Part shown: positions 1-64,000 of the stretch, in pieces | How the letters are laid out: each line of letters begins with the position of its first letter | Position numbering within the stretch: position 1 is the stretch's first letter | Assembly: GCA_964291285.2 (NCBI GenBank) | Contig: OZ219787.1 | Location: forward strand, 1,280,001-1,344,000 | Source of the DNA: Alphaproteobacteria bacterium | Lineage (GTDB): Bacteria; Pseudomonadota; Alphaproteobacteria; Bin95 | Length of the DNA stretch: 64,000 nucleotides | Direction of reading: 5' to 3' | The notes under the pieces: model-generated | The model's database searches: none | Seen by the model: the letters and a program-made list of their open reading frames with translations, nothing else | What the model was told of the DNA's origin: nothing | Translations under genes and position numbers: made by a program

Positions 1-650
1 GCCAGCATCTCCGCGTCGGTCATGGCGAGTATCGTCTCATAGCGGCCGGGCGGATAGTTGGTCATGTGCGGGCCGGGCGCATCGGGGCCGGGCTGCGGCA
101 CCGCGCCGCCGCTGTCGGCGAAGTCCGAGGACCGCTTGTAGCGCGCAAGCTCGTCCGCGCCGATGCCGGCGAGCGCGACCACTTCCGGGTCGATCCACGC
201 CTCGGCGTCTATCGGCGCCTCGGAATAGGACAGCTCCAGCGCGAGGTTCTCCGGCCCGGCGAAATAGATCGACTTGCAGAAGCCGTGGTCCCGCGGCCCG
301 ATCACCGGCACGCCCTTGGCGCGCAGGCGGTCCTTCATCGCCATCAGCTCCTCCTCGCCGCGCACGCGGAAGGCGACATGCTGCATGGTCCCGGCGGCGC
401 TGTTGGCGCCCGGATTGCCGGCATGGGTGCGCCCGACCTCGGCCGGGATGTCGCCGATGGCGTCGTTCTGCACCAGCGCGACGGCGCTTTCGTCATTCAG
501 GCGCAGGAAGCCGTGGAAGGTGTTCTCGACCCCGTGCATCCAGTAGAGCGCCACCAGCTCCATGCCGAGCTTGTCGGTGAAGAACTCGATCTGGGTCTTG
601 ATGTCGGCGGTGGTGATGGCGAGGTGGTGCAGGCCTTCGAGCTTGTTCAT
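1..650 (-). CDS. VOC/glyoxalase family protein (3' end runs off the window)
   Basis: Manual translation from ATG 650: MNKLEGLHHLAITTADIKTQIEFFTDKLGMELV...MQHVAFRV...DHGFCKSIYFAGPENLALEL, typical VOC motifs; absent from the ORF track because truncated. Confidence 0.85.
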   Translation of the reverse strand, partial: MNKLEGLHHLAITTADIKTQIEFFTDKLGMELVALYWMHGVENTFHGFLRLNDESAVALVQNDAIGDIPAEVGRTHAGNPGANSAAGTMQHVAFRVRGEEELMAMKDRLRAKGVPVIGPRDHGFCKSIYFAGPENLALELSYSEAPIDAEAWIDPEVVALAGIGADELARYKRSSDFADSGGAVPQPGPDAPGPHMTNYPPGRYETILAMTDAEML

Positions 651-755
651 GGCGTCTCTCCCGATATGTCCGGCGGCTGCGCGCGGAGGGGATGGCTCAG
701 GGACAGCATCGGCCGTCGCGGCGCGATTTCCAACCCGGAATCCTGCGCCGGTCCC

Positions 756-963
756 CTGGAACACGATCCGTCCGGGTTGAACCGGCCTCGTTGGCAAAGC
801 CTCAATCGTCACCCCGGACGGCGCGCCAGCGGCGATCCGGGGTCCATCTCCCGGCCTTTCCGCCAGGCCGAAACGGTTGTGGATGGGCCCCGGATCGGGG
901 TCCGGGGCGACGATTTCGGGTTGGGAGCGAAATACGGTTCGATCGGAACGGGTCCTGCGCTAG
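756..963. repeat. Nested palindromic intergenic repeat (REP/MITE-like)
   Basis: Inner palindrome 804-915 AATCGTCACCCCGGAC..GATCCGGGGTCCATC..GATGGGCCCCGGATC..GTCCGGGGCGACGATT; outer imperfect IRs CTGGAACACGATCCGTCCGGGTTGAACCG / CGGTTCGATCGGAACGGGTCCTGCGCTAG. Confidence 0.75.
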
Positions 964-2177
964 CAGAGGTCCGGCGCCCCGGCAGCCGCCGCTGTTGCCG
1001 CCGCTTCGAGGTCGAAGGCGTCGTAGCGGTAGAGCCAGTCGAGCGTGCGGTTGCGCGACGCGCCGAGCGTCCGGTTGCGTTCGGCCGCCGCCTCGCCGCG
1101 CATGTGGAAGAGTTCCGCATTGCGGCGCGAGCCGGTCTGGATGCGGGCCGACCGGGCCCGGCGCAGGTCCTCGTAGCGTTTCAGGCCGGCCGCGACATCC
1201 CCGCCCGCCGTCAGGCATTCGGCCAGCACGGCGCCGTCCTCTATGGCCATGGCCGCGCCCTGGGCCATGAAGGGCAGCGTTGCGTGGCAGGCGTCGCCCA
1301 GCAGCGTCACCCGGCCCTTGCCCCATCGCGGCATGGGCGGCCGGTCGAACAGCGCCCATTTGTAGCAGGCGTCCGGGTCCATGGCGCCGATCAGCCGCCG
1401 CACGCCGTCATGCCAGCCGGCGAAGTCGGCCTTGAGCTCCTCGATATCGCCGCGCTCGGTCCAGGATTCGCGCTCCCAGCCCTCTTTCTCGACCACGCAG
1501 ACGCAGTTCACCAGCCGGCCGCTGCGGACATAGTAGTGGACGACATGCCCGCCGGGCCCGAGCCAGTTGGAGGACACCGGGCGCACGAAGCCCTCCGGCA
1601 GCCGCGCCGCCGGCACGAGGCCGCGCCAGGCGACCGTGCCGGTGAAGGCGGGCGCCTCCGGGCCGAACAGGAAGGCGCGCACCGCCGAATGGATGCCGTC
1701 CGCGCCGATCAGCGCCCGGCCCCGGTGGCGCCTGCCGCCCGCAGAAAGCGAGACCCCGCCCGCGGACTGTTCGATGCCGCCCGCTTCGGCGGCGGTGTGC
1801 AGCGCGATTCGCGGCTCCGCCCGGGCGGCGTCTGCCAGCGCGCCGATCAGGTCCGCGCGGTGGATATGGTAGTAGGGATAGCCGTAGCGGCGGCGGACCC
1901 CCTCGCCCAGTTCGACCTCGTGGATGGTCTCGCCGCTCGCCCAGTCGCGCATCTGGCCCGAGACGGGCAGGAAGGCGGCCGCCTCCAGCGCCTCCGCCAG
2001 GCCGAGCCGGTGCAGCACCCGGTTGCAATTGGGGCTGAGCTGGATGCCCGCGCCGATTTCGCCGAAGGCGGGCGCCGCCTCGAACACGCGCACACGCAAG
2101 CCCTTCGCGGCGAGGCAGAGCGCCGCCGTCAGCCCGCCGATGCCGCCGCCGGCGATCAGGATGTCGCCGCCGGTTAT
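960..2177 (-). CDS. FAD-dependent monooxygenase (salicylate hydroxylase / hydroxybenzoate monooxygenase family)
   Basis: [14 protein letters not shown] dinucleotide motif, [31 protein letters not shown]; start probably ATA at 2177 overlapping the glpK stop. Confidence 0.85.
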
Positions 2178-3646
2178 GGGCCCGGCTCCCCGTCCGCGTT
2201 GCCGGCGGGCCGCGAGAGCGTGCGCGCCACGGCGTCGGCCCAGCGGGCGCGGCCGGGCGCGGGGTCGCCTCCGGGCTCGAACCGCCGCCCGGCGGGGCGC
2301 CCGGCATCGCGCGGGTCCGAGAACACGCCGGCGCCCAGGCCCGCCAGCACGGCCGCGCCCCAGGCCGTCGTCTCGGTGACGGCGGGGCGCTCCACGGTGA
2401 GGCCGGCGATGTCGGCGAGCCTCTGGGCGAACCAGTCATTGGCGCTCATCGCCCCGTCTATGCGGAGCAGCGCGGGTTCGAGGCCGTCGGCGGCGGCGGC
2501 GTCCAGCAGGTCGGCGGTCTGGTGCGCGGCGGCTTCGAGCGCGGCGCGCGCAAGCTCGGCCGGCCCCGTGTCGCGCGTCAGGCCGAAGAGCGCGCCGCGC
2601 GCCTCCGCATCCCACCAGGGCGCGCCCAGCCCGACGAAGGCCGGCACCATGACGACGCCGCTCCCGCCTGCGCGCTCCGCCAGCGCCTCCGTTTCCGCCG
2701 TGTCGGCGAGGATGCCGAGGCCGTCGCGCAGCCACTGCACCGCCGCGCCCGCGACGAACACCGCACCTTCGAGCGCGTATGTCGTCCGGCCGCCGAGGTC
2801 GAGCGCGACGGTGGTGAGCAGGCGGTGGCGGGAGGCCGCGGGCGCCTCGCCGGTATGCGCCAGCAGGAAGCAGCCGGTGCCGTAGGTGCTCTTGATGTCG
2901 CCCGCTTCCAGGCAGCCCTGGCCGAGGGTCGCCGCCTGCTGGTCGCCGGCCATGCCCGCAATCGGCACCGGCGCGCCCAGGATGTCCGTCACGCCGAAGC
3001 CGTCCGCATTGCCGCGCACCTCGGGCAGCACGGCTTCCGGGACCCGGAAGAGTTCGAGCAGGTCCGGGCTCCAGGCGCGTTTGCGGATGTCGAAAAGGCC
3101 GGTGCGCGAGGCGTTGGTCGCGTCGGTCGCATGGACGCGCCCGCCGGTCAGCCGCCAGGCGAGGAAGCTGTCCACCGTGCCGAAGGCGAGGTCGCGGCGC
3201 CCGCGCGCCCCGGGCAGCTCGTCCAGCAGCCAGGCGAGCTTGGTCGCGGAGAAATAGGGGTCGATCAGGAGGCCGCTCTGCTCCGTGACGAACGGCTCCA
3301 GCCCCTCGGCGCGGAGCCGGGCGCATTCCGGGGCCGTGCGGCGGTCCTGCCAGACGATGGCGTTGTGCAGGCAAGCGCCGCTCGCCCGGTCCCACAGCAG
3401 CGCCGTCTCGCGCTGGTTGGCGATGCCGATGGCGGCAGGCAGGTCGTCTCCGGCCGCCTCGCACAGCACGGCCACGCTCGCCTGCCAGATTTCCTCCGGG
3501 TCGTGCTCCACCAGGCCGTCCGCCGGGTAGATCTGGCGGAGTTCGCGCCGGGCCGTGCGGAGCGGCGCGCCGGCGGCGTCGAACAGGATCGCGCGGGTCG
3601 AGGTCGTGCCCTGGTCGAGCGCGAGCAGATGCGGGGCGGAGGCCAT
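2174..3646 (-). CDS. glpK: Glycerol kinase
   Basis: [56 protein letters not shown]. Confidence 0.92.
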
Positions 3647-3703
3647 GGGGCTATGCTAGGGAACCTCGCCCGTTTCCCGCAACCGCCGGAAAGGCCGCCG
3701 CCC

Positions 3704-4483
3704 ATGCCGCGTTTCGCCGCCAATCTCTCGATGCTGTTCACCGAACACGGGTTCCTGGACCGCTTCGACGCCGCCGCCAGGGTCGGCTTCAGGGCGGTCG
3801 AGTTCCTGTTCCCCTACGACTTCGCGCCGGAGGAGGTGGCGAGGGCGAAGGCGGATGCGGGCGTCGAGACCGTGCTGTTCAACATGCCGCCCGGCGACTG
3901 GGAGGCGGGCGAGCGCGGACTGGCGGCCGTGCCGGGACGCGAGGCGGCGTTCGCCGACGCGCTGGAAACAGCGGCGGCATGGGCCGGCGTGCTGGACAGC
4001 CCGCGCGTGCATGTCATGGCCGGCATTCCGGACGAAGGGGCGGAAGCCGACGCCGAGGCCGTCTATGTGGCGAACCTGAAACGCGCCGCCGCGCGGCTCG
4101 GCGCGCGCCACGTGTCCATCGAGCCCATCAACCGGCGGGACATTCCGGGTTTCTTCCTCAACCGCCAGGACGAGGCGCACCGTATCCGCGCCGCGGTCGG
4201 GGCGGAGACCGTCAAGGTGCAGATGGACCTCTACCACTGCCAGATCGTCGAGGGCGATGTCGCCATGCGGCTCCGCGAATGGCTGCCGGGCGGCGGCGTC
4301 GGCCACATGCAGATCGCCGGCGTGCCGGAGCGCCACGAACCCTCGGTCGGCGAGATGCACTACCCCTACCTGTTCAGGCTGATCGACGAGCTCGGCTATG
4401 AAGGCTGGATCGGCTGCGAATACCGCCCGCGTGCCGGCACCGTCGAAGGGCTCGGCTGGGCCAAGGCCTACGGCATCGGCTGA
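3704..4483 (+). CDS. Hydroxypyruvate / 2-oxo-tetronate isomerase (Hyi/OtnI family)
   Basis: [62 protein letters not shown]. Confidence 0.9.
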
Positions 4484-4516
4484 CCCGCCTCCGCCGCATC
4501 CGCAGCGGAGGCGGGT
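4483..4516. terminator. GC-rich hairpin between convergent genes
   Basis: ACCCGCCTCCGC-loop-GCGGAGGCGGGT directly after the isomerase stop. Confidence 0.55.
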
Positions 4517-4522
4517 TCCGGT

Positions 4523-5905
4523 TCAGTCGAGCAGCACCCTCGGCAGCCAGAGCGCGATGTCGGGCCAGGCCAGCACGAAGCCGAGGCCGATGAGCTGCAG
4601 GCACACGAACGGGATGATGCCCCGGTAGATCGAGGTCAGCTGCACCTCCGGCGGGGCCACGCCCTTCATGTAGAACAGCGCGAAGCCGAAAGGCGGCGTC
4701 AGGAAGGAGGTCTGGAGATTGACCGCCACCAGCAGCGCGAACCAGTAGATCTTCTCGGCGTGGATGACGTGCTCGCCGAAATCGAGCTCCTGCACGATCG
4801 GCGTGAAGACCGGCAGCACGATCAGCGTGATCTCCAGGAAGTCGAAGAAGAACCCCAGGAAAAACACGGTCGCCATCAGCACGATGAGCAGCCCCCAACT
4901 GCCGAGGCCGAGCGAGAAGATGAGCTCCTCCACCACGTCGTCGCCGCCGAGCGAGCGGAACACGTAGGAGAAGGCCGTCGCGCCGATGAAGACGAAGAAG
5001 ATCATCGCCACGGTGAGAGATGTGCGGTTCAGCACGTCGCCCAGCGCTTCGATGGTGAGGTTGCGGTTTATGAACGCGAGCAGGGTTGCGCCGAACGCAC
5101 CCACCGCCGCCGCCTCGGACGGCGTAGCCCAGCCCAGAATGATCGACCCCAGCACCAGGAAAATCAGGAAGACAGGCGGGATGAAACCCCGCAACACCAT
5201 GACCCCCAGTTCCGCCATGCTGCCGGGGCCGCGCTCGTCCGGCAGCGGCGGCCCGAGCTGTGGCCAGATCAGGGTGAGCAGCATGATATAGACGAAGTAG
5301 AGCCCCGAGAGCAGCAGCCCCGGGAACACCGCCGCGACGAACAGGTTGCCGACCGAAATCGAAAGCAGGTCCGCCATGATGACCAGCATGATGCTCGGCG
5401 GGATCAGGATGCCGAGCGTGCTGGCGGCGGCGATCGTGCCGGTGGCGAGTTCCGGGTTGTATCTGCGCTCCAGCATGATCGGGAGCGCCATGAGGGTAAT
5501 CATCACCACCGAGGCGCCGATGATGCCGGTGCTGGCCGCCATGATGGTGCCCATGACGGTGACGCCGAGCGCAAGCCCGCCGGGGACGCGGCGCAGCAAT
5601 ACCTGGAGGCAGTGCAGCAGGTCGTGTGCGACGCCGGAGCGCTCCAGCATGGTGCCCATGTAAACGAAGAGCGGCACCGCGACGAGCACGAGGTTTTCCG
5701 CCGCCCCGCCCCAGACGCGCGGCAGGATGTTGAAGAACTCGATGGGCGCGAACACATCCAGAGCGGTGCCGATCAGGCCGAATGCCAGCGACGCGCCGCC
5801 GAGCGCAAATGCGACCGGAAAGCCCGTGAACAGCAGGCAGCCCAGCCCGATGAACATGTAGATCGCGATATATTCCTGAAGGTGCCAGTAGATTTCCTGA
5901 AACAT
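4523..5905 (-). CDS. dctM: TRAP transporter large permease
   Basis: Polytopic; TGFPVAFAL, LVAVPLF..MG..LERSG, TLGILIPPS, NLQTSFLTPPFG. Confidence 0.92.
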   Translation of the reverse strand: MFQEIYWHLQEYIAIYMFIGLGCLLFTGFPVAFALGGASLAFGLIGTALDVFAPIEFFNILPRVWGGAAENLVLVAVPLFVYMGTMLERSGVAHDLLHCLQVLLRRVPGGLALGVTVMGTIMAASTGIIGASVVMITLMALPIMLERRYNPELATGTIAAASTLGILIPPSIMLVIMADLLSISVGNLFVAAVFPGLLLSGLYFVYIMLLTLIWPQLGPPLPDERGPGSMAELGVMVLRGFIPPVFLIFLVLGSIILGWATPSEAAAVGAFGATLLAFINRNLTIEALGDVLNRTSLTVAMIFFVFIGATAFSYVFRSLGGDDVVEELIFSLGLGSWGLLIVLMATVFFLGFFFDFLEITLIVLPVFTPIVQELDFGEHVIHAEKIYWFALLVAVNLQTSFLTPPFGFALFYMKGVAPPEVQLTSIYRGIIPFVCLQLIGLGFVLAWPDIALWLPRVLLD

Positions 5906-5908
5906 GGT

Positions 5909-6541
5909 TCAGCGGCCCTCCGCCTGCTCGCCGCCGGATGCGATCACGACCCGTTCGCCCATCGGTTCCTGCACGGTGAGCAGAGGCACGTTCAGACCGG
6001 GCGGCCCGAACAGATAGGCGGTCTTGCGCAGCCAGACGCTGATGCCGGCTAGCAGGGCGAAAACGAAGCCGAGGAACAGGATGCCCTTGATGATCCAGCG
6101 GTTGCTGAGACCAACCAGGGAATAGGAAATTTCGTTCTGGATGAACGACTTGTAGGCGAAGTCCCAGGAAAACCAGATCAGCACGCAGCAATAGGGAATC
6201 ATGGCGATGGTCACGCCGATCCACTCGACCCATGCCTGCTTGCGGATCGGCAGGCGCTCGCGGATCACATCCACCCGGACATGGCTGTTCGCCACATAGC
6301 CGTAACCGAGCGCAGAGGCGAACAGGGCCGTGTGGAAATGCCACTCCCATTCCTGCAGCACGGTGGACTGCAGATTGTCTCCAAGCTGTTCGATAACCCA
6401 GAGCTGGAAAGTGGTGAATTTGCGCGTCACCACGTCCCAGATGGTCACGATGATCAACGGAATAATGGCGACCGAGCCCAGCTTGCCGACCCAGGTTATG
6501 ATCCTGTTCAGCCGGTCGCTGATCTGCACGAGCTTTTCCAT
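5909..6541 (-). CDS. dctQ: TRAP transporter small permease
   Basis: Starts MEKLVQISDRL; QEWEWH, HVRVD motif, about 4 TM segments; between dctP and dctM. Confidence 0.88.
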   Translation of the reverse strand: MEKLVQISDRLNRIITWVGKLGSVAIIPLIIVTIWDVVTRKFTTFQLWVIEQLGDNLQSTVLQEWEWHFHTALFASALGYGYVANSHVRVDVIRERLPIRKQAWVEWIGVTIAMIPYCCVLIWFSWDFAYKSFIQNEISYSLVGLSNRWIIKGILFLGFVFALLAGISVWLRKTAYLFGPPGLNVPLLTVQEPMGERVVIASGGEQAEGR

Positions 6542-6705
6542 CGGATTCGCCCGCAACCTCCCTGAAATCCCCGAATGCCGAAACCGGCCACCGGGTAGCC
6601 TGCCCGAACGGTGTCTAGCAGGCAAGACAAGCCGCCAGGGCAGATTTGCTCCGCCCCGGCGGCAGGTGGCCCCCTTGGGAGCCGCTAAGTCAACCGTCCC
6701 GACGG

Positions 6706-7755
6706 TCAGTCGAGATAGCCGTGCTCCTTCCAGATTGCGTACTTGTCGCGGAAGGCCTGGTAGGAAGCATGGAACTTGGCGAAGACCGGGTCGGTCTGGG
6801 TCTTTTCGGCGATCACCTCGTCCCAGGCATTGGAAAGCTTGGCGAGGTCGTCGTCGCTCCAACGGACGCTCTCGACGCCTTTCTCCTTCAGCTTAAGCAT
6901 GGCTTCGAACTGGAAGGCTTCGGAGCGCACGAAGGACCATGTGATCGACGCATCGCACGCATGGCGGATGATCGCCTGATGCTGGCCGGACAGTCCCTCG
7001 AACGCCGACTTCTTCATTAGCAGTTCGCCGATCGAGGACTGCTGGTGCCAGCCCGGGAAGTAGTTGAACTTGGCGATCTGGTAGAAGCCGAGGTCGAGGT
7101 CGATCGACGGCATGGAGAACTCGGTCGCGTCGATGACGCCGCGCTCGAGCGCGGGATAGATGTCCGCGCCGGCGAGAAGCTGCGTCGAGACGCCGAGCTT
7201 GGTCATGACCTCTGCGCCGAGGCCGAAGAAACGCATCTTCTTGCCCTTAAGGTCGTCGATCGAGTTCAGCTTGGAGCGGAACCAGCCGGAGGTCTCCGGG
7301 GCGATCGCGGCGCAGTGCAGGCCGATCAGGTCATGCTTGGCATAAAGCTCATTGTAGAGCTCGTCGCCGCCGCCATAGCCCATCCAGGCCAGCAGTTCGC
7401 CGGCGCGCGGCCCGAACGGCACAGCAGTCATGAAGGCGAGCGCGGGATATTTGCCGGTGTGGTAGCCGGCGGTGCCCCACATGGCGTCGACGGAACCTGC
7501 CTCGACGGCGTCGAAGCCCTGGAGCGTCGGCACGAGCGCGCCCGGCTCATAGAATTTGATGGTCAGGTCGCCGGCCGACATGTCCTTGACGATATCTTCG
7601 TAACGCGCCGCAACCTCGCCGATGATCGAAAGCTTCGACCCGAAGGCGCTCTGCATTTTCCAGCGCACTTTCTGCGCTTCGGCGTCGCCCGCCGCGCCGA
7701 GCGCCGCCGCGCCGACAAGCCCGGCTGCGGCTACTGTGAGGAGTTTCTTGAACAA
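6706..7755 (-). CDS. dctP: TRAP substrate-binding protein
   Basis: TTG start after GGAGG; signal peptide; WKMQSAF, KFYEPGALVP, LKGKKMRFFGLG, IYPALERGVIDATEF, YFPGWHQ. Confidence 0.9.
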   Translation of the reverse strand: MFKKLLTVAAAGLVGAAALGAAGDAEAQKVRWKMQSAFGSKLSIIGEVAARYEDIVKDMSAGDLTIKFYEPGALVPTLQGFDAVEAGSVDAMWGTAGYHTGKYPALAFMTAVPFGPRAGELLAWMGYGGGDELYNELYAKHDLIGLHCAAIAPETSGWFRSKLNSIDDLKGKKMRFFGLGAEVMTKLGVSTQLLAGADIYPALERGVIDATEFSMPSIDLDLGFYQIAKFNYFPGWHQQSSIGELLMKKSAFEGLSGQHQAIIRHACDASITWSFVRSEAFQFEAMLKLKEKGVESVRWSDDDLAKLSNAWDEVIAEKTQTDPVFAKFHASYQAFRDKYAIWKEHGYLD

Positions 7756-8172
7756 GTGTATGCCTCCCTGGTGCCAGTTAAAGCGCCCCGCACGTCTGCG
7801 TGCGGCCGCCACGGCGCCTGAATAACAGAAAAAAATTCCGCGCGCGACTCTGTAGACGGTACGTTCCGTCGCAGTCGCATGACCGGCCTGCGCACTCAAC
7901 CGGCGTCAGGCAGTGTGACGACCCGCAATGGCCTCGCGAAACTCGGCCTGCAACACGCCTCGCAAACTCGCCTCCAACCGCGCGCGATCCTCCTTCGCCG
8001 CGCGCTGCCCCTGCCGGATCAGCACGACCAGACTCGCGCCGACCGCCAGAATCGCGATCACCTCAGGCGTCATTCACCCATGGCTCCATCGAACCCGCCG
8101 CTCATGGCTGACAATGCCGGTATATCGGCGGGAGGCGGCCGGGCAAGCGCGCATCCGCCTGCCGCCGCCGGC

Positions 8173-9951
8173 TCAGACGCGCTCCGCGACATAGGTGCCG
8201 GGGGCGTCGGCGAGGGCGGGCAGCGGGCCTTCTCCGGGGATGCGGGCCGGCACTTTACCGCCGGCCGAACGCCCTACCCACCCGGCCCAGTCCCCCCACC
8301 ACGAGCCCGGCTTCTCCGCTGCGCGCTCCAGCCAGGACTCGTTGTTCTTCAGCATCTGCCGATGGGTCCAGTGGCTGTATTTGCCGGCCTCCGGCGGGTT
8401 GACGATGCCGGCGATATGGCCGGACGCCGCGAGCACGAAGCGCACCGGCCCGCCATAGTGCCGGGCGCCGCGATAGACGCCGGGCCAGGGCGCGATATGG
8501 TCCTCGCGGGTGCCGACGACATAGGTGCGGGTCTTCACCGCCGAGAGGTCGAGCCGCTCGCCCGCGATCTCCAGCGCCCCCGGTTCCGCCAGCGCATTGT
8601 CCATATACATGCGGCGCAGGTAGAAGCTGTGCATCCGCTTCGGCATCCGCGTCGAATCGGCGTTCCAGAAGAGCAGGTCGAACGGCACCGGGTCGCGGCC
8701 GAGCAGGTAGTTGTTGATGACGAAGGACCAGATCAGGTCGTTGGCGCGCAGCATGTTGAAGGTTGTCGCCATGTCGGCGCCTTCCAGCACGCCGCCTGCC
8801 TTGTCCATGCGTGTTTCCAGCGCCGACACCTGCTCCTCGTCGATAAAGACGCCAAGCTCGCCCACCTCGCTGAAATCGACCAGCGAGGCGAAATAGGTGG
8901 CGCTCTCGATGGGCGCCTCGCCGCGCGCCGCCAGCCAGGCGAGCGTCACCGCCAGCAGCGTGCCGCCCAGGCAATAGCCGATGGCGTTGGCGCGCCGGGC
9001 CCCGGTAATCCGCTCGACGGCGTCGAGCGCGGCGAGCGGGCCCTCGGCCATGTAGTCGTCGAACGACTTGTCCGAGAGCCGGGAATCCGGGTTGACCCAT
9101 GAGATGACGAACACGGTATGGCCCTGCTCGACCGCCCAGCGCACGAAGGAATTCTCCGGCGTGAGGTCCAGGATGTAGAACTTGTTGATCCAGGGCGGGA
9201 CGATCAGCAGCGGCACCTCGTGGACGGCCTCCGTCGCGGGCGCGTACTGGATGAGTTCCATGAGGTCGTTGCGCAGAACCACCTTGCCCGGCGTGACGGC
9301 GACATTGCGGCCGACCTCGAAGGCGGACATGTCGGTCTGCGCGATGCGGAGCTGTCCCTTGCCCGCCTCCAGGTCGCGCAGCATGTTCTCGAAGCCGCGC
9401 AGCAGGTTTTCCCCGTTGCTGTCCAGCGTCTCGCGCAGCACCCTGGGGTTGGTGGCGGCGAAATTGGTCGGCGCCATCGCGTCGATGAACTGGCGCGTGT
9501 AGAAGGCCACCTTGTCGGCCTCGTGCCGGTCAGCGCCTTCGGCCTCCGGCAGGCTGCCGAGCAGGAAGCGCGACGAAAGCAGATAGGACTGCTTGATGAA
9601 GTCGAAGGCGAAATTCTCCCGCCAGGCAGCGTCCTTGAACCGGCGGTCTCCCGGCTCGGGCTCGGCGACCGGCGGCACAGCTTCGCCGCCCATCATCCGG
9701 CGCGCCGTGTCCTGCCAGAGCTTGGCATATTGCTGGGCGAGCTCCGCCTGCGCCGTCATCATGCGCGCCGGGTCGGCCATCATGCGCGCGGTCATTTCGA
9801 GAAAGGCCTTGCCGATGCCGAGCGGGTCCGGGTCGGTTCCGCCCGCTTCGGCGCCGTGCCGGGCGGCAAATTCCGCCGCCACGCGCTGGCTGCGTTCCGT
9901 GATTTCCCTGAAGCGTTCGGCGAGCGCATCCTGGTCGAGGGTGCCGGTCAT
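8173..9951 (-). CDS. phaC: Class I polyhydroxyalkanoate synthase
   Basis: DRRF, APTNF..TNP, TPGKVV, PPWINKFYILDL, lipase box GYCLGG, WNAD, DHIAPW, SGHIAG, GSWW. Confidence 0.96.
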   Translation of the reverse strand: MTGTLDQDALAERFREITERSQRVAAEFAARHGAEAGGTDPDPLGIGKAFLEMTARMMADPARMMTAQAELAQQYAKLWQDTARRMMGGEAVPPVAEPEPGDRRFKDAAWRENFAFDFIKQSYLLSSRFLLGSLPEAEGADRHEADKVAFYTRQFIDAMAPTNFAATNPRVLRETLDSNGENLLRGFENMLRDLEAGKGQLRIAQTDMSAFEVGRNVAVTPGKVVLRNDLMELIQYAPATEAVHEVPLLIVPPWINKFYILDLTPENSFVRWAVEQGHTVFVISWVNPDSRLSDKSFDDYMAEGPLAALDAVERITGARRANAIGYCLGGTLLAVTLAWLAARGEAPIESATYFASLVDFSEVGELGVFIDEEQVSALETRMDKAGGVLEGADMATTFNMLRANDLIWSFVINNYLLGRDPVPFDLLFWNADSTRMPKRMHSFYLRRMYMDNALAEPGALEIAGERLDLSAVKTRTYVVGTREDHIAPWPGVYRGARHYGGPVRFVLAASGHIAGIVNPPEAGKYSHWTHRQMLKNNESWLERAAEKPGSWWGDWAGWVGRSAGGKVPARIPGEGPLPALADAPGTYVAERV

Positions 9952-9997
9952 GGGTCCGCCTCCAGCAATGATTTGCCTTTACTATAGGCCGAGTGCT

Positions 9998-10291
9998 TTG
10001 CTGCGGCGCAGCATAAAATTGTCGCAGTGCGGAATGATCGTGCTGCTAGCCGGCTGCGCGATTCTGGAAGGCAAGCCGCTGCCGGAAAGCCGGGTGGCGG
10101 ACGAAGAACGCATCCGCCAGGAGCGTCCCTGGCCCAATCTCGCCGATGTTCCCTCCGAGCCGCGCCCGGGTTCGTCCCGCGCCGCCATCGCGGCGCTCAA
10201 GGCGCAGTTGGAGGCGGAGCGGGCGGCGCATGACGCCGGGCGCGCCTGTCAGGAGGGCCGGGCCGGAGATAACGGGAAGTGCATGGAATAG
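9998..10291 (+). CDS. Small putative lipoprotein
   Basis: Lipobox LLAGC followed by WPNLADVP; start uncertain (TTG 9998 or ATG 10034). Confidence 0.5.
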   Translation: MLRRSIKLSQCGMIVLLAGCAILEGKPLPESRVADEERIRQERPWPNLADVPSEPRPGSSRAAIAALKAQLEAERAAHDAGRACQEGRAGDNGKCME

Positions 10292-10344
10292 CGCGGCGCA
10301 CTTGCTATAAACGCGCCGCCTTCCCCTTCCGGAGACCGGAGGCC

Positions 10345-11571
10345 ATGGAACACGACTTCCACCGAATCCGGCGCCTGCCGCCCTATCTGTTCGCCGAGGT
10401 GAACGAGATGAAGGCCCGCGCGCGCGCCGCCGGCGAGGACATTATCGATTTCGGCATGGGCAATCCCGACCGGCCGACGCCGCCTCACATCGTCGAGAAG
10501 ATGGTCGAAACGATCCGCGATCCCCGCTCTCACCGCTATTCGACCTCGCGCGGCATACCGGGGCTGCGGCGTGCGATCGCGGCCTATTACGACCGGCGCT
10601 TCGGCGTGGAGATCGACCCCGACCGGGAGGCGGTCGTCACGCTCGGCTCCAAGGAAGGGCTCGCCAATCTCGCCCAGGCGATCTCCTCGCCGGGCGATAT
10701 CGTGCTGGTGCCCAATCCGTCATACCCGATCCACCCCTACGGCTTCATCATCGCCGGCGCGTCGGCCCGGCACATCCCCGTGGGGCCGGGCCATGACTTC
10801 ATGGCCGAGCTGGAGCGCGCGGCGCGCCATTCCGTGCCGCCGCCGACTGCGCTCCTGCTGAGCTACCCGTCCAATCCGACGGCCGAGGTGGCCGATCTCG
10901 ACTTCTATGGCGAGGTGGTCGATTTCTGCCGCCGGCGCGGGATCTGGATCATCTCCGACCTCGCCTATGCGGAAATCTGGTTCGACGGGCCGCCGCCGCC
11001 TTCCGTGCTGCAGGTGCCGGGGGCCCGCGACATCGCGGTCGAGTTCACCTCGCTCTCGAAGACCTACTCCATGCCGGGATGGAGGGTCGGCTTCTGTGTA
11101 GGCAATCAGCGGCTCGTCGGCGCGCTCACGCGGGTGAAGTCCTATCTCGACTACGGCGCCTTCACCCCGATCCAGGTTGCCGCGGTGGCGGCGCTGAACG
11201 GCCCGCAGGACTGCGTGGAGGAGATCCGGGCGCTCTATCGGGAGCGGCGCGACACGCTGGTGGACGCCTTCGGGCAGGCGGGCTGGGAGGTGCCGCCGCC
11301 GCCGGCGACCATGTTCGCCTGGGCGCCGCTGCCGCCGGCGCTCGCAGGCATGGGCTCGCTGGCGTTCTCCAAGCTGCTGCTGCGCGAGGCAAAGGTGGCC
11401 GTGTCACCGGGCGTGGGCTTCGGCGAACATGGCGAGGGGTTCGTGCGCCTGGCGCTGGTGGAGAACCGGCAGCGCATCCGGCAGGCGGCGCGCGGCGTCA
11501 GGCAGTTCCTGGCGGAAGCCGAGGCTTTTGCCGGGAAGGCGGAGCGGCGCGCCGCCGCAGCCGCGCGATGA
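10345..11571 (+). CDS. PLP-dependent class I/II aminotransferase (AlaC / LL-DAP aminotransferase-like)
   Basis: RLPPYLF, IDFGMGNPD, GSKEGL, YPSNPT, DLAY, SLSKTYSMPGWRVG; sits upstream of hom. Confidence 0.9.
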   Translation: MEHDFHRIRRLPPYLFAEVNEMKARARAAGEDIIDFGMGNPDRPTPPHIVEKMVETIRDPRSHRYSTSRGIPGLRRAIAAYYDRRFGVEIDPDREAVVTLGSKEGLANLAQAISSPGDIVLVPNPSYPIHPYGFIIAGASARHIPVGPGHDFMAELERAARHSVPPPTALLLSYPSNPTAEVADLDFYGEVVDFCRRRGIWIISDLAYAEIWFDGPPPPSVLQVPGARDIAVEFTSLSKTYSMPGWRVGFCVGNQRLVGALTRVKSYLDYGAFTPIQVAAVAALNGPQDCVEEIRALYRERRDTLVDAFGQAGWEVPPPPATMFAWAPLPPALAGMGSLAFSKLLLREAKVAVSPGVGFGEHGEGFVRLALVENRQRIRQAARGVRQFLAEAEAFAGKAERRAAAAAR

Positions 11572-12857
11572 CGGCGCTCAGGATTGCCGTCGCCGGGCTC
11601 GGCACGGTTGGCGCCGGTCTGGTCCGGCTCGTCGAGCGCGAGGCGGACCTGCTGGAGCTCAGGGCCGGGCGCCGGATAGAGATCGTCGATGTATCGGCGC
11701 GCGAGCGCGGCCGCGACCGGGGCGTGGCGCTGGACCGCTACCGCTGGCACGACGATGCCGTCGCCATGGCGCGCGGCACCGACGCCGATGTCGTGGTCGA
11801 GCTGATCGGCGGCTCCGACGGGCCGGCCAAGGCGGTCTGCGAGGCGGCGCTCGGCGCCGGCCGGCATGTGGTCACGGCCAACAAGGCGCTGCTCGCCCAT
11901 CACGGCGCGGACCTCGCCCGCGCGGCGGAGGCGGCCGGGGCGGTGCTCTCCTGGGAAGCCGCGGTGGCGGGCGGCATCCCCGCGATCAAGGCGGTGCGCG
12001 AGGGGCTCGCCGGCAACGAAATCCAGCGCGTGATGGGCATTCTGAACGGCACCTGCAACTACATGCTTTCGGACATGCGCCGGACGGGGCGGGACTTTGC
12101 GACCGTGCTGAAGGAAGCGCAGGACCTGGGTTATGCCGAAGCCGATCCGGGCTTCGACATAGACGGCGTGGACGCGGCCCACAAGCTCGCCATCCTCGCC
12201 AGCCTCGCCTTCGGCGTGGAGGTCGGTCTGGCGGCCGTGCATGTCGAGGGCATCCGCAGCGTATCGGCGCTCGACATCGCCTTTGCCGAGGAACTGGGCT
12301 ACCGGATCAAGCTGCTCGGTATTGCGCGCCGGTCGGAGGCCGGACTGGAGCAGCGCGTCCATCCCTGCATGGTGCCAGTCGAGGCGCCGATCGCGCATGT
12401 GGACGGGGTGATCAACGCCGTCGTGGTCGAGGGCAGCCAGGTCGGCCGCACCGTGCTCGAAGGCCCCGGCGCCGGCGCGGGCCCGACCGCTTCGGCCGTC
12501 GCCGCCGACATCGTCGACATCGCGCGGGGCAACGGCACGCCGGCCTTCGGCGTGCCGGCCGCGGCGCTCCAGCCCCTGCAGGCGGCTCCGATGGACGCCC
12601 ATCGCGGCGCCTACTATATCCGCCTCATGGTGGTGGACCGGCCCCGCGTGCTCGCTTCGGTCGCCACCAGCCTCGGCGCGCACGGCATTTCCATCGAATC
12701 CGTGCTCCAGCGGGGCCGCGCGCCGGAAGAGCGTGTTCCCGTCGTGATCGTCACCCATGAGACCGAGGAGCGCGAACTGAAGGCGGCGCTTGCCGAAATC
12801 GCGCGCCAGGAGGCGGTGGCCGAGCCGCCGCTTTCGATCCGTATCGAGGCCCTGTAG
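11568..12857 (+). CDS. hom: Homoserine dehydrogenase with ACT domain
   Basis: GLGTVG, VVTANKA, EAAVAGGIP, GILNGTCNY, GYAEADP, DAAHKL; ATGA overlap with the upstream gene. Confidence 0.95.
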   Translation: MTALRIAVAGLGTVGAGLVRLVEREADLLELRAGRRIEIVDVSARERGRDRGVALDRYRWHDDAVAMARGTDADVVVELIGGSDGPAKAVCEAALGAGRHVVTANKALLAHHGADLARAAEAAGAVLSWEAAVAGGIPAIKAVREGLAGNEIQRVMGILNGTCNYMLSDMRRTGRDFATVLKEAQDLGYAEADPGFDIDGVDAAHKLAILASLAFGVEVGLAAVHVEGIRSVSALDIAFAEELGYRIKLLGIARRSEAGLEQRVHPCMVPVEAPIAHVDGVINAVVVEGSQVGRTVLEGPGAGAGPTASAVAADIVDIARGNGTPAFGVPAAALQPLQAAPMDAHRGAYYIRLMVVDRPRVLASVATSLGAHGISIESVLQRGRAPEERVPVVIVTHETEERELKAALAEIARQEAVAEPPLSIRIEAL

Positions 12858-12881
12858 CGAAACCGGGAGGAGGCCTGCCCG

Positions 12882-13892
12882 ATGTCAGACACACCGTCCC
12901 CAGCAGACAGCGCCAGGGCCGCCATGGACCGCAACCTCGCGCTGGAAGCGGTTCGCGTGACAGAGGCCGCCGCGCTCGCGGCATCGCGCCTGATGGGCCG
13001 CGGCGACGAGAAGGCGGCCGACCAGGCGGCGGTGGACGCCATGCGCCGGGCGCTGAACGACCTGACCATCGACGGCACCGTCGTGATCGGCGAGGGCGAG
13101 CGGGACGAGGCGCCGATGCTCTATATCGGCGAGCGGGTGGGCGCCGGGGGCCCGAAGATCGACATCGCGCTGGACCCGCTGGAAGGCACCACGATCACGG
13201 CCAAGGGCGGCTCGAATGCGCTCGCCGTCATCGCCATGGCGGAGGAGGGCGGCTTCCTGCATGCGCCGGACGTCTATATGGACAAGATCGCCGTGGGCGG
13301 GGACCTGCCGGACGGCGTGGTCGATCTCGATCGCAGCCCGGCCGACAACCTCGCAGCGCTCGCCGACGCCAAGGGCGTGGCCGTCGCCGACCTCGTGGTC
13401 TGCATTCTCGACCGGCCCCGGCACGAAGACCTGATCGGCGCGGTGCGCGATGCCGGCTCGCGCATCCAGCTCATCCAGGACGGCGACGTCTCGGGCGTCA
13501 TCGCCACATCGCGGCCGGACAGCGGCATCGACATCTATATGGGCTCGGGCGGCGCGCCGGAGGGCGTGCTGGCGGCGGCGGCGCTGCGCTGCATCGGCGG
13601 CCAGTTCCAGGGCCGGCTGCTGTTTCGCAACGACGACGAGCGCGCCCGTGCTGAGCGTATCGGCATCGAGGACCTGAACCGCAAATACGATCTGCTGGAG
13701 CTTGCCAGCGGCGATGTCATGTTCGCGGCAACGGGCGTGACCTCCGGCACCATGCTGCGCGGCGTGCGCCGATTCGCCGGCGGCGGCTACACACACTCCA
13801 TGATCATGCGTTCCAAGAGCGGCACGGTGCGGACCGTCGAGGCCTGGCATAATTTCGACCGCAAGACCGGCTTCGACGCCGTGGACAGCTGA
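12882..13892 (+). CDS. glpX: Class II fructose-1,6-bisphosphatase
   Basis: RVTEAAA, ADQAAV, VIGEGERDEAPMLY, DPLEGT, GGAPEGV, FAATGVT. Confidence 0.95.
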   Translation: MSDTPSPADSARAAMDRNLALEAVRVTEAAALAASRLMGRGDEKAADQAAVDAMRRALNDLTIDGTVVIGEGERDEAPMLYIGERVGAGGPKIDIALDPLEGTTITAKGGSNALAVIAMAEEGGFLHAPDVYMDKIAVGGDLPDGVVDLDRSPADNLAALADAKGVAVADLVVCILDRPRHEDLIGAVRDAGSRIQLIQDGDVSGVIATSRPDSGIDIYMGSGGAPEGVLAAAALRCIGGQFQGRLLFRNDDERARAERIGIEDLNRKYDLLELASGDVMFAATGVTSGTMLRGVRRFAGGGYTHSMIMRSKSGTVRTVEAWHNFDRKTGFDAVDS

Positions 13893-13913
13893 CTTCCATG
13901 TCCTGCCGCGGAT

Positions 13914-15686
13914 ATGGGAACTGAGCCCTTCCTCGGCGTTGCGCGCTCGCTCAGGGGGCGTGCCTGGCGCGAGCGGCCCGGCGACGCCAGGGCCGCGGCG
14001 GCGATAGCCGAGAGGGAAGGGTTGCCGGACATCGCCGCGCGGGTGCTCGCCAACCGGGGCGTGACGCCGGAGGCCGCACCCGCCTTCCTCAGGCCGCAGC
14101 TCAGGACCTCGCTTCCGGACCCGTCGGGCCTCAGGGACATGGACATGGCGGCCGAGCGGCTTGCCGACGCGGCCGAGGCCGGCGAGACCGTCGCCGTGTT
14201 CGCCGACTACGATGTGGACGGCGCGACCTCCGCTGCCCTGCTCGCCCGCTTCCTCGAGGCGACGGGCGGCAAGGCGAGCGTCCATGTGCCCGACCGCATC
14301 ACCGAGGGTTACGGCCCGAACGATGCGGCGTTCGACCGGTTCGCGGCGGAGGGACGCCGGCTCGTGCTGCTGGTCGATTGCGGCACCACGGCCTTCGGGC
14401 CGCTCGCCCATGCCGCCGGTCTCGGCCTCGAATGCGTCGTACTCGACCACCACCTGCCCGAGGCCCGCCTGCCGGAAGCGCTCGCGGTCGTAAATCCGAA
14501 CCGCATGGACGAGACGGGCGCGCTCGGCGGTCTGGCTGCGGTCGGGGTCGTCTTCCTGCTGGTCGTGGCGGCAAACCGCGCGCTCCGCCGGCGCGGCCAC
14601 TACCGGTTCCGCCCGGAGCCGGACCTGCGTGGCTGGCTCGACCTCGTGGCGCTCGGCACGGTGGCCGACGTGATGGACCTGACCGGCCTCAACCGCACTT
14701 TCGTTGCCCGCGGCCTCGAAGTGCTGGCGCGAAGAGGCAATCCCGGCATCGCGGCGCTGCTCGCCGCCGCCGGCGTCGAGCGGCGGCCGGGCGCCTACCA
14801 TCTGGGCTTCGTGCTCGGCCCCCGGATCAATGCCGGCGGGCGCGTCGGCGAGGCGGGGCTGGGGGCCCGGCTGCTCGCCACCGGCGATGCGGATGAGGCG
14901 CGCCGCATCGCGGAGGTGCTGGAGCGGCTCAACAGCGAACGCCGGCAGGTCGAGGCGGACGTCCTCGCCGCCGCGCTTGCCACCGAGCCGGAGGAAGGCG
15001 CGCCCTTCGTTCTGGCGGTCGGCGAAGGCTGGCATCCGGGAGTCGTCGGCATCGTCGCGAGCCGGCTGGTGGAGCGGTTCCGCAGGCCGGCGCTGGTCGG
15101 CGCGCTGGAGGGCGGGCGGATACGCGGCTCGGCGCGCTCTGTCCCCGGCGTCCCCATCGGCCCGGCGGTGCTCGCCGCCAGGGATGCGGGGCTGCTGGAG
15201 GCGGGCGGCGGCCACGACATGGCGGCCGGCTTCACGCTCGACGAGGCGAAGCGCGCGGCCTTCGAGGCGTTCCTTGCCGAACGGCTGGGACCGCTGGTGC
15301 CGGCGGAAGGGCATGTCCGGCCGCTCGACATCGATGCAGGCCTGTCCGTTGCGGGCGCGACGGGCGGCCTGCTGGAGCATCTGGCGGGGATCGAGCCCTT
15401 CGGCCGCGGCAATCCGGAGCCTGTCTTTGCGCTGCCGGCGGTGCGCGTGCGCTACGCCCGCATCGTCGGCAGGAACCATGTCCGCGCCGACCTTGCTGAC
15501 GCCGGCGGCGGGCGCCTCGCGGCCATCGCCTTCCGCTCGGCCGAAACGCCGCTCGGGCAGGCGCTGCTGGAGACCAACGGGCGCGCGCTGCATGTGGCCG
15601 GAACCCTCCGGGCCGACGACTGGCGTGGGAACGGCGCGGTCCAGTTCGTCGTTTCAGACGCGGCGCCGGCGGAGGCCGCTTCGTAG
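13914..15686 (+). CDS. recJ: ssDNA-specific exonuclease RecJ
   Basis: DYDVDG, DHH, ALGTVADV, GPRINAGGR, GGGHDMAAG, EPFGRGNPEP. Confidence 0.95.
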   Translation: MGTEPFLGVARSLRGRAWRERPGDARAAAAIAEREGLPDIAARVLANRGVTPEAAPAFLRPQLRTSLPDPSGLRDMDMAAERLADAAEAGETVAVFADYDVDGATSAALLARFLEATGGKASVHVPDRITEGYGPNDAAFDRFAAEGRRLVLLVDCGTTAFGPLAHAAGLGLECVVLDHHLPEARLPEALAVVNPNRMDETGALGGLAAVGVVFLLVVAANRALRRRGHYRFRPEPDLRGWLDLVALGTVADVMDLTGLNRTFVARGLEVLARRGNPGIAALLAAAGVERRPGAYHLGFVLGPRINAGGRVGEAGLGARLLATGDADEARRIAEVLERLNSERRQVEADVLAAALATEPEEGAPFVLAVGEGWHPGVVGIVASRLVERFRRPALVGALEGGRIRGSARSVPGVPIGPAVLAARDAGLLEAGGGHDMAAGFTLDEAKRAAFEAFLAERLGPLVPAEGHVRPLDIDAGLSVAGATGGLLEHLAGIEPFGRGNPEPVFALPAVRVRYARIVGRNHVRADLADAGGGRLAAIAFRSAETPLGQALLETNGRALHVAGTLRADDWRGNGAVQFVVSDAAPAEAAS

Positions 15687-15717
15687 TGTCCCGGTTCCGC
15701 ATGCGTCTGGGGTGGTC

Positions 15718-16398
15718 ATGAACCCGGAAACAAAGATCGAGGTCTTCTCGCGGCGCAATGCCAGCAATGTGCTGCCGGTGATGTGGACAATCGGGGAGCT
15801 GGGAATTCCTTACGTCAGACATGATGTCGGGGGATCGTTCGGGGGGACCGATACCTCCGACTATCTGGCGATGAATCCGAACGGGAGGATACCGACGATC
15901 CGGGACGGGGACTTCGTTCTGTGGGAATCCAACGCCATCGTCCGCTATCTCTGCAGACGTTATGACAGGAACAATGTTCTGCTTCCGGAAACCGACGAAG
16001 GTTATGCGCTGGCGGACCAGTGGATGGACTGGCACAAGACGACCCTCTACCCGCCCTACATCGATCTTGTCTGGGCCCTCGTCAGGACCGAACCGGCGGT
16101 CCGGGACCGGGGAAAGATCGCCGATCTGCTGGCAGTCACCGAGGACGTCCTGGCCGTTCTGGAAGGGCGGCTTGGCGTATCGAGCCACGTGGTCGGGGAC
16201 CGCCTCACCATGGCGGACATCCCCTTCGGCGCCCTGGTACACCGCTATCTGAATTTGGAAATCGACCGCACACCGCTGCCGTGCATCGACGCCTGGTACC
16301 GCCGTCTGGCGGAGCGGCCGGCCTTTGCGGAGCACGTCATGTTTCCGTTCGGGCGCAATCCCGGCGAGTGGTACCGCCTGGAACGGGAGACGCCGTAG
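15718..16398 (+). CDS. Glutathione S-transferase family protein
   Basis: SNV..VMW, LAMNPNGRIPTI, LWESNAIVRYL, TMADI. Confidence 0.9.
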   Translation: MNPETKIEVFSRRNASNVLPVMWTIGELGIPYVRHDVGGSFGGTDTSDYLAMNPNGRIPTIRDGDFVLWESNAIVRYLCRRYDRNNVLLPETDEGYALADQWMDWHKTTLYPPYIDLVWALVRTEPAVRDRGKIADLLAVTEDVLAVLEGRLGVSSHVVGDRLTMADIPFGALVHRYLNLEIDRTPLPCIDAWYRRLAERPAFAEHVMFPFGRNPGEWYRLERETP

Positions 16399-16549
16399 CC
16401 GGCCTTGACTCCGGTTCCTTGTGCGGCGGTTAATCGCATCGGGCGGCGTTGGACGCCCTTCGGCAAGCATCCCCGGAAGACACCGGGACGGAGCGCGGTT
16501 TGGGCCCTCCGTCCGTGCCTGCCGTTCCGGGGCAAGGGGAGGAGAATCG

Positions 16550-17536
16550 ATGAACAGGATCACTGCGAGACTCGGGTTCGCCGCTTGCGCATTTCTGGCT
16601 GCGGTCGGCTTCGGACCCGCCCAGGCGGAGTTCCCGGAAAAGCCGGTCACCATCGTCGTGCCTTGGCAGGCCGGCTCGAGCCCGGACGTCGCCATGCGCA
16701 CCCTGGCCTCGCTTGCGAGCGACGACCTCGGCCAGCCCATCGTGGTGCAGAACATCGTCGGCGGGTCCGGCTCGGTCGGCACGCTGGCGGTCAGGAACGC
16801 GGCGGCGGACGGCTACACGCTGCTCAACAACTGGGTGGCGCCGCATGTCGTGGCCCGGCTTTTCAACCCGGAGATCGGCTACAACGACAAGGACTTCGCG
16901 CCGCTCTTCGGCCTGATCGCGCTGCCGTTCACGCTCGCCGTGCGCGCCGACCATCCGGCGACCGACGTGGCGAGCTTCGTCGAATGGGCGAATGCCCAGG
17001 ACCGGCCCGTAAACGTCGGCATCTGCGCCGCCCTTTCGGTGCCGCGCATGGTGATGGAGGAGTTCCTGCGTACTTCGGGGGTGAAGAACTACAAGCCCGT
17101 GCCCTTCAACGGCTGCATGCCGGACAATGTGAAGGCGCTGCTCGACGGTTCCCTTGACGCCACGACGGGCGTGCTGATCGCCGAGAAGATCTTCGGCGAC
17201 GCCATAAAGACGCTGGCGGTACTGACCGACGACCGGGTCTCCTTCGCCGACCACATCCCGACGGCGAAGGAGCAGGGCGTGGATATCGGCTGGGGCAAGA
17301 CCTCGCAGGGCTGGGCAGGCATCGTGGCGCCCGCGGGCACGCCGGAAGCCGCGCTGGAGAAGCTTCGGGCCGTGCTCGGCAAGCATGTCCGGACGCCGGC
17401 CTTCCTCGACAAGATGACGGCGCAGTTCATCCCGATCGAATATAGCGGGCCGGACGAGTTCCGGGCGCTCTGGACCCGTTCGGCGGCGCTTCTGGAGCCG
17501 GCTGTCCAGCGCCTGCTCAAGGAGAAGAAGAACTAG
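16550..17536 (+). CDS. tctC: Tripartite tricarboxylate transporter substrate-binding protein (TctC/Bug)
   Basis: Signal peptide; FPEKPVTIVVPW, LGQPIVVQN, ADGYTLL, IPTAKEQG, GIVAPAGTP. Confidence 0.88.
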   Translation: MNRITARLGFAACAFLAAVGFGPAQAEFPEKPVTIVVPWQAGSSPDVAMRTLASLASDDLGQPIVVQNIVGGSGSVGTLAVRNAAADGYTLLNNWVAPHVVARLFNPEIGYNDKDFAPLFGLIALPFTLAVRADHPATDVASFVEWANAQDRPVNVGICAALSVPRMVMEEFLRTSGVKNYKPVPFNGCMPDNVKALLDGSLDATTGVLIAEKIFGDAIKTLAVLTDDRVSFADHIPTAKEQGVDIGWGKTSQGWAGIVAPAGTPEAALEKLRAVLGKHVRTPAFLDKMTAQFIPIEYSGPDEFRALWTRSAALLEPAVQRLLKEKKN

Positions 17537-17554
17537 CCGGAAACGGCCCGGCAG

Positions 17555-18103
17555 GTGCGCGAACCCGCGACCGGAACGCGGCCGGACCGGGAACGGGAAG
17601 CCGGCTGGCGGACGGACCTCGCCGCCAGCCTTGCGAGCATGGGCCTCGGCGCCTGGCTCTTCCGGGAGACCTTCTCGTTCTCCGTCACGGCGTCGGAGCG
17701 GGTCGGCGGCGGGATCGATGCCGCCGGCTATCCGCGCCTGCTGGCCGGGCTCACCGTGCTGCTCGGGCTGGCGCTTGCCGGGCGGGCGCTCTGGAAATGG
17801 CGTGCGGCGGGGCGGGCTGCCGCGCCCGGCCCGACCGGCGATGAAGCGGGGCAGGGCGGCGGGAAACTCCGGGCGGCTCTCTCCTTCGCGGTGCTGCTGC
17901 TCTACACGCTGCTGCTCGAACCGCTGGGCTTCCTGCTGGCGACTCCGGTGGCCGTCGGAGTCCTGCTGCGAATCGTCGGCGGGCGGGGTCCCGTGCATGC
18001 CGCGGTTGCGGCCGTCGCCTTCACGGTCGCGATCTTCGTCTTCTTCCGCTATGGCGTGAACATCGTGCTGCCGGAGGGGCTGCTCAGGGGGATCAGCCCC
18101 TGA
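17555..18103 (+). CDS. tctB: TTT small membrane subunit
   Basis: 4-5 TM segments, YPRL, LGFLLAT, C-terminal LPEG; between tctC and tctA. Confidence 0.8.
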   Translation: MREPATGTRPDREREAGWRTDLAASLASMGLGAWLFRETFSFSVTASERVGGGIDAAGYPRLLAGLTVLLGLALAGRALWKWRAAGRAAAPGPTGDEAGQGGGKLRAALSFAVLLLYTLLLEPLGFLLATPVAVGVLLRIVGGRGPVHAAVAAVAFTVAIFVFFRYGVNIVLPEGLLRGISP

Positions 18104-19590
18104 TGGCCGAACTCGGCGGGCTTCTGGCGGAGCTGGGCGGCCTTGTCGGGCTGGCGCAGGTCGGCGCGCTGCTCATCGGCCTTGTGCTCGGCATCATCGT
18201 GGGCGTGCTGCCGGGGCTGGGACCTCTGCTGGGCGTTACGCTCGCCATACCCTTCACCTTCCACATGGACCCGGTGTCCAGCATCGCGCTGCTCATCGGC
18301 TTCTACCAGGGCGGATCCTACGGGGGCGCGGTGACGGCCACCGTGCTCGGCATACCGGGCACGCCCATCGCCGCCGCAACCCTCCTCGACGCCCATCCCA
18401 TGGCGCTTGCCGGGCGTTCCTCGGAGGCGGTGACGCTGGCCACGCTCGCATCGTGGATCGGCGGGCTGATCGGCGGCACAGTCCTGCTCTTCACCTCGCC
18501 TGCGCTCGCCAAGATTGCGGTCCGCTTCGGCCCGGCGGAGACCTTCGCGCTCGCCGCGCTCGGCTTGACCGCCATCGCCAGCCTCAGCCAGGGCAGCACC
18601 TTGAAAGGCCTGCTCTCGGGCCTTTTCGGCCTGATGTGCGCCACCATCGGCACCGACCCGTTCACCGGCATCGCACGCTTCAATTTCGACCGGACGGAGT
18701 TTTCCGGCGGCCTCACATTCGTCGCACTGCTGGTCGGGCTCTTCGCGGTCTCCGAAGTGCTGATGCAGATCGAGCGGACTCTGCGCGGCTGGCAGGCGAG
18801 CGAGCGTATCGGCGTCGCCTTCTCCATGTTCAGGACGCTCGTATCGCGCTTCTTCGGCTATCTCCGGGCGAGTCTGGTCGGCGTCGGCATCGGCATCATC
18901 CCGGCCGTCGGCGGCGTCACCTCCGCCTTCCTCGCCTACAAGCTCGCGCGGGACTTCTCGAAGGAGCCGGAGCGCTTCGGCAAGGGCGCGCCGGAAGGCG
19001 TGATCGCCAGCGAGGCCGCCAACTCGGCGACGACCGGCGGCGCGCTCATCCCGATGCTGGCGCTCGGCATACCGGGCGACCCCATCGTGGCCGTGATGAT
19101 GGGCGGGCTGCTCATCCACGGCGTCACGCCCGGTCCGATGCTGTTCTTCACCAATCTCGACGTGTTGAACGGCATTTTCGCAACCTTCCTGATCGGCGCG
19201 ATGCTGTTGCTGCCGCTCGGCCTGGCGCTGCTGCCGCTGTTCGTCCGCGTGCTCCGGGTGCCGCTCGACTACATGCTCGCCGGCGTGCTGCTGCTGGCCA
19301 TATTCGGCACCTTCGCGGTGCAGCGGCAGACGCTCGACCTCTGGATCATGTGGCTGTTCGGGGTCGTCGGCTACGCCATGCGCAAGGCGGGCTTTCCGCT
19401 GGCGCCGCTGGTGATCGGCTTCGTGCTCGGCCCCATCGTGGAAGTAAACCTCCGGCGCGCGGCAACGCTCGCAAGTTCGGACCTCGCGGGCTATTTCCTC
19501 GGCCGGCCCATCGCGCTCGGCATATTGGTCCTTGTGCTGCTGGCACTCGCGTTCCCGCTGCTGCGGGCCTTGTGGCAGCGCAGGGCCTGA
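18103..19590 (+). CDS. tctA: TTT large permease
   Basis: GVLPGLG, YGG...IPGTP, FGPAE, EAANS, IPMLALGIPGD, HGVTPGP. Confidence 0.92.
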   Translation: MAELGGLLAELGGLVGLAQVGALLIGLVLGIIVGVLPGLGPLLGVTLAIPFTFHMDPVSSIALLIGFYQGGSYGGAVTATVLGIPGTPIAAATLLDAHPMALAGRSSEAVTLATLASWIGGLIGGTVLLFTSPALAKIAVRFGPAETFALAALGLTAIASLSQGSTLKGLLSGLFGLMCATIGTDPFTGIARFNFDRTEFSGGLTFVALLVGLFAVSEVLMQIERTLRGWQASERIGVAFSMFRTLVSRFFGYLRASLVGVGIGIIPAVGGVTSAFLAYKLARDFSKEPERFGKGAPEGVIASEAANSATTGGALIPMLALGIPGDPIVAVMMGGLLIHGVTPGPMLFFTNLDVLNGIFATFLIGAMLLLPLGLALLPLFVRVLRVPLDYMLAGVLLLAIFGTFAVQRQTLDLWIMWLFGVVGYAMRKAGFPLAPLVIGFVLGPIVEVNLRRAATLASSDLAGYFLGRPIALGILVLVLLALAFPLLRALWQRRA

Positions 19591-19610
19591 GAATCGAAGG
19601 AGGAAGCGAC

Positions 19611-20558
19611 ATGGAATTCGGACTGGTGATGCCGCAGCACGGCGCCTTCGCCAACCGGGCGAGCCTCGAACGCATGGCCCGCGCCGGGGAGGACATGGGC
19701 TTCGCCTCCATCTGGGCGATCGACCACATCATCATTCCCCGCCCCTTCGTCGAGCGCTTCTCGGACAGGGTTTACGGGCTGTTCAGCACGCTTGGCTTCC
19801 TCGCCGGAATCACCGACCGGGTGAAGCTCGGAACGACGGTGATCGTGCTGCCCTACCGCCATCCCGTAACCCTGGCCAAGGAGATGGCGAGCGTGGACGA
19901 CCTCTCCGGCGGGCGCACGATATACGGCGTCGCCTTCGGCTGGATCAGGGAGGAATACGAGGCGCTCGATATCCCCTTCGCCCGGCGCGGCGCGAGGGCG
20001 GACGAGATGCTGCGCATCATGGACCATCTGTGGTCGGAGGGGCCGAACGGTTTCCGGGGCGAGTTCTACGAGTTCGAAGATTTCGCCTTCAACCCGCCTC
20101 CGGCGCAGAAACCGCGCCCGCCGATATGGATCGGCGGCAACAATGAGCGCGCGCTCCGGCGCGTCGTGCAGTACGGGGACGGATGGCACCCGATCACCTC
20201 GGCCCGGAGGCCGGGCTCGGTGCAGTGGACCGTGGACGACCTGCGCCGCCGGCTGAAGCTGCTCGACCGGATGGCCGAAGAGGCGGGCCGGGACCCGGCA
20301 AGCATCGCGCGCTCGCTCCATGCGACGCTCGCCTTCGACATCGACGCCACGGCCTTCCTCGGCGATGGCTACGCCTTCACCGGCAGCCGCGACGACATAC
20401 GCCGCAAGCTGGACGCGGCGCGGGACATGGGGCTGGAGCACATCACCCTCAATCCCTGGTACACGATCCCCGGCCGCATCCACGAACCGACCGTCGATAC
20501 CGCCATGGCGACGGTCGAACGCTTCGTCGAGGAGGTGATGAGCGACTACGCCGATTGA
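19611..20558 (+). CDS. LLM-class oxidoreductase, probable F420-dependent type
   Basis: GFASIWAIDH, LGTTVIVLPYRHP, DDLSGGR, GW.REEY, PPIWIGG, GDGW. Confidence 0.85.
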   Translation: MEFGLVMPQHGAFANRASLERMARAGEDMGFASIWAIDHIIIPRPFVERFSDRVYGLFSTLGFLAGITDRVKLGTTVIVLPYRHPVTLAKEMASVDDLSGGRTIYGVAFGWIREEYEALDIPFARRGARADEMLRIMDHLWSEGPNGFRGEFYEFEDFAFNPPPAQKPRPPIWIGGNNERALRRVVQYGDGWHPITSARRPGSVQWTVDDLRRRLKLLDRMAEEAGRDPASIARSLHATLAFDIDATAFLGDGYAFTGSRDDIRRKLDAARDMGLEHITLNPWYTIPGRIHEPTVDTAMATVERFVEEVMSDYAD

Positions 20559-20621
20559 AGCGGGAGGAAGCCGGACCGTCGAGGCCGCCGCGCCGGCGCT
20601 TCGCAACGACAGGACCGTGCC

Positions 20622-21413
20622 CTACCGGCCGGAGAAGACCGGTTTGCGCTTTTCGACGAAGGCTCTGGCGGCTTCGAGATGGTCTTCGGTGAGGCCGGAG
20701 CGGGAATGGTTGCGGGCTTCCATGTCGAGCGTCTCGGAGAGCGAGGCGGTGACGGCGCCGTTCAGGGTCTGCTTCATGTAGGCTAGCGTGATGCGCGGGC
20801 CGGCAGCGAGGCTTTCGGCAAGGCTCCGGGTCTCCGCCTCCAGCGCCTCGTCGGGAACGACCCGGTTAAGGATGCCGAGCGTCAACGCTTCCTCCGCACC
20901 GAGGCGCGCTGCCGTCATGTAGAGTTCCTTCGCCTTCGCCAGGCCCACCAGCCGGGTCAGGAACCAGGAGCCGCCGAAATCTCCCGAAAGCGCCACCTGC
21001 GCGAAGCCCGTGGTAATCAGCGCCGTCCCGCTGGCGATCCGCATGTCGCAGGCGAGCGCGATCGACAGGCTGGCCCCGGCCGCCGGGCCGCGGATCATGG
21101 CGATGACCGGCTTCGGCATCTCGTGGATGAGCCGGCTCACCTCCATCCGGCGGCGGAGCGATTGCGTGCGGCCCTCCAGCGTGTCGTCCTGGTGCGAGCC
21201 GGCGGCCATGCCCTTCACATCGCCGCCGGCGGAAAAGCCGCGCCCGGTGCCCGAAAGCACGATGCAGCCGGTCTCGCGGTCCCCGGAAAGACGCTGCATG
21301 GCCGCGAGCAGACCGTCCAGCATGTCGTCGGTCAGCGCATTCAACCGCTCCGGCCGGTTCAATGTCAGCCAGGCGACGCCGTTCTCGCGGCGCTCGAGCA
21401 GATGGCCGGACAT
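20622..21413 (-). CDS. Enoyl-CoA hydratase/isomerase family
   Basis: LTLNRPERLNAL, FSAGGD, GPAAGA..IALACDMR, AFVEKRKP. Confidence 0.9.
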   Translation of the reverse strand: MSGHLLERRENGVAWLTLNRPERLNALTDDMLDGLLAAMQRLSGDRETGCIVLSGTGRGFSAGGDVKGMAAGSHQDDTLEGRTQSLRRRMEVSRLIHEMPKPVIAMIRGPAAGASLSIALACDMRIASGTALITTGFAQVALSGDFGGSWFLTRLVGLAKAKELYMTAARLGAEEALTLGILNRVVPDEALEAETRSLAESLAAGPRITLAYMKQTLNGAVTASLSETLDMEARNHSRSGLTEDHLEAARAFVEKRKPVFSGR

Positions 21414-21415
21414 GG

Positions 21416-22498
21416 CTACTCCGCCGCCTGCGGGCGCGGCGGCGCGCCGAAACCGGCGAGCGGCCCGAGTTCCTTCTCCACCATCGGGCGGATGTCGGTC
21501 ACGAGCTTCTCCATGCTGTCGAGCGCCGCGCGGTGCGGGGAGCCGCCGACTTGGAAATGGAACATGATGTGCGCCGGGCGGGCCGCGCGGATTTCGGCAG
21601 TCAAGCGCTCCGCGATGGTCTCGCAGTCGCCGACCAGCAGATTGTCCGCGATCTCCTCCAGCGGCAGTTCGTCCGGCATCGGGACCTCGGTCATCATCGC
21701 CCCGTCCATGACCTCCGCGCGGCGCCGCAGCGCCGAGGCGAGGCGCATCTGGTGGCGGGCGTTGTCGACATAGGCGAGCGTCTCGGCCCGGCTTTCGGTC
21801 ACGCAGAGGAAGCGCTGGAAGCCGAGCCGCATGGTCTCCGGGTCGCAGCCCTCCGCCCGGTATGCTTCGGCGATGCGCTCGCGCATTCCGGCCAGATAGT
21901 CCGCGCCGAGCCACCGCCCGGTGAACATGGGCGCATAGCCGCGCCGCGCGCAGAGCCGGTGGCCGGCCTCGCCGTCGCCCGCGACCCAGATGTCCGGCCG
22001 GCCGTCCACGGGCCGCGCGCTGATATGCGTCTCGGGCATCCGGTAGTGCTTGCCCTCGTAGCTGAAGGTCTCGTTGTCGAAGGCGAGCTCCAGCATGTCG
22101 AGGAACTCTTCCAGCATCGGCCGCGCCTGGGCGAGGTCCTGCCCGAAACGCTCGAACTCATAGGGCTGGTAGCCGCTGCCGACGCCGAGGACGAGCCGGC
22201 CGCCCGAACAGGCGTCCACCATGCCGATCTCGGCCAGCAGCCGCGCGGGCTGGTAAAGCGGCGTCACCACGACGGCGGGAGCGAGCCTGATGTTCCGGGT
22301 CTCCCCGGCGCAGCGCGCGGCCATCAGCAGCGGCGAGGGGCAGATGCAGTAGTTGGAGAAGTGGTGCTCCGCGAACCAGGCGATCTCGAAGCCCAGCCGG
22401 TCCGCCTGGCGCACCTGCTCGATATGCTCCTCGAACACGCGCTCAGGCGGCGTCCCCCGCTCCCGGTAGCCCATCAGGCCGAAATAGCCGAAATCCAT
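21416..22498 (-). CDS. LLM-class flavin-dependent oxidoreductase
   Basis: WFAEHHFSNYCICPSP, SGGRLVLGVGSGYQPYEF. Confidence 0.88.
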   Translation of the reverse strand: MDFGYFGLMGYRERGTPPERVFEEHIEQVRQADRLGFEIAWFAEHHFSNYCICPSPLLMAARCAGETRNIRLAPAVVVTPLYQPARLLAEIGMVDACSGGRLVLGVGSGYQPYEFERFGQDLAQARPMLEEFLDMLELAFDNETFSYEGKHYRMPETHISARPVDGRPDIWVAGDGEAGHRLCARRGYAPMFTGRWLGADYLAGMRERIAEAYRAEGCDPETMRLGFQRFLCVTESRAETLAYVDNARHQMRLASALRRRAEVMDGAMMTEVPMPDELPLEEIADNLLVGDCETIAERLTAEIRAARPAHIMFHFQVGGSPHRAALDSMEKLVTDIRPMVEKELGPLAGFGAPPRPQAAE

Positions 22499-22541
22499 CG
22501 CCACGCCTCCCGTCCGCTTCCGCCGGCCAGCATAGCAGCCG

Positions 22542-23306
22542 TCAGGCGAGGCGGAAGCGCATGCCCCCGAGCGCAATAACACCGTCTTCGACCGGCAGCC
22601 CTGCGGCGCGCGCATTGGCGAACGCCGCCTCTGCGTCCTCACCCCTGAGGTAGAGCCCGGCCAGCCCCTCGCCGCGCCCGTCCTCCGCTTCCACGAACCG
22701 CAATTCCGCATTGTCGAACGGCATTACCGCAGCGCCTTGCCCGTCCCGTCCGAGCGGGATTTCGGCAATGTCGCTCCAGCGCCGGGCCAGCCGCTCCGGG
22801 TCGGGGCTCTGCAGTTCGGCCGTCAGGATCGCGGAAACGACGCCCGTGCGGACATGCGGCTTCCAGTCCGGCCCGGCGGGGTGCCACGGCCCGTCCTCCG
22901 CTTCGCCGCCCTGTTGGCAGTCGATCTCGAAGAAGGCCCCGCCCGTGTCCTTCGGGTGGAGCTGCATACCCTGGAAATCGCCGTGCTCCAGCGGGTTGGC
23001 GATGCGCACCCCGAGTTCGGCGACCCGTCGCCGTCTCGGCTCCAGATCGGGGCATTGGGTGATGACCATGTAGCCGCCGTCGCCGCCGCGCCGGTCGAGA
23101 TAGCGCTCGGCCGCCGTCCCCGGCCCGGTCGGCGCGACGACCTCAAGGAACTGGTTGCCGACCGGCAGCAGCGCGTTCACCAGCCCGTAGGCCGCAACGG
23201 CATCGTCCACGTAACAGACCTCCAGCCCGAAGACGCTCCTCAGGTCCGCGACGACCGGCTCCAGGTCGTGGGCGACAAGGCAGATCTGCCTGAGACGCAG
23301 GCGCAT
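22542..23306 (-). CDS. VOC/glyoxalase-like protein
   Basis: MRLRLRQICLVA, FLEVVAP, GGDGGYMV, LHPKDTGG; RBS GGAGGG. Confidence 0.8.
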   Translation of the reverse strand: MRLRLRQICLVAHDLEPVVADLRSVFGLEVCYVDDAVAAYGLVNALLPVGNQFLEVVAPTGPGTAAERYLDRRGGDGGYMVITQCPDLEPRRRRVAELGVRIANPLEHGDFQGMQLHPKDTGGAFFEIDCQQGGEAEDGPWHPAGPDWKPHVRTGVVSAILTAELQSPDPERLARRWSDIAEIPLGRDGQGAAVMPFDNAELRFVEAEDGRGEGLAGLYLRGEDAEAAFANARAAGLPVEDGVIALGGMRFRLA

Positions 23307-23457
23307 GAGATTTCCCTCCCTCTCCGGGCGCAGCACTCTGCCGCGCCGATGCGCCGCCGGGCAAGCGGATTGACTTCGCCGCCACTGCCGCCCGATAGTC
23401 CGCCAATCCGCTTTTCGCTGCACGCACGCCCCGTCCGGGCGAGGAGACGACCGACCC

Positions 23458-24666
23458 ATGCCGACCCCCATGCCCCTGGAGGGCGTCAAGGTCTTCGACG
23501 CCACCCAGGGCGTCGCCGGCCCGCACAGCACCATGCTGCTCGCGCAACACGGCGCGGAAGTGACCAAGCTGGAGCCGCTCGACGGCGACTGGGGGCGCAC
23601 GCTCGGCAAGGTCTACGGCGACCAGTGCGCCCATTCCGTCGTGTTCAACCGCGGCAAGAAATCGCTGGCGATGGACATGAAGAACGAGGCCGCGCAGAAG
23701 GTTGCCTTCAAGCTCGCCTCGGAGGCGGACGTCGTGGTCGAGAGCTTCCGCCCCGGCGTGATGAAGCGCTTCGGCCTGGGTTACGAGCAGGTGAAGGCCG
23801 TCAATCCCGAAGTGATCTACCTCTCGGTCACCGGCTTCGGCCAGGACGGCCCCTACAACCGCCTGCCGGTGACGGACTCCGTGATCCAGGCTTTCTCGGG
23901 CTGGATGTCGATCAACCGCGACGCCTCCGGCACGCCGCAGCGCATCGGCATGATCGCCGTCGACGTGATGACCGGCCTCTACGCCTACCAGGCGATTTCC
24001 TCGGCCCTGCTGCGCAAGTTCCGCTTCGGCAAGGGCGCCTATATCGATTGCTCGCTGATGCAGTCGGCGGCGGCGTTCCAGTCCGCCAAGGTGATGGAGC
24101 ATTACCTGGAAGGCGGCGCGCCGCAGGTGCTCTACGTGCCGGTCGGGACGATGCAGACCGCCGACGGCTACATCAACGTCACCGCCATGCGCGAACACCA
24201 CTATGTCTCGCTCTGCAAGGTGCTCGGGCGCGAGGACCTCGCCGACGACCCGCGCTACAACGCCCGCGAGAAGCGCATCGAGCGCGAGGCGGAGCTGATG
24301 CCGATCGTCCGGGCGGAGTTCGCGAAGCGCACGACCGCCGAATGGGCCGAGGCGCTGACGGAAGCCGGCGTGATGAACGCGCCGGTTTCGACCTACGACC
24401 ATTACCTCGCCGACGAACATGTGAAGGCGGTGGAGAGCGTCGCCTGGATGGAGCATCCCGGCATGCCGGGCGCACTGCCCGTCACCAACATTCCGGGGCT
24501 TGCGAAGGTCGGGACCGGCGGCGCGCTCGACCTGGCCCCGCATATCGGCGAGCACTCGCGCGAAATCCTGCTGCGCGAGGGCTGGACGCCGGCGCAGGTG
24601 GAAGAACTCGTGGCCGCCGGGGCGGTCGGCGAGATGACGGAAACGACGGCCGAAGCGGCGGAGTAG
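23458..24666 (+). CDS. CoA-transferase family III (CaiB/BaiF)
   Basis: VAGP, LGA-like HGAEV.K.E..GD..R, NRGKKS, ESFRPGVM..GLGY, TGFGQDGP, APHIGEHS. Confidence 0.9.
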   Translation: MPTPMPLEGVKVFDATQGVAGPHSTMLLAQHGAEVTKLEPLDGDWGRTLGKVYGDQCAHSVVFNRGKKSLAMDMKNEAAQKVAFKLASEADVVVESFRPGVMKRFGLGYEQVKAVNPEVIYLSVTGFGQDGPYNRLPVTDSVIQAFSGWMSINRDASGTPQRIGMIAVDVMTGLYAYQAISSALLRKFRFGKGAYIDCSLMQSAAAFQSAKVMEHYLEGGAPQVLYVPVGTMQTADGYINVTAMREHHYVSLCKVLGREDLADDPRYNAREKRIEREAELMPIVRAEFAKRTTAEWAEALTEAGVMNAPVSTYDHYLADEHVKAVESVAWMEHPGMPGALPVTNIPGLAKVGTGGALDLAPHIGEHSREILLREGWTPAQVEELVAAGAVGEMTETTAEAAE

Positions 24667-24669
24667 AAG

Positions 24670-25530
24670 ATGAAACTGTTGCGTTACGGCCCGAGGGGCC
24701 AGGAGAAGCCGGGCCTGCTGGATGCGGGCGGCGTCCTTCGCGATCTGTCGGGGGCGGTGGGCGACCTCGGCCCCGCGGAAATATCGCCGGCGGGCCTGGA
24801 GCGCCTTGCGGGCTTCGATCCTTCGGGCCTGCCGGAAGTCTCCGGGTCGCCGCGCCTCGGCCTGCCGGTCGCCGGCACGGCCAAGGTGCTCTGCGTCGGC
24901 CTCAACTATATCGACCACGCCAACGAGGTGGGCGCGCCGATCCCGAAGGACGCGATCTACTTCCAGAAGCCGGTCACGGCGCTCACCGGGCCGAACGACC
25001 CCATCGTCAAGCCGGTCGATTCGACCATGCTCGACTGGGAGGTGGAGCTCGTCGTCGTCATGGGCTCGAAGGCGCAATATGTCACCGAGGGCGAGGTCAT
25101 GGACCACATCGCCGGCTTCGCGCTCGGCAACGACGTCTCCGAGCGCGAGTTCCAGTCCAAGCGGTCCGGCCAGTGGACCAAGGGCAAGAGCCATGACAGC
25201 TTCGCGCCCATCGGCCCCTGGCTGGTGACGAAGGACGAGGTCGCCGACGTGCAGAACCTCGACATGTTCCTGAACGTCAACGGCGAGCGGATGCAGACCG
25301 GCAACACCGGCAAGATGATCTTCTCGGTCGTCGAGGCCGTCGCCTATGCCAGCCGCTTCATGACACTGATGCCCGGCGACGTCGTCATGACCGGCACGCC
25401 GCCCGGCGTCGGCAGCGGCATGAAGCCGCCGCGCTTCCTCGATGTCGGCGACGAGGTCCATCTCGGTATCGAGGGCCTCGGCGAAGCCCGCCAGACGGTC
25501 GTCTCCTGGGAAGACCGGCCGCGGGATTAG
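24670..25530 (+). CDS. Fumarylacetoacetate hydrolase family protein
   Basis: CVGLNY.DH, DWEVEL, NDVSER, QWTKGKS.D.F.P.GPW, TGTPPGVG. Confidence 0.9.
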   Translation: MKLLRYGPRGQEKPGLLDAGGVLRDLSGAVGDLGPAEISPAGLERLAGFDPSGLPEVSGSPRLGLPVAGTAKVLCVGLNYIDHANEVGAPIPKDAIYFQKPVTALTGPNDPIVKPVDSTMLDWEVELVVVMGSKAQYVTEGEVMDHIAGFALGNDVSEREFQSKRSGQWTKGKSHDSFAPIGPWLVTKDEVADVQNLDMFLNVNGERMQTGNTGKMIFSVVEAVAYASRFMTLMPGDVVMTGTPPGVGSGMKPPRFLDVGDEVHLGIEGLGEARQTVVSWEDRPRD

Positions 25531-25622
25531 GCAATCGTCACGGGCCGGAACCGCGCCATCGCATCCCCGGTAAGGATGAGGGTCGATGACGCGCCGACAG
25601 CGGCCACCTTCAAAGAAAGCAT
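25527..25622 (-). pseudogene. Truncated AbrB/MazE-type antitoxin-like remnant (31 aa)
   Basis: RBS AGGAGG then MLSLKVAAVGASSTLILTGDAMARFR, resembling the AbrB N-terminal pattern (LKV..VGNS..LILP...ARL); stops early. Confidence 0.4.
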
Positions 25623-25721
25623 GCAAACCTCCTGTCCGGATCGCCGTATCGTACAGGCAGTCCTGAATTCGTACATTCGCGAAAACCCTTCCATGCGAAT
25701 CTTTTGTGCCCTAATATATAG

Positions 25722-26222
25722 GTGATGAATTATGAGGAAGCGAAGACAGACGGCGCGCCGGGGCTGGAGAGCGACCACCGCTTCGGCCTGAAGCTGGCGG
25801 AGCTGTCGCGGCTCTGGCGCCAGGCGCTCGACGCGCGGCTCAGGCCGCTCGGCCTCTCGCAGGCGCGCTGGGCGGCGTTGATCCATCTCAGCGCCTATCC
25901 CGACGGGCTGACGCAGGGCCGACTTGCGCTGCGGGTGGGCATAAGGGACTCGACCCTCGTGCCGCAACTCGACGCGCTCGCCCGCGACGGGCTGATCGAG
26001 CGGCGCGACTCGCCCGACGACCGGCGCGCCAAGACGGTCCGGCTGACGCCCGCAGCCTTGCCGTTGCTGGAAGAGATCGACCGGGTCGGCAGGGAGTTGC
26101 GCCAGGAGCTGACGCAGGACATCGACCCGCAGCATTTCGACGTCTGCCTCCATGTATTCAACGCGATACGGAACCGCCTGGAAGGGCTGAACGGGGACAG
26201 GGACAATGGCCGAAACGCCTGA
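25722..26222 (+). CDS. MarR/SlyA family regulator
   Basis: RLWRQALD.RL.PLGLSQARW, TQ..LA, LIERR...DDRRAK.V.LT. Confidence 0.9.
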   Translation: MMNYEEAKTDGAPGLESDHRFGLKLAELSRLWRQALDARLRPLGLSQARWAALIHLSAYPDGLTQGRLALRVGIRDSTLVPQLDALARDGLIERRDSPDDRRAKTVRLTPAALPLLEEIDRVGRELRQELTQDIDPQHFDVCLHVFNAIRNRLEGLNGDRDNGRNA

Positions 26223-27342
26223 GAGCGCCGCCGCGCCCCCCCCGCCGGCGCGGCGCGGCAGCGCCATGCGGCGGCTGCGCTATCTCGCAATCGCCCTCAT
26301 CGCCCTGGCGGCGCTGGCTTATGGCGCGCGCGAAGTGTGGGACCGCTTCACCCATGTCCACGAATACGACGCGCGCATCAAGGCGAACATGGTGACGCTG
26401 GCCAGCAAGGTGGACGGCGTGATCCTCGAACTCACGGTCGAGGAGGGCGACCCCGTGGAGGCCGGACAGGTGCTGGCGCGGCTGGACGACCGCATTCCGA
26501 AGCTCAGGGTGCAGGGCCTCGAAGCCGAACTCGCCGGGCTGGAAGCCGAGCGGCGCCGCCTGCTCGTCGAGCGCGGCGTGATGGACGCGCAGACCTCGAC
26601 CCGGATGCGCACGCGCGAGAGCGGCGTGCAGGCGAGCCGGGCGGGCCGTTCGGTACTGCTTGCGGACCTCGACCTCGCGCGCTCCGAACTCCGCCGCGCC
26701 AGAGCGCTCTACGAACGCCGGGTGGTCTCCAGGCAGGCTCTCGACCAGGCCAGCGCCAGAGTGGACCGTATCCAGGCAGACCTGAAGAAGGTCGATGCGG
26801 AAACCCAGGCCGCCCGCGCCCAGATGGCCGAAGCGGAGGCCGAACGACAACGCCTTGACGTGATCGACTCCGAACTCGCCATGCTGGACCACCGCACCGC
26901 GAGGCTGCAGGCCGAGCTGGACCAGCAGCGGGTCGATGTCGATGACCGGCTGCTGCGCGCTCCCAATGACGGCCTTATCGACCGCATCTTCGTCGAGACC
27001 GGCGAATTCGTGAACGATGGCCAGCGCATGCTGCTGCTGCACGACCCGAGTGACCTCTGGATCGAGGCCAACATCAAGGAGACGGAACTCAGCCGGCTCC
27101 GGGTCGGCCAGGCGGTGGCCGTTTCGGTGGACGCCTATCCCGACACCGACTTCACGGGCACCGTCGAGCGCATCGGCAGCACGACCACGGCCAATTTCGC
27201 CCTCCTCCCCACCCCGAACCCGAGCGGCAATTTCACCAAGATCACCCAGCGCGTGCCCGTGCGCATCGGTCTGGAGCGCAACGGCATGACGCTCCTGCCG
27301 GGCATGATGGTGGAAGTGAACATTGACGTCCGAGACCGTTGA
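26206..27342 (+). CDS. EmrA/HlyD-family efflux adaptor
   Basis: N-terminal TM, V.EGD.VEAGQVL, ANIKETE, NPSGNFTKITQRVPVRI. Confidence 0.9.
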   Translation: MAETPESAAAPPPPARRGSAMRRLRYLAIALIALAALAYGAREVWDRFTHVHEYDARIKANMVTLASKVDGVILELTVEEGDPVEAGQVLARLDDRIPKLRVQGLEAELAGLEAERRRLLVERGVMDAQTSTRMRTRESGVQASRAGRSVLLADLDLARSELRRARALYERRVVSRQALDQASARVDRIQADLKKVDAETQAARAQMAEAEAERQRLDVIDSELAMLDHRTARLQAELDQQRVDVDDRLLRAPNDGLIDRIFVETGEFVNDGQRMLLLHDPSDLWIEANIKETELSRLRVGQAVAVSVDAYPDTDFTGTVERIGSTTTANFALLPTPNPSGNFTKITQRVPVRIGLERNGMTLLPGMMVEVNIDVRDR

Positions 27343-28906
27343 GGTCCTGACGGAGCGCTTCGGCGCGCAATATCGCTGGTGGGCGAGCGGCACGGCGCTG
27401 GTCGCCATGATCGCCATGGTGCTCTCGGCGACGAGCGTCACCGTGGCCGTGCCGCACATCATGGGCGCGTTCGGCGTCGGGCAGGACCGCGCACAATGGG
27501 TCGCGACCGGCTATTTCGCCGCGATGACGGCCGGCATGCTGCTCAATGCCTGGCTGGTCCGCCATTTCGGCGCGCGGGCGGTCCTTACGGGCACTCTGCT
27601 CGCCTTCACGGCGGCGGCCTTAGCGGGAGCGGCCGCGCCGAGCCTCGACATCGTCATCCTTTCCCGTGTCGTCCAGGGCGCCTGCGGCGGGCTGCTGCAG
27701 CCGCTGTCCATGCAGATCCTGTTCCAGGTGTTCCCGCCGGAGCGGCGCGGCACGGCGATGGGGCTGTTCGGCCTGGGAGTCGTGCTGGCGCCGGCGTTCG
27801 GCCCGGCGCTGGGCGGGCTTGCCATCGACGGTTTCGACTGGCGCTGGGTCTTCCTCATTCCCCTCCCGGGCGTGGCGGCGGCCCTGCCGCTCGGGCTCGT
27901 CTTCATGCCGGAGCGCGAAGAAGCCGGGCCGCGCGCCGCCTTCGACTGGCCGGGTTTCCTGCTGCTGGTCACGGCCATCGTGGCGCTGCTCGACGGCCTC
28001 GCCAGCGGCCAGCGCATCGGCTGGCACTCGGACCGGATCGTCTTCGAACTCGCGCTCGGCGCAGCCGCAACGGCGGGCTTCATATTCCGCCAGCTGACGG
28101 CGCGGGCGCCCCTGCTCGACCTGACCCTGTTCCGCAACGGGCGCTTCGCCTCGGCCTTCGTCGTCGGCTTCATCTTCGGCTTCAGCATGTTCGGCTCGAT
28201 CTACCTCATCGCGGTGTTCGTGCAGGAAGTGCAGGGCTACACGGCGACGCGGGCGGGCCTGCTGATGGTGCCGGCAGGCCTGCTGATGGCGGTCATGTTC
28301 CCGGTCGCCGGGCGGATCAGCGACATGGTGCCGGCCCACTGGCCGATCATGGCCGGGCTGGCCGTATTCGGGGCGGGCTTCCTGCTCATGTCCGCGGCGG
28401 ATGCGGACACGCCCTTCTGGACCTTCGCGCTATTCATCATGATCAACCGCTTCGGGCTCTCCTTCGTCATCCCCTCGCTCAATACCGGCTCGCTGAGGGC
28501 GCTGCGCACGGACCAGCTGCAGCAGGGCTCGGGGCTGGTGAACTTCACCCGGATGCTCGGCGGCGCCTGCGGCATCAACCTGCTGGTGGTCCTGCTGGAA
28601 ATGCGCACCGGCGTCTTCGCCCAGGCCTTCACGGCGACCCAGACGGCGGCCAATGCCGCCAGCATGGCGATGCTGGAGGGCGTGGGCCGGCTGGCCGCCA
28701 TCGGCGGGCTCGGGCCTGAAGAGGCGAGCGCGACCGCCGCCCATTATCTGGGCGAGGTCATGCTGGCGCAGGCCGAGGCGCAGGCGTTCCAGGATGTGTT
28801 CGTGGCGGTCGGCCTGCTGGCTTTCGCCGGATTGGTGCCCGCCTTCGTCATGGCGCGCGCCGGCTTGCAGGAACCGGCGGCATCGGCGAGGCTGCAATCG
28901 GCATGA
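27323..28906 (+). CDS. DHA2 (EmrB/QacA) MFS efflux permease
   Basis: About 14 TM; RVVQG, FPPERRGTAMG, APAFGP.LGG, WRWVF. Confidence 0.9.
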   Translation: MTSETVEVLTERFGAQYRWWASGTALVAMIAMVLSATSVTVAVPHIMGAFGVGQDRAQWVATGYFAAMTAGMLLNAWLVRHFGARAVLTGTLLAFTAAALAGAAAPSLDIVILSRVVQGACGGLLQPLSMQILFQVFPPERRGTAMGLFGLGVVLAPAFGPALGGLAIDGFDWRWVFLIPLPGVAAALPLGLVFMPEREEAGPRAAFDWPGFLLLVTAIVALLDGLASGQRIGWHSDRIVFELALGAAATAGFIFRQLTARAPLLDLTLFRNGRFASAFVVGFIFGFSMFGSIYLIAVFVQEVQGYTATRAGLLMVPAGLLMAVMFPVAGRISDMVPAHWPIMAGLAVFGAGFLLMSAADADTPFWTFALFIMINRFGLSFVIPSLNTGSLRALRTDQLQQGSGLVNFTRMLGGACGINLLVVLLEMRTGVFAQAFTATQTAANAASMAMLEGVGRLAAIGGLGPEEASATAAHYLGEVMLAQAEAQAFQDVFVAVGLLAFAGLVPAFVMARAGLQEPAASARLQSA

Positions 28907-29475
28907 CAGACCGCCTCGTCATCGGCATCAGCGGCGCCTCGGGCGTCGTTTACGGCGTTCGCCTGCTGGAACTCTTGGCGGCGGCCCCCGTGGAAACCCA
29001 CCTGGTGATGACCGCGTCCGCCGAAGTCACGCTCGCGCACGAGACCGACCGCAGGGCGGCCGACGTGAAGGCGCTCGCGGACCGGGTGTACAACCCGCGC
29101 GACATTGCCGGCGCCATCGCGTCGGGTTCGTTCCGCACGCGCGGCATGGTGGTGGCGCCCTGCTCGGTCCGATCGCTCTCCGAGATCGCCTGGGGCGCGA
29201 CGACGAACCTGCTCACCCGCGCCGCCGACGTGACGCTGAAGGAACGCCGCCGGCTGGTGCTGCTGGTGCGCGAGACGCCGCTGCATGCGGGCCATCTGCG
29301 CGCCATGGCGGCGGCGAGCGAGAACGGCGCCGTGGTGATGCCGCCGGTCCCGGCCTTCTACGCCCGCCCGCAGAGCCTCGACGAGATGATCGACCACACG
29401 CTCGGACGGGCGCTGGACCTGCTCGACATCGACCTCGGCACCGTGCGCCGCTGGCGCGAGCCGGCTCCGGAGTAA
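28903..29475 (+). CDS. ubiX: Flavin prenyltransferase
   Basis: IGISGASG, ASGSF..GMVVAPCS, NLLTRAADV.LKERR.LVL..RETP, PPVPAFY. Confidence 0.92.
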   Translation: MTDRLVIGISGASGVVYGVRLLELLAAAPVETHLVMTASAEVTLAHETDRRAADVKALADRVYNPRDIAGAIASGSFRTRGMVVAPCSVRSLSEIAWGATTNLLTRAADVTLKERRRLVLLVRETPLHAGHLRAMAAASENGAVVMPPVPAFYARPQSLDEMIDHTLGRALDLLDIDLGTVRRWREPAPE

Positions 29476-29498
29476 CACTGCCGGCGTTCGCGGCTGCC

Positions 29499-30326
29499 TC
29501 AGAGGCTCAGCACCATGCCTTCCCGCGCGGCCTGCGTGCCCGGCCGGCATTCGGCCGCTTCCGCGGCCAGCCGGTTCATCGCCTCGTCGTCGCGGCGCGG
29601 GTCGTGGTGGAACAGCACCAGCCTGTCCGCCCCCGCCGCCTCGCAGAGCCTCGCGCCCTCGTTCCAGGTCGAATGTCCCCAGTGCGGATGGCGCGCGAAC
29701 TCCTCCTCGGTGAACATCGCATCGTAGATGACAATATCCGCGCCTTCGATAAGCCCGAGAATGTCCCGATTGGGCGCGCCGGGCCTGTGGCCCGTATCGC
29801 AGACATAGCAGACGGACCGGCCCTCGAATTCGACCCGGTAGCCCGTGGCGCCGCCCGGATGGTCGAGGGGCGCGGTGCGCACATGCACGCCGTCCGCGAG
29901 CGCGAAGCCCTCCCCGGCGCGGAAGTCGATACAGCGCAGCTCGGCCGCAAAGGCCTCCAGCGGCACCGGGAACAGTTCGGGCGACAGCATCCGCTCCAGA
30001 ACGGGGCGCAGGCCGCCGCGCCCGGCCAGATGGCCGGCGCGGAGCGCAAAGCGGTTGCGGGCGTCGAAGAACGGCGCGAAGAAGGGCAGGCCGACCACAT
30101 GGTCGAGATGCGTGTGGCTCAGCAATATGTCGGCGTCGAGCGGCGCTTCGCGCCCGAGCGCCGCACCCAGTTCCCGAAGCCCGGTTCCCGCGTCGATGAC
30201 GACAAGCCGGTCTCCGCAACGCAGCTCGATGCACGCGGTATTGCCGCCGTAGCCCGCCGTCGCCGACCCCGGACAGGCGATGCTGCCGCGCACGCCGCGG
30301 AAGCGCACTTCGAAAGAGCCGGACAA
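29499..30326 (-). CDS. Metallo-beta-lactamase fold hydrolase
   Basis: GVRGSI, YGGNT.C, DAGTG, SHTHLDH, HPGG, WGHST, FHHDP; start TTG 30326 (alternative GTG 30350). Confidence 0.88.
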   Translation of the reverse strand: MSGSFEVRFRGVRGSIACPGSATAGYGGNTACIELRCGDRLVVIDAGTGLRELGAALGREAPLDADILLSHTHLDHVVGLPFFAPFFDARNRFALRAGHLAGRGGLRPVLERMLSPELFPVPLEAFAAELRCIDFRAGEGFALADGVHVRTAPLDHPGGATGYRVEFEGRSVCYVCDTGHRPGAPNRDILGLIEGADIVIYDAMFTEEEFARHPHWGHSTWNEGARLCEAAGADRLVLFHHDPRRDDEAMNRLAAEAAECRPGTQAAREGMVLSL

Positions 30327-30327
30327 G

Positions 30328-31011
30328 TCAGGACGCCAGCCGGTATCCACCGGGCTCCGTCACCAGGAGCCGCGTGTGGGACGGATCGCGCTCAATCTTC
30401 TGCCTCAGGCGGTAGATATGCGTTTCGAGCGTGTGCGTGGTTATGCCCGGCCGGTAGCCCCAGACCTCCCGCAGCAGCGTCTCCCGGCTGACGGTCGCTC
30501 CGCCGGCGCGGTAGAGATATTGCAAGATGGCCGTTTCCTTCTCGGTCAGGCGCACCGTCCTGCCATCCTCTCCATTGAGCAGCTGCTTGTAGGCGGGCCG
30601 GAACTTGTAGCCGCCGATATCGAGGGCCGCGTCGTGGCTCCGCTCATGCTGGCGCAGATGCGCCCTGAGCCGGGCCAGCAGCACGTCGAACCGGAACGGC
30701 TTGGCGACATAGTCGTTCGCGCCCGCATCGAAGCCGCGAACCGTGTCCTCATCCGTATCCACCCCGGTCAGCATGACGATGGGAATCTTCACCCCCCGGC
30801 TCCGCATCGTCCGGCACAACTCGCGACCGTCCATGTCCGGCAGGCCGACATCGAGGATCACGGCGTCGAATTGCCTGGATTCCAGCGCCTCCAGCGCCTC
30901 TTCGGCCGTGCCGGCTTCCCCGGTATCGAATTCTTCGTGCAGCCGCAATTGCTCGGCAAGCACGCTGCGCAGCGTTTCGTCGTCGTCCACGAGCAGAATC
31001 GTCCGCGCCAT
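30328..31011 (-). CDS. OmpR-family response regulator
   Basis: ILLVDDD, LDVGLPDMDG, GANDYVAKPF, LTEKE, HTLETHIYRLRQK. Confidence 0.93.
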   Translation of the reverse strand: MARTILLVDDDETLRSVLAEQLRLHEEFDTGEAGTAEEALEALESRQFDAVILDVGLPDMDGRELCRTMRSRGVKIPIVMLTGVDTDEDTVRGFDAGANDYVAKPFRFDVLLARLRAHLRQHERSHDAALDIGGYKFRPAYKQLLNGEDGRTVRLTEKETAILQYLYRAGGATVSRETLLREVWGYRPGITTHTLETHIYRLRQKIERDPSHTRLLVTEPGGYRLAS

Positions 31012-31088
31012 CCGGTCGGTCTCCGGGAGCGAAAGTCCGGGTGGACGCTATCATAACTCCGGCACCGGCGCGATTCCGGCGGCGCCTC

Positions 31089-31769
31089 TCAGCCCCGGGC
31101 CCCGAAGACGGCGCTGCCCACCCGGACATGCGTCGCGCCGAAGCGGATCGCGGTCTCGAAATCGGCGCTCATGCCCATCGACAGCCCGGCCAGCCCGTTG
31201 CGCCGGGCGGCCTCACGCAGGAAGGCGAAATGCGGCCCCGGCAGGTCTTCGGCCGGCGGAATGCACATCAGCCCGACCACCTCGAGGCCGTATTCCGCCC
31301 GGCAACGGTCGAGGAAGCCGTCCAGCGCGGCCGGCGCCACGCCGCCCTTCTGCGGCTCCTCCCCGGTATTGACCTGCACGAAGCATGGAAGCGCCCTGCC
31401 TGCCCGCTCGAACTCCCGCGCCAGCGCCGCCGCCAGGCGGGGCCGGTCCACCGTTTCGATGACGTCGAAGAGGCTCACGGCGGCCCGGACCTTGTTGGTC
31501 TGCAGGCCGCCGATCAGGTGCAGCGCGATGTTGGGGAACCGCTCCCTGAAGGCCGGCCAGCGCGCCTCGGCTTCCTGCACGCGGTTCTCGCCGAAGAGCC
31601 GGTGCCCCGCCGCCAGCGCGCTTTCGATCCGCCCCTCCGGCTGCAGCTTCGACACGGCCACCAGCCGGACGGAGGAAGCGTCGCGCCCGGCAGCCTCCGC
31701 AGCCGCCTCGATGCGGCCCGTCACTGCCGCCAGGCGGCCGGCGGCCTCCCGATCTTCCGTACGTTCCAT
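31089..31769 (-). CDS. yggS: PLP homeostasis protein
   Basis: LVAVSK, FGENRVQE, HLIGGLQTNK, GLMCIPP, LSMGMS.D, HVRVGSAVFG. Confidence 0.93.
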   Translation of the reverse strand: MERTEDREAAGRLAAVTGRIEAAAEAAGRDASSVRLVAVSKLQPEGRIESALAAGHRLFGENRVQEAEARWPAFRERFPNIALHLIGGLQTNKVRAAVSLFDVIETVDRPRLAAALAREFERAGRALPCFVQVNTGEEPQKGGVAPAALDGFLDRCRAEYGLEVVGLMCIPPAEDLPGPHFAFLREAARRNGLAGLSMGMSADFETAIRFGATHVRVGSAVFGARG

Positions 31770-31912
31770 CCCGGAACGCTACCAAAGCGTGCGGTCCGGG
31801 TTAAGCCGCGCCGGTCGGCCGGTCTTGCTCTCCACCGGCCTGCGGCAGTATCGGGCGCCGGGGATGGCTCCGTTTTGCGGGGGCAACAAAGGGGTGCGAC
31901 AATGTGTTCATG

Positions 31913-32155
31913 AAATTTAGGTAATATTTCTCTATTTCCGGTCTGAAGCAGGAAAACCCGTGATATGATGGGTTCGAGGTAGGCGGCATCCGGAGCCGCT
32001 TCCCGCCCGCGCCGGCCCGGTGCGGAACGACCCCGATTCAGCCGACAGACGAGGTGCGCCCTGCGCCTGCCTCGCGCACGCGCAATCAGGCGCGCGAACC
32101 GCGCCGGCGCAATGGCGCGCCCGCGCCCGCCCGCGATTGCGCGCGAATAAGGGTC
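31913..32155 (+). other. Conserved non-coding block, copy 1 (AT-rich box, extended -10, GC-rich leader)
   Basis: Homologous to the reverse complement of 47881-48144; box AAATTTAGGTAATATTTC at 31913, TGnTATGAT at 31961-31969, leader 31981-32155. Confidence 0.7.
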
Positions 32156-32271
32156 GCTCCCAAGCCGGGACGGCATGGCCGTCAAACCGAAGCGTAACCA
32201 AAGGGGATTATCCGTTTGACTAAATATCAGCCCGTCTCCTAGCCTGTGCTCTTCACAGCGGGAGATCAAGC

Positions 32272-33652
32272 ATGGCGAGGAAATCTGATAGGGTAGAAGG
32301 CAGGCGACGCAGCGGCGACGCAGCGGCGACGCAGCGGCGACGCAGCGGCGACGCAGCGGCGACGCAGCGGCGACGCAGCGGCGACGCAGGAAGCCAACTG
32401 GCGCAACCGCACCATCTGGACGCGCGACAATCTCCATGTCCTGAGAGGCATGAACAGCGCCACGGTCGATCTCATCTATCTCGACCCGCCCTTCAACTCC
32501 AACCGCACCTATAGCGCACCCATAGGCTCGGAGGCGGCCGGGGCTGCCTTCAAGGACTCATGGACCTTCGACGACGCGGACCGCGTCTATCTGGCACTGC
32601 TGCAAGAGCGTGACCCGACGACTTTCGCCATAATCGACGCGGCCCGGCTGGCGCACGGGCGCGGCATGGCGGCCTATCTCGGCATGATGGCGCAACGCCT
32701 CGTCGAAATGCGGCGTGTCCTGAAGCCGACCGGCAGCATCTATCTGCATTGTGACCCGTTCGCGTCGCATTATCTCAAGATGCTCATGGACGCGATTTTC
32801 GGACGCCTTAATCACCGGAACGAGATTATCTGGTGCTATACTGGCCCCGGCTCACCGCATATGCGCCAGTTCAACCGAAAGCACGATACAATCCACTGGT
32901 ATTCAGTCGGCGAGACATGGACCTTCAATGCCGACGCCGTGCGTATTCAGCACCATGGCAAGACCAAGGCGAATTTCAAAGACGGTTTGCGCGGTTCTGG
33001 ATTTATCGAGGGCGAATATGGGCTGACGGACGGCAAAGTCCCTGAAACATGGTGGCCGCAAGAGAAAGGAAATGGACTCGCCATAGCGCCCCGCCAAAAG
33101 GCGCAATATGTCGGCTATCCGACGCAGAAGCCGCTTGCCCTTCTGGACCGCATCATCAAGGCGTCGAGTAACGAGGGCGATGTCGTGCTGGACCCATTTT
33201 GCGGTTGCGCGACGGCCGCCGTGGCGGCGGAGCGGCTACAGCGCCAGTGGATCGGCATCGACATTTCCGCGAAGGCGGCCGAGCTCGTCACGACGCGCCT
33301 GCAAGGCATCCTCGACGAAATCCCGCTCTACAAGACCGGCGATGTTGTCCACAGGACGGACCAGCCGGGCCGCACGGACCTGGGAGACCTTCCCCACTAC
33401 CGGACGCACCTGGACTTGCTCTACGGCCAGCAGGAAGGCTTTTGCGGCGGTTGCGGGGAGCATTTCCGCAAGCGCAATCTGACGGTGGACCATATCGTCC
33501 CGCAAGCGCATGGCGGGACCGACCACCTTGAGAACCTTTGGCTGCTGTGCGGCGCCTGCAATTCGTCGAAGGGAACGCGCTCGCAAGAGCAATTCCTGAA
33601 AGAGCGTATGCAGAAGCGCGCCGCCCTGTTCCCGTGGCTGATAGAGGCGTGA
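32272..33652 (+). CDS. Beta-class N6/N4 DNA methyltransferase fused to a C-terminal HNH endonuclease; 5' end frameshifted at the repeat (open frame with a start only from 32450)
   Basis: IWTRDNLHVLRGM (upstream of ATG 32450), IYLDPPFNS, YLHCD, YPTQKP, VLDPFCGCAT; CGGC..VDHIVP..GG.DH..NL.LLC..CNSSKG. Confidence 0.88.
32303..32389 (+). repeat. 11-bp tandem repeat GGCGACGCAGC, about 8 copies
   Basis: Seven perfect units plus 10 of 11 bases of an eighth. Confidence 0.97.
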
Positions 33653-34621
33653 CTAGTATGGCCGCGCCCCGCTCGCCAGCCCGTTCTCGGCAATCAGCCG
33701 GGCGTAGGTCAGGCGCTTCCCGACCATGCCGGCCGCCAGTCCCGCCATTTGTGCCAGCGTCCCGGCTTCGCGGATGTTGTGCCGCCCGGCGAACTCCGCG
33801 ATGTAGCGGTGAAGGTGCTTCGGCGAGAACTTGTGATAGACGCCCTTGTGCGCCCGCTTCAACATGGCCCAGAAGCTCTCGATCCCGTTGGTATGCGCCT
33901 GCTGGCGGACATACTCGCCAGCGGAGTGATTGACCGCTTCATGCTGAAACCACACTTGCAGCGCCCGATAGACCGTCGCCTCGTCCGAATAGACCGTCGT
34001 GCCGATGCGGGCGTTGTGAGCGGCGAAGCCTGCCAGCGACGGCGCGTCCGCGTGCTGGACATGGCGGGCGCGAACCTGCTTCGTGCCCCGGTCCTTCACG
34101 CCAACGACAATGTCCTTGCCGACAGCGCCGCGACCCTCAAGGCTCTCCCGCTTCGCCTTGTGCATGTTCTTGCGCAGCCCGCCCAGATAGACCTCGTCCA
34201 CCTCTACCGGCCCGTCCATGGGCGGCTCGTCGTCGCGCTTGAAGGCTTCGCGGATGCGCTGGAGCATGAACCATGCGGTTGCCTGCCGGACGCCTATGTC
34301 CCGGCCCAGCTTCACGCTGGAGACGCCCTTGAGCGAAGTCAGGTGCAGGTAGATCGCCCAAACCCACTTGCGGAACGAGAGCTTGGACCGCTCCATGACG
34401 GTGCCGATGCGGACGCTGAAATGCCGCTTGCAGCCGGGGCAGTAGTAGGGCATCGGCGGGTTGCCGGTGCATTCAATCGTCTCGGTATGGCCGCAGCGCG
34501 GGCAATGGCGACCGTTCGGCCAGACCTTCGCCTCAAACCATTCGCGGGCGCTTTCCTCGGTCGGGAACATCTCTCCCAACTCCATGATGGTCACGCCTTC
34601 GCGGTAGTGCTTGCCAGCCAT
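33653..34621 (-). CDS. IS1595 family transposase
   Basis: Zn ribbon CPRCG/CPGCKRHFS, KGVSS, AWFM, VEVDEVY, YSDE, VNHS, HTNGIESFW, HL.RY..EF. Confidence 0.95.
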   Translation of the reverse strand: MAGKHYREGVTIMELGEMFPTEESAREWFEAKVWPNGRHCPRCGHTETIECTGNPPMPYYCPGCKRHFSVRIGTVMERSKLSFRKWVWAIYLHLTSLKGVSSVKLGRDIGVRQATAWFMLQRIREAFKRDDEPPMDGPVEVDEVYLGGLRKNMHKAKRESLEGRGAVGKDIVVGVKDRGTKQVRARHVQHADAPSLAGFAAHNARIGTTVYSDEATVYRALQVWFQHEAVNHSAGEYVRQQAHTNGIESFWAMLKRAHKGVYHKFSPKHLHRYIAEFAGRHNIREAGTLAQMAGLAAGMVGKRLTYARLIAENGLASGARPY

Positions 34622-34717
34622 GACGGCCTCCGTTCCGACTGCTTGAGTCAGAATATGGGGACTCGCCGTCATTTAGTCAAGCGGATAATCCCCTAACCAA
34701 AGGAGCCGCCGCACCCC

Positions 34718-34852
34718 ATGCCCATCATCGACCCCTGGTCGCCGGAGAACATCGAACAGCGCCGCCGGGACAGCCTCGACTGGCTCCAGAGGGCCGGACC
34801 CTTCAATGCGCCCGGAGACGCGGACTTCGCCCCGGACCATGACAATACATGA
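34718..34852 (+). CDS. Putative 44-aa micro-ORF (MPIIDPWSPENIEQ...)
   Basis: RBS AAAGGAG upstream; stop supplied by a CATGACA repeat; no family recognised. Confidence 0.35.
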   Translation: MPIIDPWSPENIEQRRRDSLDWLQRAGPFNAPGDADFAPDHDNT

Positions 34853-34864
34853 CATTCCATGACA
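34838..34864 (+). repeat. CATGACA x3 at 10-bp period
   Basis: CATGACAATACATGACATTCCATGACA. Confidence 0.9.
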
Positions 34865-35047
34865 TCCACGGTGGAGAGGACGATCCCGCCGCCCCGCGCA
34901 CGCGCGGGCGCGCATTATGCGCAGGCGCGGGACGCTCTTCCGGCAACAGGGGCGTCCGGAACCACGGCCCGACCAAGGAGGCTGCAATGCCTTGCGAACG
35001 ACCGGAGCGGAGACCGGCCTGGAGTGGGCCCCTTGGGTCGGACAGTT

Positions 35048-35842
35048 TCACGCGGCATTTTTGACAGGGTTGCGTTGTTGTTTCTCCTCGAAGCGGTTTG
35101 GGCTCAGATATCCGAGGGCGGAGTGCAGGCGTCTGTGGTTGTAGCTGTCGATGAAGCGTGGCAGTTGCCTTGCGACGTCATCGGCGGTCTCGAAGGCCAT
35201 GGGATAGACGCCTTCGACCTTCAGGGTTTTCATGAAGCTCTCCATCATGGCGTTGTCGTAGGGGTTGGCTCGTCGTCCCATGGAGCCGACCATCCCGTGT
35301 TTGTCGAGCCGGGTCCGGTAGGCATGGGCGGCGTATTGCGAGCCCCTGTCGGAGTGGTGGATGCAGCCGGGCTGAGGGCTTCGGTTCCCGATCGCCTTGT
35401 CGAGCGCCGCGAGCGTCAGGCGCGCGTCGATGCGTTGCCCGAGCGCGTAGCCGACAATGCGGCGCGACCAGGCGTCCATGACCGCCGCCAGATAGACGAA
35501 GCCGTCCAGGATGGCGATGTAGGTCAGGTCGGCGACCCAGAGCCGGTTCGGGCCCTCGACCTCGCAGTCCCGGGACCGGTCCGGGAAGACCGGCCCGTCG
35601 TGGCCGCTGTCCGTGGTGGCGACAAAGCGGCGCTTGCGCGGCGGCTGCAGGGCGTGTTCGCGCATCAGCCGCCTGACCTTCTTGTGGTTGACGGTCCGGC
35701 CCCGGTGGCGAAGTTCCGCCTGCATGCGCCGCCAGCCATAGGCCTCGAACTCGTCCTTGATCTCGTGCATCGCCTCGACCAGGGCGGTGTCGTCGACCGG
35801 GCTCTGCGGCTCGCGGTAACAGGTGGAGCGCGCGATCCCCAT
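35048..35842 (-). CDS. IS3 transposase OrfB (DDE integrase core)
   Basis: YGWRR, NHKKVRRLM, WVADLTY, HHSDRGSQY, DNAMMESF, RRLHSALGY.SP. Confidence 0.93.
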   Translation of the reverse strand: MGIARSTCYREPQSPVDDTALVEAMHEIKDEFEAYGWRRMQAELRHRGRTVNHKKVRRLMREHALQPPRKRRFVATTDSGHDGPVFPDRSRDCEVEGPNRLWVADLTYIAILDGFVYLAAVMDAWSRRIVGYALGQRIDARLTLAALDKAIGNRSPQPGCIHHSDRGSQYAAHAYRTRLDKHGMVGSMGRRANPYDNAMMESFMKTLKVEGVYPMAFETADDVARQLPRFIDSYNHRRLHSALGYLSPNRFEEKQQRNPVKNAA

Positions 35843-36192
35843 CAGTCGGCATCCTTCGGCAACGGAGAGGCCTCGGGGCCGGCGATCACGGACATGGGCG
35901 CGCGCCTCGACCGCCGTCCTTGCCGCAAAGCCCCCTTTAGGAACTCCAGCTCCGCGGCCTGCCGGCCGACCAGCCGTTCGAGCGTCGCGATCCGGGCCTC
36001 ATACGCCCGGAGCGTGTCAGCCGCCTCGGCCTCCTCATCGAAGGCGCCGGCCTCGTATTTCTCCAGCCACAGCCGGATCAGGGTGCGAGACAGGTCATGA
36101 CGGCGGGCCAGACCGTAAAACGTCTCGCCTGCCAGATACTCCTCAACGACCTGGCGCTTGAAGGCCATGCTGTGCGTGCGGTGCTTCCTCAT
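35842..36192 (-). CDS. IS3 transposase OrfA (HTH)
   Basis: HSMAFKRQVV..LARRHDLSR.LIR.W, leucine-zipper-like LERLVGRQ..ELEFLK; stop overlaps the orfB start. Confidence 0.88.
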   Translation of the reverse strand: MRKHRTHSMAFKRQVVEEYLAGETFYGLARRHDLSRTLIRLWLEKYEAGAFDEEAEAADTLRAYEARIATLERLVGRQAAELEFLKGALRQGRRSRRAPMSVIAGPEASPLPKDAD

Positions 36193-36273
36193 CGGCGTCG
36201 ATCCTTCCAATGACCGCGCACCTGTCAATTTCCTACAACAAAACTGTCCGAGACCAGGGGCCCACTCCAGCCC

Positions 36274-36300
36274 CATGACAAAACATGACATTCCATGACA
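36274..36300 (+). repeat. CATGACA x3 at 10-bp period
   Basis: CATGACAAAACATGACATTCCATGACA, 1 mismatch to the 34838 copy. Confidence 0.9.
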
Positions 36301-36612
36301 TGGCGCGAGGGAGTCGCTGTCGCCCCCATCCGTCGCCCCCAGGCGGAGAAGCCGGGGCCTCAAGCGGCCGGACCTCCGCTGCATGGAGGACCCGGCTCGC
36401 CCTGCGGGCGTCCGGGGCGACGAAAAGGGGGGCGGAGACCGGCCGGGACAGCTTCCAACCGGCGGCTGTCGGTATAGTTCCAAGCGGGTTGCGAGTCTGC
36501 GGGTGCTCTTGCTATGTTGGAGGACTGACGGGTTTGGAGGCTCGTTCAGGCGTCAGGCCGGCGCAGGTTGCCGGTCCAAGGGGATTCAAACAACAATCAT
36601 GGGAGTGCAAAC

Positions 36613-37647
36613 ATGAAGATCGTGCGTCTGGCATGCGGCGTAGCCGCTGCGGCCATGGTGGGAGGCGTCGCCATGTCCGCTTCCGCCGCAGATGAGGTGC
36701 TCTGGAACTTCTCCGCCTGGGGCAAGCCCCGCGCCTTTACCAAGGGCATCGATGCGATGAGCGAGTACCTCGCCGAGAAATCGGGCGGCAACTTCAAGCT
36801 CAAGATCCATTACGGCGAGGCGATCTCGCCTTCGAAAGAGAACATCGACGGCATCAAGATCGGCAGCCACGAAGCTGCGATGATGTGCACCTCCTACCAT
36901 CCCGGCAAGAACCCGGCCGGCACGGTGCTCGACCTGCCGTTCCTGCCCATCTCCGACCTGACGGTGCAGGCGAAGGTGCATGAGGACTTCATCGGGCATC
37001 CGGAGTTCAAGAAGGAGATGAAGCGCTGGAACGCCATCCCGATCTTCTCCGGCATCCTGCCGCAATATGAGGCGATGGGCGTCGGCGACCCGGCCAGGAG
37101 CGCGGCGGACTTCAAGGGCCTGAGGGTGCGCGGCCTCGGCGGCATCGGCCAGTTCTTCGACAAGCTGGGCGCGGTTCCGACCACGGTAACGGCGTCGGAA
37201 AGCTACACGGCGCTCGAACGCGGCACCATCCAGGTGATGACCTTCCCCTACAGCTACGCCTTCGGCGCCTACAGGCACCACGAAGTCGCCAAGTGGTACA
37301 CGGAAGGCATGGCGCTGGGCTCGGTCTTCTGCCCGCAGGTCATGAGCGTCACCGCCTACAACGCGCTGCCGGACGAATACCGGGCGTTGTTCAACGACGA
37401 CATGAAGTGGAACTCCTACAACACGCTGATCTCCGCCTACAAAGAGGCCGACAAGAAGTGGATCCCGATCTACGAAAAGGCCATGGAGCGGGTAGAGTTC
37501 AGCAAGGAGCAACGTGACGAGTTCGTGAAGATCGGGGCGCAGCCCGTTTGGGACGAGTGGGTGGCAAACAACAAGGAAAAGCTTCCCGCTCAAGAGCTTC
37601 TCGACTTCGTTCTCGAGCGTGCCGCACACCACAACAAGGAAGCGTAG
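36613..37647 (+). CDS. dctP: TRAP substrate-binding protein
   Basis: Signal peptide; LDLPF, FKGLRVR, LGAVP, YTALERG. Confidence 0.88.
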   Translation: MKIVRLACGVAAAAMVGGVAMSASAADEVLWNFSAWGKPRAFTKGIDAMSEYLAEKSGGNFKLKIHYGEAISPSKENIDGIKIGSHEAAMMCTSYHPGKNPAGTVLDLPFLPISDLTVQAKVHEDFIGHPEFKKEMKRWNAIPIFSGILPQYEAMGVGDPARSAADFKGLRVRGLGGIGQFFDKLGAVPTTVTASESYTALERGTIQVMTFPYSYAFGAYRHHEVAKWYTEGMALGSVFCPQVMSVTAYNALPDEYRALFNDDMKWNSYNTLISAYKEADKKWIPIYEKAMERVEFSKEQRDEFVKIGAQPVWDEWVANNKEKLPAQELLDFVLERAAHHNKEA

Positions 37648-37673
37648 AGGGCCGTAGTCCTCGCAAGTCTGGG

Positions 37674-37701
37674 TGGGGCCGTTCCGTCGCGAACGGCCCC
37701 A
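37674..37701. terminator. Hairpin between dctP and dctQ (stabilising or attenuating)
   Basis: TGGGGCCGTTC-cgtcgc-GAACGGCCCCA, perfect 11-bp stem. Confidence 0.6.
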
Positions 37702-37737
37702 TTCTATTGTTTGCCACAAGGGGAGGAAGCGAAGTCT

Positions 37738-38394
37738 ATGGCTCAAGCCCAGACACGGAACGGGCGCCAGAACAGCACTTTGTCGGCTATAGATCGCGCC
37801 TTCAGTCGCGTGGAGGATGCCGTCACGCTTTTTGCGGCGGCAGTTATCTTCGTATTGATGCTGTTTGTCGTCTGCGAAGTCATCGGAAGATACGTCTTCA
37901 ACAGGCCGATTCCGGGAGCGATCGACTGGATTGAAGTCTATATGGCGATCTTCGCTTTCCTTCCTGCCGCATATGCGCAAAGGCTGGGCGTGCATGTCCG
38001 CATGGAACTCGTCGTCGCAAAGATGCGCGGCAGATTGTTGTGGGCCGTCGAATGTTTCGCCGTCTGCATCGGCGTCGTCTATTGCCTCATCATCATCGAC
38101 AAGAGCTGGGAGCACTTCCTGAGGTCCGTCATAGAAGGCGACAGCACGATCGACGTGCAGCTCCAGACCTGGCCCGGAAAGCTGGTCGTCCCCATTGCGC
38201 TCGTGCTGCTTTGCATACGGCTGATCATCCAGGTGTGGGGCTACGGACGGCTGGCTCTCGATCCCGACAAGGCTCCCCAGGCGGTTCCGGTGATACTGGA
38301 CGCCGCTGAGCATGCGAGAGCCGAGATCGAAGAGGTCATGGGAAGAGAAACCGACGATTCGACGGATCCGCCTGACGGCGGCTCGAAGGCATAG
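37738..38394 (+). CDS. dctQ: TRAP small permease
   Basis: GRYVFNRPI, AYAQ..HVRME, about 4 TM. Confidence 0.88.
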   Translation: MAQAQTRNGRQNSTLSAIDRAFSRVEDAVTLFAAAVIFVLMLFVVCEVIGRYVFNRPIPGAIDWIEVYMAIFAFLPAAYAQRLGVHVRMELVVAKMRGRLLWAVECFAVCIGVVYCLIIIDKSWEHFLRSVIEGDSTIDVQLQTWPGKLVVPIALVLLCIRLIIQVWGYGRLALDPDKAPQAVPVILDAAEHARAEIEEVMGRETDDSTDPPDGGSKA

Positions 38395-38405
38395 GGGGCG
38401 CAATC

Positions 38406-39722
38406 ATGGATCCGTTCAACGCAGGTCTTGTATCGGTCGCGGTCATCATCGGGATGGTCGTGCTCGGCGTGCGCGTCGCCTACGCATCCGGAATTGCAGG
38501 CGTGGTCGGGTTGATCATGCTGCGGGGTTACGACCCCGGCGCCGGCCTCGCCGGTCTGCTCGCCCATTCACAGGTCAGCCATGTCACCCTCTCGGTGCTG
38601 CCGATGTTCATCCTCATCGGCTTCCTGGCATTCTATGCCGGACTGACGCGAAGCGCGTTCTATGCGGCCAGATGCTGGCTCGGCACCCTGCCCGGCGGGC
38701 TCGCCGTTGCAACCGTGTTTGCAACTGCCGGTTTCGCTGCGGTGTCCGGCGCCTCGACGGCGACAGCCGCCGTGTTCAGCCGCGTCGCGATCCCGGAGAT
38801 GCTGAAATACGGCTACGAACGCAGTCTGGCAGCGGGCGTCGTCGCCGCCGGCGGCACGCTTGCATCGCTCATCCCGCCGAGCGCCATCCTGGTGATCTAC
38901 GCCATCATCGTCGAGGAATCGGTGGGCGCCCTGCTGCTTGCGGGCTTCATACCGGGCGCGCTTTCCGCGGTGATTTACGCAGTGCTGATCGTCTTCCGCT
39001 GCAAGCTGAACCCCAAGCTGGGCGCGCCCGTCTCGGCGGTTCCGCTGGCCGAAAAGTTCCGGTCCCTGATTGGCGCCTCGGGCATCTTCTTCGTGATCTT
39101 CATCATCCTGGGCGGCATCTACACGGGCGTGATGACCCCGACCGAGGTCGGCGGCGTCGCCGCATTCGTGATCTTCCTGATTGCGCTTGCGAAGCGCAAT
39201 ATGAGCCTCGGAAACCTGCGCGAATCGCTCATGGAGACCGCGAAGCTCACGGTTTTCATCTTCACGATCATCTGGTCGATCCTGATCTATGTGCGGTTCC
39301 TCGGCTTCTCGGGCCTGCCGGAGGCGTTCGCCACATTCATCGTCAGTATCGACGTGCCGCCCATCGTCGTGATGATCCTGATCCTGCTCGCCTATGTCGT
39401 GCTCGGCATGTTCATGGACGGCATCGGGATGCTGTTGCTGACCCTGCCGGTCGTCTATCCGGCGGTCACGGCGCTCGGCTACGACCCGGTCTGGTTCGGC
39501 ATCATCATCGTCAAGATGGTGGAGGTCTGCCTGGTCACGCCGCCCATCGGCCTCAATTGCTTCGTGGTCAACGGCGTCAGACCGGACATTCCGCTCGAGG
39601 AAGTCTTCAAGGGCATCTGGCCCTTCTTCGTGGCGGACATCATCACGGTCGCCGTGCTCGTCGCCTTCCCCGGCATCGTGCTCTGGCTGCCGCGGTTGAT
39701 GATCCAGAACATCACCGCATAG
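38406..39722 (+). CDS. dctM: TRAP large permease
   Basis: FAAVSGAS, GGTLASLIPPS, TPTE, TPPIGLN. Confidence 0.92.
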   Translation: MDPFNAGLVSVAVIIGMVVLGVRVAYASGIAGVVGLIMLRGYDPGAGLAGLLAHSQVSHVTLSVLPMFILIGFLAFYAGLTRSAFYAARCWLGTLPGGLAVATVFATAGFAAVSGASTATAAVFSRVAIPEMLKYGYERSLAAGVVAAGGTLASLIPPSAILVIYAIIVEESVGALLLAGFIPGALSAVIYAVLIVFRCKLNPKLGAPVSAVPLAEKFRSLIGASGIFFVIFIILGGIYTGVMTPTEVGGVAAFVIFLIALAKRNMSLGNLRESLMETAKLTVFIFTIIWSILIYVRFLGFSGLPEAFATFIVSIDVPPIVVMILILLAYVVLGMFMDGIGMLLLTLPVVYPAVTALGYDPVWFGIIIVKMVEVCLVTPPIGLNCFVVNGVRPDIPLEEVFKGIWPFFVADIITVAVLVAFPGIVLWLPRLMIQNITA

Positions 39723-39746
39723 AGCGGGGCCGGCGCGGTTTTCCGC

Positions 39747-41303
39747 TCAGGAAAGCCGCGCCGCCAGCCCCATCGGCTCGTCGCGGAAGAGCGCGGCCGG
39801 CATTTCGCGCAGATCGTCGGCAATGCGGGGCCGGAAGGCCATCCGCGCCAGCACGTCGCGTTCGAGATCGACGCCCGGCGCAATTTCGACGACCACCGGC
39901 CCGGCCTCCTCGATGCGGAAGACGCAACGCTCGGTCACCGCCATGATCGTCTGCCCGCGCGCGAGGCCGGCGCGGGCGTTGAAGCTCACCTGCTCCACCG
40001 CTTCCACGAACTTGACCGGGGCGCCGTCGCGCCGGATGTCGAGGCGGCCGCCGGCGGCCCGGATGTCGGTCTCGCCGGCCGTGAACTGGCCGCAGAAAAC
40101 GACCCGCTTCGCGCCCTGGGTTACATTGAAGAAGCCGCCTATGCCGGGAATGCGCGCCTTCAGCTTCGACACATTGACATTGCCGGCGGCGTCCAGCTCC
40201 GCCATGCCAACGAAGGTTATGTCCAGACCGCCACCGTCATAGAAGTCGAACTGGTAGGTGTTGTCGATGACCGAACTCGGATTGATCGCGGCGCCGAAGG
40301 AAAGCCCGTAGGCCGGATAACCGCCCGTGGCACCGGATTCGACCGTGAGCGTGAAGGCGTCACCGCAGCCCTCCTCGCCCGCCACCGTCGCCACATATTC
40401 GGGCGCGCCCACGCCGAGATTGACCACGTCGTCCCGGCGGAGCTCCATCGCCGCGCGCCGGCCGATCACCTTCTTGACCGACAACGGCTGCGGCGGGCGG
40501 GCGCTCAGGTCCGCGCGCACCTCGCCCGAGAACACCGGGTCGTAGGCTGTCGCGAATGTCTGCGGGTGGTTCTCCGGCCGCGCGACGACGACCCGGTCCA
40601 CGAGATGGCCCGGAATCACCACCCGCCTCGGATCGAGCGAGCCGCGCTCCGCAATGCGCTCGACCTGCGCCAGCACGATGCCGCCGGAGTTCCGCACCGC
40701 CTGCGCGAAGCTCGGCCCCTGGAAGGTGCCGATCTCGCGCTCCATGGTGATGTTGCCGTCCGGGTCCGCCGTCGTGCCGCGCAGCAGGCCGGCGTCGAGC
40801 CGCATGGAGGGGTAGAACAGCCAATCCCGCCCGCTGAGCCGCACGCGCTCCACATAGTCTTCGACGGTGCGGGCGTTCACCTTGCCGCCGCCATGTTCGG
40901 GATCGACGAAGGTGCCGAGGCCCACATGGGTCACGAGGCCTGGCCGCCCGGCAGCGATCTCCCGGTAGAGCTGGACGATCGCGCCGAGCGGCAGCAGGTA
41001 ACCTTCGATCTCATTGTCGATCAGCCGGCGCTGGAGCATCCGGTTGAGATTGAGATAGGAGGTGACGAGCCGGCGGATCATCCCGTCGTGACGCAGACGG
41101 TCGAGGCCGCGCCCGCGTGTGTCGCCGGAGCCGGTGGAAGCGATGACGGTCAGCCCGCCGGGCTCGCCCGTTTCCAGGAACCGCGCCTCCAGCGCCAGCA
41201 GCAGCTCTTCCGGGCAGACCGAGCCGACGAAGCCGTCCACGCCCAACACCGCGCCGGAAGGCACCAGCGCCGCCGCCGCCGCAGCCGTCACGATCTTGCT
41301 CAT
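39747..41303 (-). CDS. Acyl-CoA:acetate/propionate CoA-transferase (YdiF/Pct type)
   Basis: PG..THVGLGTFVDP, VNLGVGAP, TVESG, FDFYDGGGLD, GNVNVS, TERCVF. Confidence 0.9.
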   Translation of the reverse strand: MSKIVTAAAAAALVPSGAVLGVDGFVGSVCPEELLLALEARFLETGEPGGLTVIASTGSGDTRGRGLDRLRHDGMIRRLVTSYLNLNRMLQRRLIDNEIEGYLLPLGAIVQLYREIAAGRPGLVTHVGLGTFVDPEHGGGKVNARTVEDYVERVRLSGRDWLFYPSMRLDAGLLRGTTADPDGNITMEREIGTFQGPSFAQAVRNSGGIVLAQVERIAERGSLDPRRVVIPGHLVDRVVVARPENHPQTFATAYDPVFSGEVRADLSARPPQPLSVKKVIGRRAAMELRRDDVVNLGVGAPEYVATVAGEEGCGDAFTLTVESGATGGYPAYGLSFGAAINPSSVIDNTYQFDFYDGGGLDITFVGMAELDAAGNVNVSKLKARIPGIGGFFNVTQGAKRVVFCGQFTAGETDIRAAGGRLDIRRDGAPVKFVEAVEQVSFNARAGLARGQTIMAVTERCVFRIEEAGPVVVEIAPGVDLERDVLARMAFRPRIADDLREMPAALFRDEPMGLAARLS

Positions 41304-41338
41304 GGATTGCCTCCCGGCGAGACGGAAACCGCAGCGGG

Positions 41339-42121
41339 TCAGGCCGCTTGCGCCGGCACGGCTGTGAAGCCGACCCGCCCGAGAGGACCGAAGTCCGCGA
41401 GCACCTGCGCGCCGGTCCGAATTGCGGCGACGCCGGTGCAGGTGCCGGTGGTTACGCGGTCACCGGCCCGAAGCCCGTCGCCGCGCTCGCGCAAATGGTT
41501 GGCGAGCCAGAGGAGCACCAGCGCCGGATCGCCCAGCGCCAGCGCTCCGGTGCCCTCGGCCAGCGTTTCTCCATCCACCGAGAGCGCCACGCCGGCGTCA
41601 CGCAGATCCCGGTCCCGCCAGTCGGGCCGCACCTCCCCCTCGACGAATGCGATATTGGCGCCGAAATCGGCCGTGACGCCCTCCCGGCCGAGCCCGGCGA
41701 GCCCGCCCTCGAAGCGCGAGCCGACGACTTCGATGCCTCCGGCAATGCCCATCACCGCGGCCAACACCTCGGCGCGCTCGAACGGCGCCTCGCGCGGCGG
41801 CAGGCCCTCGCCCATGACGAAGACGAACTCGCCTTCGACGGCCGGCGCATGCGCGGCGAAGACGGGCACTTCCGCCCCGTGCTCGAAGCAGAAGGGCTCT
41901 AGCAGCGCGCCCGCGCCGGGCCTGTCCGTGCCGAGCTTGCGCCGGGCTTCGGCGCTGGTTGATCCGACCTTCCAGCCGGCGCGGGGACAACCCGACGCCC
42001 GCACCGCCCTTTCCTGGACCCGGTAGGCGTCGTCCAGACCGGCGATGTCCCGCCTTGCCGCCACCTCGACCAGGGTTCCGTCCCGCCGGGCCTCCCACAA
42101 GCGTTGCGCCAGATCGGCCAT
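41339..42121 (-). CDS. 2-keto-4-pentenoate hydratase-like (FAH superfamily)
   Basis: AY.VQ, GWKVG.TS, VEGEF, IEVVGSR, LGDP..L.WLAN, VTTGT. Confidence 0.85.
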   Translation of the reverse strand: MADLAQRLWEARRDGTLVEVAARRDIAGLDDAYRVQERAVRASGCPRAGWKVGSTSAEARRKLGTDRPGAGALLEPFCFEHGAEVPVFAAHAPAVEGEFVFVMGEGLPPREAPFERAEVLAAVMGIAGGIEVVGSRFEGGLAGLGREGVTADFGANIAFVEGEVRPDWRDRDLRDAGVALSVDGETLAEGTGALALGDPALVLLWLANHLRERGDGLRAGDRVTTGTCTGVAAIRTGAQVLADFGPLGRVGFTAVPAQAA

Positions 42122-42271
42122 CCAGTGCCTGCCTTTCTTCCGCTTCGACGAACCGTGCCGCAACCCTATCCCGCCCGACTGCCGTGCGAAAGGACATCCC
42201 TGTTCCGCCCGAGGTCTTTTCCCGCGCCTGAATCTCTTTAGGCTTCCCCGGCGTCACGAAGGGGGGCGGCG

Positions 42272-43100
42272 ATGAAGCTCGGCATTTTCAGCTACAACAC
42301 GGAATACGGAACCCGGCCCGACGAGCTGGCGAAGGCTGCCGAGGAGCGGGGCTTCGAGTCCTTCTGGGTCGGCGAGCACACGCACATTCCGGCAAGCCGC
42401 GACACGCCCTATCCGGGCGGCGATCCGCTGCCGAAGCCCTACTACCACATGGCCGACCCCTTCGTGTCGCTGATGGCGGCGGCGGGCGCGACTTCGACGA
42501 TCAAGGTCGGCACGGCCGTCTGCCTCGTCATCGAGCGCGACCCCATCGTGCTGGCGAAGGAAGCGGCGACGCTCGACTACCTCTCGGGCGGGCGGCTGTT
42601 GCTCGGCATCGGCGGCGGCTGGAACGCGGAGGAGATGGCCAATCACGGCACCGACTTCACGCGGCGCTGGCAGGTGCTGCGGGAGCGCATCGAGGCCATG
42701 AAGGCGATCTGGACGGAGGAAGAAGCAAGCTACGAGGGCGAGTTCGTGCGCTTCGAGCGCATCGTCTCCTATCCGAAGCCGGTCCAGCGCCCGCATCCGC
42801 CCATCATCTATGGCGGCGCCACGCCGCTCGGGCGGAAGCGGACGGTGCGCTACTGCGACGGCTGGATGCCCATCGACGTGCTGCTGGACGATTTCCCCGC
42901 CGCCGTCGCCGAACTCGACCGCCTGGCCGAGGAGGCGGGCCGCGATCCCGACTCCATCTCGGTCTCGGTGTTCGCCTTCAACGGCGCCAATGAGGAAGCG
43001 CTCAGGCGGCTCGCGGAGAACCCGCGCATCGAACGCGCCGTGCTGGTGGCACCCCGCTACACGGAGAAGGCCCTGCCTTTCCTGGACGCGTTCGGCGCGC

Positions 43101-43120
<20 letters not shown>
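42272..43120 (+). CDS. LLM-class probable F420-dependent oxidoreductase
   Basis: AEERGFES.WV.EHTHIP, DPFV.L, ERDPI.LAK..ATLD.LSGGR, GWN.EEM..HG, PKPVQ.PHPP. Confidence 0.88.
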
Positions 43121-44744
<1,624 letters not shown>

Positions 44745-44857
44745 CGGCGCTCCCCGATAGCCGTGAATGGCATCCTTTGCATCGTCGAATCCTTCCCCGA
44801 ATGCCGGGCCGCTCGCTTGACCCGTCGGCGCGGAGCGGCTAGAAGCCGCCCCTTATC

Positions 44858-44933
<76 letters not shown>

Positions 44934-44961
44934 TTCCCTTCCGCGTTTTCCAGTCGACCGG

Positions 44962-45273
44962 TCAGGCGTCCGTCAGCACGTGGATCGTCCGGTTGGCGAG
45001 CAGGTCCTTCACCTTCGCCGCATAGGCGGCCATATGGGCAGACGCGCCATGCGCGCGGAGCGCGTCCAGGCTCGCCCATTTCTCCACGACGACAAAGGTG
45101 TCCTCGCCGTATTTCGTCTGGATCGCGCCCGCTTCGGCGTCCACGGCCGCGCCGTATTCGATGCAGCCGTCCTCCGCATGCACTGCCGGCACATTGGCGT
45201 TGAAGGCTTCGAGGACCTCGGCGCGGCGGCCGGGCTTGGCCTGGATGACGGCGATGACATGGACCCTGGACAT
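44962..45273 (-). CDS. Antibiotic biosynthesis monooxygenase (YgiN-like)
   Basis: AKPG.R, VHAEDGCIEY, VVVEKW.S..AL.AH...HM. Confidence 0.85.
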   Translation of the reverse strand: MSRVHVIAVIQAKPGRRAEVLEAFNANVPAVHAEDGCIEYGAAVDAEAGAIQTKYGEDTFVVVEKWASLDALRAHGASAHMAAYAAKVKDLLANRTIHVLTDA

Positions 45274-45388
45274 GGATGTTCTCCTGTTCCCGCCGCCCCC
45301 TCGGCAACGGTTGTCCGGCTGTTATTGACCGCTTTCGGCCTCCGGGGTCAAGATTGGGACAATTCCCGGTTCCCGGAGGCCATACCCG

Positions 45389-47533
45389 ATGCCCGAAGCG
45401 CGCGCCCTCTGCTCTTCCTGCGACATTTACTGCCAGGTCCTGGTCGAGACCGCAGGCGGACAGGTCGCCCGGGTCAAGGCGATGGACCCGAGGCCGGGCC
45501 AGGCCAACATCTGCATGAAGGGCGTGCATGCGCCCGCCGGCTTTACCCATTCCGACCGGGTGTTGCATCCGCTCCGCCGCAAGGGGCCGCGCGGCTCCGG
45601 GGAATGGGAGCGGGTCGGCTGGGACGAGGCGCTCGACGACATCGCCGAACGCCTTCAGCGGGCCGTGGACCGCTACGGGCCGGAGGGGTTCGCCGTCTCG
45701 ACAAGCTCCTGGAACACGCAGACCGATCAGGGCATGTGCCGGCGCTTCATGAACCTTGTCGGCTCGCCCAACTGGATTTCCGGCGTGGCGCTCTGCGCGG
45801 GCAACACAGCCGCCGTCAACCGCCTGGTCTATGGCTGGTTCCCCTATCCGGATTTCACGAAGACGCAGTGCATCGTGCTGTTCGGGCACAATCCGAAGCC
45901 GCATTCCTGGACGCCGGAATACAACGCCATCCGCCGGGCGCAGGAGCGCGGCGCGAAGCTGATCGTGCTCGACCCGCGCCGGTCGGAGAACGCCGAGCTC
46001 GCCGACATCTGGCTGCCGCTCAGGGTCGGCACCGACGCCGCCATGTGTCTCGGCTGGCTCAAGGTCATCATGGACGAGGGCCTCTGGGACAAGGATTTCG
46101 TCAAGCGCTGGACGGCGGGCTTCGACGAGCTTCGCAGGCGCGTGGACGAGTTCCCGCTGGACCGGGTCGCCGAGATCACCGGCGTTCCGGCCGACCGGAT
46201 CGCGGAGGCGGCGCGCCTCTATGCGCAGTCCGGCCCGGCGGTGATTCCCTGGTCTCCGATCACCGACCAGCAGCGCAACTCGACCTCCGCCATCCGCCTC
46301 CAGGCGATCCTGCGCGCCATCTGCGGCAATCTCGACGTTCCGGGCGGGGAGGTGCTGCACGGTTTCCACCCGCGCATCGTGCCGGAGACCGACCTGGAGT
46401 TTCACGACGCGCTGCCGGAAGCGCAGAAGGCCAAACAACTGGGGTCCGACACGCACCCGGTGTTCACCTATCGCGGCGCCGCGCCCCTGGAAGAGCCGAC
46501 GCTTCGCGTCTGGGGGCGGCGATACGCCAATCTCGTCTCCGGCTGCTACATGGCGACGCCCTCGGCCGTCTTCCGCGCCATGGCGGACGGCGAGCCATAT
46601 CCGGTCAAGGCGTTCTTCGCGCTCGGCAACAACACGCTGCTGAGCTTCGCCAACATGCAGCTGATCCAAAGGGCGCTCCTGAACCAGGACCTGCTCGTCG
46701 CCTTCGAGCACATGAAGACGCCGACGGCGGCGCTGTGCGATTACATCCTGCCGGGCGATGCCTGGACGGAACGCAAGGCGCTGGCGGACGGCTTCGGCTG
46801 GACCGCGATCTGCCGCACTTCGCAGCAGGCGACGGAGCCGCCGGGAGAGGCGCGCAGCGTTTACGATTTCTGGCGCGGCCTGGCGGTGCGGTTCGGCCTC
46901 GGCAACCATTTCCCGTGGGAAACGGCGGACGCCGTGCTGGACCATCGCGTGGCAGGCCTCGGCATGGATTTCGACAGCTTCGCACGGGAGCACGCCGCGC
47001 ATACGGACGGCCTCCGGTTCCGGAAATACGAAAAGACGGGCTTCGCGACGCCCTCCGGCAAGGTCGAGCTTTCCTCCTCCGTGCTGGCCGAATTCGGCTT
47101 CGACCCCTTGCCCTACTGGCGCGAGGAACCGGCGGGGCCGGACGACATGCCGCTTCGCCTCTTCACGGGCCTGCGCGAGGACGCCTATTTCCAGACCGGC
47201 CACCGCCATATCGCGGCGCTCAGGGCCCGCGCGCCCGAGCCGCTGCTGTTCCTGCATCCGGAAGATGCAAGGGAAGCCGGCATCGCCGACGGCGAGCCCG
47301 CCGTCGCGGAAACGGCGCAGGGGCGGGTGCATATGAAGGCTGCCGTCCGCAACGACATGCAGAAGGGCCTGGTGCGGATACCCCACGGCTGGTGGCTGCC
47401 CGAGGTCGGGCTGGAGAGCGCCTGGGAGATGGCCGACGCCCAGCTCTGTCCCGACGACGAGGATTTCCTCGACCGCGAACAGGGCATCCCGCACTTCAAG
47501 GGCATCCCCTGCCGGGTCGCGCCGGCGGCTTAG
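45389..47533 (+). CDS. Mo/W-bisPGD enzyme, acetylene hydratase-like
   Basis: CSSCDIYC..ICMK [4Fe-4S] motif, RRFMNLVGSPNW, CAGNT, GTDAA, IPW..TDQQRNS.SAIR; no Tat leader. Confidence 0.85.
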   Translation: MPEARALCSSCDIYCQVLVETAGGQVARVKAMDPRPGQANICMKGVHAPAGFTHSDRVLHPLRRKGPRGSGEWERVGWDEALDDIAERLQRAVDRYGPEGFAVSTSSWNTQTDQGMCRRFMNLVGSPNWISGVALCAGNTAAVNRLVYGWFPYPDFTKTQCIVLFGHNPKPHSWTPEYNAIRRAQERGAKLIVLDPRRSENAELADIWLPLRVGTDAAMCLGWLKVIMDEGLWDKDFVKRWTAGFDELRRRVDEFPLDRVAEITGVPADRIAEAARLYAQSGPAVIPWSPITDQQRNSTSAIRLQAILRAICGNLDVPGGEVLHGFHPRIVPETDLEFHDALPEAQKAKQLGSDTHPVFTYRGAAPLEEPTLRVWGRRYANLVSGCYMATPSAVFRAMADGEPYPVKAFFALGNNTLLSFANMQLIQRALLNQDLLVAFEHMKTPTAALCDYILPGDAWTERKALADGFGWTAICRTSQQATEPPGEARSVYDFWRGLAVRFGLGNHFPWETADAVLDHRVAGLGMDFDSFAREHAAHTDGLRFRKYEKTGFATPSGKVELSSSVLAEFGFDPLPYWREEPAGPDDMPLRLFTGLREDAYFQTGHRHIAALRARAPEPLLFLHPEDAREAGIADGEPAVAETAQGRVHMKAAVRNDMQKGLVRIPHGWWLPEVGLESAWEMADAQLCPDDEDFLDREQGIPHFKGIPCRVAPAA

Positions 47534-47635
47534 GGCACGCTTCGACCCGGATGGCCCGACGGTCATTCGGGACAGAACCGTCCGAGGCCGGCATCCGGTG
47601 GGGAAGGCGCGGCTGCGGGGATACGCTTGCGGAAG

Positions 47636-47713
47636 TGTCATGAGATGTCATGTTCTGTCATGCGGGGGCCGCGCGGTGTCATGATGTGTCATGATGTGTC
47701 ATGTTTCGTCATG
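47636..47713 (-). repeat. Two clusters (3+4) of CATGACA-type repeats at 10-bp period
   Basis: TGTCATG at 47636, 47646, 47656, 47677, 47687, 47697 and CGTCATG at 47707. Confidence 0.9.
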
Positions 47714-47825
47714 GTCGGCCATGCGAACGGCGCATAGCCCGTAGCCGTTCCGGGCATGCGGCCATCGTTTCAGTCTGGTGCTCCGGGTATTCCATCCGGT
47801 TTCCCCGGCCTTGCATCTTCGGCAT
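47709..47825 (-). CDS. Putative 38-aa micro-ORF (MPKMQGRGNRMEYP...)
   Basis: RBS AAAGGAG 5 nt upstream; stop within the first CATGAC repeat. Confidence 0.35.
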   Translation of the reverse strand: MPKMQGRGNRMEYPEHQTETMAACPERLRAMRRSHGRP

Positions 47826-47880
47826 GGTCTCTCCTTTCCGTCCGTCGTCGCTCCGTTCTTCCCGCCGCCCGGCGCGGCGG

Positions 47881-48144
47881 GACCCTTTTTCGCGCGTAAT
47901 GCGCGCCGGCGCCCGCGCGCCCGTCGGCGCGCGTTTCGCGGCGGCGCGGTTTGCGCGCCTGATTGCGCCTGCGCCCGCGAGCCGGACGCAGGGCGCACTT
48001 TGCCCGTTGGCAGAATCGGGGGCTTTTTTCGCGCCGGCGCCGGCGCGAAGGAACGGGGCGGTGTCCGGACGCCGCCTCGTCGGGACCAATATGTCTTCAC
48101 GATTCTCAGAAGTCAAATAATTTTAGGAATTATTACGAAAATTT
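47881..48144 (-). other. Conserved non-coding block, copy 2, with sigma70-like promoter
   Basis: TTGACT-17-CATATT on the minus strand (48116-48088); box AAATTTTCGTAATAATTC; leader homologous to 31981-32155. Confidence 0.7.
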
Positions 48145-48388
48145 AACGAACAATGCGCTGATTCGATTCCACTGAATCGTTTACCGCCGCCCGAACAGCC
48201 TGCTTCTTCACATCCCGTTCGCCTCCCCGGATCGAAATGCGGTTCCATCGGGACGGGGCTGCATCGACGGCAGGTCGCGCTCCGGCGTGAGCGTTTTGGG
48301 GTGGGACAGTTTGCGGCTGACAGAATGGAACCGGTTGGGAATACTCTGGCGGACTGAACCGGGGCAGCCGGTGCCGGGGGAGGGCCGG

Positions 48389-49564
48389 ATGAATATCGAC
48401 AAGTGCATCAATCTCGACGACCTGCGCGTACTCGCGAAGAAGCGCGTGCCGAAGCTGGTTTACGACTTCATCGAGGGCGGCGTGGACGGTGAGGAAGGGC
48501 TCTGGCGCAATGAGGACGCCTTCCAGCGGCGCTCGCTCGTGCCGCGCTACATGGTCGATGTCTCGACGCTCGACCAGTCGGTGGAGCTGTTCGGCCGCAC
48601 CTGGTCCAGCCCCTATGGCATCGCGCCCACCGGCGGCATCGGCAATTACCGCCGCGGCGGCGACATGATGCTGGCGCGGGCGGCGCGCGACGCCAATATC
48701 CCCTTCATCATGTCCGGGGCTGCCAACGCCTCGATGGAGGAGATGGCGCGCGAGGCGCCCGAGCATGGCTGGTACCAGATGTATACAGCGAATGACCGGG
48801 CGATCTCCGAGGACATGATCCGGCGCGCGGCCGACCTCGGCATTCCGGCACTCGTCGTCACGGTCGATGTACCGGTCCATTCCAACCGTGAGCGCAACCG
48901 GCGCAACGGGTTCGGCCGCCCGCTCAGGCTGACGCTCGGGACCAAGCTGGACACGCTCCGCCATCCCGCCTGGCTCCGGGACTACATGAAGCAGGGCTTC
49001 GCCATGCTGGAGAACTGGAAGCCCTATGCGCCCGAGGGCGCGAGTTCGCTCGAGGTCGGCGAATTCATGGCCGGACAGGTCCCGGCCAACCTCACCTGGG
49101 CGGATATCGAGCGGTTCCGGGCGCTCTGGCCGCGCACCTTCATCCTGAAGGGCGTCATGCGCACGGACGACGCGCTCCGGGCGGCGGAAGCCGGGGTGGA
49201 CGGGCTGATGGTCTCCAACCACGGCGCCCGCCAGCTCGACCGCGCGCCGTCTCCGCTGGACGTGCTGCCGGCGCTCGACGCGGCCGTGGGCGACCGCATG
49301 GCGCTGATGCTCGACGGCGGCGTCCGGCGGGGCGCTGACATACTGATCGCGCTCGCCAGCGGGGCGAAGTTCGTCTTCCTCGGCCGGCCGACCCTCTACG
49401 GCGCGGTTGCGGGCGGGGCGGCAGGGGCCGTGAAGGCGGTCGATATCCTCCGCGACGAGATCGACAAGGTGATGGCCCAGATCGGCTGCCCGTCGCTCGA
49501 CCAGCTGGGGCCTGATTTCCTCCACCGGGACCAGGAGGACGCGGGGCGCAACATCCGGCTCTGA
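48389..49564 (+). CDS. FMN-dependent alpha-hydroxy-acid oxidase/dehydrogenase, copy 1
   Basis: IAPTG, LKGV, VSNHGARQLD, DGGVRRG.D, GRP.LYG. Confidence 0.92.
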   Translation: MNIDKCINLDDLRVLAKKRVPKLVYDFIEGGVDGEEGLWRNEDAFQRRSLVPRYMVDVSTLDQSVELFGRTWSSPYGIAPTGGIGNYRRGGDMMLARAARDANIPFIMSGAANASMEEMAREAPEHGWYQMYTANDRAISEDMIRRAADLGIPALVVTVDVPVHSNRERNRRNGFGRPLRLTLGTKLDTLRHPAWLRDYMKQGFAMLENWKPYAPEGASSLEVGEFMAGQVPANLTWADIERFRALWPRTFILKGVMRTDDALRAAEAGVDGLMVSNHGARQLDRAPSPLDVLPALDAAVGDRMALMLDGGVRRGADILIALASGAKFVFLGRPTLYGAVAGGAAGAVKAVDILRDEIDKVMAQIGCPSLDQLGPDFLHRDQEDAGRNIRL

Positions 49565-49594
49565 CGGCCGCGGCCGGCGCCGGGAGAGGGCCGG

Positions 49595-50764
49595 ATGAAT
49601 ATCGACAAGTGCGTCAACCTCGACGACCTGCGCATGCTGGCGAAGAGGCGCGTGCCGAAGCTGGTTTACGACTACATCGAAGGCGGCGTGGACGATGAGG
49701 AGGGGCTCCGGCGCAATGAGGACGCCTTCCGGCGGCGTTCGCTCGTGCCGCGCTACATGGTGGATGTCTCGACCCTCGACCGGTCGGTGGAGCTGTTCGG
49801 CCGCACATGGTCGAGCCCCTACGGCATCGCGCCCACCGGGGGCATCGGCAATTTCCGCCGCGGCGGCGACAGGATGCTGTGGCGGGCCGCGCGGGACGCG
49901 AATATCCCCTTCGTCATGTCGATCGTCGCCACCGCCCCGATGGAGGACATGGCGCGCGAGGCGCCCGAGCATGGCTGGTACCAGTTGTCCGCAGCGAAGG
50001 ACCGGTCGATCTCCGAAGACATGATCCGGCGCGCGGCCGATCTCGGCATTCCCGCCCTTGTGGTCACGGTCGATGCGCCGGTCGATTCCAACAAGGAGCG
50101 CAACCGGCGCAACGGCCTCGGCGGCAAGATCACGCTCGCGGCGAAGCTGGAGGCGCTCCGCCATCCGCTCTGGCTGAAGGACTACTTGCTGCACGGCTCC
50201 GCCATGCTGGAGAACTGGCGGCCTTATGCGCCGGCGGGCTCCAGCGCCGGACAGGTCGATGAATTCGTGGCCGGACAGAGGCCGACCGGCCTCACCTGGT
50301 CCGACATCGAGCGGTTCCGCGCGCTCTGGCCGCGCACGCTGGTCCTGAAGGGGGTGTTGCGCACCGACGATGCGCTCCGGGCGGCGGAGGCCGGTGTGGA
50401 CGGGCTGATCGTGTCCAACCACGGCGCCCGCCAGCTCGACCGCGCCCCGTCGCCGCTGGATATGCTGCCGGCGCTCGACGCGGCGGTGGGCGACCGGCTG
50501 GCGCTGATGATGGACGGCGGCGTCCGCCGGGGCGCGGACATTCTGATCGCGCTCGCCAGCGGGGCGAAGTTCGTCTTCCTCGGCCGGCCGACTCTCTACG
50601 GCGCCGTTGCGGGTGGTGCCGCCGGGGCCGCCAGGGCCGTGGACATCCTCCGCGACGAGATCGACAAGGTCATGGCCCAGATCGGCTGCCCGTCCCCCGA
50701 CCGGCTAGGCCCCGAATTCCTCCACCGCGACCCGGGGGACGCGGGGCGCAATATCCGGCTGTGA
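49595..50764 (+). CDS. FMN-dependent alpha-hydroxy-acid oxidase/dehydrogenase, copy 2 (tandem paralogue)
   Basis: Same motifs; long stretches nearly identical to copy 1. Confidence 0.92.
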   Translation: MNIDKCVNLDDLRMLAKRRVPKLVYDYIEGGVDDEEGLRRNEDAFRRRSLVPRYMVDVSTLDRSVELFGRTWSSPYGIAPTGGIGNFRRGGDRMLWRAARDANIPFVMSIVATAPMEDMAREAPEHGWYQLSAAKDRSISEDMIRRAADLGIPALVVTVDAPVDSNKERNRRNGLGGKITLAAKLEALRHPLWLKDYLLHGSAMLENWRPYAPAGSSAGQVDEFVAGQRPTGLTWSDIERFRALWPRTLVLKGVLRTDDALRAAEAGVDGLIVSNHGARQLDRAPSPLDMLPALDAAVGDRLALMMDGGVRRGADILIALASGAKFVFLGRPTLYGAVAGGAAGAARAVDILRDEIDKVMAQIGCPSPDRLGPEFLHRDPGDAGRNIRL

Positions 50765-50808
50765 CGGCTGCGGCCTGAAACGCCGGTTTCAGCCCGCGGC
50801 GGCGGCCT

Positions 50809-51870
50809 CTAGGCCGACGCAATGTGCGTGGCGCCGCTTTCCTGTTGGCCTGTCATGGCGGCGAGCTCGCGCAGCGCCTCTTCGGCGCGGCGGCGCTTCG
50901 CCTCGTCCGGGTCGCGCTGGACGATGCGGAGCAGCGCGTCGCGCGCCGCAAGGTCGCCCTCTGCGGCCATGTCGAAGGCCATCCGGTCGCGGCGTTCGTA
51001 ATATTGCCGGTCCAGCGGCACGACCTTGGGCGAGAGCGCGCGCCAGAAAAATTGCCCGTCGTCGGAGGACCAGTCCGCATAGACCTCCTCCCAGGTTCCG
51101 CAGCCGGAATAGGGCACCATGTTGGTGTCCGCGACCGGCTTGCTCGCCGGCTGGTAGCGGTCGTCGAAGGACTGGCGGATCTCGTCCGTGCGGTTGGGTA
51201 GCGCGCAATGCACGACGGTGTCCGCGAAGATCAGCGCATCGCCCGCCTCGAAGGCGCCCGTCACCCACTCGCCGGGGATCGGCACGCTGATGTCCATGCC
51301 GCCCGCTCCGTTGCCGACCTTGGTGTCGAGCACGCCCGCATGGTGCGATCCGGAGGCAACCGCGAGGGCCCCCTTCTCCAGCGGGCAGTCGCCGAGCGGC
51401 GCCCAGAGCGCATGGTTGGTCGCCCCGCCGATATGCACCTTGTCCTGGTGCGCGCCGGTGGTGAAGTCGAAGCTCTCGGTCTGCGGGAAGATGTTGCGCT
51501 GGATGAACATCGGGTGCGCCAGCACCGGCTCGCCGAAGATGCGCTCGAACAGCGCCAGCACATTGGGATGGATGCGGAGCCGGTGCAGCTCCTCGTCCTT
51601 CCACATGCCCCGGAACACCTGCATGTAGCGTTCCTCGGGGTCCTTGCAGGCCGCAGCCTTGTTGGCGACGCCGGCTTCCACCGGATGAGCCGGGTCGAGC
51701 CAGCCACCTTCGGCCGCTGTCTCCAGCAGGCGCCGGCGGACCTCCATCACCTTCCCGCGCGGCAGCAGGCCCCGGAGGAACAGGTAGCCGTCGCGCTCCA
51801 GCCGCTCGGCGAGCGCCGGACCGTCCTCGATGAAAGTGGTCGAATCGAGGAATTCGCCCATCGCGTCCAT
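50809..51870 (-). CDS. Phytanoyl-CoA dioxygenase (PhyH) family Fe/2OG enzyme
   Basis: RDGYL, HQD, W.PLGD, G.L.V..GSH, GD.L.F...VH. Confidence 0.85.
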   Translation of the reverse strand: MDAMGEFLDSTTFIEDGPALAERLERDGYLFLRGLLPRGKVMEVRRRLLETAAEGGWLDPAHPVEAGVANKAAACKDPEERYMQVFRGMWKDEELHRLRIHPNVLALFERIFGEPVLAHPMFIQRNIFPQTESFDFTTGAHQDKVHIGGATNHALWAPLGDCPLEKGALAVASGSHHAGVLDTKVGNGAGGMDISVPIPGEWVTGAFEAGDALIFADTVVHCALPNRTDEIRQSFDDRYQPASKPVADTNMVPYSGCGTWEEVYADWSSDDGQFFWRALSPKVVPLDRQYYERRDRMAFDMAAEGDLAARDALLRIVQRDPDEAKRRRAEEALRELAAMTGQQESGATHIASA

Positions 51871-51909
51871 GTCCGTTCCTCCCTGTCCGCGCCTGTCGGC
51901 GCCGGCGTG

Positions 51910-53079
51910 TCAGATCGCCAGGTCCTTCGTGTTGTAGTCGCGGATCACCCGTTCGAAGGTCTCGTCATTATAGCGGAACTCGTCCTCCAGCCCGTCGAAG
52001 GGCCGGTAGCGGAAGGGCGACTCGTCGGGGAAGCGCTGCCGCCGCGCGTCGATCGCGACCTGGATGACGGCGGAGCGTTCGAAGATGCGCTGCTCGTCAT
52101 AGACCTCGTCGGCCTTCATGCTGAGCTTGCCCTTCTGGCCCAGCACCGAGCGGCGGCGGTGGAAGCCCATGGTGATCGAGATGCGCTTGTCGGGCGATGT
52201 GTTGGCGAAGGAGCCGTGCAGCATCTGGCGGTTGACGGCGGTCACGTCGCCCGGCTCGCAGATGAGCGGCACGGCGTCCGGGAACTTCTCGTCGCCGCCG
52301 TTCTCCCTGACCCGGCCCGGAATGTCGATCCGCCCTCCCTTGTGAGTGCCGGGCACGACCCAGAGGCAGTTGGCGGGCGTCGTCGGGTAGAGTTGCACCT
52401 GGAAGTTGAAGCCGTGGCTGCCCTCGTCCCAGTCGGGCGAGTCCCAGTGGGTCACGCCGTCCTGGTGCCAGGCGACGGAGCCGCCGACGCCGGCCTGCTT
52501 GACGAAGATGGCGTCGTTGTAGGGCACGAAATCCGTCCCGTTGATCGCCTCCGCCACCGCCAGCAGGTGCGGATGGGCATAGACGCGCAGCGCCGCCGGC
52601 ATCGCCTGGCACATGCCGTACATCAGGAAGACCACATAGTCGGGCGCATCGGTGTCGGGTTGCGGCTGGGTCATCCGGTGGGGGTGGCGGCCGTTCAGCT
52701 TGTCGGTGCCGCCCCAGGGGTCGGAGAGCGGCTTCACCAGCGTGTAGGGCTCGCGGGCATAGTCCCGGCCGAGCGCGGGGCGGCCGTGCGCATCCAGATC
52801 GGCGCCGGGACGGACCGGCGCGCGCTTGATCATCATGTCGGCGTCGGCGCGCAACTCGTCCAGTTCCGCTTCGCCGATCACGCCCTCGAAGACATAGAAA
52901 CCGTGCTTCCAGTAGGCGTCGAGTATGTCGGGATGAAGCCCGCCGTCCGGGCCGAAGCGCACCGGTCCGCGGTTTGCGAGGCTGCGGGCGCGTTCCTCGC
53001 CGGCGCTGAGATAGGCCGCTATGCGCGCGGCATGTTCGGCCCTGGTCGGTTCCGTGTCGGGGGTCGAAACATGGTTCAT
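51910..53079 (-). CDS. PhyH family Fe/2OG dioxygenase
   Basis: HGFYV, WHQDG, LWVVPGTH, PGDV, LHGS..N. Confidence 0.85.
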   Translation of the reverse strand: MNHVSTPDTEPTRAEHAARIAAYLSAGEERARSLANRGPVRFGPDGGLHPDILDAYWKHGFYVFEGVIGEAELDELRADADMMIKRAPVRPGADLDAHGRPALGRDYAREPYTLVKPLSDPWGGTDKLNGRHPHRMTQPQPDTDAPDYVVFLMYGMCQAMPAALRVYAHPHLLAVAEAINGTDFVPYNDAIFVKQAGVGGSVAWHQDGVTHWDSPDWDEGSHGFNFQVQLYPTTPANCLWVVPGTHKGGRIDIPGRVRENGGDEKFPDAVPLICEPGDVTAVNRQMLHGSFANTSPDKRISITMGFHRRRSVLGQKGKLSMKADEVYDEQRIFERSAVIQVAIDARRQRFPDESPFRYRPFDGLEDEFRYNDETFERVIRDYNTKDLAI

Positions 53080-53161
53080 CGCGTGTCTCCGGCTGCGGCC
53101 CTCCGGGGTGAAATCCTATGCAAGGGCCTGTTCGGTGGCAACCGGAGCGGGGGCGGCGGCT

Positions 53162-54268
53162 TCAGGCCCGGCCGTCCAGCACCCCGCAATGCTGCGAGAA
53201 GGCCGGCAGGACATCCCCGGCGAGGCCGCGCATGGAGGCGCGGCAGAGGTCCGGGTCCTCCCAGTCGTGCATGCCGATCAGCAGGGTGCCGAAGGGGCCG
53301 ATCTCCTCGCGCAGCGCCACCAGCCGGTCGAGCACCGTCTTCGCCGTGCCGCAGATCGGGATTTCCGCGACCGCCTGCTCCACGTCGAGCAATTCGTTCA
53401 GCGCTTCGGCGGGCGCATCGGCGATGGCCTTGACCTCCGGCAGGCGCCGCAGGCTGCGCAGGTAGCGGAAGTAGAAGTGGAAGAGCCCGTCCGGGTCGCC
53501 GAGAATGTCGTCCGCTCGGGCCTCGCTTTCCGTCACCAGCAGGTTGCGCGCCACCCGCCAGACCGACGGGTCCGCCGGCCGGCCCGCCTTCTCCGCCGCC
53601 TCGGCGTAGAGCGGCCAGTGGGTCGCCACGTCGCGCGAGGGGATGAAATTGGCCGAGATCGGGATCCAGCCGCGCCCGCCGCAGACGCCGGCCGAGCCCG
53701 AATTGGCCGAGACCATCGCCATGGCGATAGGCGGGTGCGGGTCCTGGTAGGGCTTGGCGATCAGCCCGACGCCGTGGCGCGGATAGACCGCCTCGTCGAT
53801 GGCGATGTCCCACCACGGGTTGTCGAAGCGGTAGGGCGGCTCGCCGCGCCAGAGCTCCAGCACGATGTCGATGGCGGCGAGCATCATGCGCTGGCGCTCC
53901 GCCGGGTCGTGATGCCCGTACATCTCGGCGTCGCTGACGAGCCCGCCCGGCCCGATCCCGAACAGGAACCGTCCTTCGCTGAGATTGTCAAACAGAGCGA
54001 CATGGCTCGCGACCGTGACCGGATGGTGGTGGGGGACGTTGATGACGCCGGTGCCAAAGCGGATCGAGCGCGTCTCGCGGATGAGCGTCGCGAGGAAGAT
54101 CAGCGGCGAGGTGATCTGCTCGACCTTGGAGGTGAAATGCTCGCCGATCCAGGCCTCCGAATAGCCGAGCCGGTCCGCCAGCAGGATCGCCTCGCGGTCC
54201 TCTTCCAACGTCTGCAGGAACGGCTTTTCGGGTCGATGCAGGGGCATCGAGAACAGGCCGAGCTTCAT
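53162..54268 (-). CDS. LLM-class flavin-dependent monooxygenase
   Basis: MPLH, LGYSEAWIGEH, FGTGV, GRF.FGIGPGGL.SDAE, KPYQ.PHPP. Confidence 0.88.
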   Translation of the reverse strand: MKLGLFSMPLHRPEKPFLQTLEEDREAILLADRLGYSEAWIGEHFTSKVEQITSPLIFLATLIRETRSIRFGTGVINVPHHHPVTVASHVALFDNLSEGRFLFGIGPGGLVSDAEMYGHHDPAERQRMMLAAIDIVLELWRGEPPYRFDNPWWDIAIDEAVYPRHGVGLIAKPYQDPHPPIAMAMVSANSGSAGVCGGRGWIPISANFIPSRDVATHWPLYAEAAEKAGRPADPSVWRVARNLLVTESEARADDILGDPDGLFHFYFRYLRSLRRLPEVKAIADAPAEALNELLDVEQAVAEIPICGTAKTVLDRLVALREEIGPFGTLLIGMHDWEDPDLCRASMRGLAGDVLPAFSQHCGVLDGRA

Positions 54269-54320
54269 ACCGCGCTTCCTCTCCGGCGCCGGGACGGGGG
54301 CAGGCTATAGCACCTCCGCC

Positions 54321-55361
54321 TCAGGGGGAATCGCCGCCGCGCGCCTCGCGCCCGAGCGCGGCCAGGCGGATGGCGTGGACCCTGCCGGCGACGCTCTCCG
54401 AGGCCTTCATGTCGGCGATCAGCGCCTCGCGCGCCGGGTCGCCGGGCAGGTCCAGCGCCTCGTAGGCGGCGAGGAAATCGCGCTGCTGCTGCTTCGCCGC
54501 CAGCAGCCGGGCATCGTCCCTGCCGGGGAAAGCGGCCAGCGCCTCGAAGGACACCAGCCGGGCCGCCAGTCCGCCGACCGCCTCGTCCCCGAGCCCGGCG
54601 TCGGCCGCATCGTCGAGCAGCGCCTCCATCGCGCCCCGCTGCGAGCCGAGCTTCAGCAGGTCCTCGACATTGCGCAGCGGCCGGGCGAACGCGCTCCATA
54701 TGTCGGCGTCCGGGCCGAGCTCCGCCGAAGCGGGCAGGCGGACATCGCGGAGGTCGAGGCCGCAATGGCCCGTCGGCCGCAGGAATTCGACGGCGCCCGC
54801 CTCCGTGCGCGCAAGGCCGGGTGCGTCCGCCGGCACCAGGAAGGCGCCGAACCGCTTGCGCCCGGCGCTCTCGCCCTTGACCGCCACCACGATGAAGAGG
54901 CCGGCGGAGGGGCCGTTGGTGATCCAGGCCTTCTCGCCGTCGAGCCGCCAGCCGCCGTTCGGCAGCCTCTCCGCACGCGCCTGCAGATATTTCGGATGCG
55001 CCCCGGCGCCGGGCTCCGAGATCGCCGTCGCCAGCGTGGTCTCGCCTCGCGCCAGGCGCGGCAGCCATGCGCGTTTCTGCGCCTCGTCGCCGAGGCGGGC
55101 GAGCGCGAACAGGCAGAGCGTGCAATGCACCTTCCAGGCGAGCATGGCGCCGAGGCTGCGGCCGTGGCGCACCATGTCCCGGCAATCCTCCGCAAGTCCT
55201 TCGAGGTCCCGGCCTTGGCCGCCATATTCCTCGGGAACGGTGAGGCCGAGCAGGCCCGCTTCGGCGAGGCCCCGCCAGAGGTCCGCCGGATAGTCCGCGC
55301 GGGAGCGCAGGTCGCCGCGGCCGCGGATCAGGCGGGCGGCCGCCGCTGCGACATCGCTCAC
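54321..55361 (-). CDS. Acyl-CoA dehydrogenase family protein (short, divergent C-terminus)
   Basis: GLLGL.VPEEYGG, QK..WLP, AISEP.AG, L.GEKAWITNG; GTG start overlaps the cupin stop. Confidence 0.8.
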   Translation of the reverse strand: MSDVAAAAARLIRGRGDLRSRADYPADLWRGLAEAGLLGLTVPEEYGGQGRDLEGLAEDCRDMVRHGRSLGAMLAWKVHCTLCLFALARLGDEAQKRAWLPRLARGETTLATAISEPGAGAHPKYLQARAERLPNGGWRLDGEKAWITNGPSAGLFIVVAVKGESAGRKRFGAFLVPADAPGLARTEAGAVEFLRPTGHCGLDLRDVRLPASAELGPDADIWSAFARPLRNVEDLLKLGSQRGAMEALLDDAADAGLGDEAVGGLAARLVSFEALAAFPGRDDARLLAAKQQQRDFLAAYEALDLPGDPAREALIADMKASESVAGRVHAIRLAALGREARGGDSP

Positions 55362-55777
55362 AGGCGGTGGATCGGGTAGCCGTGCTCGTCCGAGGCGCCG
55401 TCGCGGTAGGTCACGATCCGCTTCGGGCTGAGGTGGATGCCCATGAGCCGCATCGGCTTCTCGCCCACGGCGGCGAAGTTGTGCCGGCGCTCCGGGGGCA
55501 GGGCCACGGTGTCGCCGGCTTCGAGGCGGGTGCGCTCGTCCTCCGCGCCCTCCAGCCAGACATCGCAGCTGCCTTCGAGGATGTGCAGGATTTCCACATA
55601 GGGATGCGCGTGCAGCCCCGGCTCGTAGCCGGGCTCGGCCGTCTGGATACCTACCCGGATGGGGAAGCCGGCCTCCTCGCCGAGCAGGATCGGGTTGTAG
55701 AAGGAATCGGCCGCGAACGGCACGGTGTCCGTCTCGGAAAGACGGACGATCTTCGCTTCGGTCATGGTCTCGGACAT
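55358..55777 (-). CDS. Cupin domain protein
   Basis: H.HPY.EILHILEG, L.AGD....P....H.F. Confidence 0.82.
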   Translation of the reverse strand: MSETMTEAKIVRLSETDTVPFAADSFYNPILLGEEAGFPIRVGIQTAEPGYEPGLHAHPYVEILHILEGSCDVWLEGAEDERTRLEAGDTVALPPERRHNFAAVGEKPMRLMGIHLSPKRIVTYRDGASDEHGYPIHRL

Positions 55778-55873
55778 GGGGCGCATCCTCCTCGGGCGCC
55801 ATTCTCGCAAAAGCCCCGCCCGGCGTCGAGGCGCCGCGGCCCGGCGACGGACTCAGTTTTTTTCCTAAAAACC

Positions 55874-55903
55874 TTGACATTAGGGAACAAAGCACGATAT
55901 AGG
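55874..55903 (+). promoter_or_regulatory. Sigma70-like promoter facing the 70-bp repeats
   Basis: TTGACA-17/18 nt-(A)TATAG in an AT-rich patch. Confidence 0.5.
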
Positions 55904-56068
55904 ACCCGGAGCGGCGGGAGCCGGAAGGAACGGGACGCATGACTATCGCGGAGAAGTTTCCCTGACGCGCCGCCGCAGTGCGGCGATGGGATGGATCGTT
56001 GTGAAGCGCCGCCCCGGCGGCCAACAGGCGAGGTGCGCGCCGAATCCGGAAAACCGGTTTTGGCAATC

Positions 56069-56278
56069 CGATCAGCTTGCCGGCGAATCGCCGCCCCGGG
56101 AGGCCCCGGCGACCCCGCCCGGAGCCGGGCGGATTTTCGATCGGGTTGCCGAGGGGCCGCCGCCCCGGGAGGTCCTGGCGGTCCCGTCCGCCTCCGGGTC
56201 GGCATTTCGATCAGGTTGCCGGCGGGCCGCCGTCCTGGGAGGCGCCGGTTGTCCGGGCCCGCTTCCGGTTCGGTATCT
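56069..56278. repeat. Three degenerate tandem repeats of 69-70 bp
   Basis: Core CGATCRGSTTGCCG..CGCCGYCCYGGGAGG at 56069, 56138 and 56208. Confidence 0.75.
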
Positions 56279-56636
56279 TCCATTTGCGGTGCCTCCAGCG
56301 CCTGAAGCCGTGGCGCCTGAGGAAGCGGTAGATGGCGCCGTAGCTGAACACCAGGCCGCGCGCATCGAGGGCCGCGCGCAGCCCTTCGACGGAAAGGCCC
56401 GGATTTTCCGCCAGCAGGCTGAGGACGGTGTCGCGTTCGGCCTCGATTCGCGCGGAGCGGCGGTCGCCGCCCGCCGGCTTCGGCCGCGTGTCGCCCTGTT
56501 GGCGTTCGAGCGCCCGCCATCGCGTGATGGTGTCCTTGCCCACATGGAACCGCGCCGCGGCTTCCCGGCGGGTCGCCCCCGCCGCCACCGCTTCGAGAAC
56601 CCGCTTGCGCAGGTCGGGGGAATAGGCTTTCGGCAT
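56211..56636 (-). CDS. Stand-alone IS630-type HTH protein (no DDE domain)
   Basis: MPKAYSPDLRKRV, REAAARF.V...RW, GGDRRS..IE, I.RFL.RHG; RBS GGAGGAGG; no orfB follows. Confidence 0.75.
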   Translation of the reverse strand: MPKAYSPDLRKRVLEAVAAGATRREAAARFHVGKDTITRWRALERQQGDTRPKPAGGDRRSARIEAERDTVLSLLAENPGLSVEGLRAALDARGLVFSYGAIYRFLRRHGFRRWRHRKWKIPNRKRARTTGASQDGGPPAT

Positions 56637-56661
56637 CTTCGCGCCTCCTCCATGCCGGAGG

Positions 56662-56695
56662 GAACAAATTAGAACAAAATGAGAATAAGGTAAAG
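56662..56695 (-). promoter_or_regulatory. Putative alphaproteobacterial LexA box overlapping a promoter
   Basis: Minus strand TTTACC-ttATTCtcattttGTTC-TAATTT; ATTC-N7-GTTC plus a further GTTC. Confidence 0.55.
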
Positions 56696-56885
56696 CCCCC
56701 GCCCGCCGCCCGGTGGGACCGAAGACCGGGTCGACCCCCGCATGGGGCGGATGGAGGTCCGGATGGACGGGATCGAAGGCCGGTTCGACGGCAGTGCACC
56801 GACGTTCACGCCGGACCGGTGGACGGAGCATGTCATTCCGGTAAACTAATATATGAGCCCTCGGATATCGGCGAGGAGGCATTTC

Positions 56886-57179
56886 ATGCACAACATCCGA
56901 ATTTCATTGATCGCTGTCGCACTGTTGTTTGCAGTGACGCCTGACGATGCCTCGGCCAGTTCTGACCAGTATTGTGAAGACCAGTGGCTTCTCAGTCCGG
57001 CCTCCGATTCATGCACCACAGACCTCAGCGTCACGTGGAGGTCCGACACCGAGGAATGCAGTGTCAGCGTGAAGTGTACGGAAAACGACGGCGGCCTCAG
57101 AAACAACTACCGCACCGTCAAGCCGCAACATCTTCCGAATTTCGAAAACTGCGACGGGCTCCTGGTTTGGGTGTGCTGA
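56886..57179 (+). CDS. Small secreted Cys-rich protein, CVNH/cyanovirin-like
   Basis: RBS GAGGAGG, signal peptide, 6 Cys, SC...V.C..NDG...NCDGLLVW. Confidence 0.6.
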   Translation: MHNIRISLIAVALLFAVTPDDASASSDQYCEDQWLLSPASDSCTTDLSVTWRSDTEECSVSVKCTENDGGLRNNYRTVKPQHLPNFENCDGLLVWVC

Positions 57180-57389
57180 CGCAGGCGACCGACGCCCCGT
57201 CATGCGCCCTTGCCCCGTCCGGAGGAGCGGCCGCGTCATGACGCCGTGCAGGGGAATGGCGCCGCTGCCGTAGGAAGCGCCGCCCTTCGATACGCCGCCG
57301 CGGCGGCGCGCAGCGCTATGCATCCGATACGGGCTGCCGGCCCCGGTCCGGCGGGTCTGCTCGCCTCGGCGGAGCGGGCGGTCTCGGCC

Positions 57390-58448
57390 TCAGAGAAGCG
57401 AATACGCCTTGAGGATGCGGTAGGTCGCCTGACCGTCGATCAGGCAGTATTTCCTTTGCGAGCCGCCGGGCTGGACCGTCAATGTCCGAAGCGTTCTTCT
57501 GACTACCGGGCCGATCTGGTGAGAGTGCTGGACCACCGATATGTCGGCGCCGGTGTCCACCATGCGGTGAATCTGGTCGGCCCGCTTGCCGCACATCTCC
57601 AGGGTCATTTCCCGGAATTGCGTAGGCCCCTTCAACAGAAAGGCGGCGGTCCGGCGTCGTCCGCGCACCTCAACATTTCCCGAAAAGTGATCGTCGGACT
57701 CGCCGCCCCAGTCTTTCTTCGGCAGTTCCAGCAACCGGCCTGCGATTGCTTCCTTGACCTTCGACTCCGGTAAATTCTTCATTGCATTCTTCCATTCATT
57801 GGTGCTTTCAATTTCCACATCGCGCATTCTCGAGAACTGATCTATATCTTCTGGAAAAATCTCCCCGAATTCTCCGCCGAAGAACATAAGAAATCTTCCA
57901 TCTCCATCGTTTTTCCAATGGTCCAAGCTTGGCTGCCCTATTACCATCGGTTCAATTTCAAAACGATCCGTCTTGTCATGCAATATGCCAACGATTGAGT
58001 GAATACGGGCCTCACTTGTGCCTTCATGGAGGGTCATTTTTCCGGTGTCGCTGACAAGGTGGTTGGTATGATATGAGATGACTACAGGCTTCCCGAAATC
58101 GAGGTCAAGTTCTACGGCATGACAGACGCGAGCCGCGTCGTAGATATCCAGGCAAGGCGCGAGGCGTTCCGTGCTGCGGAACAAATGGCGCGGCTTGCCG
58201 AGTGTCAGGGCTTTGAGCAAAGTGGGGATAGCGTTGGCCTCCAGACAATCGAGAAGCAGAGTCACAAGAAGGTGGTCGTTGCTGAGCGCCGTCATATGGT
58301 CGGTGCCCGGCTTCTGGCGCTCCAAAAAAATCCGGCGAGCTTCGGGCACAAGGGCGCTTATACATAGACGCCTGTTCAGAAAGCCCATGTCGATATGATG
58401 GAATTCGTCTTTCGTGCGAAGGTCTTCGGGAACGTCGTAAGCTGACAT
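57390..58448 (-). CDS. Hypothetical protein with putative restriction-endonuclease-like C-terminal domain
   Basis: Lower GC; DWGGE.DD.F...AAFLLKGP...DQI.R...VVQH; directly downstream of the specificity subunit gene. Confidence 0.65.
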   Translation of the reverse strand: MSAYDVPEDLRTKDEFHHIDMGFLNRRLCISALVPEARRIFLERQKPGTDHMTALSNDHLLVTLLLDCLEANAIPTLLKALTLGKPRHLFRSTERLAPCLDIYDAARVCHAVELDLDFGKPVVISYHTNHLVSDTGKMTLHEGTSEARIHSIVGILHDKTDRFEIEPMVIGQPSLDHWKNDGDGRFLMFFGGEFGEIFPEDIDQFSRMRDVEIESTNEWKNAMKNLPESKVKEAIAGRLLELPKKDWGGESDDHFSGNVEVRGRRRTAAFLLKGPTQFREMTLEMCGKRADQIHRMVDTGADISVVQHSHQIGPVVRRTLRTLTVQPGGSQRKYCLIDGQATYRILKAYSLL

Positions 58449-58460
58449 TCGGATGATCCC

Positions 58461-59846
58461 TCACACGCAGGAGGCAGCGGTGTCAAAGCCGTTCTCGTCC
58501 GCGTATATCGCGGTCTCGAAATCGGCCCAAGCCTTGGTGCGCGTCTTGCCTGCCCGCTCTCTCAGGGCCATCGCGGCGGCACGAGATCCGGAGAGGGCCG
58601 TCACCATGTCGGCCTGTTCATCCTTTGGCGGGAGAGGAAATTTCAGGTCCATCAGAGCCGGCTTCGAGATATTCTTCATGGTCGGCGAGGTTCCGGTCAC
58701 ATTCGCTTCTATCTGGCGGCGAACATCGGAAATGCGCAGGATTTCGGCCAGGAAGGCTAGGCAGATGGGCGTGGGTTTGCGCGGAACAACGCGGAATATC
58801 TTGTCGCAAAGTATAAGTTTCGGACGTGTCTCGCCAACCAGGGCCGTTGCGCCGACAAGCCGGGTGATATTGGCGCGGCTTATCAATACCTCCCCCGACG
58901 CGACTTCGAGGCGCCGGCGCGGTTCGAGGTGCTCAGGCAGCGCCTTGTTTTCGTCGGGGTCGAATATGCCGAAGGAAACCGCGCCGAGTTTCAGGACTCC
59001 CCATTTACCCGGTTCGGCAGGCCGGTTGTGGCATTTCGGGCTCCAGCCGTTTTCCAGGTCGGCGATTACGTCGCCGAGCCGCACGAACGGGTAGTGCGAG
59101 GGAGCGGTTGTGTCACCTTCGACGCTCCGGCGGAGAGCAGCCTCATGGCTCCAGCGGTCGAGGTCCTTGAAGGTGGCGATGAAGGCTGGTCGATCCGGCA
59201 GAGGCTCGGGCGGGGCGAAACCGAGTGCCGCTTCGAACGCCGCCATTGCCCGCCGCTCGGTTTCGTCCGCTTCCCGCTCCAGTTTCGTCGCCCGATCCAG
59301 CGCGGCGCAGTGGGCAGCCACGATGGCGCGCTGGCGATCTAAAGACGGCAGCGGGATAGTGCGGCTTTCGAAGAAGGCGGGCCGAATGCGCCGCTTTGTC
59401 GTGTTGCCGGAAGCCGACCCGCTGAGTTGCGCCAGAAACTCCGGCGTGCGCAGCGCAAGGATCAGATAGCCCGGATCGACCTGTTCGGGATCGGGTGTAT
59501 AGACAGGGTATTCGGGGCTCACCGCTACATGGTCGACTCCGTCGCCGATGATGCAGAAGGAACCCTGCCCCACCCTGATCTTCGAGATAATCAGATCGCC
59601 CGGCAGCGCCTCGAAGAGCGGTCCCTTGTAGCCCCGTTTTTCCGCATCTCCCCGAAGGAACAGTTCACCGCCGAAAGTCACTTTGGCGATGACGTTCAGG
59701 CGTTGAAGAGGGCGGGTTTCCTTGTCGATGGCGGAGACACGGCGCATCAGGATATCGCTGAGCGCGGCGGTCTCGAAAGCATATCGCCGCCCTTGGGTCC
59801 CCGGACCCTCGATCCATGTTCCGAGCGCCCTCCACCGCCGGATCAG
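58461..59846 (-). CDS. R-M specificity subunit (HsdS-like, two TRDs)
   Basis: GDLIISKI, VSPEYP, IPLPSL..Q..IV; second TRD GWSP, GEVLISRAN, TMKNISK, FPLPP..EQ; start uncertain (CTG overlapping the upstream stop). Confidence 0.85.
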   Translation of the reverse strand: MIRRWRALGTWIEGPGTQGRRYAFETAALSDILMRRVSAIDKETRPLQRLNVIAKVTFGGELFLRGDAEKRGYKGPLFEALPGDLIISKIRVGQGSFCIIGDGVDHVAVSPEYPVYTPDPEQVDPGYLILALRTPEFLAQLSGSASGNTTKRRIRPAFFESRTIPLPSLDRQRAIVAAHCAALDRATKLEREADETERRAMAAFEAALGFAPPEPLPDRPAFIATFKDLDRWSHEAALRRSVEGDTTAPSHYPFVRLGDVIADLENGWSPKCHNRPAEPGKWGVLKLGAVSFGIFDPDENKALPEHLEPRRRLEVASGEVLISRANITRLVGATALVGETRPKLILCDKIFRVVPRKPTPICLAFLAEILRISDVRRQIEANVTGTSPTMKNISKPALMDLKFPLPPKDEQADMVTALSGSRAAAMALRERAGKTRTKAWADFETAIYADENGFDTAASCV

Positions 59847-62329
59847 GCAGCGGAGGGCAGGGGAAAATCCGGCGTGGCCTCCGGGTCTGCGCCGGCGTCC
59901 TTCCATGACTCGAAGGCGCGCCAGGCGTCGAGGACCGCCGGTAGGTCGTTCGGCACGTCCTCGCCGGTCTCCCCGGTCGAGGTGATGCCGACGGCGGCGG
60001 GCGCAGCCACGAAGACCGGATAGTCGAAGGTCTCGCGCACCGTTTCCCAAAGGGCGGCGTCATGCGCAGCGTCGATGCGCTTCAGGCCGGCCCGCAAGCC
60101 GTCCAGCGCGGCTCCCGACCTTGCGGCGGGGGCTCCGGCGAAAGCGGCGTTGAAGTCCCGCTTCAACCGGGCGGCGTGTCCTGCAGCTTCGCGGTCTTCC
60201 GGCTTGCCGGTCCATCGTGGCCGGCGCAATCTGGCCGGGCCGATGCCGCTCGGATAGGCCGGCGGGTCGCCGGAGGTCCAGTCGGGCCCGGTTCGGTCGA
60301 CGCCGAGGCCTGCCAGCTCATCCAGAAGCGCCTGCACCGCCGGGTCTCCACCAGCGACGGCCTCCGGGCCTGCCTGCCGACAAAGCTCGTCCCGCTGTTC
60401 GTTGAATGCGCCGTCATGGCGCGCATGGGCTGTTTCCCAGGCGGCTTCCCATTCCGCCTCGTCGGCTGCCGTGAAGCGCCGAAGGAAGACCATCGACGCT
60501 TTCACGGTGGCATCCGCCGAGCGGAACGTTTCCTCCAGCAGGCTGACGATGGCGAGAATCTTCGCTTTGCCTTCGCACCAGCGGCGCAGCCAGTCGAGCG
60601 ACGGGTTGTTGAGATTGCCGTCGGGCAGCACGATTCCCATGCGCCCGCCGGGCCTGAGCAGGGAAAGGCAGCGCTCCACGAAGACGATCTCGGTGGCGCG
60701 GTTCGCCTTGCCGCGGCCGATCTCGAACAGGTCGAGAATGTTCGTGCCCGCCGCGCCGAGCATGCGCTCGTGGCTCCGCTCCCACGCTTCGCCGTAGCGT
60801 TTGCGGCAGAGGTCGCGATAGACAGGATCGTCGGGAACCCGCGTTTCGTTGGTATCGCCGACCTTCTGGTCGCTGCCCACATTCGCGCCGAAGGGCGGGT
60901 TGGTGACGACGATATCGAACCGATCGGGGAAGATGCCGTTAATGTCGACAAGGCCGTCATGGTAGTGGATGCCGCCGTGGCCATCACCGTGCATGATCAT
61001 GTTCATCTTGGCGGTGCGCGCGGCGCGCGCTTCGGCGTCGCAGCCGAAAATGCAGCGCCATGCCAGCCTACCGACGCGGGTATCGACCGGCATGTTGTCG
61101 TCGTCCGACGGCAGAAGATCCCGGTTAAGCGCCGCGAACGCCCCGTCGATCCGGGCTTCCTCTTCCTCGGGGTCGAGATCTGCCGCCTCGATATCGGCCC
61201 GCACCCGATCCTTCTCCGCCTGGACATCGGCGGCGATCCGGCCGCGAACATGCTCGAAGGCGCGGATCAGGAAGCCGCCCGACCCGGCCGCGGGGTCGCA
61301 GATAATTTCGTCCTCCTGCGGGTCGAGCAGGTTGACCATGAAATCGACGACCGGGCGCGGCGTGAAATACTGGCCGAGTTCGCCCCGGAATGTCGTGCCG
61401 AGGAAACGCTCGAAGGCGAGGCCCTTGATGTCGTCACCGGTCTTCGACAGGTCGAAGCGTTCAAGCTCCTTCACAATGCGGCGGAAGGTTCCTTCGGAAA
61501 TCTCGAGGCGGTCGGTCTCGGCGAAAAGGTCGTCCGCCCGGTAGTGGTCCTTCGTCTGCTCGAACAGGCCGTCATGGACGAGCGGATCGGTCGGCAACCG
61601 CGTCGAAGCGCGGCGGTCGAGATAATCCACCGTGAATGTGCCGTGCAGGCCCGAACGCTCCACATACATCTTCACGAACAGTATCTTCGACATCGTGTCG
61701 AACGCGCGCCCCGGCTCCATCTTGTGCACTTCCCAAAGGATCGAGTGGCACTTGAACAAAAGGGCCTGAAACTCCTTGCGGTCGAAGGCGCGCAGCGCAT
61801 TCTTGATCTCTTCGATTCGCTTGGCGTCGCCCCAGTCTGCCGCTCTGGGAATTTTGTTGATCTGCACGAATTCGCCCGGCGCTCCCGGAACCAACTTGAA
61901 GACGGCTGTGAAGCGGGCATTGTGCGCAACGAAGAATTCGCAGCCGGCCGCGCGGGCGTAACTCTGGCCCTGGTAATAGTCCCGAACGCTGATCTCGACA
62001 TTCTCGGCCTTGCACTCGACCACGAGGACGGGGGTCCTGTTCGCAGCCTTGGCCTGCTGCGTCTCCCAGACCACGATATCGGCGCGGGGGCTGCGATGCC
62101 CGTGCATCGTGCGCCGTTCCTGGTCCATTTGGCCGAGCGTGTAGCCCAGACTCTCGCAAAGATGGCGAACGAACTGCTGGCGAACGGTTTCTTCCGGTTT
62201 GTCCGATACGTCGCGCCATTCGCCCCGCAGCGGAATCCATAGCCACTTGCCCTGTTCGTGCAGCTTGCCCGGCTCGGCGGGAAACGGTGTTCCCGGCGCT
62301 TCTTTCGGCTTTCCTGAGGAGGCCGCCAT
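59843..62329 (-). CDS. Fused restriction endonuclease (HsdR_N-like) and N6-adenine methyltransferase
   Basis: PEE.VRQ..RADIV..VECKA nuclease; GQYFTPR, DPAAGSGGFL, NM.MHGD, TNPPFG, GIVLP.G. Confidence 0.9.
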   Translation of the reverse strand: MAASSGKPKEAPGTPFPAEPGKLHEQGKWLWIPLRGEWRDVSDKPEETVRQQFVRHLCESLGYTLGQMDQERRTMHGHRSPRADIVVWETQQAKAANRTPVLVVECKAENVEISVRDYYQGQSYARAAGCEFFVAHNARFTAVFKLVPGAPGEFVQINKIPRAADWGDAKRIEEIKNALRAFDRKEFQALLFKCHSILWEVHKMEPGRAFDTMSKILFVKMYVERSGLHGTFTVDYLDRRASTRLPTDPLVHDGLFEQTKDHYRADDLFAETDRLEISEGTFRRIVKELERFDLSKTGDDIKGLAFERFLGTTFRGELGQYFTPRPVVDFMVNLLDPQEDEIICDPAAGSGGFLIRAFEHVRGRIAADVQAEKDRVRADIEAADLDPEEEEARIDGAFAALNRDLLPSDDDNMPVDTRVGRLAWRCIFGCDAEARAARTAKMNMIMHGDGHGGIHYHDGLVDINGIFPDRFDIVVTNPPFGANVGSDQKVGDTNETRVPDDPVYRDLCRKRYGEAWERSHERMLGAAGTNILDLFEIGRGKANRATEIVFVERCLSLLRPGGRMGIVLPDGNLNNPSLDWLRRWCEGKAKILAIVSLLEETFRSADATVKASMVFLRRFTAADEAEWEAAWETAHARHDGAFNEQRDELCRQAGPEAVAGGDPAVQALLDELAGLGVDRTGPDWTSGDPPAYPSGIGPARLRRPRWTGKPEDREAAGHAARLKRDFNAAFAGAPAARSGAALDGLRAGLKRIDAAHDAALWETVRETFDYPVFVAAPAAVGITSTGETGEDVPNDLPAVLDAWRAFESWKDAGADPEATPDFPLPSAA

Positions 62330-62445
62330 TCCCGTTCCCTATCGCAAATCGTCGCTGAACCCGAGGCCGGCGAGCATGACAAGCCCGGCCGGCGCTGTCG
62401 AGTTGGCATCCGTCGCTGCGCCGTCCGGCTGCCGTCCCGATACGG

Positions 62446-62868
62446 TCAGTCCTTCCAGGGGTCGATCACGCGGAGGCCGGCCGCCTCGAACGGGGTTGTG
62501 TCGCGGGTGGCGACCGCCATGCCGTTGGCGGCCGCCGTCGCTGCGATATATCCGTCCGACGCCGCCACGGCGAGGCCCTTGCCGCGCGCCGCCGCCATCA
62601 GGCCGGCATAGGCCTGCGAGGCCGCGAGATCGAACGGGAGGATGCGGCCGGCGAACAGCGGCAGGATCCGGCGCTCGATCTCCTCATCCAGCAGGGTCCG
62701 GCGCCGCCCGGCGGGCAGCGACATGACGCCGAAACGCAGTTCGGCGACCGCGATCGCCGGGAGATACAGGGTTTCGAGGGGCTGGGCGTCGATCCAGGCG
62801 GCCACGCGGGCCTCCGGGCTGCGCCGCAGCGGCTCCGAGACGACGTTCGTGTCCAGTAAATAACTCAT
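62446..62868 (-). CDS. PIN-domain VapC/FitB-type toxin
   Basis: LLDTNVVSE, AEL.FG, D..IAATA, ATRD..F, DPW. Confidence 0.9.
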   Translation of the reverse strand: MSYLLDTNVVSEPLRRSPEARVAAWIDAQPLETLYLPAIAVAELRFGVMSLPAGRRRTLLDEEIERRILPLFAGRILPFDLAASQAYAGLMAAARGKGLAVAASDGYIAATAAANGMAVATRDTTPFEAAGLRVIDPWKD

Positions 62869-63233
62869 CGGGACGCACCCACCTCGGCATTCTTGCCAAG
62901 CCCTTCCATTCGAGGCATATGTGACATAAGCGGTTGCGTGGACACGATTATTTTAGTCCGCTAGATTGCGGCCATGGAACCCACAGTCGCCAAACGAGAC
63001 AAGAGAGCGAGTGCTTACGATCCGTTTCGCACGCTCGCATTCCCGCTGCGCTTACGAGAAAATCGACCCGTTCCACCACAGGACGCCATCCGTCGAATCC
63101 GGTTCGGCGAGGCCGTGACGGAGGGAGCGATGGCGCAGACCGAATTCGGACCGGACCTGCCGGAACGCGGAGCCGGCATCGTCGTTTTCGTCGTCGCCAT
63201 GACCGAACGCCCTCGTCTCCGGAGCAGGACGCC

Positions 63234-64000
63234 ATGACGCAACGCCAGTACCGCACCCTCTCCAAGCGTATCGTCGACAGTCTCCCCGTCGATGGCAGGG
63301 ACACCGTCTACTGGGACCGCGAGCTGCCCGGTTTCGGCCTGCGCGTCTACGCGAGCGGCAAAAAGGTCTTCGTCGTCCAGACGCGAGCCTTCGGCCGTTC
63401 CAGGCGCGTGACCCTCGGCGAGCACGGCAACCCGTTCTCCGCCGACCGGGCCCGCAAGGAGGCCGCTGAGGTCATCGTCCGCATCAAGACGGGGCAGCCG
63501 CCGATACCGAAGGACCCGGCCAACGATCCCACCGTCGCCGACCTCGCGGACCGCTACTTCAGAGAACATGTCGAGATGCACTGCAAGCCGGCCACCGTCT
63601 CCCACTACCGGATCATGCTGCGCAAGCACATCGTGCCCGCCCTCGGCGGGCGTCTCGTCGCGGAGGTCGAGCACAAGGACATCCTGCGCTTCCACGACGC
63701 GCTGCATCACAGCCCCAGTGTCGCCAACCGGGCGGCCGACATTCTGGTCAAGATGTTCAATCTGGCCGACGAGTGGGGCTGGTGTCCCTCGGGGCGCAAC
63801 CCGGCCCGGAGCGTGCCCCGTTTCAGGGTCGAGAAGCACGAGCGCTTCCTCACCCGCGAGGAACTCTCCCGGCTCGGCGAGGCGCTCAGGGCCGCGCCCG
63901 CCGGGCGCCGGGCGTCCCCCCATGCGGCGGCCGCCATCTACCTTCTCGTGCTGACCGGATGCCGGCGCAACGAGATCCTCGGCCTGCGGTGGGACGACCT
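63234..64000 (+). CDS. Tyrosine recombinase/integrase with N-terminal arm-binding domain (3' truncated)
   Basis: Manual translation: MTQRQYRTLSKR..WDRELPGFGLRV..G.K.F, ANR, RNP, ERFLT.EE, LL.LTGCRRNEI..LRW. Confidence 0.9.
   Translation, partial: MTQRQYRTLSKRIVDSLPVDGRDTVYWDRELPGFGLRVYASGKKVFVVQTRAFGRSRRVTLGEHGNPFSADRARKEAAEVIVRIKTGQPPIPKDPANDPTVADLADRYFREHVEMHCKPATVSHYRIMLRKHIVPALGGRLVAEVEHKDILRFHDALHHSPSVANRAADILVKMFNLADEWGWCPSGRNPARSVPRFRVEKHERFLTREELSRLGEALRAAPAGRRASPHAAAAIYLLVLTGCRRNEILGLRWDD

Follow-up and report, generated by a model that had tools for sequence, protein, structure and literature searches.

We analyzed a window of 64,000 nucleotides from an Alphaproteobacteria bacterium (Bin95; assembly GCA_964291285.2, contig OZ219787.1, positions 1,280,001 to 1,344,000 of the forward strand). 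A preliminary description of this DNA had reported an element in two inverted copies, each with a promoter, a leader, a ribosome-binding site (RBS), a short open reading frame (ORF), and a 3' array of CATGACA motifs. All of these features were found in their places in both copies. The same description had treated positions 31913 to 48144 as one object, which was incorrect: copy A (31913 to 34864, plus strand) and copy B (48144 to 47636, minus strand) are two distinct units, and ordinary genes lie in the interval that separates them.

Judging from its sequence, copy A is a deleted copy of a type that encodes a homologue of the phage terminase small subunit (TerS), and it is interrupted by an IS1595 element. 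A subfamily-specific 5' extension (31814 to 31912, plus strand) comes first; this stretch of ~100 nt is also found in front of two other copies (C3_2066268- and C2_77161-). The AT box AAATTTAGGTAATATTTC (31913 to 31930), which is conserved across copies, lies upstream of the -35 region, in the place of an UP element or operator. The promoter-like site (31942 to 31969) combines a weak -35, TCTGAA, where other copies have TTGCAT or TTGACA, with an extended -10, TG-n-TATGAT, at 31961 to 31969 (TATGAT at 31964 to 31969). The GC-rich 5' part of the leader (31976 to 32202) includes the P1 hairpin (31982 to 31999), the invariant core GCGCAATCAGGCGCGCGAACCGCGCC (32080 to 32105), and a GGGTC block (32140 to 32155). 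The leader is then split by the insertion (32203 to 34693), which the preliminary description had correctly assigned to IS1595: it has 23-bp inverted repeats, an 8-bp target duplication (TAACCAAA at 32195 to 32202 and 34694 to 34701), and a transposase gene on the minus strand (33653 to 34672; Pfam DDE_Tnp_IS1595, 1.1e-38, plus a Zn ribbon), which together place it in that family. It also carries a DNA methylase-HNH ORF on the plus strand (32450 to 33652; Pfam N6_N4_Mtase, 4e-46, and HNH, 5e-14).

Beyond the insertion, the end of the leader (34694 to 34717), with the RBS AAAGGAG at 34699 to 34705, is followed by an ORF of 44 amino acids (34718 to 34852). Comparison with full-length proteins indicates that this ORF is what an internal deletion has left of the TerS-like gene, with the first six codons (MPIIDP) joined to the C-terminal tail (WSPENIEQRRRDSLDW...APDHDNT). 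Copy A ends in an array of three CATGACA motifs at 10-bp spacing (34838 to 34864), and the TGA of the ORF lies within the second repeat. Directly after this array is a promoterless, secondary module (34865 to 35019, plus strand), which we call module X. It has its own RBS and an ORF of 12 codons, and an array of its own normally follows. Here, an IS3-family element of 1,250 bp (35020 to 36269; Pfam rve, HTH_21, and HTH_Tnp_1) separates module X from its array of three CATGACA motifs (36274 to 36300, plus strand). At about 8 other loci, an array is immediately followed by the first ~60 nt of module X, with 85-97% identity. We considered whether module X is a truncated leader and rejected this, as the two have no significant similarity.

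Copy B appears to be a short form with a non-conserved micro-ORF. Its AT box, AAATTTTCGTAATAATTC (48127 to 48144, minus strand), is retained in the orthologue of copy B in a related genome (G006). As had been described, the two AT boxes match at 15 of 18 positions, and each ends exactly 33 nt before the -10 hexamer (TATGAT in copy A and CATATT in copy B). The promoter-like site of copy B is TTGACT-17-CATATT (48088 to 48116, with CATATT at 48093 to 48088); it was found by a promoter scan for which 0.1 sites are expected in shuffled sequence. Both hexamers are retained in G006, and the spacer between them has diverged. The leader (47826 to 48081) contains the P1 hairpin (48076 to 48057), the core (47968 to 47943), the GGGTC block (47896 to 47881), and the same RBS, AAAGGAG (47837 to 47831). 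The leader blocks that had been reported as shared are indeed present in both copies. The two leaders differ by indels of 1, 2, 3, and 11 nt and by longer ones, so that no shared reading frame runs through them. The leader is 92.1% identical to its orthologue, as compared to 76-81% for the neighboring spacers.

The 38-residue micro-ORF of copy B, along with the palindrome that precedes the array (47709 to 47825), is probably not a conserved coding sequence. The region shares 78.5% identity with its orthologue, the level of neutral spacers, and 12 copies of this type differ within it by indels of 20, 2, and 1 nt, none of which is divisible by 3. These data do not support the proposal, for the short forms, of a small-peptide cassette. 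The two micro-ORFs do both begin with Met-Pro, as had been noted, but the 44-residue one is the remnant of a longer gene. Copy B ends in a bipartite array (47636 to 47703), with two sets of three CATGACA motifs at 10-bp spacing (47703 to 47677 and 47662 to 47636); two of the six repeats are missing from the orthologue. In both copies, the stop codon falls within a CATGAC(A/G) repeat, much as the preliminary description had it.

Copies A and B are just 2 of about 100 copies in the 6.1-Mb genome. The preliminary description had counted only these two and proposed a genome-wide search, which yielded 100 profile hits, spread over all five contigs. The triple pattern was found 91 times in the genome, and its reversed control was not found at all. 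Among 16 other genomes of the same genus, 13 have the family, and none of 8 genomes from the two sister genera does, so it appears to be restricted to one genus of sponge-associated bacteria (uncultured sponge symbionts). We found no account of it in open-access papers or bioRxiv. The units are intergenic. There is no bias in their orientation relative to replication (54 of 100 are co-oriented with the G-rich strand), and we dismissed a link to replication. We also dismissed tandem full units: in the 600 nt downstream of an array, no other leader begins.

A unit is made up of four parts: an AT-rich promoter of the sigma-70 type; a GC-rich leader of 200-250 nt, with a hairpin at its start and an invariant core inside; an RBS and a cargo ORF; and the 3' CATGACA block. 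Units are 0.35-1.4 kb long, and their limits are discrete. Homology between copies begins at the promoter, no more than ~30 nt from a common 5' position, and ceases 0-13 nt past the last CATGACA. Across 82 units, the cargo ranges from 77 to 1,143 nt and falls into two main groups: 18 units of the TerS type (type I; 10 intact and 8 shortened) and 57 of type II, including many short forms besides the intact ones (~192-234 amino acids). A single unit carries an ordinary isochorismatase-like gene instead. The majority of copies are internal-deletion derivatives that keep both ends, and intact masters are fewer, as is expected of a non-autonomous family. In other species, minimal units pass from leader to array after just 41-47 nt. 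The copies are mosaic, and their break points differ.

The ten intact type I masters encode a protein of 329-336 amino acids, in which an N-terminal helix-turn-helix (HTH) domain is followed by a helical region and then by a tail that is either acidic or basic. Residues 11-70 match Pfam Terminase_2 (PF03592; E = 1.2e-10, 42.6 bits versus a cutoff of 26.1 bits). The protein also matches the PHROG terminase small subunit (4e-12) and the terminase DNA-binding domains in PDB entries 2cmp, 3zqp, and 4zc3 (7e-6 for 2cmp and 4zc3), and it is 28-48% identical to phage TerS genes over residues 3-129. By its HTH domain, then, this cargo is a homologue of the terminase small subunit. The preliminary description had recognized no named family; this holds for the RNA and DNA, for which Rfam has no match, but not for the cargo. 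All 12 Terminase_2 matches in the genome lie inside units. The protein is under purifying selection (dN/dS of 0.25-0.29 for codons 1-270, in 45 pairwise comparisons among the 10 intact copies). The type II protein, of ~200 amino acids, is unrelated. It has no hit in Pfam and none in PDB at E below 2, and among 101 representative clusters its relatives are all internal to the lineage. Nevertheless, the two proteins share both ends: the first codons (M-x-x-x-D-P) and an array-coded tail (PDHDKT). Neither contains a transposase, recombinase, HUH, or reverse transcriptase domain (type I has only Terminase_2).

CATGACA occurs 901 times in the genome, as compared to ~316 expected from base composition. 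We identified 122 arrays of 2-8 motifs, which are spaced by exactly one turn of DNA: of the 323 distances from one motif to the next, 252 are exactly 10 bp. Most arrays (96 of 122) have a leader on the same strand less than 1,300 nt upstream, and some are bipartite (2+3 or 3+3). The array carries a TGA in each of the three frames, so translation of any cargo ends there. Distant TerS homologues (52-61% identity) also end in rows of (C/G)NTGAC(A/G) with a 10-bp phase. Of the 17 genomes of the genus, 14 have arrays; TerS-like genes are found in 12 of these 14 and in none of the 3 genomes without arrays and leaders. The twelve genomes with TerS have 18-129 arrays each; the two array-bearing genomes without it have 7 and 31, and both are among the four lowest counts. 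We considered whether a single 5' CATGA(A/C) might be a direct repeat of the array, but this was too weak: it is present in 17 of 87 copies only, and in 11 of those it falls within the palindrome TTCATGAA.

The family also varies between species. In one relative (G005), the block with copy A is absent, and the genes that flank it are merely 122 bp apart. The alignment to this empty site ends at 31813, which puts the left limit of the missing block at ~31814; the intergenic sequences have diverged too far for the ends to be assigned with base precision, and no target-site duplication could be made out. A comparison of a 20-kb region with five relatives revealed synteny breaks at the units and no clean empty site. 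More broadly, units lie where synteny between species breaks off, and contigs of relatives end inside units; the assemblies of this lineage fragment because of these repeats. The units are also insertion hot spots for at least three IS families, which target them with high specificity. Any two copies in this genome are at most ~97% identical, whereas the active IS families here are 99-100% identical, so there is no sign of recent copying. Alignments of the unit ends, which are the AT-rich promoter region on the 5' side and the row of direct repeats on the 3' side, revealed no inverted relation between them.

Our best reading, which we hold tentatively and rate at somewhat less than an even chance, is that the two copies belong to a genus-restricted family of dispersed cassettes that is selfish in origin and mostly decayed, and whose two ends act in cis. 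Of the earlier suggestions, a non-autonomous mobile element has held up best, given the high copy number, the dispersal, the discrete ends, the masters with their deletion derivatives, and the presence and absence between species. The TerS-like protein would derive from a phage small terminase. Both ends probably matter in cis, because deletion derivatives retain the ends and lose the cargo, and they are presumably needed for propagation. The phased array may be the DNA site of the TerS-like protein, with one HTH per helical turn, by analogy with what has been proposed for the SPP1 and SF6 terminase rings on pac DNA; the units' promoters are predicted to be active. Several considerations weigh against this reading. 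Neither cargo protein has a domain of a transposase or recombinase, the ends are not inverted repeats of each other, no target-site duplication could be made out at the one empty site, recent copying has left no sign, and contigs from RNA libraries favor the leader core no more than a DNA run does. Two unrelated proteins with the same ends fit a shared frame for expression or recombination as well as they fit a transposon, and gene conversion (concerted evolution) could mimic selection on the leader. A more far-reaching version, which we consider doubtful, is a new kind of selfish element: a domesticated TerS ring would read the one-turn-phased row of heptamers and drive copying or packaging without a classical transposase, and the genomes of the genus would be seeded with ~100 landing pads, each bearing a promoter, that influence where ISs insert and how the genome rearranges.

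Alternatively, the units might be an RNA or expression module that the host has recruited. The promoter and leader would make a structured RNA or a 5' untranslated region, such as a co-regulated RNA family with many copies; the CAUGACA row, as the 3' tail of the RNA, would halt translation whatever the frame and serve as the target of an RNA-binding factor; and the cargo would be secondary. That the leader is the best-conserved part of copy B relative to its orthologue, that the hexamers are kept while the spacer drifts, and that minimal units consist of promoter, leader, and array alone are all consistent with this. So is some of the pairing. The hairpins pair in 87% of cells, versus 26-50% with partners slid; for P1, across 137 sequences, it is 89.5% versus 42-55% when shifted, with two-sided changes from GC to AT (12 times) and from AT to GC (18 times), and two other hairpins show a few compensatory changes. 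However, the structured RNA that had been suggested gains weak support from covariation overall. Hand-drawn helices score 0.086 versus 0.071 in shuffles, which is marginal, as 21 of 500 shuffles reach the observed score. RNAalifold found compensatory changes in 3 of 58 pairs, with an unfavorable covariation term (+1.64). When 137 leaders were folded together in their profile alignment, almost no consensus pairs emerged, and the fold of 79 leaders aligned with MAFFT has little structure.

Searches of Rfam, which had been proposed as a check, gave no family match. At the gathering threshold, the only hit in the window was a tRNA-Phe, and when copy B and a complete type I unit were scanned permissively, the best score was 19.2 bits, versus a threshold of 52 bits, and all E values were above 0.6. 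No intrinsic terminator was found 3' of the array. Contigs from RNA libraries (X21-X23) cover the leader core and the arrays, and such contigs are blind to starts and strands. The depth of the leader core relative to its flanks is no greater in RNA (~296 to 7 in X23) than in a DNA run (~5042 to 60 in X4). In addition, a family of ~100 copies, in graded states of decay and often struck by ISs, resembles junk more than a regulon. Overall, we think that an RNA module is unlikely.

A role in packaging seems to us less likely still. In this scenario, the arrays are dispersed pac-like sites: the TerS-like protein would bind them and recruit the large terminase of a phage, a satellite, or a gene transfer agent, so that host DNA is packaged from ~100 sites or the terminase of an invading phage is diverted. 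The protein is a true TerS homologue, and the pac site of phage P1 has two sets of hexamer repeats, which the bipartite arrays (2+3 and 3+3) resemble. The location of the array, where the terS-like gene ends, is also comparable to that of pac sites, which are found within terS genes or next to them (PMC4737164). Yet no large terminase adjoins any copy, and the homology between copies stops at the array. The sole TerL in the genome (a TerL_nuclease hit; searches for PF03354, PF03237, and PF04466 found none) is in a small, phage-like TerL-HNH-capsid-portal cluster that does not adjoin any copy. It is present in 4 of 17 genomes of the genus, versus 14 of 17 for the arrays, and we dismissed it as a partner for lack of co-occurrence with the family. 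Packaging would also leave the multiplication within genomes unexplained and gives no reason for copies without the protein to retain the promoter and leader.

Finally, the 5' block (promoter, leader, and first ~8 codons) and the 3' block (last ~5 codons and array) might be homology arms between which unrelated cargos are swapped or deleted by homologous recombination or gene conversion, with genome rearrangement as a by-product; the two unrelated proteins with common ends, the mosaic copies, the synteny breaks at units, and the isochorismatase-like gene fit this, but it is improbable, as cargo diversity is low (two main groups in 82 units), exchange alone makes no new loci, and the exact 10-bp phase of the array is left unaccounted for.

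If the reading as decayed selfish cassettes is correct, then a family of chromosomal repeats has co-opted a phage packaging protein to read sequence, and a new type of protein joins the short list of those tied to dispersed repeats in bacteria. As synteny breaks and IS targets, the units appear to structure the genomes of this uncultured genus of sponge symbionts, and they put ~100 near-consensus predicted promoters into intergenic DNA. The many "terminase small subunit" annotations in this lineage should not be taken as prophages.

Three known kinds of system resemble the family in part. Like integron gene cassettes, the cargo ORFs each end in a repeat block that resembles a recombination site, the promoterless module X and its array can follow a first array, and one cargo is a metabolic gene. 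Unlike those cassettes, the 3' block is a row of direct repeats rather than an imperfect palindrome, every unit has its own promoter, the units are dispersed rather than in one array beside an integrase, and cargo diversity is very low. Repeats of the MITE and REP/BIME kinds, as generally described, share with the family a high copy number, intergenic locations, ends that are kept while the middle is lost, IS hot spots, and synteny breaks. The family differs in that it lacks terminal inverted repeats, its two ends are unlike each other (a complete promoter and 200-nt leader versus a phased row of direct repeats), and the putative master encodes no recognizable transposase.

The third comparison is with TerS and pac of SPP1 and SF6. 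The family has no adjacent large terminase or other virion genes, it has ~10 intact and ~90 decayed copies per genome, and it has a long conserved 5' leader. The likeness is confined to the first ~60-130 residues, and the C-terminal half of the family's protein is of low complexity. The family also keeps a strict heptamer, whereas the SF6 DNA-binding domain has been described as a weak, largely sequence-independent binder (PMC4737164). On the other hand, the N-terminal HTH is homologous, and both systems have short direct repeats in or beside the gene; in SPP1, according to the same source, sets of direct repeats in the pac site extend over promoters and the beginning of terS (PMC4737164). The same text puts adjacent HTH motifs of the terminase ring about one turn of B-DNA apart, which is the spacing of the CATGACA motifs in the arrays (PMC4737164).

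A genome-wide search with a profile of the promoter and leader gave 100 matches in the 6.13-Mb genome (23, 27, 39, 8, and 3 on its five contigs), so the element for which the preliminary description claimed two copies is a large family. The units, made up of an AT-rich promoter, a GC-rich leader, a ribosome binding site (RBS), a cargo ORF, and a row of CATGACA motifs (the array), occupy only ~1% of the genome. CATGACA occurs 901 times, versus ~316 expected. Of these motifs, 445 lie in 122 arrays, in which neighboring motifs are spaced exactly 10 bp apart in 252 of 323 cases; 96 of the 122 arrays have a leader on the same strand less than 1,300 nt upstream. Among 91 terminal triples, the first spacer is AAA in 65 and the second is a pyrimidine triplet (TTC, TCT, TCC, CTT, or TTT) in 82. 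As read from the sequence, three CATGACA motifs at 10-bp spacing place both TGA and ATG in all three reading frames. Another repeat, with GGGTGACGGTCATGACACC-type units at 33- to 43-bp spacing, is present in three identical copies (C2:12076, C3:1914958, and C5:11365); it has no leader nearby and is probably an unrelated family.

Copy A, on the forward strand, has an AT box at 31913 to 31930, a candidate -10 hexamer (TATGAT, preceded by TG) at 31964 to 31969, a GC-rich leader, an RBS at 34699 to 34705, a 44-aa ORF at 34718 to 34852, and three CATGACA motifs starting at 34838, 34848, and 34858. It is interrupted by an IS1595-family element (32203 to 34693) whose ends are 23-bp inverted repeats and which is flanked by the 8-bp duplication TAACCAAA. 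The array is followed by a promoterless module of 155 bp (34865 to 35019), an IS3-family element of 1,250 bp (35020 to 36269), and a second array (36274 to 36300). Copy B, on the reverse strand, has an AT box at 48144 to 48127, a promoter-like TTGACT-17-CATATT at 48116 to 48088, a leader with its RBS at 47837 to 47831, a 38-aa ORF at 47825 to 47709, and a 3+3 array of CATGACA motifs at 47703 to 47636. Between the two copies lies a tRNA-Phe (GAA) gene (44858 to 44933). We confirmed that the AT boxes agree at 15 of 18 positions, that each lies 33 nt before the -10 hexamer, and that both ORFs have their stop codons inside CATGACA repeats. The variable micro-ORFs are likewise present in both copies, but the one in copy A is a remnant: the first six codons of a TerS-type gene (see below) fused to its C-terminal tail. 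Copy B is of a short class, 12 copies of which differ by indels of 20, 2, and 1 nt, so its peptide is conserved only in the first residues. Opposite copy B, at 47860 to 47882 on the forward strand, the conserved GGGTC block and the next hairpin look like a terminator stem with CCCTTTTT behind it and could stop antisense transcription into the leader.

To define the unit, ten full-length copies were aligned with their flanks and 72 units were compared all against all. Similarity begins at nearly the same point of the AT-rich promoter region (to within ~30 nt) and stops 0 to 13 nt past the last CATGACA; the exceptions are units that are then followed by the same insertion sequence (IS). Some subfamilies, including that of copy A, share ~100 additional upstream nucleotides. 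The 5' and 3' ends are not inverted repeats of each other. The highest identity between any two copies within the genome is about 97%, so there is no sign of recent copying.

Ten units contain an intact ORF of 329 to 336 aa. Amino acids 11 to 70 of this protein match Pfam Terminase_2 (E = 1.2e-10), and it also matches PHROG families of terminase small subunits (TerS) and the solved DNA-binding domains of SF6-type terminases; phage terS genes are 28 to 48% identical to it over amino acids 3 to 129. The genome has 12 Terminase_2 matches, every one of them inside a unit. Across 45 pairs of the ten TerS-type copies, which were chosen as intact and are therefore biased toward constraint, dN/dS was 0.25 for codons 1 to 170, 0.29 for codons 171 to 270, and 0.63 for the variable tail. 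The second type of cargo (type II) encodes ~190 to 235 aa and its alignment is well conserved. It has no Pfam match and no relative in the PDB, and only 101 representative clusters, many of them fragments, match it among 1.84 billion proteins. Apart from the array-encoded tail PDHDKT, the two proteins are unrelated, and the initial codons of both (M-x-x-x-D-P) are part of the common 5' block. Clustering the cargos of 82 units gave 18 of TerS type, 57 of type II or short forms, and seven others, one of which is an ordinary isochorismatase-like gene. Domain and structure searches found no recognizable catalytic domain in either the TerS-like or the type II protein, and the relatives' proteins are annotated as "terminase small subunit" or hypothetical and nothing else. 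A small phage-like cluster elsewhere (C2:85300-92400) contains the single large terminase of the genome together with DUF5906 primase-like, HNH, capsid-family, and portal genes, and resembles a satellite or prophage remnant.

We found the leader in 13 of the 16 other genomes of the genus, in none of eight genomes from the family's two other genera, and, among 16 genomes of other families, as one weak match (E = 2e-4). The array-bearing genomes have 91, 36, 81, 56, 85, 67, 61, 31, 98, 61, 18, 33, 7, and 129 triple arrays; three genomes of the genus have none, and a reversed-pattern control gave zero in every genome. Of the 14 array-bearing genomes, 12 have Terminase_2 matches; the three that lack arrays have none. 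As relatives of one another, these genomes do not provide independent observations. The two array-bearing genomes without Terminase_2 (G008 and G014) have 7 and 31 arrays, among the four lowest counts. In G011, a single 4.6-Mb contig, 34 triple arrays are forward and 64 reverse, compared with 48 and 43 in the window's own genome. The relatives retrieved by protein are all metagenome-assembled genomes labeled Alphaproteobacteria or Rhodospirillaceae bacterium; one derives from a sponge bin, and most of the DNA runs that hold the region are labeled sponge metagenome. A row of (C/G)NTGAC(A/G) in 10-bp phase is retained at the end of more distant TerS homologues (52 to 61% identity) but not of two at ~45% identity. 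An orphan "terminase small subunit" gene also lies amid metabolic genes, outside any prophage, on Skermanella rosea plasmid pSR-2 (L151, 3965 to 4696), with an AT-rich promoter-like stretch directly upstream and no long leader or CATGACA row. Other Rhodospirillales may also carry orphan terS genes.

An empty site was found in G005, a relative of the same genus: the genes that flank copy A (YggS-like and DctP family) are 122 bp apart there, so a block from ~31814 to 36450 is absent, although the intergenic DNA is too diverged to place its ends to the base. In another relative, G007, a type I-like (TerS-type) unit adjoins the same left-hand gene, and the right-hand gene is 185 kb distant. Copy B has an orthologue in G006. 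Identity is 94.7% and 94.3% in the flanking genes, 92.1% in the leader, 78.5% in the micro-ORF and pre-array region, and 81.4% and 76.5% in the outer spacers. Both promoter hexamers (-35 and -10) and the AT box are conserved, the sequence separating the hexamers differs, and G006 has four of the six repeats. A working promoter and a leader under constraint would be expected to look like this, although gene conversion from other copies could have the same effect.

A constrained leader might point to an RNA-centered host module. In 137 sequences, the hairpin at its start (P1) has 89.5% of cells paired, versus 42 to 55% with shifted partners, and shows some two-sided changes. For six hand-drawn hairpins the figure is 87%, versus 26 to 50% when slid. 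The stems are thus real inverted repeats, but selection for an RNA fold was not demonstrated: RNAalifold, on 16 aligned complete short units, gave 58 pairs with 3 compensatory (covariation term, +1.64), and the covariation score of the hand-drawn hairpins (0.086; shuffled mean, 0.071) was reached by 21 of 500 shuffles. The Rfam search gave no match to the element, in agreement with the preliminary description, which recognized no named family.

The units might instead be a recombination frame. Synteny blocks common to five relatives terminate at units. As for the genomic setting, a GC-skew test found no bias in unit orientation. Among 72 units analyzed with a crude ORF caller, the upstream gene was co-oriented in 46 and opposite in 20, and the downstream gene in 35 and 36, so units tend to follow the 3' ends of genes and have no tendency to drive the next gene.

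The array end is a very specific insertion target of the IS3-family element (rve, HTH_21, and HTH_Tnp_1), which occurs in nine other places in the genome: all eight full copies and one of two partial copies are inserted 4 to 6 bp from a CATGACA array end, and the other partial copy is 145 bp off. Many arrays without this IS have the same end sequence, TGGAG(T/C)GGGCC, 6 nt after the array. The IS1595-family element in copy A encodes a transposase and carries a passenger gene (32450 to 33652) whose product joins a DNA methylase (N6_N4_Mtase) to an HNH nuclease domain; upstream of the passenger gene, at ~32301 to 32388, are about eight tandem repeats of an 11-bp unit, GGCGACGCAGC. An IS with a 599-aa transposase-like ORF is found in 49 places (for example, C1:257756-260255), nearly all 99.5 to 100% identical; 16 have a leader or array less than 400 bp away, and several of these share one insertion spot just past the leader.

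At the minimum of the decay series, in G008, promoter and leader are followed by the array after only 41 to 47 nt. The persistence of both ends through this long series argues that copying or selection acts on the ends themselves. The 7-bp motif is strict and recurs once per helical turn, which suggests that several DNA-binding domains lie along the same face of the DNA, and the family's only encoded DNA-binding protein is the TerS homologue. As described for the SPP1 and SF6 terminases (PMC4737164), the pac site has sets of direct repeats that span promoters and the start of terS, and adjacent helix-turn-helix motifs in the terminase ring are about one turn of B-DNA apart. Taking these together, we propose that the TerS-like protein would bind the CATGACA array, by analogy with these phages. 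The array would double as a frame-independent translation stop for any upstream cargo. The units might also be dispersed pac-like or decoy sites; the pac reading is weakened because no large terminase co-occurs: a TerL related to that of the phage-like cluster is present in only 3 of the 16 other genomes of the genus.

We did not find a description of this repeat family in the open-access literature. We think it unlikely that the family is a new kind of element. The family combines known themes, nonautonomous repeats and TerS with direct repeats nearby; we did not encounter this combination in the open-access literature that we searched.

Follow-up and report, generated by a model that had tools for sequence, protein, structure and literature searches.

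We describe here an 11-nt tandem array in the 5' coding region of a gene for a methyltransferase-HNH protein, and this array is probably a contingency (phase-variation) tract that travels as part of a passenger gene on a 2,491-bp element of the IS1595 family. The array stands between a start codon and the conserved body of the protein, which can be joined to each other only by a change in the copy number of the repeat. Since related genes have other frame-shifting repeats at the same spot, the array is most likely a reversible on/off switch, and the locus is thus likely to be a mobile contingency locus. In the following, the window means the whole 64-kb stretch of DNA that was analysed.

The array and the reading frame

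The array has the unit GGCGACGCAGC and extends from position 32303 to 32389 on the plus strand, where Tandem Repeats Finder (TRF) reports 7.9 copies with 100% matches and 0 indels. It is the sole perfect short-unit array within the window, in which three TRF rows score at least 60, the other two having imperfect units of 24 and 69 nt. A pattern of two GGCGACGCAGC units matches seven times in the window, compared to 0.01 matches expected from shuffled sequences. As a single strand the array folds into a hairpin with -40.1 kcal/mol (z = -5.15). It is free of stop codons in all frames, and the peptide it encodes in the full-length product is a linker with a period of 11 residues.

The putative start lies upstream of the array. 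A ribosome-binding site, GGGAG, is present at 32260-32264 on the plus strand, followed after a spacer of 7 nt by ATG 32272. In the assembled configuration this ATG opens an ORF of 80 codons on the plus strand (32272-32514, with the stop at 32512-32514), which is read through the array and then out of frame with the methyltransferase. Its first residues are MARKS, and the in-frame homologue P0006 opens in the same way. The methyltransferase-HNH frame is closed on its 5' side by a TAG at 32294-32296 (plus strand), after which it is open for 451 codons including the repeat-encoded part (32297-33652, plus strand), and neither ATG nor GTG nor TTG occurs in it between the TAG and position 32450. ATG 32272 and ATG 32450 are 178 nt apart, which equals 1 mod 3. 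When the ORF from ATG 32272 was recomputed with 1-13 full units, products of 441-474 aa were obtained only with 2, 5, 8, and 11 units, and all other unit numbers gave products of 42-102 aa. As the window allele contains seven full units, the gain of one unit or the loss of two brings back the frame, and in its assembled form the gene codes for the 80-residue out-of-frame peptide, which would correspond to the OFF state. The arrangement is that expected of a contingency locus, with a perfect repeat whose unit is not divisible by 3 placed between start codon and conserved body, and with a unit number that toggles the computed ORFs between full-length and truncated product.

A sequence-only reading of this DNA had already claimed the 11-bp tandem repeat ahead of the gene, the ATG with its GGGAG site, the offset of 178 nt that puts the frame off by 1, the rescue by one unit gained or two lost, the stop-free repeat, the TAG without any later start, and a conserved segment upstream of ATG 32450, and each of these points was upheld. 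A minus-strand ORF across the array (31721-32437) was considered but rejected, as it lacks a Pfam match and extends beyond the end of the element.

The N-terminal segment and the probable true start

The alternative that the gene is expressed as it stands has to be weighed against the conservation of the segment NWRNRTIWTRDNLHVLRG (32396-32449, plus strand), which directly precedes the internal ATG. According to this alternative, translation starts at ATG 32450 or at a non-canonical codon, or the ribosome undergoes +1 frameshifting in the array, and the repeat is then not gating. Indeed, ATG 32450 opens an ORF of 400 aa of the type that gene callers report, with the whole Pfam methyltransferase domain and HNH, and N-terminally truncated calls make up 22 of 121 proteins (the window ORF and 120 listed homologues). 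The array also contains the rare arginine codons AGG and CGA in the frame of ATG 32272. However, a start at ATG 32450 would remove 20 residues that include invariant ones as well as a confidently modelled strand and helix. Of the 121 proteins, 97 have an equivalent of NWRNRTIWTRDNLHVLRG, and among 78 sequences D13, R19, and G20 of the segment are invariant, whereas N3, T8, W10, T11, and L15 are near-invariant; in the structure model the region forms a strand (8-11) and a helix (14-20) with a pLDDT of 95-98 for the block. Furthermore, AGAGG before ATG 32450 leaves a spacer of only 1 nt and is too near for a ribosome-binding site. In the whole window Rfam detected nothing but a tRNA, and neither an RNA element at the array nor any known frameshift signal was found.

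The truncated calls themselves can be followed to the DNA in one case. P0017, a database protein called from an internal Met, is the gene of L014, the closest locus, and its truncation is a calling artefact due to the out-of-frame array upstream. L014 shares IRL, ribosome-binding site (GGGAGG), and ATG with the window, and its array occupies the identical position, between TCTGATA and GAAGCCAACTGG. Therefore, we consider it very unlikely that the repeat is not gating, and the truncated proteins of the gene callers would hide the true start and the switch of such genes.

The methyltransferase-HNH protein

Downstream of the array the reading frame of the gene is otherwise intact over 418 codons. 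It encodes a beta-class N6/N4 DNA methyltransferase domain with DPPF before the SAM-binding motif (32465-33286, plus strand; Pfam N6_N4_Mtase, E = 5.5e-46; within the translation of 451 aa, residues 57-330) and, at the C-terminus, an HNH nuclease domain in which two CxxC pairs and the D-H...N...N residues are present (33443-33604, plus strand; Pfam HNH 5.4e-14, HNH_5 4e-13). In the 78 sequences, D32-P33-P34-F35 is invariant, and so is the SAM motif, which reads F-C-G-C-A instead of FxGxG family-wide. Among the HNH residues C352, C355, D367, N382, C387, and N391 are invariant, and H368 nearly so. The structure model of the protein has a pTM of 0.87. The best Foldseek matches are M.BceJIV, CcrM, M.RsrI, and MboIIA, the E-values for the first three being 1e-17 to 5e-16. 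EcoP15I Mod is found among both the sequence and the fold matches, and PADLOC gives an MTase_III match of 3.3e-47. By domain content and motifs, the protein can be assigned to the beta-class N6-adenine/N4-cytosine DNA methyltransferases, and it is predicted to be a single-chain enzyme with nuclease and methyltransferase domains and intact catalytic residues.

Despite the homology to Mod, the gene is not classed as part of a Type III restriction-modification (Mod/Res) system, because no res-like gene is present in the element or its flanks and the sole neighbour within the element is the transposase. In the ON state, the product would most likely combine two functions in one chain, the methylation of a specific DNA motif and the ability to cut DNA via HNH, as a restriction-modification-like or epigenetic module. 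A tblastn search of the protein against a plasmid collection returned 19 records, none of which reached at least 80% query coverage and none of which contained the HNH part, so that no annotated relative came to light.

The IS1595-family element

The element that carries the gene extends over 2,491 bp, from 32203 to 34693. It is bordered by an 8-bp target-site duplication, TAACCAAA, the left copy of which (32195-32202) is identical to the right one (34694-34701). The left terminal inverted repeat (IRL; 32203-32239, plus strand) begins with GGGGATTATCCG and is also present in L014, and the right terminal inverted repeat (IRR; 34657-34693, minus strand) includes the start codon of the transposase. 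Both were identified by arm pairing and by the match of their ends. The arms comprise 38 nt with 82% complementarity at tool coordinates 32202-32239 and 34657-34694, and we set the element ends one base inside these arms, at 32203 and 34693. A 23-nt end sequence occurs in the window only at both element ends, with 0 occurrences expected by chance. The transposase, a DDE enzyme of 339 aa (33653-34672, minus strand), matches Pfam DDE_Tnp_IS1595 (1.1e-38) and Zn_ribbon_IS1595 (5.4e-08) and scores 183.3 bits against NCBIfam transpos_IS1595, for which the cut-off is 75. Its gene is convergent with the methyltransferase-HNH gene and abuts it. A promoter/terminator scan of 32000-34900, which is not informative at 68% GC, gave no promoter upstream of ATG 32272 and one promoter-like site, located within IRR and facing the transposase.

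With a zinc-ribbon DDE transposase, inverted repeats beginning with GGGG, and an 8-bp duplication, the element belongs to the IS1595 family, and the transposable setting that had been suggested from the sequence alone is thereby supported. IS1595 members with passenger genes are reportedly described in the founding paper of the family by Siguier et al. in 2009. When the complete element was compared with the plasmid collection by megablast, no match was obtained.

The array lies 100-187 nt inward of the element's left end, and since subterminal repeats are carried by some transposons it might be a cis-acting feature of the insertion sequence, e.g., a set of transposase-binding repeats whose place in the gene is incidental. 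However, the unit is absent near the right end and elsewhere in the window, relatives with the same IRL have an unrelated 8-nt unit (L014) or a C-tract instead, and most family members are devoid of any array, which makes such a role extremely improbable.

Repeats at the same site in homologous genes

The N-termini of homologues, to which the sequence-only reading had pointed as a check, were surveyed in the best 80 of 505 genome loci, 77 of which yielded 80 N-termini. Ten of these 80 have a frame-shifting repeat at the position of the window's array under relaxed criteria, partly in frame and partly out of frame. The tracts are C8-C14, an 8-nt unit in 5.6 or 8.4 copies, and an 11-nt unit in 1.9 or 2.8 copies. 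The 11-nt units, those of L025 and L041, differ by one base from the rotated unit of the window; with fewer than three units each, slippage in these two loci should be slow. The window's own array is carried by none of the best 80 of the 505 loci. Unit numbers differ among homologous loci or copies for each type, with 5.6 and 8.4 copies of the 8-nt unit, 1.9, 2.8, and, including the window, 7.9 copies of the 11-nt unit, and C13 versus C14.

Under strict criteria, the 106-nt 5' target windows contain seven frame-shifting repeats, where the other 695 kb of these loci would predict 0.50, an enrichment of about 14-fold (Poisson P = 1e-6, or P = 1.7e-4 if counted as five independent loci). None of the seven has a triplet unit, compared to 382 trinucleotide repeats among 434 in the loci overall. 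Only two arrays of at least 40 nt exist in the 703 kb of loci, and both are located at the 5' site. The sequence-only reading had considered the 11-bp unit unusually long. This holds insofar as a 2018 survey of Type III mod genes covered, according to the sections available, repeat units of 1-9 nt (PMC5909438), but the unit is no one-off: as 8- and 11-nt units recur in the gene family, the long unit is a family trait.

Three of the ten alleles are in frame (L033, L029, and L001), and seven, in addition to the window, are out of frame. This proportion fits a random phase, in which two thirds would be OFF, and equally fits repeat-mediated inactivation. Judging from their peptides, the proteins P0122 and P0006 also seem to represent alleles that are in frame, with the 8-nt unit present about 3.5 times. 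L033 and L034 are two copies of a 1.4-kb element in one genome with 98.7% identity, one with C13 in frame and the other with C14 out of frame; as the two tracts differ by a single nucleotide of a homopolymer and the genome was assembled from a metagenome, this could be a consensus error.

A similar concern applies to the window, as the out-of-frame count could have arisen as an artefact of assembly or of the consensus, or could be a consensus drawn from a mixed population, the main allele of which is in frame. The window probably stems from an assembled genome, assemblers can collapse or expand repeat counts, and homopolymers such as the C13 and C14 of the relatives are error-prone. Against this, any long read and most short-read pairs are far longer than the 87-nt array, which is perfect and has clean unique flanks, and out-of-frame 8-nt arrays are located at the same place in independent assemblies (L014 and L043). 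An artefact or a mixed consensus of this kind is therefore highly improbable.

Selection and the fate of out-of-frame genes

It could also be assumed that the gene is dead or silenced. In this case the linker would simply tolerate insertions, slippage would have permanently inactivated a costly passenger, and the repeat would be a mutational hot spot and no evolved switch. With the window counted, eight of the 11 alleles that bear a repeat are out of frame, true pseudogenes exist in the family with the truncated genes of L028 and L077, and the transposase beside the gene in L014 is reduced to a remnant of 54 residues. Moreover, an in-frame allele of the window's array was found neither among the best 120 protein matches nor with the leader ORF: a search with residues 1-75 of the open frame, its repeat-encoded N-terminus, gave 897 matches, the best 120 of which lack the 11-residue repeat, and a similarity search with the 80-aa leader ORF gave 1,153 candidates but no significant relative.

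However, all eight out-of-frame genes, i.e., the seven homologues and the window, are otherwise intact, with 402-493 codons through the HNH domain. Ka/Ks is 0.18 between the window and L014 (dS 1.1) and 0.10 between the window and L001. Mere tolerance of insertions predicts triplet units, which are not represented at all among the strict repeats at the site, and the arrays are 100% pure, that of the window although dS is about 1 in the flanking gene. In the clade of the window, L001, L014, and L029 (SH-aLRT 100), a 5' repeat is kept in four of four members while its type has turned over, with three types being present. In view of these data a dead gene is unlikely, and we prefer the interpretation of the array as a contingency tract. 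The interpretation offered by the sequence-only reading, a transposable phasevarion or switchable defence gene, is thus supported in part.

Window and L014 are 33-50% identical in the central region and 88-97% identical in the flanks, and such a divergent central region is as expected of a swapped recognition domain. For the 73-row tree every kept column was used, those of the recognition region among them, and the root was placed only at the midpoint; on this tree, the presence of the repeat requires at least six changes. This leads to a wider view of the family, which we put forward only tentatively and with somewhat less than even confidence. The gene of the window would belong to a large family of methyltransferase-HNH modules, either IS1595-borne or bounded by inverted repeats without a transposase, in several phyla of uncultured, largely marine bacteria; hypermutable tracts of C or of 7-, 8-, and 11-nt units would have arisen at least six times at one 5' site, so that every mobile element would have a stochastic on/off switch for a self-contained methylase-nuclease aboard, forming a transposable contingency locus. 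With such a switch, an element could enter a new, unmethylated genome in a silent state and afterwards change states of defence, addiction, or epigenetic marking from cell to cell.

Relation to known systems

The known phase-variable methyltransferases are mainly chromosomal Type I or Type III genes of host-adapted pathogens with repeat units of 1-5 nt. In Type IIG enzymes, an N-terminal PD-(D/E)xK nuclease is combined with a gamma-class methyltransferase, and the tract is poly-G, whereas in the protein described here a beta-class methyltransferase is followed by HNH, with cleavage predicted from the domains. Common to both is the combination of nuclease and methyltransferase in one polypeptide, the expression of which is gated by a repeat tract, as in cj0031 of Campylobacter jejuni, a phase-variable fused Type IIG restriction-modification enzyme (PMC13076061). 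Both activities would therefore come and go jointly. With mod genes of Type III that are phase-variable, as portrayed in PMC5909438, the locus shares a beta-class methyltransferase, a tract in the coding region with a unit not divisible by 3, 5' and 3' parts that are conserved around a divergent recognition region in the centre, and independent origins of the tracts across lineages. In contrast to those genes, the locus has no res, its neighbour is a transposase, and it is situated within an insertion sequence; furthermore, HNH is fused to the C-terminus, the units are 8 and 11 nt long, and the hosts are uncultured environmental bacteria.

Similarities also exist to mobile elements. ISApl4, an IS1595-family element of 712 bp with GGGG... 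inverted repeats and 8-bp repeats (PMC12561309), has like the window element a zinc-ribbon IS1595 DDE transposase, GGGG-initial inverted repeats, and an A/T-leaning target duplication of 8 bp. The window element is longer, 2,491 bp versus 712 bp, because it carries along a passenger gene of 1.4 kb that has a proposed switch of its own. The transposon-like mobile restriction-modification units of Furuta, Abe and Kobayashi (2010; PMC2853133) likewise contain restriction-modification or orphan methyltransferase genes between inverted repeats with an 8-bp target duplication but, in the portion of the paper at hand, neither a repeat-tract switch nor a fused methyltransferase-HNH. In the open-access literature we found neither a repeat-gated methyltransferase-HNH nor a phase-variable IS1595 passenger gene described, and the accessible passages of PMC9296519 and PMC11410982 contain nothing on the window element. 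The locus is thus likely a new variant among the phase-variable methyltransferases.

The proposed switch and its meaning

We propose that translation starts at ATG 32272 behind GGGAG, a use of this codon that would agree with the frame arithmetic given above. The ribosome would then pass through the stop-free array, producing the periodic linker of 11 residues, and would reach the conserved body, consisting of strand and helix, the DPPF core, the variable recognition region, and HNH, only with a full-unit count of 2 mod 3. With seven full units, the assembled allele would yield the 80-residue out-of-frame peptide and be OFF. Replication slippage or unequal exchange in the perfect, hairpin-prone array would alter the unit number and turn the gene ON or OFF in some cells. 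In general, slippage is expected to be rarer for 11-nt units than for units of 1-5 nt. As switch and gene are both located within the inverted repeats, they would move together with the element, which presumably continues to be mobile. When ON, a single enzyme would methylate a specific motif and, as its domains suggest, cut DNA via HNH.

If this is true, an insertion sequence can have a repeat-gated methyltransferase as its cargo, with switch and enzyme moving and multiplying jointly, and this cargo, as a methyltransferase-HNH fusion, may be a restriction-modification system in one protein. Units of 8 and 11 nt would act as switches and escape surveys limited to 9 nt or less, and the phenomenon would extend to several phyla of uncultured bacteria, both environmental and symbiotic. 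Furthermore, the problem that a nuclease poses when it enters an unmethylated genome would be solved for such a protein if it is OFF when it arrives.

Frame Arithmetic of the Repeat Array

The 64-kb window contains one perfect short-unit array and no other, located at 32303-32389, for which Tandem Repeats Finder reports period 11, 7.9 copies of the unit GGCGACGCAGC, 100% matches and 0 indels. Its two-unit pattern has 7 matches in the window against 0.01 expected, and as a single strand it folds into a strong hairpin (-40 kcal/mol, z = -5.15). Ahead of the array, GGGAG and a 7-nt spacer precede ATG 32272, which opens an 80-codon ORF ending at 32514. A gene caller would start the long ORF at ATG 32450; upstream of this codon its frame is open as far as TAG 32294-32296, and the intervening stretch lacks ATG, GTG and TTG. 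ATG 32272 precedes ATG 32450 by 178 nt (1 mod 3), and when frames were recomputed for 1-13 units, a full-length ORF (441-474 aa) from ATG 32272 was obtained at 2, 5, 8, and 11 full units only. The sequence-only reading had described the 11-bp repeat, the start with its GGGAG and the offset correctly, and with seven full units present the gene is, as it had proposed, currently OFF, i.e., ATG 32272 is out of frame with the gene body. Elsewhere in the window there are an imperfect 69-nt tandem repeat (56062-56248, 2.7 copies, 74% matches) and a tRNA gene (44858-44930, + strand), the latter being the sole Rfam match.

The Methyltransferase-HNH Protein and its Skipped N-terminal Segment

The product of the long frame joins a beta-class DNA methyltransferase (Pfam N6_N4_Mtase, 5.5e-46) to an HNH nuclease domain at its C-terminus (Pfam, 5.4e-14). 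The AlphaFold2 model, for which 78 sequences were used, is confident (mean pLDDT 84.7, pTM 0.87) and best matches M.BceJIV, CcrM, M.RsrI, and MboIIA; among the PDB matches listed, whether by sequence or fold, there is none that combines both domains. In the SAM-binding motif D-P-F-C-G-C-A-T (33200-33215, residues 268-275 of the 420-aa protein) alanine replaces the second glycine of FxGxG, invariantly across the 78 family members. The family is large, with at least 8,000 candidates (all E ≤ 0.001). Among the matches listed, 120 homologues were compared with the window's own ORF, and 97 of these 121 proteins carry an N-terminal segment, typically M-x(2-4)-NW.NRT.WTGDNL..MRGMNS, while in 22 the called start is an internal methionine and the other 2 are fragments. 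The 78-sequence alignment comprises the window protein and 77 homologues selected as full length; left out were the 22 proteins with a truncated call, both fragments and another 19 full-length homologues, most of which covered little of the query or had a long extension at the N-terminus. It shows D13, R19, and G20 as invariant, with N3, T8, W10, T11, and L15 nearly so, and all eight (N3 to G20) precede the internal Met at position 21. The skipped segment is modelled as a strand (8-11) and a helix (14-20), with a block pLDDT of 95-98. ATG 32450 lacks a usable ribosome-binding site, and the ORF from ATG 32272 begins with MARKS, like the in-frame homologue P0006. The closest genomic relative among the best 80 of 505, locus L014, has the same left terminal inverted repeat as the window, a GGGAGG ribosome-binding site, an ATG and a repeat array at the identical position, between TCTGATA and GAAGCCAACTGG.

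Between the window and L014 the central part of the gene (32750-33120, approximately codons 120-240) is only 33-50% identical, with flanks at 88-97%, and L025 and L041 likewise differ in the centre between conserved flanks. The pattern points to an exchange of target-recognition domains, and with it to putatively different methylation specificities.

The IS1595-family Element

The stop codon of the methyltransferase-HNH gene adjoins that of a convergent IS1595-family transposase (33653-34672). Inverted repeats of approximately 38 nt (left 32203-32239, right 34657-34693), with the 8-bp target duplication TAACCAAA on both sides, bound the gene, so that an insertion sequence of 2,491 bp encloses gene, start and array, in line with the earlier proposal of a transposable gene. 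Judged by its sequence, the element is an IS1595-family member by all four features tested, and it shares GGGG... ends and the 8-bp duplication with ISApl4 of this family, as described for the latter (PMC12561309). Directly to its right lies an IS3-family element (35048-36483, - strand) with an rve integrase-core ORF (35048-35842, -) and an HTH_Tnp_1 ORF (35842-36483, -); the region is thus a small insertion-sequence cluster.

Among the best 80 of 505 loci, an IS1595-like transposase is located no more than 4 kb from the gene in 35. For 28 of these, the transposase is upstream of the methyltransferase-HNH gene and shares its strand, mostly ending about 100 nt or less from the gene start (L002, L006-L013, L018, L019, L021, L023, L024, L031, L035, L036, L041, L045, L047, L050, L052, L055, L064, L069, L070, L073, L076); the convergent layout is found in the window, L014, L015, and L028. 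Up to five identical copies occur in one genome (L009-L011, L073), and L032 (N-termini 4007, 5325) and L044 (3970, 5567) contain tandem methyltransferase-HNH pairs. At two sites of one genome, a 1.4-kb element (L033 3884-5287, L034 3883-5287; 98.7% identity) with terminal inverted repeats of approximately 40 nt carries the gene as sole cargo without a transposase, and resembles a non-autonomous IS derivative. All 80 loci come from metagenome-assembled genomes of Pseudomonadota, Chloroflexota, Poribacteria, Acidobacteriota, Planctomycetota, and other phyla, many of which taxa we take to be marine-sponge associates; the plasmid collection held no full-length relative.

Frame-shifting Tracts in Homologous Loci

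The genome-contig scan, from which the best 80 loci of 505 relatives were kept, yielded 80 N-termini from 77 loci. The majority have an ATG 1-6 codons ahead of the NW motif and no repeat, and a subset without an in-frame start has a perfect tract adjoining the conserved segment: GGCAGTCC x8.4 in L014, GACAGTCC x5.6 in L043, 11-nt units x2.8 and x1.9 in L025 and L041 of one genome (one base different from the window's rotated unit), C13 and C14 in L033 and L034, C10 in L029, C9 and C11 in L001, and C8 in L050 and the second gene of L025. The C13/C14 difference could be a homopolymer consensus error. Using the repeat-calling criteria of the published mod survey (PMC5909438), the loci contain 48 frame-shifting repeats in a total of 703 kb; the 5' target windows (8.5 kb) contain 7, where 0.50 would be expected (P = 1e-6; P = 1.7e-4 when taken as 5 independent loci), and none of the loci's 382 trinucleotide repeats. 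The homologue N-termini, which the sequence-only reading had named as a check, support it in both the skipped segment and the tracts at the equivalent site.

L033, L029, and L001 are in frame; the window and the remaining seven tract-bearing homologues are not. This excess of OFF alleles is compatible with random phase, but equally so with inactivation. Each of the eight out-of-frame genes retains an unbroken ORF through the HNH domain (402-493 codons), genuine truncations being L028 and L077, and Ka/Ks is 0.18 for window versus L014 and 0.10 for window versus L001 (dS approximately 1.1-1.2). On a midpoint-rooted tree of 73 intact genes, recognition-domain columns included, a 5' tract is present throughout the window's four-member clade, in three kinds, and tract presence requires at least six changes. 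The proteins P0028 and P0014 have 7-residue periodic N-terminal peptides, exactly as expected from 7-nt units in three frames, and P0122 and P0006 resemble in-frame alleles in which the 8-nt unit is present approximately 3.5 times, all four repeats being read from the peptides alone. P0017, called from an internal Met, is the L014 gene; truncated database entries can therefore hide out-of-frame arrays.

L025 also has a perfect 20-nt tandem duplication (~3924-3963) spanning ribosome-binding site and ATG directly before its 11-nt repeat. Further possible hypermutable sites are G9-G12 tracts in homologous gene bodies (L002 1916-1927, L016 5097-5107, L021 4456-4464, L036 4412-4420) and a G22 tract approximately 430 nt upstream of the gene in L012 (3557-3578).

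A Probable Transposable Contingency Locus

The proposal that the array acts as a switch is upheld in part, namely by the frame arithmetic, the conservation of the skipped segment and the repeated occurrence here of frame-shifting tracts, in both phases and with intact ORFs; no second allele of the window's array occurs among the plasmid or protein matches inspected. The array is located inside a mobile element, and the best explanation, which we consider fairly likely, is a transposable contingency locus that is currently OFF. Neither a methyltransferase-HNH gated by a repeat nor an IS passenger gene subject to phase variation was found described in the open-access literature, leaving aside the founding IS1595 paper and the supplementary tables of the mod survey. 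A Type III system is rejected, because there is no res gene. The element would work like phase-variable mod genes (PMC5909438) and phase-variable fused restriction-modification enzymes (PMC13076061). Its array would change in length by slippage, with which its purity despite saturated synonymous divergence of the gene and the strong hairpin are consistent; the ON state would yield an active methylase-nuclease, and switching would benefit the element or its host.
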